The position numbers and the translations under genes were made by a program. A stretch of 23,598 nucleotides of DNA from a virus (lineage: Duplodnaviria; Heunggongvirae; Uroviricota; Caudoviricetes). The DNA is taken from IMG/VR virus record IMGVR_UViG_3300023312_000045. One strand, 5' to 3'. Shown piece by piece: positions 1 through 23,598 of this stretch (position 1 is the stretch's first letter; each line of letters starts with the position of its first letter). Below the pieces are notes generated by a model that was given only the letters and a program-made list of their open reading frames with translations, ran no database searches and was not told the DNA's origin.

Positions 1-76
1 TATGAAATCAAGACAATCACACATCCGCACTTCGGCGATAAACCGGTAAAGGTGTACGCGATAAAGGTGAATATTG

Positions 77-415
77 ATGGCTAAATCAGCAGCAGAGCGC
101 AAAGCCGCTCAGAGAGCCAGACAAGCTGCATCTGGTGTGCGTAAGCTGGAAATTGTGCTTGATGCTCAGGAAATTGAAATGCTGGAGCGTAGCTGTGCCA
201 CGCGTCGCCCCGGGCGTGCGCCTTACGAATTTGGTGAGTATATAGCGTTACTGATCCGCCAGGATGATGCACGCGTGCGCGGGCGTATAAAATCGATCAG
301 CAGAAAATGTTGCGGTAAGTGCGGCGAGAGAGTTCCAGTTAATTCATGCCCGTGTAATGGTGACTCGCAATGCTGGGTGACTAAAGGCTGGCATGAAACG
401 AAATTAATAGTGTGA
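77..415 (+). CDS. Hypothetical protein with helical N-terminus and Cys-rich C-terminal zinc-ribbon-like motif (CxxC...CPC...C)
   Basis: ORF 74..415; ATG at 77 preceded by AAGGTGA; C-terminal CCGKCGERVPVNSCPCNGDSQC cluster; followed by a rho-independent terminator. Confidence 0.45.
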   Translation: MAKSAAERKAAQRARQAASGVRKLEIVLDAQEIEMLERSCATRRPGRAPYEFGEYIALLIRQDDARVRGRIKSISRKCCGKCGERVPVNSCPCNGDSQCWVTKGWHETKLIV

Positions 416-423
416 CATGTCAC
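412..423. repeat. 12-bp perfect palindrome GTGACATGTCAC, copy 1 of 3
   Basis: Exact sequence read at 412-423, overlapping the stop codon of the 77..415 gene and about 40 bp upstream of a terminator hairpin. Confidence 0.9.
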
Positions 424-464
424 GAGTAGATTATGCATGATGAATTTGATGGGTTTTGAATACT

Positions 465-490
465 GCCGCCAACTATGGCGGCTTTATTTT
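465..490 (+). terminator. Rho-independent terminator (GCCGCCA-ACTA-TGGCGGC followed by TTTATTTT)
   Basis: 7-bp perfect stem, 4-nt loop, T-rich tract read directly. Confidence 0.7.
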
Positions 491-501
491 GCATGGTACT
501 A

Positions 502-516
502 TTACCACAACGGTAA
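502..516. promoter_or_regulatory. TTACC-N5-GGTAA inverted-repeat site E, upstream of terS, embedded in tandem direct repeat ACTATTACCAC
   Basis: tTTACCacaacGGTAA read at 502-516; a second degenerate copy TTACCacggtGGTTA follows at 520-534; terS ATG at 534. Confidence 0.5.
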
Positions 517-533
517 CTATTACCACGGTGGTT

Positions 534-1130
534 ATGATGCCTGCTGAACCTAAAACCTATAAACGCAAATCAACGCAATTTAAGCCACTAACAGCAATGC
601 AGGAGGCTTATTGCCAGTCATACATCAAAACGCCTGAAAACCAGACTCAGGCAGCGATTAACGCAGGATTCTCCCCAAATACAGCGGCAGTTAAAGCCAG
701 TGTCATGATGCGCGATGAACGCATTCAAAAACGGATTGCCGAGCTGATGGAAGAGCGCAACAAACGAATGCGCGTCAGTGCTGATTACGTTCTCATGCGC
801 CTGGTGGAGATCGACCAGATGGACGTGATCGACATCCTCAACGACGATGGGAGCCTTAAGCCAATCCGCGAGTGGCCGAAAATCTGGCGCACTACGCTTA
901 GTGGCTTTGATCTGTCATCGACCATCATGAACATGAACGAGGATTCGATAGAGACAATCCTCAAAAAAATTAAATGGCCTGACAAGGTGAAGAACCTCGA
1001 ACTGATTGGTAAGCACGTCGACGTCAACGCATTCAAAGAACGCCTGGATGTTAATGTGAATGTGACAATTGCTGATCGCATAGCGGCAGCCAGGAAGAGA
1101 CTGAAAGAACGTCAGGATGGCAATCAGTGA
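534..1130 (+). CDS. Terminase small subunit
   Basis: Segment LTAMQEAYCQSYIKTPENQTQAAINAGFSPNTAAVKASVMMRDERIQKRIAELMEE matches the conserved core of P27-type small terminases as recalled; immediately upstream of and overlapping terL. Start moved from ORF-track 456 to ATG 534 because the upstream part overlaps the terminator hairpin. Confidence 0.8.
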   Translation: MMPAEPKTYKRKSTQFKPLTAMQEAYCQSYIKTPENQTQAAINAGFSPNTAAVKASVMMRDERIQKRIAELMEERNKRMRVSADYVLMRLVEIDQMDVIDILNDDGSLKPIREWPKIWRTTLSGFDLSSTIMNMNEDSIETILKKIKWPDKVKNLELIGKHVDVNAFKERLDVNVNVTIADRIAAARKRLKERQDGNQ

Positions 1131-2602
1131 CAGATACAGCGTTATCTCCTGAAGAGCAGTTAATCGAGGATATTGCAGGGTTCACTCACGATCCGCTTGG
1201 CTATGCCCTCTATGCGTTCCCATGGGGGGAAGAGGGGACTGAACTGGCACATGCCACCGGCCCACGTCAGTGGCAGGCTGATGCGTTCCGAGAGATACGT
1301 GATCACCTGCAGAATCCAGAGACGCGCTATCAGCCGCTTATGCTGGCACGCGCTTCTGGTCACGGTATTGGTAAATCCGCATTCATCTCAATGCTGATCA
1401 ACTGGGGCATGTCCACTTGCGAGGATTGTAAGGTCGTGGTGACCGCCAACACCGACAACCAGCTACGAACGAAGACCTGGCCGGAAATTATCAAGTGGTC
1501 GAACCTTGCTATCACGAAAGACTGGTTTACCTGTACCGCTACCGCGATGTACAGCAATGACCTAGGGCACGACAAGCGGTGGCGGGCTGACGCAATACCC
1601 TGGTCTGAGCACAACACCGAGGCATTCGCCGGACTACACAACGAGCGCAAACGCATCATCGTGGTGTTTGATGAAGCGTCGAACATTGCGGATCTGGTGT
1701 GGGAAGTTGCCGAGGGTGCGCTTACGGACGAAGACACTGAGATTATCTGGGTGGCGTTCGGAAACCCTACACGTAACACCGGGCGTTTTCGCGAATGTTT
1801 CCGCAAATATAAACACCGCTGGAAAACTGCGCAGATTGACAGCCGGACGGTGGAAGGCACTAACAAACAGCAGTTGCAGAAATGGGTTGATGACTACGGG
1901 GAAGACAGCGACTTCGTTAAAATCCGTGTGCGTGGCATATTCCCTGATGCATCTGAATTGCAGTTTATCCCTACCGGTCTTACTGACGAGGCAATGAAAC
2001 GGGTGGTAACCGCTGCGCAGGTTGCACATGCTCCGGTGATAATCGGCGTTGACCCGGCATACTCCGGCGTTGATGACGCTGTGATATACCTGCGGCAGGG
2101 GCTACACAGTAAGGTGCTGTGGACTGGCAACAAGACTACCGACGATCTGATTATGGCGAAGCGTATCGCTGACTTTGAAGACCAGTATCAGGCTGACGCG
2201 GTGTTCATCGACTTCGGTTACGGAACCGGTTTGAAGTCAATCGGTGACGGCTGGGGTCGTACATGGCAACTTGTTCCGTTCGGTGGCGCGTCTACTGACC
2301 CGCAGATGCTCAACAAGCGTGGGGAGATGTTCAATTCATGCAAGACATGGCTGAGGCTGGGCGGCATGCTGGATGACCAGGAAACAGCAGACGACCTGTC
2401 GGCGGCAGAGTACAAAGTTCGAGTGGACGGTAAAATCGTTATCGAACCGAAGGAAGATATCAAAGAGCGACTTGGGCGTTCTCCTGGTAAAGGCGATGCG
2501 CTACTGCTGACGTTTGCTTTCCCGGTCTCGAAACGCATAAATATACCTGGACAGCAAAGCCAGCAGGGAAGGGCCATAACGGATTATGACCCTTATGCTT
2601 AA
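1127..2602 (+). CDS. Terminase large subunit
   Basis: 491 aa; P-loop-like GHGIGKS motif; position between terS and portal; GTG start overlapping the terS stop. Confidence 0.8.
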   Translation: MTDTALSPEEQLIEDIAGFTHDPLGYALYAFPWGEEGTELAHATGPRQWQADAFREIRDHLQNPETRYQPLMLARASGHGIGKSAFISMLINWGMSTCEDCKVVVTANTDNQLRTKTWPEIIKWSNLAITKDWFTCTATAMYSNDLGHDKRWRADAIPWSEHNTEAFAGLHNERKRIIVVFDEASNIADLVWEVAEGALTDEDTEIIWVAFGNPTRNTGRFRECFRKYKHRWKTAQIDSRTVEGTNKQQLQKWVDDYGEDSDFVKIRVRGIFPDASELQFIPTGLTDEAMKRVVTAAQVAHAPVIIGVDPAYSGVDDAVIYLRQGLHSKVLWTGNKTTDDLIMAKRIADFEDQYQADAVFIDFGYGTGLKSIGDGWGRTWQLVPFGGASTDPQMLNKRGEMFNSCKTWLRLGGMLDDQETADDLSAAEYKVRVDGKIVIEPKEDIKERLGRSPGKGDALLLTFAFPVSKRINIPGQQSQQGRAITDYDPYA

Positions 2603-2652
2603 TCCGCTGGTGGGGATAATACTGCTGATATCCTCTGGTGAGGATAAAACAA

Positions 2653-2677
2653 AGCCAGCTCATCGGCTGGCTGTTTG
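2653..2677 (+). terminator. Terminator-like hairpin after terL (AGCCAGC-TCATCG-GCTGGCT then GTTTG)
   Basis: 7-bp stem read directly; weak T tract; immediately followed by palindrome copy 2. Confidence 0.4.
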
Positions 2678-2688
2678 TGACATGTCAC
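2677..2688. repeat. 12-bp perfect palindrome GTGACATGTCAC, copy 2 of 3
   Basis: Exact sequence at 2677-2688 between the convergent terL (+) and 2693..3067 (-) genes. Confidence 0.9.
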
Positions 2689-2692
2689 GGTG

Positions 2693-3067
2693 TTATTGCT
2701 CGCTTAACTTCTGCTTCAGCAAGTAACCTTCGAGCATCCAGATTTTGTTTACAGCATTCTGCCGGGCAATCTTCCGACCAATTTCTGCATCAAAGTTTTC
2801 CGGGCTTGCACAGGCACTCTCTCCGGTAACGGTGAAGCCATTCTTCAGTACCAATACGCAGAAAGTGAGAAGGTGCAGAGCATCAGGGGTGGCTTCGACA
2901 TAAGGCTCCGGATTATAAATAAGGTCATCTTCTTTAGCCTGGTGGTCACCCTGCGCAGCAGTGAAAAAATGCTCACTGCAAATGAGGCCTTCAATTTTCT
3001 CGGGTGTTACACGCGGAGCGGTTTTGCCTTTCTCAACGATTTCTTTTTCGATTTGCTGGTCGTTCAT
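2693..3067 (-). CDS. Hypothetical moron protein (124 aa), opposite strand to the flanking late genes
   Basis: ORF with AAGGTGAG Shine-Dalgarno 11 nt upstream; inserted between terL and portal; possibly a gp49/Sf6 gene 66-like phage protein (weak recollection only). Confidence 0.5.
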   Translation of the reverse strand: MNDQQIEKEIVEKGKTAPRVTPEKIEGLICSEHFFTAAQGDHQAKEDDLIYNPEPYVEATPDALHLLTFCVLVLKNGFTVTGESACASPENFDAEIGRKIARQNAVNKIWMLEGYLLKQKLSEQ

Positions 3068-3078
3068 AATCTCACCTT

Positions 3079-3102
3079 AAAAAAATGCCCGGCGAACCGG
3101 GC
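3079..3102 (-). terminator. Rho-independent terminator/attenuator hairpin directly upstream of the 124-aa gene RBS
   Basis: Minus-strand reading GCCCGG-UUCG-CCGGGC followed by AUUUUUUU, then AAGGUGAG and AUG. Confidence 0.55.
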
Positions 3103-3185
3103 GAACTGGAAGCAATGAGTTATGCCTTCCGTGGCTGTACGGGTTTACAGCATGAAGTCATCGCAATGGCGTCCTGCTGTAAAAA

Positions 3186-3222
3186 GGGCGGTGATAGTCC
3201 TTCAAGGGAAACTATCACCGCC
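3186..3222 (-). terminator. Rho-independent terminator downstream of the tRNA (12-bp perfect stem, 12-nt loop, then CUUUUU on minus strand)
   Basis: GGCGGTGATAGT / ACTATCACCGCC inverted repeat read at 3187-3222 with A-tract 3181-3185 on the + strand. Confidence 0.65.
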
Positions 3223-3265
3223 AAGCACCTGGAACTTCTGGCATCACGGTCCTTAGGCGTGATTC

Positions 3266-3342
3266 TGGCGTGGCATGCAGGATTCGAACCTGCGACCAAC
3301 CGCTTAGAAGGCGGTTGCTCTGTCCAACTGAGCTAATGCCAC
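3266..3342 (-). tRNA. tRNA-Arg (anticodon UCU), phage-encoded argU-like
   Basis: Reverse complement folds as a canonical cloverleaf: acceptor GTGGCAT/ATGCCAC, D-stem GCTC/GAGC, anticodon stem ACCGC/GCGGT with loop CTTCTAA (anticodon TCT), T-stem GCAGG/CCTGC with TTCGAAT loop, discriminator G and encoded CCA. Confidence 0.88.
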
Positions 3343-3664
3343 AACGCTGAGAGCACTTAGCCTGTTAAGGCGCCACACTTTGTCGCGGCTCCATAAATGC
3401 TCTCATCGTTGTACCCTCGTCTCTTCCGAGGCGTCACACCGAATCGCCGGGATGGTGAATCCCCGTGCGCGGAATAAAACCGCTCGACTTGCACATTCCG
3501 GCTACCTGGTTCGTTTGCCCGAGCAAGGGAGGGTGCCCCTTAAACGTATCCAGACCGCTATCGGCGCATGTGCCATACGCCGTACTGCTCAAAATAAAAG
3601 CTCACTCCACCTGTTTAATTTAACGACAAGCCAGTCAGGTTAGTAACCAGAATGAGCCCTTTGG

Positions 3665-3679
3665 TTACCTGAAAGGTAA
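3665..3679. promoter_or_regulatory. TTACC-N5-GGTAA site A, upstream of the portal operon; followed by TAATTA -10-like hexamer
   Basis: TTACCtgaaaGGTAA read at 3665-3679; identical 17-mer TTACCTGAAAGGTAATA also present at site B. Confidence 0.55.
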
Positions 3680-3726
3680 TAATTAACGCGTTAAATGTCA
3701 ACCTTCTACGATAAATAAATCATATG

Positions 3727-3741
3727 TGGTTAAATTGGTAA
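3727..3741. promoter_or_regulatory. Degenerate second site TGGTT-N5-GGTAA within shared CATATGTGGTT...GGTAATA element (portal operon leader)
   Basis: catatgTGGTTaaattGGTAAtaa at 3721-3743; the same element occurs upstream of the tailspike gene. Confidence 0.4.
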
Positions 3742-3769
3742 TAATTTAATTGCGTACGGAGTCATTGAT

Positions 3770-3976
3770 ATGTGCATGGGTAGCTCACCATCAGTGCCTG
3801 CAACACCAGAAGTTCAGGCAGCACCACAGGAGCAGGATGCCGCCGTTGTTGATGCCCGCGACGAAGAAACACGTCGCCGTCGCGCTGCTGCTGGTCGTAG
3901 TTCTACGCTGCTTACCGGTTCTCAGGGCGACACATCAACCGCTAATACCAGCGGTAAAACGCTGCTTGGTCAGTAA
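3770..3976 (+). CDS. Small hypothetical protein (68 aa), low-complexity, first gene of the portal operon
   Basis: ORF with the same 12-nt RBS context CGGAGTCATTGA as the portal gene; no recognisable domain. Confidence 0.4.
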   Translation: MCMGSSPSVPATPEVQAAPQEQDAAVVDARDEETRRRRAAAGRSSTLLTGSQGDTSTANTSGKTLLGQ

Positions 3977-3990
3977 CCGGAGTCATTGAA

Positions 3991-5670
3991 ATGGCGGAAA
4001 CAACTAAAGAGCGATTGAACAAACAGTTCGCACAACTTGAAAGCGAGCGTCAGTCGTTCGAGCCGCACTGGCGCGAGTTGAGTGATTACATCAACCCGCG
4101 TGGTTCCCGCTTTCTGACTTCTGAAGTCAACCGTAACGATCGACGCAATACACGCATTATTGATTCGACCGGGACTATGGCGGCGCGCACTCTCGCCAGC
4201 GGCATGATGTCAGGCATCACAAGCCCTGCGCGTCCGTGGTTTCGCCTGGCTACGCCAGATCCTGAAATGATGGATTATGGTCCTGTTAAGTTGTGGCTCG
4301 AGGCGGTGCAGAACCGCATGAACGATATGTTCAATAAGTCGAATCTCTACCAGTCTCTTCCGCAGTTATACGGAAGCCTCGGCACATACAGCACTGGTGC
4401 AATGGCGGTGCTGGAGGATGACGAGGACATCATTCGCACAATGCCATTCCCGATAGGCAGTTACTACCTGGCTAACTCACCTCGTGGCAGTGTGGACACC
4501 TGTTTTCGCAAGTTCTCTATGACTGTTCGTCAGCTTGTTCAGGAGTTCGGGCTAAATAACGTCAGCGAATCCGTAAAAAGCATGTGGGAAAGCGGCACCT
4601 ACGAGAAGTGGATTGAAGTGATGCATTCGGTTTACCCGAACATTGACCGCGATACATCGAAGCTGGATAGCAAGAACAAGCCATTCAAATCGGTTTATTA
4701 CGAGGTTGGTGGCGATAACGACAAGTTGTTGCGTGAGTCCGGATTCGATGAGTTTCCAATTATGGCTCCGCGCTGGGAAGTTAACGGCGAAGATGTTTAT
4801 GGATCATCATGCCCGGGTATGCTGGCGCTTGGACCTGTTAAGGCATTGCAGCTTCTCCAGAAGCGCAAGTCGCAGTTGATTGATAAAGCCACCAATCCGC
4901 CGATGGTTGCTCCGACTTCCCTCAAGAATCAGCGCGCCTCCCTTCTTCCTGGCGACATCACGTATATCGATCAGATTACTGGTCAGGATGGTTTCAGGCC
5001 TGCTTATCTGGTTAACCCCAGTACAGCAGATTTGGTGGCAGACATTCAGGACACTCGTCAAATCATTAACAGCGCCTACTTTGTCGATCTGTTCATGATG
5101 TTGCAGAACATCAATACCCGCTCGATGCCTGTGGAAGCGGTGATCGAAATGAAAGAAGAAAAACTTCTGATGTTGGGGCCGGTTCTGGAGCGCCTGAACG
5201 ACGAATGTCTTAATCCTCTCATTGATCGCTCTTTCTCGATGATGGTGCGTAAAAACATGCTGCCGCCACCGCCTGACGCGATGGAAGGCATGCCCCTGAA
5301 GGTCGAATACATTTCCGTCATGGCTCAGGCGCAGAAGTCTATCGGCCTGTCCAGTCTGGCGTCCACGGTTAACTTCATTGGTCAACTTGCGCAAGCGAAA
5401 CCAGAAGCTCTCGACAAACTCAACGTTGATCAGGCGATCGATGCATTCGCTGATATGTCCGGAGTGTCTCCAACCGTCATTGTTCCGCAGGAACAGGTTG
5501 AGCAGGCTCGCCAGCAACGGGCACAGCAACAACAGCAGCAACAAATGATGGCGATGGGGATGGCGGCGGCACAGGGTGCCAAGACGCTAAGTGAAGCTAA
5601 AACTTCGGATCCGAGTGTTTTGTCAGCTATGGCGAATGCAGTTAGTGGTCAGGGTGGGCAATCACAATGA
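3991..5670 (+). CDS. Portal (head-to-tail connector) protein, T7 gp8-type
   Basis: 559 aa; the N-terminal LASGMMSGITSPARPWFRL region and the Q/A/M-rich C-terminus (QQRAQQQQQQQMMAMGMAAAQG) resemble the T7 connector as recalled; lies after the terminase genes. Confidence 0.8.
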   Translation: MAETTKERLNKQFAQLESERQSFEPHWRELSDYINPRGSRFLTSEVNRNDRRNTRIIDSTGTMAARTLASGMMSGITSPARPWFRLATPDPEMMDYGPVKLWLEAVQNRMNDMFNKSNLYQSLPQLYGSLGTYSTGAMAVLEDDEDIIRTMPFPIGSYYLANSPRGSVDTCFRKFSMTVRQLVQEFGLNNVSESVKSMWESGTYEKWIEVMHSVYPNIDRDTSKLDSKNKPFKSVYYEVGGDNDKLLRESGFDEFPIMAPRWEVNGEDVYGSSCPGMLALGPVKALQLLQKRKSQLIDKATNPPMVAPTSLKNQRASLLPGDITYIDQITGQDGFRPAYLVNPSTADLVADIQDTRQIINSAYFVDLFMMLQNINTRSMPVEAVIEMKEEKLLMLGPVLERLNDECLNPLIDRSFSMMVRKNMLPPPPDAMEGMPLKVEYISVMAQAQKSIGLSSLASTVNFIGQLAQAKPEALDKLNVDQAIDAFADMSGVSPTVIVPQEQVEQARQQRAQQQQQQQMMAMGMAAAQGAKTLSEAKTSDPSVLSAMANAVSGQGGQSQ

Positions 5671-5963
5671 CAGATTACGAAGACGATCAACTGAAAGAAG
5701 AAAACGCCCGTAAGCAACGTGACATGGCGCAGCGTGAAATTGATGACATTCGCTTTGTCATGAGCAGTGAACAGGGGCGTCGCGTTGTCTGGTCGGTGCT
5801 GGAGAAAGGCCGTGTGTTTTCCGCTATCTCACCGATGGACGCTATGGCAATGGCATTTAATGAGGGGCAACGCAATCTGGCGCTGGAACTGTTTCAGCGC
5901 GTTATGGCGCATTGCCCTGAACAGTATTTGAAGATGGCCAAAGAGGCCAGTGAACAGGAGTGA
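5667..5963 (+). CDS. Small conserved head-assembly-associated hypothetical protein (98 aa)
   Basis: ATGA overlap with the portal stop; acidic helical protein between portal and scaffold. Confidence 0.5.
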   Translation: MTDYEDDQLKEENARKQRDMAQREIDDIRFVMSSEQGRRVVWSVLEKGRVFSAISPMDAMAMAFNEGQRNLALELFQRVMAHCPEQYLKMAKEASEQE

Positions 5964-5965
5964 TC

Positions 5966-6661
5966 ATGAATTTATTTGAGCGTTTGCTGTATCGCCGTAT
6001 TTGCAATGAGCAACCAGTCGATGGTGGAGCAGCTCCGGCTGCGTCAGAACCGTCAGCGCCTGCAGGTGATAACCCTGCTCCAGTTGGTGATCCATCACAA
6101 CAGGAAGGTGATAAGCCACAACCTGTTGCTGATGGCGATAAACCTGCTGATGACAAAAAGCCTGAAAACGATAAGCAGGATGAAAAAAAGGACGGCGATA
6201 AACCAGAGGGTGCGCCTGAAAAGTACGAGTTTCAGGCTGCCGAAGGCGTAGAGCTGGATACAGAAGCGTTGAAGGAATTCGAGCCGGTGGCGCGAGAACT
6301 AAACCTGACCAACGAGCAAGCGCAAAAGCTGGTTGATGCTTATCCGAAGATTCTGGCAGGTGTTCAGCAGCGCCAGGCAGAAGCCTGGCAGAAAACAACC
6401 GAGCAGTGGGCTGCGGATGTAAAAGCCGACAAAGAAATCGGTGGCGACAAGTTGATTTCTAACCTTAGCGCCGCACAGCGTGCGCTTGACCAGTTCGGGA
6501 CACCTGAACTCAAAGAATATCTGAACACCACCGGGCTGGGTAATCACCCTGATCTGGTCAAAACGTTCGTGAAAATCGGAAAGGCGATGTCTGAAGATGG
6601 CATGGTCACCGGTGGTAATGAAGGCCAGCGTAGTGCGGCCGAAGTGCTCTATGGCAAATAA
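5966..6661 (+). CDS. Scaffolding protein (putative)
   Basis: Position between portal and major capsid; acidic Pro/Asp/Lys-rich repeats (GDKPxxD) in the N-terminal half and helical C-terminal half; AACAGGAG RBS before ATG 5966. Confidence 0.6.
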   Translation: MNLFERLLYRRICNEQPVDGGAAPAASEPSAPAGDNPAPVGDPSQQEGDKPQPVADGDKPADDKKPENDKQDEKKDGDKPEGAPEKYEFQAAEGVELDTEALKEFEPVARELNLTNEQAQKLVDAYPKILAGVQQRQAEAWQKTTEQWAADVKADKEIGGDKLISNLSAAQRALDQFGTPELKEYLNTTGLGNHPDLVKTFVKIGKAMSEDGMVTGGNEGQRSAAEVLYGK

Positions 6662-6675
6662 GAGAGGAAATGACA

Positions 6676-7662
6676 ATGGCTGTTAAAGGCTTAACTGCGC
6701 TGACGCTGGCTGACTGGGGTAAGCGCGTCGATCCAAACGGGAAAGTCGATAAGATTATCGAGCTTCTCGGTCAAACTAACCCGATCCTTCAGGATATGCC
6801 TTTTGTCGAAGGGAACCTTCCTACCGGACACCGAACCACCATTCGTTCTGGTTTACCTTCAGCTACCTGGCGTTTGCTGAACTATGGCGTACAGCCAAGC
6901 AAATCAACCACAGTGCAGGTAACCGATTCCGTTGGCATGCTGGAAACCTATGCGGAAGTCGATAAGTCACTGGCTGATCTGAACGGCAATACCGCCGAAT
7001 TCCGCCTGTCTGAAGACCGCGCATTTATTGAAGCGATGAATCAGCAGATGGCGCAGACGCTGTTTTATGGTGATTCCAGCGTTAACCCTCAGCAGTTTAT
7101 GGGACTGTCCTCCCGCTATTCCAGCCTGTCTGCGGGTAATGCTCAGAACATCATTGATGCTGGTGGCACGGGTACAGATAACACCTCAATCTGGTTAGTG
7201 GTGTGGGGCGAAAACACCGTGCATGGCATCTTCCCGAAAGGGCAGAAGGCTGGCATCCAGATGGAAGATAAAGGCCAGGTGACACTGGAAGATGCTAATG
7301 GCGGCAAGTACGAAGGCTACCGTACCCATTACAAATGGGACAACGGACTTGCTCTGCGTGACTGGCGTTATGTTGTTCGCATTGCAAACATCGATGTCAG
7401 CAATCTTTCAGAACCATCCTCTGCCGCAAATATTGCGAAGTTGATGGTTAAAGCACTACATCGCATTCCAAACCGTGGCATGGGCCGCCCGGTGTTCTAC
7501 ATGAACCGCACTGTAGGCCAGGCTCTTGATCTGCAGTCTCTGGAGAAAACATCTCTGGCTATCAGCGTAAAAGAGACAGAAGGCGAGTGGTGGACTTCAT
7601 TCCGTGGTGTACCAATCCGTGAAACTGATGCGCTTCTGGAAACAGAAGCCAGCGTGGTGTAA
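6676..7662 (+). CDS. Major capsid protein (putative)
   Basis: About 330 aa, directly after scaffold, with GAGAGG RBS; gene-order inference, family not confirmed. Confidence 0.65.
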   Translation: MAVKGLTALTLADWGKRVDPNGKVDKIIELLGQTNPILQDMPFVEGNLPTGHRTTIRSGLPSATWRLLNYGVQPSKSTTVQVTDSVGMLETYAEVDKSLADLNGNTAEFRLSEDRAFIEAMNQQMAQTLFYGDSSVNPQQFMGLSSRYSSLSAGNAQNIIDAGGTGTDNTSIWLVVWGENTVHGIFPKGQKAGIQMEDKGQVTLEDANGGKYEGYRTHYKWDNGLALRDWRYVVRIANIDVSNLSEPSSAANIAKLMVKALHRIPNRGMGRPVFYMNRTVGQALDLQSLEKTSLAISVKETEGEWWTSFRGVPIRETDALLETEASVV

Positions 7663-7678
7663 CGCCTGTTATTAACCT

Positions 7679-7698
7679 GTGGGTCGTAACAGACCCAC
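7679..7698 (+). other. Intergenic hairpin (GTGGGTC-GTAACA-GACCCAC) after the capsid gene; possible RNA processing or partial terminator site
   Basis: 7-bp perfect stem read directly; no T tract. Confidence 0.35.
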
Positions 7699-7713
7699 TA
7701 ATGGAGAAAGAAG

Positions 7714-8151
7714 ATGATCACCGACAAACTGTTGATGTTCTCCGAAGCACAGGCGGTAACTGATACCGCGGCTTCTACTGACGTAATCGATCTCGGTCCA
7801 ATTGACGGAAAACGTCGTGATATCGGCGTTGGTTACCCGCTTGAGTTTTGGGCGCTGGTTAACACAGCCGCCACGGCAAGTGGTGATGCAACTGTAAACA
7901 TCCAGTTGCAGACGAGTGAAAATAACAGCTCATGGACCACTATTTATGATAGTGGCGCACTGGCAAAGACCGCCCTGACAGCAGGTAAACGAGTTGTTTC
8001 TGCAAAGGTGCCTGCCGGTGTTCAGCGATATCTGCGTGTTAACTACTCCGTCGCAACTGGCCCACTAACGGCTGGCGAATTCACTGCTGGTATCAGTCTT
8101 GATGTTGATGCCAATACGCCGTATCCGATCCGCTCAAAAGTAACTGGTTAA
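7714..8151 (+). CDS. Virion structural protein (145 aa; possible minor capsid/decoration protein)
   Basis: GGAGAAAG RBS; beta-rich Thr/Ser/Ala/Val composition; follows the capsid gene. Confidence 0.5.
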   Translation: MITDKLLMFSEAQAVTDTAASTDVIDLGPIDGKRRDIGVGYPLEFWALVNTAATASGDATVNIQLQTSENNSSWTTIYDSGALAKTALTAGKRVVSAKVPAGVQRYLRVNYSVATGPLTAGEFTAGISLDVDANTPYPIRSKVTG

Positions 8152-8161
8152 GGTGATATCG

Positions 8162-8497
8162 ATGTCAGGTGAGAAACCAAGATACCTCGTTCTGCGCCTC
8201 TCTCATATCCATAACACTCTGTGGCCGGAGGGGGCAGAAATCGAATACGAAGGTGAGCCTGGTAGCGCACTGGAACCTGTTAACGATGCAGCCAGACAGG
8301 CAAAAGCAAAAGTTGCAGGAAAGGTGTCAATGGCAGCAACCAGCACCAAAATCATCAATGATGTGTCAGATGATGGTGAACTGGATAAGCTCCGTGAAGA
8401 GTACGAATTGCTCTTTAACGAGAAGCCACACCATAACGCTAAAGCCGAAACGCTCCGCGAGAAGATCGCAGATAAGCGTAAAGAACTGGGCGTGTAA
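8162..8497 (+). CDS. Hypothetical protein (111 aa)
   Basis: ATG 8162 preceded by AAGGTG; followed by a strong terminator. Confidence 0.5.
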   Translation: MSGEKPRYLVLRLSHIHNTLWPEGAEIEYEGEPGSALEPVNDAARQAKAKVAGKVSMAATSTKIINDVSDDGELDKLREEYELLFNEKPHHNAKAETLREKIADKRKELGV

Positions 8498-8513
8498 GCC
8501 TCGCGAATCCGAC

Positions 8514-8536
8514 AAGGGGCTTCGGCCCCTTTATTG
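8514..8536 (+). terminator. Rho-independent terminator after the capsid gene block (AAGGGGC-TTCG-GCCCCTT then TATT)
   Basis: GC-rich 7-bp stem with TTCG tetraloop followed by T-rich tract. Confidence 0.7.
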
Positions 8537-8547
8537 CAGGAGTGTAT

Positions 8548-8871
8548 ATGGAACTCGTAAACCTCAAAACCGGCACTGACAGCTACCAGGATGAGAGCGG
8601 AGAAACCAGAACTCGCGATGAATACCCGTGGGGGCTGTGCATCACTCTTAATAACGACACATTGAATAAGCTGAAGGCGCAACCTCAGGGCGTCGGAACA
8701 GAAGTGATGATAACTGCAAAGGCTGTTATTCGAGGCCTGTCTGCCAGAGAAACTGACGATGGTGTTAATCGCAGCGCCGATCTGCAGATCACTGATATGG
8801 CAATCGCTCCTGTTTCCGGTGATGTAGAAAAATCAGCGGCTGAAACCCTCTACGGTAACGGGGGTGAGTGA
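8548..8871 (+). CDS. Hypothetical protein (107 aa)
   Basis: AGGAG RBS 6 nt before ATG 8548; stop overlaps the next start. Confidence 0.5.
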   Translation: MELVNLKTGTDSYQDESGETRTRDEYPWGLCITLNNDTLNKLKAQPQGVGTEVMITAKAVIRGLSARETDDGVNRSADLQITDMAIAPVSGDVEKSAAETLYGNGGE

Positions 8872-9476
8872 TGGCCTCTGTAGTAGAGATCTGTAATCGT
8901 GCGCTGTCCAATATTGGCAACAGCCGCAGCATTAACAGCCTGACGGAAGCCAGCAAGGAAGCAGGGGAATGTTCGCTGCACTTTGAGGCCTGCCGTGATG
9001 CTGTGCTTTCTGATTTTGACTGGAACTTTGCTACCAAACGCGTGGCGCTTGCAGATACGAACAATCCACCGCCTGACTGGGAATATGCGTACCAGTACCC
9101 GTCCGATTGTCTGCGCATTACTGAAATTATGCTTCCTGGTGTACGCAATCCAACAGCAGCAATGCGCGTTCAGTACGAAGTTGGTGCAGACACCAACGGA
9201 ACAGGAAAGTTGATCTACACAGACCAGCCGCAGGCATGGCTCAAGTATGTCTCTCGCGTTTCAGATGTGAACATGTTTGATGCCATTTTTATGGAGGCGT
9301 TGGCCTGGCGTCTTGCTGCAGCTATTAACATGGCGCTGACTGGGAATGCAGACCTCGGTACGTTTGCCCTCAATATGTACAATCGCGTGATTCTTAGTGC
9401 TGGCTCGCATAGCCAGAATGAATCACAGGAACCACTGCCACCGGTTGACGAGTTTACCATTGCGAGGTTGTCCTGA
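8871..9476 (+). CDS. Tail tubular protein A (T7 gp11-like adaptor)
   Basis: About 201 aa; N-terminal CNRALSNIGNSRSINSLTE resembles the T7 gp11 N-terminus as recalled; immediately precedes a gp12-sized gene. Confidence 0.7.
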   Translation: MASVVEICNRALSNIGNSRSINSLTEASKEAGECSLHFEACRDAVLSDFDWNFATKRVALADTNNPPPDWEYAYQYPSDCLRITEIMLPGVRNPTAAMRVQYEVGADTNGTGKLIYTDQPQAWLKYVSRVSDVNMFDAIFMEALAWRLAAAINMALTGNADLGTFALNMYNRVILSAGSHSQNESQEPLPPVDEFTIARLS

Positions 9477-11947
9477 TGGCTATCAGTTGGATCCAGCCCA
9501 GCTTTGCCGGTGGTGAGATTGGACCGTCGTTGTACGGTCGTATTGACATGGCGAAGTACCAGGTGGCATTGCGCAAGTGCGATAACTTTATCGTGCGGCA
9601 GTATGGCGGAGTTGAGAATCGACCTGGTACGCGTTTTGTCGGTGCCGCCAAATACCCAAATCGGAAATGCCGCCTGATCCCGTTCCAGTTCTCGACGGTT
9701 CAGACTTATGCTCTGGAGTTCGGACACCAGTACATGCGCGTTATCAAAGATGGTGCGTTGGTGCTGAACAGCAGCAATGTTATTTATGAAATTTCCACGC
9801 CATATACTGAAGCCGATCTGTTCCGAATTAAATTCACGCAAAGCGCAGACGTGCTTACGCTGGTTCATCCGGCATACCCGCCGAAAGAGTTGCGCCGCTA
9901 TGCGCATGACAACTGGCAACTGGTTGATGTGGTAACGAAGAACGGGCCATTTGAAGATATCAATATTGACGAGTCAGTGACGGTTTATGCCAGCGCCAGC
10001 ACCGGGACAATTACGTTAACGGCAAGCGCCTCTATTTTTGGCGCGGAGCAGGTAGGCAAATTGTTCTATCTGGAACAGCCTGCAGTGGATTCTGTGCCGG
10101 TATGGGAAACCAGTAAGAGTACGTCGATTGGCGATATTCGCCGTGCAGACAGTAACTACTATCGCGCCGTTACAGCAGGCAAAACAGGTACTTTGCGCCC
10201 TTCGCATACAGAAGGCACATCATGGGATGGCTGGGGCGGATCCGGTGATGATGATACTGGCATTGAGTGGGAGTATCTGCACAGTGGTTTTGGCATTGCC
10301 CGTATCACTGCTGCAAATGGCACTACTGCAACTGCTGAGGTGATTTCCTATATCCCTTCGCAGGTCGTTGGCGAGGATAATGCCAGCTATAAATGGGCTA
10401 AATATGCCTGGAACAGTGTTAATGGTTATCCTGGCACTGTTGTTTATTATCAACAACGTCTTTACTTCGCCGCATCGACTGCGTTCCCTCAGACTATCTG
10501 GGCCAGCCGTACCGGGGATTATAAGGATTTTGGCAAAAGCAATCCTACGCAGGATGACGACAGAATTATCTACACCTATGCCGGGCGTCAGGTTAATGAG
10601 ATCCGCCACCTGATTGATGTCGGTTCGCTGGTGGCGCTGACTTCCGGAGGTGAGTACGTCATCACCGGCGACCAGAACAAAGTGTTAACCCCATCATCAT
10701 TTGCATTCAGCTCTCAGGGATCAAATGGCTCAAGCAACGTCCCGCCAATTGCCGTGGCGAATATTGCTCTGTTCGTCCAGGAGAAAGGCAGCGTTGTCCG
10801 TGATCTGGCCTACTCATTCGATGTTGACGGCTATCAGGGGAACGACCTGACCATCCTTGCCAATCATCTTTTTCAGAAGCACAGCATTGTTGACTGGTGC
10901 TTCTCGATTGTCCCTTACTCCAGTGCCTTCTGCATTCGTGATGACGGTAAATTACTGGTGATGACCTATTTGCGTGATCAGCAGGTTTTTGCATGGGCAC
11001 CACAATCCAGTACCGGAAAATATGAAAGCACATGCAGTATCAGCGAAGGCAATGAAGATGCGGTGTATTTCGTCGTTAACCGAACCGTTAACGGGCAAAC
11101 AGTGAGATACATCGAGCGGCTGTCCAGCCGTTTATTTACCAGCGATGAAGATGCTTTCTTTGTTGATTCTGGCCTTAGCTATGATGGAAGAAATACGTCT
11201 GACAGAACGATGACCATCACTGGTGGTTCTGGCGAATGGGATTACCGCGCGGAATATACAATCAGTGTTTCTGGTGGTGCGTACTTCACCAGTAGTGATA
11301 TCGGTGCTCAACTACAGTTCCCTTATACCGGAACTGATCCTGATACTGGCGATGAAGTGTCAAAAGAATTACGTTGCGACATCATTTCTGTAACCAGCAA
11401 TACCGCTGTAGTGGTTCGTGCTAACAGGAACGTCCCGCCATCCCTCAGGAATGTGGCTACCACGAACTGGCAGATGGCGCGCCGGACATTTGGAGGCCTG
11501 TCTCATCTTGAAGGCCAGACCGTAAACATTCTCTCTGATGCGAACGTGGAACCACAGAAAGTGGTTTCCGGAGGTGCCGTCACGCTGGAATCTCCGGGGG
11601 CTGTAGTGCACATCGGCCTGCCAATAACTGCTGAATTCGAAACACTGGATATCAACATTAACGGACAGGAAACGCTGCTGGACAAAAAACAGGTGATCCC
11701 CTCCGTTACTCTGGTTGTGAATGCCAGTCGCGGCATCTGGGCGACTACGCCCGGCGGTAAATGGTACGAATATCCACAGCGTGAATTCGAGTTCTACGAT
11801 GATCCTGTTGATGATGCTACCGGAAAAGTAGAAGTGAAACTGGACAGTAACTGGGGCAAAAACGGACGTGTAAAAATCCGTCAGCTTGATCCGTTGCCGC
11901 TGTCTGTTCTTGCCGTTATTCCTCGCCTTACTGTTGGGGGATTCTGA
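9476..11947 (+). CDS. Tail tubular protein B (T7 gp12-like nozzle)
   Basis: 823 aa; size and position after the gp11-like gene; N-terminal GG...RP pattern resembles gp12 as recalled. Confidence 0.7.
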   Translation: MAISWIQPSFAGGEIGPSLYGRIDMAKYQVALRKCDNFIVRQYGGVENRPGTRFVGAAKYPNRKCRLIPFQFSTVQTYALEFGHQYMRVIKDGALVLNSSNVIYEISTPYTEADLFRIKFTQSADVLTLVHPAYPPKELRRYAHDNWQLVDVVTKNGPFEDINIDESVTVYASASTGTITLTASASIFGAEQVGKLFYLEQPAVDSVPVWETSKSTSIGDIRRADSNYYRAVTAGKTGTLRPSHTEGTSWDGWGGSGDDDTGIEWEYLHSGFGIARITAANGTTATAEVISYIPSQVVGEDNASYKWAKYAWNSVNGYPGTVVYYQQRLYFAASTAFPQTIWASRTGDYKDFGKSNPTQDDDRIIYTYAGRQVNEIRHLIDVGSLVALTSGGEYVITGDQNKVLTPSSFAFSSQGSNGSSNVPPIAVANIALFVQEKGSVVRDLAYSFDVDGYQGNDLTILANHLFQKHSIVDWCFSIVPYSSAFCIRDDGKLLVMTYLRDQQVFAWAPQSSTGKYESTCSISEGNEDAVYFVVNRTVNGQTVRYIERLSSRLFTSDEDAFFVDSGLSYDGRNTSDRTMTITGGSGEWDYRAEYTISVSGGAYFTSSDIGAQLQFPYTGTDPDTGDEVSKELRCDIISVTSNTAVVVRANRNVPPSLRNVATTNWQMARRTFGGLSHLEGQTVNILSDANVEPQKVVSGGAVTLESPGAVVHIGLPITAEFETLDININGQETLLDKKQVIPSVTLVVNASRGIWATTPGGKWYEYPQREFEFYDDPVDDATGKVEVKLDSNWGKNGRVKIRQLDPLPLSVLAVIPRLTVGGF

Positions 11948-12411
11948 TGATCGGTGTTCAAATTATTCCTGCAACCGAAGAGCATCTTCAGATGATTTTG
12001 CCGGATGTTCGTCAGGCTGATATTGACGAACTGTATGCGGTATCACTGATGACTACCGAAGATGCGCTGCGTGTTGGTCTGCGTACTGCGACTATGGCCT
12101 GGTCAGGATTTGCGAACGGAGAACTGGTAACCATGTTTGGCGTATCTCCGGCGTCAATGATCGGTGGCAATGGTACGCCCTGGCTGGTCGGAACCAGCCG
12201 TATCGAAAAATATCAGAAGACATTTCTTCGCCACTGCCGCCCTGTATTGCAGCAGATGCTGGCAGTTTATCCGCGCCTGGAAAACTATGTCGACGAGCGA
12301 AACCATGTTGCCAAAGCATGGCTGCACTGGCTTGGATTCAGGCTTGAAGAAGCCGCGCCTTATGGTGCTCTTGGTCTTAATTTCCACAGATTTCACATGG
12401 AGAGAAAATAA
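11947..12411 (+). CDS. Internal virion protein A-like (putative)
   Basis: 154 aa; position between the gp12-like and gp14-like genes only. Confidence 0.45.
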   Translation: MIGVQIIPATEEHLQMILPDVRQADIDELYAVSLMTTEDALRVGLRTATMAWSGFANGELVTMFGVSPASMIGGNGTPWLVGTSRIEKYQKTFLRHCRPVLQQMLAVYPRLENYVDERNHVAKAWLHWLGFRLEEAAPYGALGLNFHRFHMERK

Positions 12412-12956
12412 TGTGCGATCCGGTTATTGCTGGTGGCGCAATGCTCGCCATGAGTGGCATTCAGGCATACACCCAGTACCAACAGGGAAAGTATGCCTCG
12501 AAGGTTGCAGAAGCGAACGCAGATATAGCCACAGCTCAGGCAAATGATGCAATAAACAGAGGTAACGCTGAAGCTGAGCAACGGCGCAGAGAGACCCGAC
12601 AGCGGCTTGGTACACAGGCGGCGACAATGGGGGCTACCGGCGCTGATTTATCTACAGGTAACGCGCTGGATATATTTGGCGACACTGCCCAGTTTGGCGC
12701 TCTTGATTCTCTGACGACGGTGAATAACGCGCAACGCGAGGCTTACGGTTATCAGGTTCAGGCTGCCAACTATAAAGCAGAAGCCAGTTCAGCCCGTAAA
12801 CAGGGGAATGTGGGAGCAGCAACAACATTGCTCACTGCGCCTCTGAAGGCATACGGTGCGTACCAGATGTTTGGTGGGACGTGGAGTCCGTTTACTCAAA
12901 GCACCCCTGCGCCAATCGGGGCAGCAGCAGGAACCAGATTACCCGGAGGATTATAA
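12411..12956 (+). CDS. Internal virion protein B (T7 gp14-like, putative)
   Basis: 181 aa beginning MC...IAGGAMLAMSGIQA, similar in pattern to the T7 gp14 N-terminus as recalled; Ala/Gln-rich. Confidence 0.55.
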   Translation: MCDPVIAGGAMLAMSGIQAYTQYQQGKYASKVAEANADIATAQANDAINRGNAEAEQRRRETRQRLGTQAATMGATGADLSTGNALDIFGDTAQFGALDSLTTVNNAQREAYGYQVQAANYKAEASSARKQGNVGAATTLLTAPLKAYGAYQMFGGTWSPFTQSTPAPIGAAAGTRLPGGL

Positions 12957-15577
12957 TGCCAGTCGTACCAACAGTATCCGGACGTCAGGTTGAGAGTCGT
13001 GGAGTTCAGTCAGCAGGCTTGCAGACGTTTTCTCAGCCAGGTATTGGTGATGCTTTTGTTCGGGCAGGGACAGAGGCAATTGATGTTTTGGGGCAGGCAA
13101 AACAGCGTGCCAATATCGCTCTGGCTCAGGAGGCATCCCTTAAACTCAGTCAGACAGGCAGTGATCTGCTGAATAATCCTGAAACAGGATTGCTTAACCT
13201 GAAAGGGAAAAATGCTATTGGAAAAGGTCAGGAGTATACGCAGCAGTTTGATGCCCAGGTCGAGCAACTGGCTATGTCGCTGCCGGATGAACAGGCTCGT
13301 AATGCTTTCATGCAGCAGGCGCAGCAGCAGCGCATTCAGTTCACTACGCAGGCCGGGAGGTACGAAATAGGACAGGTTCGCCAGTATGAGGCGGATATGC
13401 AGGATGCGACACTAAAAAACCTATCGATGCAGTTCCGTAACCCGACAATGGCAAACCAGGCAGGATTGAAGGCATATCATAGCATCATCGCTTACGGCGA
13501 AGCCCACGGCCAGAGTCAGGAAGAGATTGAACAGAACTGGGTTTCGTGGCGCGAGAATGCCGCGAACGGTGCGGCGGAGGCGTGGTATGTGCCGATGTAT
13601 CAACAGATGATGGGTCCGAACGGCAAGATTGAGGTAACCGATACACCGAGTGAGGCGCAGTTATTCTCTGCAATAATCTGGCAGGAGAGTGGCGGAAATC
13701 AGTACGGAAAGGACGGAACACCTCTGGTGTCGCCAAAAGGCGCTGTTGGCGTAGCGCAGGTGACGGAAGATACTGGCCCCGAAGCTGCCCGCCTTGCTGG
13801 CGTGCCGTGGGACCGAGATAAATGGTTGAATGACCCGCGCTATAATGCCCGCTTGGGGCAAGCTTATTTCGGCGCGCAGATGAAGAAATACGACAATAAC
13901 CCGGTTCTGGCAGTAGCTGCCTATAACGCTGGCCCAGGAAAGGTTGACGGCTGGATTAAACAGATTGGCGATCCGCGCACAGGCGAAGTCAGTAACGCCC
14001 AGTTTGCCGCAGCTATCCCATACGACGAGACGCGCAATTATGTGGCAAAAGTAACTGGCAGTGCTGGAGCTATTCCTGGATCTGCGACGATGGAAAACCT
14101 CATCGCACAGCCATTCTGGAACGCCATGAGTCCGGACAAAAAGTCGCAGATGATGAGCAAGGTTGCTGGCATGTACGACATGCAGGCTTCAGCCGGTCGC
14201 GTTGCGCTACAGAGTCGAATGCAGGACGACCTATCCAAAATTGAGGCCGGTAAGCAGGTGACGCCTATTTCAGCGCACGAATGGGCCGCCGTTATGCCGC
14301 TTCAGGCAGCGCCTGCCGAGCGCCTGCAGATGGAAAAAACCTTCCAGCAATACCAGCAGGCAATGACGCTACAACCTGTTTATCAGACCATTATGCAGGG
14401 CAACGTCCAGCAGGGTACCGCCGCCGTGCAGGCAATGGCACCGCAGGAAAACGACCCTGACTTTAAATACAAAGCAGAGCTTTATGCATCGGCAAAGGTC
14501 AAGCTTGGGCAGGTACTGAAGGCGCGGGAAGCGGATCCGGGGGCATGGCTGCAACAAAACTCTCCGGTTGTGCAGGCTGCATTCCAGCAGTACCTGAATG
14601 ACCCTTCATCTGGTGAATACCTAGTTTCCCGCATACAGTCTGAAAAAGACCGCCTGGGGATAATGAGCAAAAAAGTTTTACCGGAGTCCATGGTCAACGA
14701 CGTACTGCAGCGTATTGACAACACGCAGGAATCTAGCGTAAAGGCCATTCAGTCGGTGGCGCAGTCGTTCGGCAAATACTCGGATCAGGTGATGCAGCAG
14801 GTTCAGAAGAGCGCTTATCCTGCGTTGCAGGTTGTCATGGCTACCGAGAACCCGCGCGCGGCAAATGCGCTCTGGCAAAACCGTAGCGTTAAAACTGCTG
14901 ACTTACGCGGCAGTCTTGAGAAAACCGACGCGGATAGCGCCGACTCGTCATGGAATGACCAATCGAAAGATTTTGCTGGCACGATGGTTGTTCAGCCTGG
15001 TGGCACTGCCGTGTGGAATAACTTCAACGAGCAGGGAAAACGACTTACTTACATCAACATGCAGCGCGGAATGTCGGCGTCTGATGCAGCAAAACAGGCG
15101 TATCAGGACATCCTCGGCGAGCAGTACCAGACCAATGGCACTTGGCGGCTACCTAAGCGTGCAGGGATAGATATTCGTGACGTTAACGATGGTGCCAATG
15201 CGTATCTGAAAAACCTGTCAGCAGATCAGATTATGCCGCTTATTGGTGACCCAAGGCTACCTGATGAGGTCAACCGTGAGCAGAGTATCTCCCGCATTCG
15301 TGATAATGCGCAGTGGGTTACCAACAGCGACGAAACAGGACTTACCCTGATGCTCAACGGGCTGATCGTCAACGGTGCTGACGGCAACCCGATTACGGTG
15401 CCGTTCAACGATCTGGCGAAACTGGGAACAACCAACCGATCAGTATGGAACAGCATTACCAAGTTCATTGATACTCCGGTGAAATATACTCCCGGACAGT
15501 CTAAGGAATACAGCGCAGAAAGTCAGCGCGACAACCTGATTAACATTTTCCAGAACGGCCAGCAATCAGGACGATAA
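12956..15577 (+). CDS. Internal virion (ejection) protein with soluble lytic transglycosylase domain
   Basis: Start set at ATG 12956 (GGAGGA RBS, TAATG overlap) rather than ORF-track 12881. SLT family-1 signature read directly: WQESGGNQ (catalytic Glu-Ser), GVAQV, AYNAGPGKV, spanning about 13660-13960. Confidence 0.8.
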   Translation: MPVVPTVSGRQVESRGVQSAGLQTFSQPGIGDAFVRAGTEAIDVLGQAKQRANIALAQEASLKLSQTGSDLLNNPETGLLNLKGKNAIGKGQEYTQQFDAQVEQLAMSLPDEQARNAFMQQAQQQRIQFTTQAGRYEIGQVRQYEADMQDATLKNLSMQFRNPTMANQAGLKAYHSIIAYGEAHGQSQEEIEQNWVSWRENAANGAAEAWYVPMYQQMMGPNGKIEVTDTPSEAQLFSAIIWQESGGNQYGKDGTPLVSPKGAVGVAQVTEDTGPEAARLAGVPWDRDKWLNDPRYNARLGQAYFGAQMKKYDNNPVLAVAAYNAGPGKVDGWIKQIGDPRTGEVSNAQFAAAIPYDETRNYVAKVTGSAGAIPGSATMENLIAQPFWNAMSPDKKSQMMSKVAGMYDMQASAGRVALQSRMQDDLSKIEAGKQVTPISAHEWAAVMPLQAAPAERLQMEKTFQQYQQAMTLQPVYQTIMQGNVQQGTAAVQAMAPQENDPDFKYKAELYASAKVKLGQVLKAREADPGAWLQQNSPVVQAAFQQYLNDPSSGEYLVSRIQSEKDRLGIMSKKVLPESMVNDVLQRIDNTQESSVKAIQSVAQSFGKYSDQVMQQVQKSAYPALQVVMATENPRAANALWQNRSVKTADLRGSLEKTDADSADSSWNDQSKDFAGTMVVQPGGTAVWNNFNEQGKRLTYINMQRGMSASDAAKQAYQDILGEQYQTNGTWRLPKRAGIDIRDVNDGANAYLKNLSADQIMPLIGDPRLPDEVNREQSISRIRDNAQWVTNSDETGLTLMLNGLIVNGADGNPITVPFNDLAKLGTTNRSVWNSITKFIDTPVKYTPGQSKEYSAESQRDNLINIFQNGQQSGR

Positions 15578-15578
15578 C

Positions 15579-17276
15579 ATGCCAATTTACACAGATGATC
15601 CGGGACAGGGAATTAACCAGCCAATTGGCAACGCGCCAGCAGGGCTTGGCGAATCGCTGCTTTCTTCCCTTAAGCAGGGATTTGAAGAGGGGCCGGTCAT
15701 GTCCGGCTACCGCTTTGCGCAGGCCGACTCGCTGGCGAATGACCCAAACTCTACAGTTATCAGTAAGCAGGAAGCGGATGAGCTCCTGAAGCAGTACGGC
15801 GTAAAGAGCATAAACGTGCCAGATTCTGGCGTTACGCAGGCTTTTCTCGATCATGTTATTGCCGAACGCAAAGATTCTCTGGCACGCCAGCAGATCGCGA
15901 TGTCGGCACCGAGCGGGTGGGTAGCCACGCCGCTTAATTTCGCAGCCAGCCTAGCTGGTTCAATGGCAGATCCTGGTAACGTGGCGCTGGCGCTGGTTCC
16001 GTTCGCTGGAGAAGCAAAGGCGGCTTCTGTGCTTGGCCGATTTGGCGAGCGATTTGTTGCTGGTGCACGCATGGGGGCAGCGCAGGCGTTGGTGACCGTG
16101 CCGCTTACCGGGCTGGCAGCGGCGGCGGAAGGTGACGACTTCACCTATAGCAACGCGTTGGAAAGTACTTTCTTTAACACGATGGCTGGCGGTCTAATGC
16201 ATGCCGGCGGCGGCCTTATCGCCGATATCGTGCGACCGCGTCGCGTTCCCGATGCTGCAACGGGAGAGTCCCCGGCGTTTTCTGGCGATGCGCAGCCAAC
16301 CCCGGTGATAACGCCTGACAACATTCCGGCGGGCGTGAATATCCCTGAGGTTGGCGCTAACGCAGATCTGGCGGCGGCCATTTCCAGTGAAGCGGAGAGC
16401 TACGCATACAGCCGGGCTTATGACGACGTGGTTCCTGACTATATGGCGCGCCAGCAGGAGTTACAGAGCGGGCAGATCGGTAACGTTGCCGACCTGCGTG
16501 CCGAGCTTGCGGCTAATCAACGTCATGCTGACTCGCTTGATGCGACGCTGCAGCAGCGCACCAAAAAGTATCAGGGGCAGCGGATGAAGTTTAAGGATGC
16601 GCGCTCTAGGGCACTGAAAGAGATTCAGGCCGAGAAAGACGCCATCGCTGCACGCAATCAGGAGATCAACACATCGCTGGAACAGAACGCGACAGCAGAG
16701 CAGGCGCGCTGGCGCCAGTCTCAGATTTCCCGCGGCGAGATCCCCGACGACCTGAAAGTCACCATTTCCGAGCGTGCGCAGCAGATCCTGGACGGCATGC
16801 AGATGTCGCCGGTCGCTGGCGCAGTTCGCACTGCCGCAAGCGCCATCAGGGATGCTGACTGGAACGTGAACCAGCAGGCGTATCGCGCTGCGCTGGCACA
16901 CATGATGGAAGGACGTAGCCCAGATGTTGAGCCCTTCTATGAACTGCACAAACCAGCACTGCGTGAACGCGCCATCCATCGCATACAGAACCCGGCACGG
17001 CAGGTTGATGAAACGGCTCGCCCAGCAAGCGAAACAGCCGATCGGGTTTATCAAGAAACGCAAAAGGCAGATCATGAAATTACCGCTGCCGCTGCAGACC
17101 TTGATAACGAGCTCAACCTGAGTAACGCCCTGCTTGACGATATCGCTGTCGATAACCCTGATCTTGCGACCACGTTGCGCCAGAAACTCAATGATATTCG
17201 TGCCGACGCCAGCGACAATAGCATGAGCAACGCTTTCCGGGCATTTGCCGCCTGTATGATTAACCGGGGGATGTGA
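15579..17276 (+). CDS. Internal virion/ejection protein (Ala-rich, coiled-coil)
   Basis: 565 aa between two other ejection-protein genes; composition and position only. Confidence 0.5.
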   Translation: MPIYTDDPGQGINQPIGNAPAGLGESLLSSLKQGFEEGPVMSGYRFAQADSLANDPNSTVISKQEADELLKQYGVKSINVPDSGVTQAFLDHVIAERKDSLARQQIAMSAPSGWVATPLNFAASLAGSMADPGNVALALVPFAGEAKAASVLGRFGERFVAGARMGAAQALVTVPLTGLAAAAEGDDFTYSNALESTFFNTMAGGLMHAGGGLIADIVRPRRVPDAATGESPAFSGDAQPTPVITPDNIPAGVNIPEVGANADLAAAISSEAESYAYSRAYDDVVPDYMARQQELQSGQIGNVADLRAELAANQRHADSLDATLQQRTKKYQGQRMKFKDARSRALKEIQAEKDAIAARNQEINTSLEQNATAEQARWRQSQISRGEIPDDLKVTISERAQQILDGMQMSPVAGAVRTAASAIRDADWNVNQQAYRAALAHMMEGRSPDVEPFYELHKPALRERAIHRIQNPARQVDETARPASETADRVYQETQKADHEITAAAADLDNELNLSNALLDDIAVDNPDLATTLRQKLNDIRADASDNSMSNAFRAFAACMINRGM

Positions 17277-19825
17277 TGGCAGCAAACGAATTTTTGACGC
17301 AGTGCGAGCGCAGTGTAAATGCTGCCGCTGGTCGCGAGCTTTCTTCCGATGAGATGGAGTCGCTGGTGCGTGACATGAACGACACCACTAGGCGAATTCT
17401 GGCGACCAATGAGGCGCTGTCTCTGGAAGAGGCCGCGATGCGCGCAGCGGAAGAACTGAGCAATGCCGATATGCTGGCAAAACAGATTGAGGCTCGCAAT
17501 AAGGCAATCAACGCCCGTATTGCCGCACAACGACTTAGAGAGCTTCGTACTATCTGGAAAGACCGCCCGGATATCGGGCTTGAAGCAATGCTGGTTGGCC
17601 GCAACGATGCGCGTACCGGCGCCCGCCGGTCGGTATCTTCGGAGGTGGCGCAACTGCGCGGCAAGTATCATTCCGGTATCAACTACGATTTTGACCGTGC
17701 CGGGCTGGTGCAATTCATCGCCAGCGGCAGCAATGACCGGGAAATTGCCGATGCAATGTGGCGCATAGGGCGCGGGCAGTCAACTGACGGTATGACAAAG
17801 CAATCCGTAAGCGCTGCACAAATCATCATGAAATGGCAGGAAACTGCGCGTATTGATGAGAACCGCGCCGGGGCATGGATACGCAAAGAGCCGGGCTATA
17901 TAGTGCGCCAGTCACACGACATCATGAAGATCCGCGCCGCAGGTTATGAAGCATGGCGAAATGCTATTCTCCCGCGCCTTGATGAGCGCACTTTTGACGG
18001 CGTGGCTGACCGCGAGCAGTTCATGCGTAACATTTATAACGGGCTGGCTTCCGGCGTGCATCTTACATCTGAAAAGCCCGATTGGATGAATGGCTTTAAG
18101 GGATCGGCGAACGCAGCTAAACGCGCCAGCCAAGAGCGAATTTTGCACTTCAAAGATGGTATCTCGTGGCACGAGTACAACCAGCAATTCGGCACCGGCA
18201 GCCTGCGAGAAGCGCTGTTTGGTGGCTTAAACAGCGCTGCCCGCACAACGGGCATGATGCGCGTACTGGGCACTAACCCACAGAACATGTTTAAGTACCT
18301 GACGGACGCCATTGCTGAAGATATCAGCAAATCCGGAAGACCGGCAGCGTTGGCTGACTACATGACGAAGGTGCGTCGCATTAACCGTACCGTAATGCCG
18401 CAGGTTGACGGCTCGCTAAATATTCCTGGCAGCGTAGGCTGGGCCAATGCGTCGGCGGCTGTACGCGGCTGGTTGCGTATGAGCCAACTTGGTGGCGCGG
18501 TAATCTCATCGTTTAACGACGTGCCTATCGCCGCTACCGAGATGCGCTACCAAGGGCAGAATTTTATGCAGGCGTTGCTTGGTGCTATGAGAGGCCGCTT
18601 CACGCGTTACAACAGCGCGAAGCAGAAAGAGATCCTTTCCTCTATCGGAGTTTATTCCGACTCCATGACGCAGGAAATCATCCGGCGCATATCTGGTGAT
18701 GACACGCTGAATGGAAAGCTTGGTCGCGCGCAGCAGCTTTTCTTTAAGTACAACCTCATGAACTTCTGGACCGAGAGCGGTCGCAACAGCAACGCCATGA
18801 TGATAACCAACTGGCTTGCAAAGAATGCTGACCAGTCTCATGCGCGGCTACCGGAAGACCTGCGACGCGTGCTGGATCTGCACGGTATTGGCGAACGTGA
18901 GTGGGAAATTTTTCGCAACATGGACATGGCCGATAGCGAAGGTCGTAAGTTCATGACGACCAGCGGCATCCGCGGCGTGCCTGACGAAGTGATTGCCGGT
19001 TATGTAGAGAGTAAGGGGATCAAACCAACGCAGCGCGCTATCGCTGACGCACGCGATCAATTGGAAGGGCAGTTGCGCGGCTACATCCTTGACCGTCTGA
19101 ATATCGCCATGTCAGAGCCTGGCGATCGCACGCAGGCGTTTATGAAGATGGGCACGGTGCCAGGAACGGTGGCTGGGGAAGCAATACGATTCGCTGGTCA
19201 GTACAAATCGTTCACTGCAAGCTTCATGCAGAACGTACTAGGACGCGAAGTATTCGGGCGTGGTTATATTCCTGCTGGGCTTGGTGAGTCGAAAACCGGA
19301 TCGCTGACGAATGCGCTGCTACGTAACGGGAAGGGGGCTTTCCTTGGTGCTGCAAACCTCTTTGTCTGGGCGACTATGTTTGGTTATATCTCCATGCAGT
19401 CAAAACTCATGCTGAAAGGGCAAACACCACGCCCGGCAGATGCCAAGACGTTTCTCGCAGCCGCATCTCAGGGGGGCGGTCTTGGCATCTTGGGTGACTT
19501 CATGTTTGGTGAGGTCAACCGCATGGGGGCCGGGCCGGTTACGTCGCTAATGGGGCCAGCAGCATCGAACGCTGACAGCATTATCACGCTGCTCCAGCAG
19601 ACCACGAGAGGGGATGCAGATTTGGGTGACTGGTATCGCACGGCACTTGACAATACGCCATTCCTCAACGTGTTCTGGCTTCGTACGGCGATGAATGGTT
19701 TAATATTGAACCGGATACAAGATGCCCTTGACCCAGGCTCTCTTGAGCGTTATCAGCGCCGTGTTGAGCGTGAGCAGGGTAACGACTTTCTGATCCCACC
19801 ATCGCAGTTCATGCTAGGTAAATAA
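17276..19825 (+). CDS. Large internal virion/ejection protein (gp16-like role)
   Basis: 849 aa; last large gene of the ejection block; hydrophobic stretches near the C-terminus; TGATG overlap with the upstream gene. Confidence 0.55.
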   Translation: MAANEFLTQCERSVNAAAGRELSSDEMESLVRDMNDTTRRILATNEALSLEEAAMRAAEELSNADMLAKQIEARNKAINARIAAQRLRELRTIWKDRPDIGLEAMLVGRNDARTGARRSVSSEVAQLRGKYHSGINYDFDRAGLVQFIASGSNDREIADAMWRIGRGQSTDGMTKQSVSAAQIIMKWQETARIDENRAGAWIRKEPGYIVRQSHDIMKIRAAGYEAWRNAILPRLDERTFDGVADREQFMRNIYNGLASGVHLTSEKPDWMNGFKGSANAAKRASQERILHFKDGISWHEYNQQFGTGSLREALFGGLNSAARTTGMMRVLGTNPQNMFKYLTDAIAEDISKSGRPAALADYMTKVRRINRTVMPQVDGSLNIPGSVGWANASAAVRGWLRMSQLGGAVISSFNDVPIAATEMRYQGQNFMQALLGAMRGRFTRYNSAKQKEILSSIGVYSDSMTQEIIRRISGDDTLNGKLGRAQQLFFKYNLMNFWTESGRNSNAMMITNWLAKNADQSHARLPEDLRRVLDLHGIGEREWEIFRNMDMADSEGRKFMTTSGIRGVPDEVIAGYVESKGIKPTQRAIADARDQLEGQLRGYILDRLNIAMSEPGDRTQAFMKMGTVPGTVAGEAIRFAGQYKSFTASFMQNVLGREVFGRGYIPAGLGESKTGSLTNALLRNGKGAFLGAANLFVWATMFGYISMQSKLMLKGQTPRPADAKTFLAAASQGGGLGILGDFMFGEVNRMGAGPVTSLMGPAASNADSIITLLQQTTRGDADLGDWYRTALDNTPFLNVFWLRTAMNGLILNRIQDALDPGSLERYQRRVEREQGNDFLIPPSQFMLGK

Positions 19826-19827
19826 TA

Positions 19828-20388
19828 ATGAAGGCAATTATATTTTTTGTTTCAATATTGATGTCTGCATTTTCTTTTGCAGGGCAAAATGTTAAATGCG
19901 AACTTCAATACTTTGGAGATAGCGATAAATTTAAGGTAACTCAGTTTTCTTTTATGGGGATTCCATCTGATTCATACCTTTATACCTGTGCCGACTGTGG
20001 AGGCATCCAGATAAACGTGTTCCCATCTATTCAGACTGTTGCTTCCTACTCATTTGAAAACAACATTGATTTCGAAAGGAAAATCAATGCTGAATACAAC
20101 AGAAAAGACATAGCTAAACTTGAGATGGAAAACGTTACTCAAGGCGGGAGAATAAAATATTCAATCACCGATACTGGTTTGGCAGAGTTTTACCCAGAGG
20201 GCAAAAAGATAAGCTACCTCTACTTTTTAGCCAAGCAACAAAATGGTAAAGAACAAGTAGGTTATTCAGGATTTGTTACCTCTAACGGGGATAAGTCATG
20301 CTCAATTATTGCGACATATCCAGGAAAAGAAATTTCTTTTCTGGGAAGTAAATCTTTAAGCTACTTTATGAATCATATATCAATGTAG
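19828..20388 (+). CDS. Secreted/periplasmic hypothetical protein with Sec-type signal peptide (moron)
   Basis: N-terminus MKAIIFFVSILMSAFSFAGQ has n-h-c signal peptide organisation; coding DNA looks AT-rich relative to flanking virion genes; followed by a terminator. Confidence 0.6.
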   Translation: MKAIIFFVSILMSAFSFAGQNVKCELQYFGDSDKFKVTQFSFMGIPSDSYLYTCADCGGIQINVFPSIQTVASYSFENNIDFERKINAEYNRKDIAKLEMENVTQGGRIKYSITDTGLAEFYPEGKKISYLYFLAKQQNGKEQVGYSGFVTSNGDKSCSIIATYPGKEISFLGSKSLSYFMNHISM

Positions 20389-20389
20389 C

Positions 20390-20401
20390 GTGACATGTCA
20401 C
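20390..20401. repeat. 12-bp perfect palindrome GTGACATGTCAC, copy 3 of 3
   Basis: Exact sequence at 20390-20401, 2 nt after the stop of the 186-aa gene and abutting the terminator hairpin. Confidence 0.9.
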
Positions 20402-20426
20402 AGGCCGCTTTCGCGGCCTTGTTTTT
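20402..20426 (+). terminator. Rho-independent terminator (AGGCCGC-TTTC-GCGGCCT then TGTTTTT)
   Basis: Perfect 7-bp stem and T tract read directly. Confidence 0.75.
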
Positions 20427-20586
20427 AACGAATGCCACCGCCGCCAGGGCGGGAATCCGCAGAACGCCCACCGCAGCGGGAGCCGTCAGCAGCAGTGTCG
20501 CTGTCGTGCTGACAACGACCGGCAAAGGCCTGAGTTGAAGCTACCAGAGACAACAAAACGAACAGTGCAGCAAATGCTTTTTTCAT
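20425..20586 (-). CDS. Small secreted peptide precursor (53 aa: signal peptide plus about 31-aa mature Gly-rich peptide with two Cys)
   Basis: Internal Met of ORF 20425..20658 gives MKKAFAALFVLLSLVASTQAFA|GRCQHDSDTAADGSRCGGRSADSRPGGGGIR; the ORF-track upstream extension overlaps a terminator. Sits in a short patch that looks GC-rich, so an ORF artefact is possible. Confidence 0.35.
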   Translation of the reverse strand: MKKAFAALFVLLSLVASTQAFAGRCQHDSDTAADGSRCGGRSADSRPGGGGIR

Positions 20587-20655
20587 TGTGAAATTTCCAT
20601 CTATAAGCCACCTCAATGTGGCGTCAATGAGTGTAGCACTGACTTTTGTTTCGTC

Positions 20656-20681
20656 CACAAAAAAGCCCGCAACGCGGGCTT
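20656..20681 (-). terminator. Rho-independent terminator ending the 62-aa/110-aa operon
   Basis: Minus-strand AAGCCCGC-GUU-GCGGGCUU followed by UUUUUUGUG. Confidence 0.75.
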
Positions 20682-20683
20682 AT

Positions 20684-21016
20684 TCAGTTATTTACTTTCT
20701 TTGGCACTATTGCTGATAATGAGATCATAAAGCCAGTTAGAGCAGCAATAATTAATGGGAATATGAAAGCATCTGAAGTTCTCAGTGGATTCTTCATATC
20801 GAACAGAATAACAATGAAGAATGCGCTGGTTGCAAAAGTAGATGATGAATAAACCTCATTCATCTTGTATTGCAACTTATCCAAAGAAAAAGGAGGCGTA
20901 TCTTTGCAAACGGCATCCCATATCAGATGAACAGCAAGATAAGCAATGCACAGTATGAAATAAAACCTTGTCAATTGCTGTGCATCTCTGGGCGCAAGCC
21001 AAGATAAATCAGGCAT
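20684..21016 (-). CDS. Small integral membrane protein (110 aa, about 3 predicted TM helices); candidate immunity/partner protein
   Basis: Hydrophobic segments FYFILCIAYLAVHLIW, FATSAFFIVILF, AFIFPLIIAALTGFMISLSAIV; start lies 1 nt after the stop of the upstream 62-aa gene (translational coupling). Confidence 0.55.
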   Translation of the reverse strand: MPDLSWLAPRDAQQLTRFYFILCIAYLAVHLIWDAVCKDTPPFSLDKLQYKMNEVYSSSTFATSAFFIVILFDMKNPLRTSDAFIFPLIIAALTGFMISLSAIVPKKVNN

Positions 21017-21017
21017 T

Positions 21018-21206
21018 TTAGTTGGCTAACTTCTTTGCGGCATAGATAGCAGGGAGTGCAACAGCACCAGCCACAGCAAATGCATAGGCTATCCCAGCTG
21101 TAACAGTAAAAGCAGGAAGCAGGAAAGATAATCCGCCTGGTAGGGCAAAGCCTAAGCCCGCTCCGCCAATAATGGCCTTCAGCAATGTAATGATGTTGAT
21201 TTCCAT
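21018..21206 (-). CDS. 62-aa glycine-zipper hydrophobic membrane peptide (holin-like or toxin-like)
   Basis: Strong RBS GAGGGGG 4 nt before ATG; sequence MEINIITLLKAIIGGAGLGFALPGGLSFLLPAFTVTAGIAYAFAVAGAVALPAIYAAKKLAN is almost entirely Gly/Ala/hydrophobic with a KK-containing C-terminus. Confidence 0.55.
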   Translation of the reverse strand: MEINIITLLKAIIGGAGLGFALPGGLSFLLPAFTVTAGIAYAFAVAGAVALPAIYAAKKLAN

Positions 21207-21232
21207 GTTTCCCCCTCATGTAAACTCTCGGT

Positions 21233-21247
21233 TTACCTTTGGGGTAA
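21233..21247. promoter_or_regulatory. TTACC-N5-GGTAA site D, 27 bp upstream of the 62-aa gene start
   Basis: TTACCtttggGGTAA read at 21233-21247. Confidence 0.5.
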
Positions 21248-21318
21248 TAGTACTCTATTCACCCCCAGTCTGCAATCTGTACAGAATTATTTAAAGGCAC
21301 GTCCCTGTGCCGCCGCCG

Positions 21319-21975
21319 TCAGAAGAACCCTGCCTTGTCGTTGATGTACTCCGCGTGGGTCTGGATATCACGCAGGCATTTGCTCACACCGACGATGTAG
21401 CAGAACATGGTGGTCAGTTCCGCCGCCGCGCCCGATACATCGTGCCCGTCTTCCTGTAACTGGTTCAGCAGATTCATCAGCAGTGAGTTCTCCGTCAGGC
21501 CGAGAACACCAGACGGCGAATGAATCAGGCTGCGGTAGCCGGGCTTCAGTGGGGCGCTGTATTCTTTTTTGTCTTCCAGCTTGATCGCCTCCATTATGGC
21601 GGGCATGAAGCCTGACAAGACCTTCTCCACTTTTGTTTCTTGTTGTCTTAAACGTTTCTCGCATTCAATGAAGTAGCGTCGCACCTGGCGACCTTTTTCG
21701 TTACGCTCGACCATCGCCAGCTCTTTGGCTGTATCAAGGGTGAGGTGGTACTCTTTGCGGTTGTGGCCGCCTCTACCAGATGTTTGCTTTCCCAAATTGG
21801 AAAGCAAAATATAGTCTTGATTTTCAATGAATTCGTATTCTGATATGCGATTTGTAATCCATGCTGCAAACACCTTTTTAACACCTAAAAAAGCGTGCAG
21901 ATCGCGGGCATTACAAAGTAGGGCTGTTTCGTTAGATATAGTGCCGTTGAATACGGGGATGAGTTGAGCGTTCAT
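21319..21975 (-). CDS. Phage antirepressor, AntA-type N-terminal domain plus KilAC/ANT-like C-terminal domain
   Basis: N-terminal region ([29 protein letters not shown]...[33 protein letters not shown]) matches the AntA antirepressor domain as recalled; C-terminal 70 aa are paralogous to the 90-aa protein at 22293..22565. Confidence 0.75.
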
Positions 21976-22004
21976 GATGGCGTCTCCACTTAGCGAATTA
22001 CATC

Positions 22005-22052
22005 ACCACCGCTGAGACCAATCAGATGGTGGTGAACTGAACGGAGTTGGTC
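22005..22052 (-). other. Pseudoknot-capable structured element in the antirepressor leader
   Basis: Interleaved complementary hexamers: ACCACC (22005-22010) with GGTGGT (22028-22033), and GACCAA (22016-22021) with TTGGTC (22047-22052). Confidence 0.3.
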
Positions 22053-22133
22053 TTACCGGCCTAAGTGGTACCGGCGTCCTTTCGGACCCCCATTCAGCCC
22101 ACCATAATTCTGGCATGACTGTGCTATACGCAT

Positions 22134-22156
22134 AAAAAAACCACGTCTGGCGTGGT
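22134..22156 (-). terminator. Rho-independent terminator between the two antirepressor-family genes
   Basis: Minus-strand ACCACG-CCAGA-CGUGGU followed by UUUUUUU. Confidence 0.7.
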
Positions 22157-22167
22157 ATGCGCCACTT

Positions 22168-22220
22168 AGTAATCCGGGAGACCAATCCCGGCACTGGATT
22201 TTGCCAGTGCCCGATTACTA
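22168..22220 (-). other. Structured RNA element (two hairpins enclosed by a 7-bp outer stem) upstream of the terminator; candidate 3'UTR-derived or regulatory RNA
   Basis: AGTAATC...GATTACT outer stem enclosing CCGGGA-GACCAA-TCCCGG and CACTGG-ATTTTG-CCAGTG hairpins, read directly. Confidence 0.3.
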
Positions 22221-22246
22221 TGGCACAAGAGGAGTTCGATGTAAAT

Positions 22247-22261
22247 TTACCGCAAAGGTAA
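22247..22261. promoter_or_regulatory. TTACC-N5-GGTAA site C, downstream of the 90-aa gene
   Basis: TTACCgcaaaGGTAA read at 22247-22261. Confidence 0.5.
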
Positions 22262-22292
22262 TAATAAACACTCCACTTGGTAATTGCAAACC

Positions 22293-22565
22293 TTATCTGG
22301 TTTGCTTTCGTAATTGTTCGGCACAATAGTCGAGATGTGTTTGCAGATCCTGCATAGACATCTGTGAGCTGGTGACGTAGTTAATCAGTGCAGTCAGTTC
22401 GGCAAGTGGGCCATCGACATTAAATCCATCCTTATCGAGATCCCGGAGTAATTTCATCAAGTGCGATCCCTCCACCAGTGACCTGACGCCTCCCGGCGTG
22501 TGAATCCTTTCGGTAAATCCGTCTTCCAGTGGATAGTGATACTGCTGCATCTTAATCTTCTCCAT
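22293..22565 (-). CDS. Small antirepressor-family protein (stand-alone KilAC/ANT-like domain), LexA-controlled
   Basis: 90 aa; RSLVEGSHLMKLLRDLDKDGFNVDGPLAELTALINYV aligns with [47 protein letters not shown] of the 218-aa antirepressor; a LexA box lies 5 bp upstream of the start. Confidence 0.7.
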   Translation of the reverse strand: MEKIKMQQYHYPLEDGFTERIHTPGGVRSLVEGSHLMKLLRDLDKDGFNVDGPLAELTALINYVTSSQMSMQDLQTHLDYCAEQLRKQTR

Positions 22566-22570
22566 GCAAT

Positions 22571-22590
22571 AACTGTATATTTATACAGTA
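22571..22590. promoter_or_regulatory. LexA (SOS) box AACTGTATATTTATACAGTA
   Basis: CTGT-N8-ACAG with AT-rich spacer, 18 of 20 matches to the TACTGTATATATATACAGTA consensus; in the divergent region between the 90-aa gene and the tailspike gene. Confidence 0.75.
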
Positions 22591-22620
22591 GCAAATAATT
22601 TGTTTGCTATCCAGCACGTT

Positions 22621-22648
22621 TTGCAAATTACCTGAAAGGTAATATCTA
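22621..22648 (+). promoter_or_regulatory. Candidate sigma70 promoter for tailspike: -35 TTGCAA, 16-bp spacer, -10 TATCTA, with TTACC-N5-GGTAA site B (22628-22642) inside the spacer
   Basis: Hexamers and spacing read directly; operator-in-spacer geometry is typical of repressible promoters. Confidence 0.45.
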
Positions 22649-22677
22649 TTCATATTTACAGTCTTTCTATCCATATG

Positions 22678-22692
22678 TGGTTTTTCAGGTAA
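22678..22692. promoter_or_regulatory. Degenerate second site TGGTT-N5-GGTAA within shared CATATGTGGTT...GGTAATA element (tailspike leader)
   Basis: catatgTGGTTtttcaGGTAAtag at 22672-22695; parallels 3721-3743. Confidence 0.4.
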
Positions 22693-22746
22693 TAGAATAA
22701 CCAGATATGCGGCGCAACGGGTGCTGCGACTATCTGGAGATTTAAC

Positions 22747-23598
22747 ATGACGGTCTCAACCGAAGTTGACCACAACGAATACACAGGTAACGGCGTTACG
22801 ACATCGTTTCCGTATACTTTTCGAATTTTCAGAAAATCAGACCTGGTTGTTCAGGTGTCTGACCTGAACGGAAACGTAACAGAATTGGTTCTGGATACCG
22901 GTTATACGGTAACTGGGGCGGGCACTTATAGTGGCGGTTCTGTGGTTCTTCCGTCTCCGCTTGCTACTGGATGGCGAATTACGATAGATCGTGTGCTTGA
23001 TGTAGTGCAGGAGACAGACCTTCGCAATCAGGGAAAATTTTTCCCAGAAGTGCATGAAGATGCCTTTGACTACCTGACGATGCTGATCCAGCAATGTTTT
23101 GGGTGGTTCAGACGTGCATTGATGAAACCATCTTTGCTTGCAAAATATTACGATGCAAAGCAAAACAAAATTTCTAACCTTGCAGATCCATCATTTGAGC
23201 AGGACGCTGTAAATAATCGCTCAATGCGTAATTATGTCGATGCTGCAATCGCCGGGGTTGTTGGTGGTTTTGGTTGGTTTATTCAGTATGGTTCTGGGGC
23301 TGTGTACCGAACGTTCCAGGATAAAATGCGTGATGCTATTAGCCCCAAAGATTTTGGAGCTGTTGGTGATGGTATAAATGACGATTCCACTGCAATAAGC
23401 GCGTGCCTTGAAGCCTCATCTCCAGGTTATAAAATTGACGGATTAGGGCTTACTTTTAAAGTATCAACTCTTCCGGATGTCAGTCGATTTAAAAATGCTC
23501 GTTTTTTATTTGAGAGAATACCGGGCCAGCCTCTTTTTTATGCTTCTGAAGATTTTATCCAGGGAGAGTTATTTAAAATTACAGATACACCGTGGTAC
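22747..23598 (+). CDS. Tailspike/tail fibre protein, 5' partial (runs off window end): T7 gp17-like N-terminal adaptor domain followed by the start of a pectate-lyase-type beta-helix
   Basis: Open frame from ATG 22747 to the window end (284 codons, translated by hand; absent from the ORF track because it has no stop). N-terminus GNGVTTSFPYTFRIFRKSDLVVQV parallels T7 gp17 DGSNRDFNIPFEYLARKFVVV as recalled; FGAVGDGINDDSTAI is the hallmark start of beta-helix depolymerase domains. Confidence 0.75.
   Translation, partial: MTVSTEVDHNEYTGNGVTTSFPYTFRIFRKSDLVVQVSDLNGNVTELVLDTGYTVTGAGTYSGGSVVLPSPLATGWRITIDRVLDVVQETDLRNQGKFFPEVHEDAFDYLTMLIQQCFGWFRRALMKPSLLAKYYDAKQNKISNLADPSFEQDAVNNRSMRNYVDAAIAGVVGGFGWFIQYGSGAVYRTFQDKMRDAISPKDFGAVGDGINDDSTAISACLEASSPGYKIDGLGLTFKVSTLPDVSRFKNARFLFERIPGQPLFYASEDFIQGELFKITDTPWY

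What the first reader, a model, noticed from the sequence alone, without database searches (positions are those of the whole stretch)
22293..22590. SOS box directly upstream of a stand-alone antirepressor-domain gene
A near-consensus LexA box (AACTGTATATTTATACAGTA, CTGT-N8-ACAG) sits 5 bp upstream of the start codon of a 90-aa protein whose sequence is paralogous to the C-terminal domain of the adjacent AntA-type antirepressor. LexA-controlled small antirepressors are an established route of prophage induction in some enterobacterial prophages (for example 186 Tum and the Gifsy/Fels-2 antirepressors). This suggests the prophage couples induction to the SOS response through a trans-acting antirepressor rather than, or in addition to, RecA-mediated repressor cleavage. 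The box also lies in the divergent region shared with the tailspike promoter.
Basis: partly seen in the sequence, partly recalled or inferred. Interest (0 to 1): 0.65.

Follow-up and report, generated by a model that had tools for sequence, protein, structure and literature searches.

The report
LexA-controlled small phage antirepressor Ant
The SOS box and the small gene are real. Together they are the E. coli copy of an already characterised switch from Salmonella phage SPC32H, in which DNA damage removes LexA, a small protein (Ant) is made, and Ant disables the prophage repressor; the finding is correct but not new.

Summary
A LexA box (TACTGTATAAATATACAGTT, minus strand, 22571-22590; 18/20 to consensus; none expected by chance) lies upstream of a small minus-strand gene. 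That gene's product is 42% identical to the C-terminal domain of the neighbouring AntA-type protein.

One correction: the real start is almost certainly the second ATG (22550; 85 aa). It follows a GGAG, and the first ATG is out of frame in most relatives.

The protein is 88% identical to Ant of Salmonella phage SPC32H (PDB 5D50, E=4e-47). The box sits at the orthologous position. SPC32H and its constitutively lytic sibling SPC32N differ at two bases genome-wide, and one is in this box.

The CTGT/ACAG half-sites are conserved in about 90 related loci from six genera. A conserved promoter (TGGATA-17-TACTGT) uses the left end of the box as its -10, as in phage 186 p95. Close relatives carry a non-cleavable, SPC32H-type Rep.

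It is not homologous to Tum.

The less ordinary material is downstream: a P1-immI-like cassette (putative Rep operator, isrK, C4 antisense RNA) controlling the second antirepressor.

The parts
22571..22590 (-). LexA box TACTGTATAAATATACAGTT (18/20 to consensus)
   Evidence: unique in the window, 0 in shuffles. Orthologous to the SPC32H box that is mutated in SPC32N. Half-sites conserved across related loci.
22608..22613 (-). Candidate -35 (TGGATA) of the ant promoter
   Evidence: Best-scoring and positionally conserved -35/-10 pair in five divergent homologous regions; lies in the invariant block GCTGGATA. No TSS data.
22585..22590 (-). Candidate -10 (TACTGT) of the ant promoter, which is the left end of the LexA box
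   Evidence: Same layout as the annotated p95 promoter and LexA site of phage 186.
22560..22563 (-). Shine-Dalgarno GGAG for ant
   Evidence: Read from the sequence; invariant in alignment A1.
22293..22550 (-). ant: 85-aa small antirepressor (SPC32H Ant orthologue), stop codon included
   Evidence: phrog_450.
22628..22642 (.). Palindrome TTACCTGAAAGGTAA, a putative Rep operator between the ant and tailspike promoters
   Evidence: Motif strongly enriched. It clusters around rep in SPC32H and phiv142-3. Conserved at this position. The binding protein is inferred.
22670..22698 (+). Candidate tailspike promoter (TCCATA-17-TAGAAT)
   Evidence: Positionally conserved best candidate in 7 homologous regions.
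22247..22261 (.). Palindrome TTACCGCAAAGGTAA, a putative Rep operator abutting the -35 of the isrK promoter
   Evidence: conserved in 5 divergent loci.
22217..22245 (-). Candidate isrK promoter (TTTACA-17-CATAGT, with TG upstream of the -10)
   Evidence: The -10 block is invariant. The predicted TSS coincides with the 5' end of the isrK model at 22210.
22134..22210 (-). isrK-family sRNA with intrinsic terminator; carries sites a1 (22179-22185) and b1 (22162-22169)
   Evidence: Rfam RF01394, 67.7 bits against gathering score 50; terminator; a/b sites.
22025..22109 (-). C4 antisense RNA; b' CCACUUAG at 22061-22068, a' AGACCAA at 22047-22053
   Evidence: Rfam RF01695, 61.2 bits against gathering score 45; complementarity.
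21984..22021 (-). Leader of the second antirepressor gene with C4 target sites a2 (22015-22021) and b2 (21986-21993); b2 overlaps the SD GGAG (21984-21987)
   Evidence: three-way covariation.
21319..21975 (-). Second antirepressor, 218 aa: AntA N-terminal domain plus Ant-like C-terminal domain (about 21346-21594)
   Evidence: 5D50_E, E=4.6e-14; phrog_377. Overexpression of the positional homologue in phage ZX5 reduces lysogeny (PMC9782041).

Best explanation
This is the SOS-sensing arm of the lysis-lysogeny switch of a Uetakevirus (phiV10/epsilon15-like) prophage.

In the lysogen, host LexA binds the box at 22571-22590. The left end of that box doubles as the -10 of the ant promoter (TGGATA-17-TACTGT), so ant is silent. 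DNA damage makes LexA cleave itself. RNA polymerase then transcribes ant (22550-22293), and the 85-aa Ant protein binds the phage repressor Rep and takes it off its operators, which starts lytic growth.

In SPC32H, Rep is a non-cleavable two-HTH protein that works as a tetramer, and an Ant tetramer splits it into dimers.

Shown here: the box, the gene, the orthology, the conservation, and the SPC32H/SPC32N difference in the box. Taken from the literature on SPC32H: LexA repression, Ant-Rep binding and induction. Inferred for this prophage: that the same steps operate. The exact promoter is also inferred.
For: - Ant orthology: PDB 5D50_E, E=4.4e-47, 88% identical.
- Same synteny as SPC32H: ant lies divergent from the tailspike gene, after the injection-protein genes.
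- The box aligns with the SPC32H box. SPC32N carries C->A in the ACAG half-site, and this is one of only two differences between the genomes.
- The box is retained in all intact loci among 91 examined. Half-sites are invariant while spacer and flanks vary, including in Citrobacter, Erwinia, Pseudocitrobacter and Scandinavium.
- A conserved promoter candidate overlaps the box, with the same layout as phage 186 p95/LexA.
- Rep of the closest relatives matches SPC32H Rep (5D50_A, E=3.5e-42) and has no peptidase domain.
- Literature read here: LexA cleavage leads to Ant, which inhibits the repressor (PMC7380047); the Ant tetramer breaks the Rep tetramer (PMC9638917).
Against: - No experiment exists for this prophage.
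- rep is not in the window, so the cognate pair was only seen in relatives.
- Rep is only 42-43% identical between the E. coli and Salmonella phages while Ant is 84-88% identical, so Ant-Rep binding in the E. coli lineage is assumed, not shown.
- The promoter hexamers are weak matches. The standard scan did not call them, and the TSS is unknown.
- The two primary SPC32H papers could not be read here. Details of them rest on my recollection of the abstracts and on citing papers.
Confidence: 0.85

Rival explanations
1. In this lineage the working antirepressor is the large AntA-type protein. The small paralogue mainly modulates it, for example by forming mixed oligomers through the shared Ant-like domain, either as a dominant-negative or as a co-factor.
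For: The two proteins share the Ant fold region and SPC32H Ant oligomerises (PMC9638917). Overexpression of the large protein's positional homologue alone reduces lysogeny in phage ZX5 (PMC9782041). About 77 of 89 loci keep both genes.
Against: In SPC32H-type phages the small Ant works alone, with no large paralogue. Ant is 88% conserved and keeps its LexA box in both architectures, which argues for the same primary role.
Confidence: 0.08
2. Rep of this prophage is inactivated mainly by RecA-stimulated self-cleavage, and the LexA-controlled Ant is an accessory.
For: This is the commonest induction route in lambdoid phages. rep is not in the window, so it cannot be inspected directly.
Against: The Rep of the nearest relatives (including an E. 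coli prophage 99.6% identical across the matched ~85% of the ant-region query) has only HTH domains, no S24 peptidase domain, and matches the non-cleavable SPC32H Rep over its full length.
Confidence: 0.04
3. The palindrome is a fortuitous or decayed LexA-like sequence with no regulatory role, and ant is controlled only by Rep or not expressed.
For: No direct binding data for this sequence. The putative Rep operator 37 bp upstream could be the real controller.
Against: 18/20 match to consensus with zero chance expectation. Half-sites invariant across genera while neighbouring bases drift. A single natural change in the orthologous half-site is one of only two differences between SPC32H and SPC32N.
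Confidence: 0.03

Closest known systems
Ant-Rep-LexA antirepression system of Salmonella phage SPC32H (Kim & Ryu 2013, J Virol 87:11775; Kim et al. 2016, PNAS 113:E2480; PDB 5D50/5D4Z)
   Same: Orthologous protein (88% identical), same length and same start context. Same genomic position, divergent from the tailspike gene. Orthologous LexA box. Same putative operator palindrome upstream. Homologous non-cleavable Rep in close relatives.
   Different: Host is E. coli (a K1-type endosialidase tailspike prophage at guaA in the closest genome). Rep is only about 43% identical. ant is followed by an extra isrK-C4-second-antirepressor cassette that SPC32H lacks.
Phage 186 Tum and its p95 promoter
   Same: LexA-repressed small antirepressor that inactivates the immunity repressor by binding. 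The promoter's -10 is the TACTGT of the LexA box in both.
   Different: No detectable sequence similarity (E=0.06). Different phage type (P2-like myovirus) and different repressor family.
P1/P7 immI (c4 antisense RNA controlling icd-ant); applies to the neighbouring gene
   Same: Rfam C4 hit. C4 loop sequences are complementary to target sites upstream (in isrK) and downstream (over the SD of the antirepressor gene). Specificity variants covary, like the P1/P7 heteroimmunity types. A putative repressor operator lies at the promoter.
   Different: Here the cassette sits directly downstream of a LexA-controlled paralogue, and the regulated protein carries an SPC32H-Ant-like C-terminal domain. 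No icd-like ORF was examined.
Gifsy-1 IsrK-orf45-AnrP (Hershko-Shalev et al. 2016, PMC4825925)
   Same: isrK-family sRNA with a leaky terminator upstream of an antirepressor-like gene whose translation is blocked until IsrK acts.
   Different: Different phage and different downstream protein. Here the region between isrK and the gene is scored as a C4 RNA by Rfam.
P22 immI antirepressor (Ant, controlled by Mnt/Arc/sar)
   Same: From general knowledge: an antirepressor locus placed between the injection-protein genes and the tailspike gene of a short-tailed temperate phage.
   Different: P22 ant is not LexA-controlled and P22 remains SOS-inducible without it (PMC7380047). The protein is unrelated in size.

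Membership tests
SPC32H-type small antirepressor Ant (phrog_450; PDB 5D50 chain E) | Full-length sequence homology to the solved Ant protein (about 86 aa) | tested here: met
   E=4.4e-47 over residues 7-89 of the ORF against 3-85 of the 86-residue chain; 88% identity by tblastn to SPC32H ant; phrog_450 E=9e-48.
SPC32H-type small antirepressor Ant (phrog_450; PDB 5D50 chain E) | LexA box overlapping the ant promoter at the orthologous position | tested here: met
   Alignment A1; conserved in related loci; conserved -10 candidate inside the box. Binding itself was not tested.
SPC32H-type small antirepressor Ant (phrog_450; PDB 5D50 chain E) | Synteny: divergent from the tailspike gene, downstream of the injection/structural module of a Uetakevirus | tested here: met
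SPC32H-type small antirepressor Ant (phrog_450; PDB 5D50 chain E) | Cognate non-cleavable Rep (HTH protein without a peptidase domain, homologous to 5D50 chain A) | tested here: inconclusive
   rep lies outside the window. In phiv142-3 (98% identical locus) and E. coli 20Y000092 (99.6% identical across the matched ~85% of the ant-region query), Rep is 42-43% identical to SPC32H Rep, matches 5D50_A at E=3.5e-42, and has HTH domains only.
SPC32H-type small antirepressor Ant (phrog_450; PDB 5D50 chain E) | Ant binds Rep and induces the prophage; LexA represses ant | not testable with these tools
   Needs EMSA, pull-down and induction assays.
Phage 186 Tum family | Sequence homology to Tum | tested here: not met
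   BLASTP 16.5 bits, E=0.061 for the single comparison.
Phage 186 Tum family | LexA site overlapping the -10 of the antirepressor promoter (this bears on 'works like', not on membership) | tested here: met
   186: TTCACA-18-TACTGT within the annotated LexA site. Window: TGGATA-17-TACTGT.
AntA/AntB antirepressors (Pfam PF08346) | AntA domain present | tested here: not met
   No AntA hit in the small protein. The neighbouring 218-aa protein has it (E=4e-26, residues 22-92).
Gifsy/Fels-2 LexA-controlled antirepressors (GfoA, GfhA; Lemire et al. 2011) | Sequence homology to those proteins | not tested
   Reference sequences were not retrieved. As I recall it, the Kim & Ryu abstract states that Ant is structurally distinct from the earlier sipho- and myovirus antirepressors.
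P1/P7 immI-type c4-controlled antirepressor cassette (neighbouring gene 21319-22261) | C4 antisense RNA upstream of the antirepressor gene | tested here: met
   RF01695, 61.2 bits against gathering score 45.
P1/P7 immI-type c4-controlled antirepressor cassette (neighbouring gene 21319-22261) | C4 loop sequences complementary to target sites that cover the ribosome-binding site, with covarying specificity | tested here: met
   AGACCAA/UUGGUCU and CCACUUAG/CUAAGUGG; b2 overlaps the SD. 29 of 32 loci matched by a strict pattern show exact three-way agreement, in 6 specificity combinations, one of which includes a 1-nt insertion at all three sites.

The most novel reading that the evidence does not exclude
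The locus is a two-tier antirepressor circuit, not a single SOS switch.

Tier 1 is LexA-controlled ant. Tier 2 is a paralogous antirepressor (a variable N-domain plus an Ant-like C-domain) held off in two ways: by a putative Rep operator on the isrK promoter, and by C4 RNA covering its ribosome-binding site.

No terminator separates ant from isrK. SOS-driven ant transcripts would therefore end in the isrK sequence, which carries decoy copies of both C4 target sites. Ant inactivation of Rep would in turn open the isrK promoter.

Together these would convert a transient SOS pulse into a self-reinforcing commitment to lysis, with interchangeable C4 specificity types setting cross-talk between co-resident prophages.
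Probability: 0.3. Interest if true: 0.5.

Novelty: already known. Interest (0 to 1): 0.2.

Why it matters
For annotation: this 85-aa gene is labelled 'hypothetical protein' in RefSeq, in GenBank phage records and in PHROGs (phrog_450, unknown function), and it has no Pfam family. Even so, it is very likely the SOS trigger of a common group of E. coli prophages; related sequence was found in about 990 of 5,426 complete genomes for the wider region. That group includes K1-capsule-specific and O157-specific phages. A 2022 study of a sister phage (ZX5) looked only at the large antirepressor and overlooked this gene.

Biologically it adds nothing new to the principle of LexA-controlled antirepression. 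The tandem arrangement with an sRNA-gated paralogue is the part that may repay experiments.

Tried and rejected
- Primary papers. Kim & Ryu 2013 and Kim et al. 2016 are not held in the library, whether asked for by DOI or by PMC id. I relied on citing papers, on the GenBank records and on my recollection of the abstracts.
- Promoter scan. The standard scan found no ant or tailspike promoter in 22566-22747. A home-made weight-matrix scan on five to seven divergent homologous regions gave positionally conserved candidates. The matrices are rough values of my own, so the hexamers are hypotheses.
- Other CTGT-N8-ACAG matches at 3135 and 7677: rejected as LexA boxes, because the spacers are G+C-rich and neither matches the 20-mer consensus within 3 mismatches.
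- Spurious protein hits: the Pfam DUF724 hit for Ant (17 bits against a cutoff of 38) and the PDB 7oyc hit for the large protein.
- Tum homology: rejected.
- The genome-contig scan with the single protein returned only 5 loci. The viral-contig scan returned 80 loci that are nearly all at least 99% identical in Ant, so the informative divergence comes from about 8 loci.
- My strict regular expression for the isrK a1/b1 sites matched only 32 of about 77 isrK-bearing loci; the rest were not analysed.
- Structure prediction and fold search were not run. Sequence matches to the solved Ant and Rep chains were already decisive.

Full report
**1. What is in the sequence**

The window is the structural half of a Uetakevirus (phiV10/epsilon15-like) prophage. 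The closest phage is phiv142-3 (98.4% identity over the locus). The closest genome is E. coli 20Y000092, whose prophage lies next to guaA and carries an endosialidase tailspike.

On the minus strand, TACTGTATAAATATACAGTT occupies 22590-22571. It differs from the LexA consensus TACTGTATATATATACAGTA at two positions. It is the only match in the window at up to 3 mismatches, with none in 100 shuffles. The ORF 22565-22293 (90 aa) follows it.

The ORF is 42% identical (E=2e-17) to residues 128-210 of the adjacent 218-aa protein (21975-21319). Only the N-terminus of that protein is an AntA domain.

**2. Correction of the start codon**

GGAG lies at 22563-22560, 9 nt before a second ATG at 22550. Homologues are annotated at 85-86 aa, and the crystallised SPC32H protein has 86 residues.

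In most of the 91 related loci the sequence is GGAGAAGATAAGATG, one T shorter than in the window. There the upstream ATG is out of frame. The protein is therefore 85 aa (22550-22293), and the box ends 20 bp, not 5 bp, before the start codon.

**3. Identity of the small protein**

The protein matches PDB 5D50 chain E, 'Anti-repressor protein', at E=4.4e-47. It is 88% identical to the annotated ant of Salmonella phages SPC32H and SPC32N.

About 136 homologues were found, nearly all 85-86 aa, in Escherichia, Salmonella, Citrobacter, Klebsiella and other enterobacteria. Pfam has no family for it, and PHROGs lists it as phrog_450 with unknown function.

According to papers I could read:
- SPC32H belongs to the group in which LexA self-cleavage allows synthesis of an antirepressor that inhibits the repressor by protein-protein contact (PMC7380047).

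The primary papers (Kim & Ryu 2013; Kim et al. 2016) were not available.

**4. The LexA box is orthologous and constrained**

In an alignment of the ant-tailspike intergenic regions, the window's box aligns with TACTGTATGTTTATACAGTG of SPC32H. SPC32N has TACTGTATGTTTATAAAGTG at the same place.

I compared the two complete genomes. They differ at exactly two positions, 19960 (this half-site) and 20147 (inside tsp). As I recall the abstract, this agrees with the published account that a single change in the LexA site makes Ant constitutive.

Among 91 loci, every intact one keeps CTGT-N8-ACAG. The spacer varies (ATAAATAT, ATAAACAT, ATATTTAT, GTATTTAT, ATGTTTAT, ACATTTAT, ACATAAAT), and so do the flanks. 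This holds in Citrobacter, Erwinia dacicola, Pseudocitrobacter and Scandinavium, where Ant is 71-88% identical. The exceptions are two contig-end truncations and one contig (L014) in which unrelated sequence replaces the left half.

**5. Promoters**

The standard scan called nothing near the box. A rough weight-matrix scan on five divergent homologous regions gave one candidate at the same place in all five. It is -35 TGGATA (22613-22608), a 17-nt spacer, and -10 TACTGT (22590-22585), which is the left end of the LexA box. This explains the invariant block GCTGGATA in the alignment.

Phage 186 has the same design. Its annotated p95 is TTCACA-18-TACTGT, with the -10 forming the first six bases of the LexA site TACTGTATGTTTATACAGTA upstream of tum.

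For the tailspike, a conserved candidate (TCCATA/TTCATA-17-TAGAAT, 22670-22698) lies at least 80 bp from the box. LexA is therefore unlikely to act on it directly.

**6. The repressor**

rep is outside the window. In phiv142-3 and in the E. coli 20Y000092 prophage, the repressor is a 194-aa protein that is 42-43% identical over its full length to SPC32H Rep. It matches 5D50 chain A at E=3.5e-42 and has HTH domains but no S24 peptidase domain. This favours antirepression as the induction route rather than RecA-stimulated cleavage.

Between the Salmonella and E. coli phages, Ant is far more conserved (84-88%) than Rep (about 43%). I cannot explain this asymmetry.

**7.

The small protein works like 186 Tum but is not related to it (E=0.06). 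It is not an AntA/AntB protein. I did not test the Gifsy antirepressors.

**8. What lies downstream (outside the finding, but it bears on 'stand-alone domain next to an AntA-type antirepressor')**

Between ant and the 218-aa gene, Rfam finds an isrK sRNA (22210-22134, 67.7 bits) ending in an intrinsic terminator, and a C4 antisense RNA (22109-22025, 61.2 bits).

C4's loop CCACUUAG and its single-stranded AGACCAA are exactly complementary to CUAAGUGG and UUGGUCU. Both of these target sequences occur twice: in isrK, and in the leader of the 218-aa gene, where CUAAGUGG overlaps the Shine-Dalgarno sequence.

Across loci the three copies change together: UC<->CG in site a; AAGUGG, AAAAGG, AGUAGG and ACAAAGG in site b. 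One locus has a 1-nt insertion at all three places. Of 32 loci caught by a strict pattern, 29 agree perfectly, in six combinations.

As far as I recall the P1/P7 literature, this is the logic of their immI region, where c4 RNA blocks translation of the antirepressor and target copies lie upstream and downstream. It also fits the Gifsy-1 data: isrK's terminator is leaky, anrP is untranslated, and IsrK supplied in trans activates it (PMC4825925).

About 77 of 89 loci have ant + isrK (mostly with C4) + a second protein with an Ant-like C-domain. Ten, including SPC32H, have ant only. The N-domain of the second protein varies (AntA in 8 loci; Bro-N in phiV10 and ZX5), but the Ant-like C-domain is constant. 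It matches 5D50_E at E=4.6e-14. Overexpressing the Bro-N version in phage ZX5 lowered lysogen counts a thousand-fold (PMC9782041).

**9. A phage-wide palindrome**

TTACC-N5-GGTAA occurs five times exactly and twice with one mismatch in the window, against 0.27 expected. Six of the seven sites lie in intergenic, promoter-proximal positions; the one-mismatch site at 20190 lies inside the 186-aa ORF 19828-20388 and is probably not an operator.

In SPC32H, three copies fill the rep/divergent-gene intergenic region and three lie just downstream of rep. In phiv142-3 the motif also flanks rep. I infer that it is the Rep (or Rep/Cro) operator.

One copy (22628-22642) lies between the ant and tailspike promoters and is conserved in SPC32H. 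Another (22247-22261) abuts the -35 of the isrK promoter, TTTACA-17-CATAGT, whose predicted start coincides with the 5' end of isrK.

**10. Mechanism and rivals**

Best explanation (0.85): LexA-repressed ant, orthologous to SPC32H, triggers induction by inactivating a non-cleavable Rep.

Rivals:
- The small protein mainly modulates the large paralogue (0.08).
- Rep cleavage dominates (0.04).
- The box is non-functional (0.03).

The most novel reading not excluded (0.3) is a two-tier circuit. SOS-driven ant transcripts run into isrK, since no terminator lies between 22293 and 22157, and so supply decoy sites for C4. Rep inactivation at the same time opens the isrK promoter. The second antirepressor would then latch the decision.

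**11. Verdict**

The system is already known from SPC32H, so the interest of the finding as stated is low. The sRNA-gated paralogue downstream is the part that merits follow-up.

Noticed in passing
window 22025-22210 (-), leader 21984-22021: isrK and C4 RNAs lie between ant and the AntA-type gene. C4 is complementary to two sites that are present both in isrK and over the ribosome-binding site of the downstream gene. All three copies covary across loci, giving at least 6 specificity combinations. This resembles P1/P7 immI.
   Followed up: yes
window 502-516, 520-534, 3665-3679, 21233-21247, 22247-22261, 22628-22642: The palindrome TTACC-N5-GGTAA is greatly over-represented and always promoter-proximal. 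In SPC32H and phiv142-3 it clusters around the rep gene, so it is probably the Rep operator. If so, Rep would directly control the terminase, head, tailspike/ant and isrK promoter regions.
   Followed up: partly
window 21319-21975 (-); L001 3012-3691: The second antirepressor keeps an Ant-like C-terminal domain across genera while its N-terminal domain is swapped (AntA here, Bro-N in phiV10/ZX5). In phiV10 the C-terminal domain is split by a frameshift into the annotated p23 and p22.
   Followed up: partly
SPC32H (L005) versus phiv142-3 (L006) and E. coli 20Y000092 (L094): Ant is 84-88% identical between the Salmonella and E. coli phages, but their Rep proteins are only 42-43% identical. The asymmetry is unexplained. 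It may mean that Ant contacts a conserved Rep surface, or that it acts across immunity types.
   Followed up: no
L014 (IMG/VR UViG_2563366870_000004), about 1900-2000: In one related contig, unrelated sequence replaces the left half of the LexA box and the promoter. This could be an insertion or a rearrangement that uncouples ant from LexA.
   Followed up: no
window 22550-22565: A one-base insertion (GATTAAG here, GATAAG in most relatives) brings an upstream ATG into frame and creates the apparent 90-aa ORF. Eight IMG/VR loci have a promoter-to-start upstream sequence identical to the window's, and several other variants also carry the extra T.
   Followed up: yes
window 3269-3342 (-): A tRNA gene (73 bits), annotated as tRNA-Arg in relatives, sits between the terminase and portal modules.
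   Followed up: no
window 22748-23598 (+) and beyond: The tailspike has an epsilon15/phiV10-type N-terminus. In the closest genomes it is annotated as an endosialidase, which suggests a K1-capsule-specific prophage integrated next to guaA.
   Followed up: partly
window 20684-21206 (-), 19828-20388 (+): A cluster of small genes of unknown function lies between the injection-protein gene and the antirepressor cassette: a 62-aa membrane-like protein, a 110-aa protein, and a 186-aa protein with a signal-peptide-like N-terminus. The content varies between relatives (YafO toxin genes in some), so this looks like a moron/accessory hotspot.
   Followed up: no
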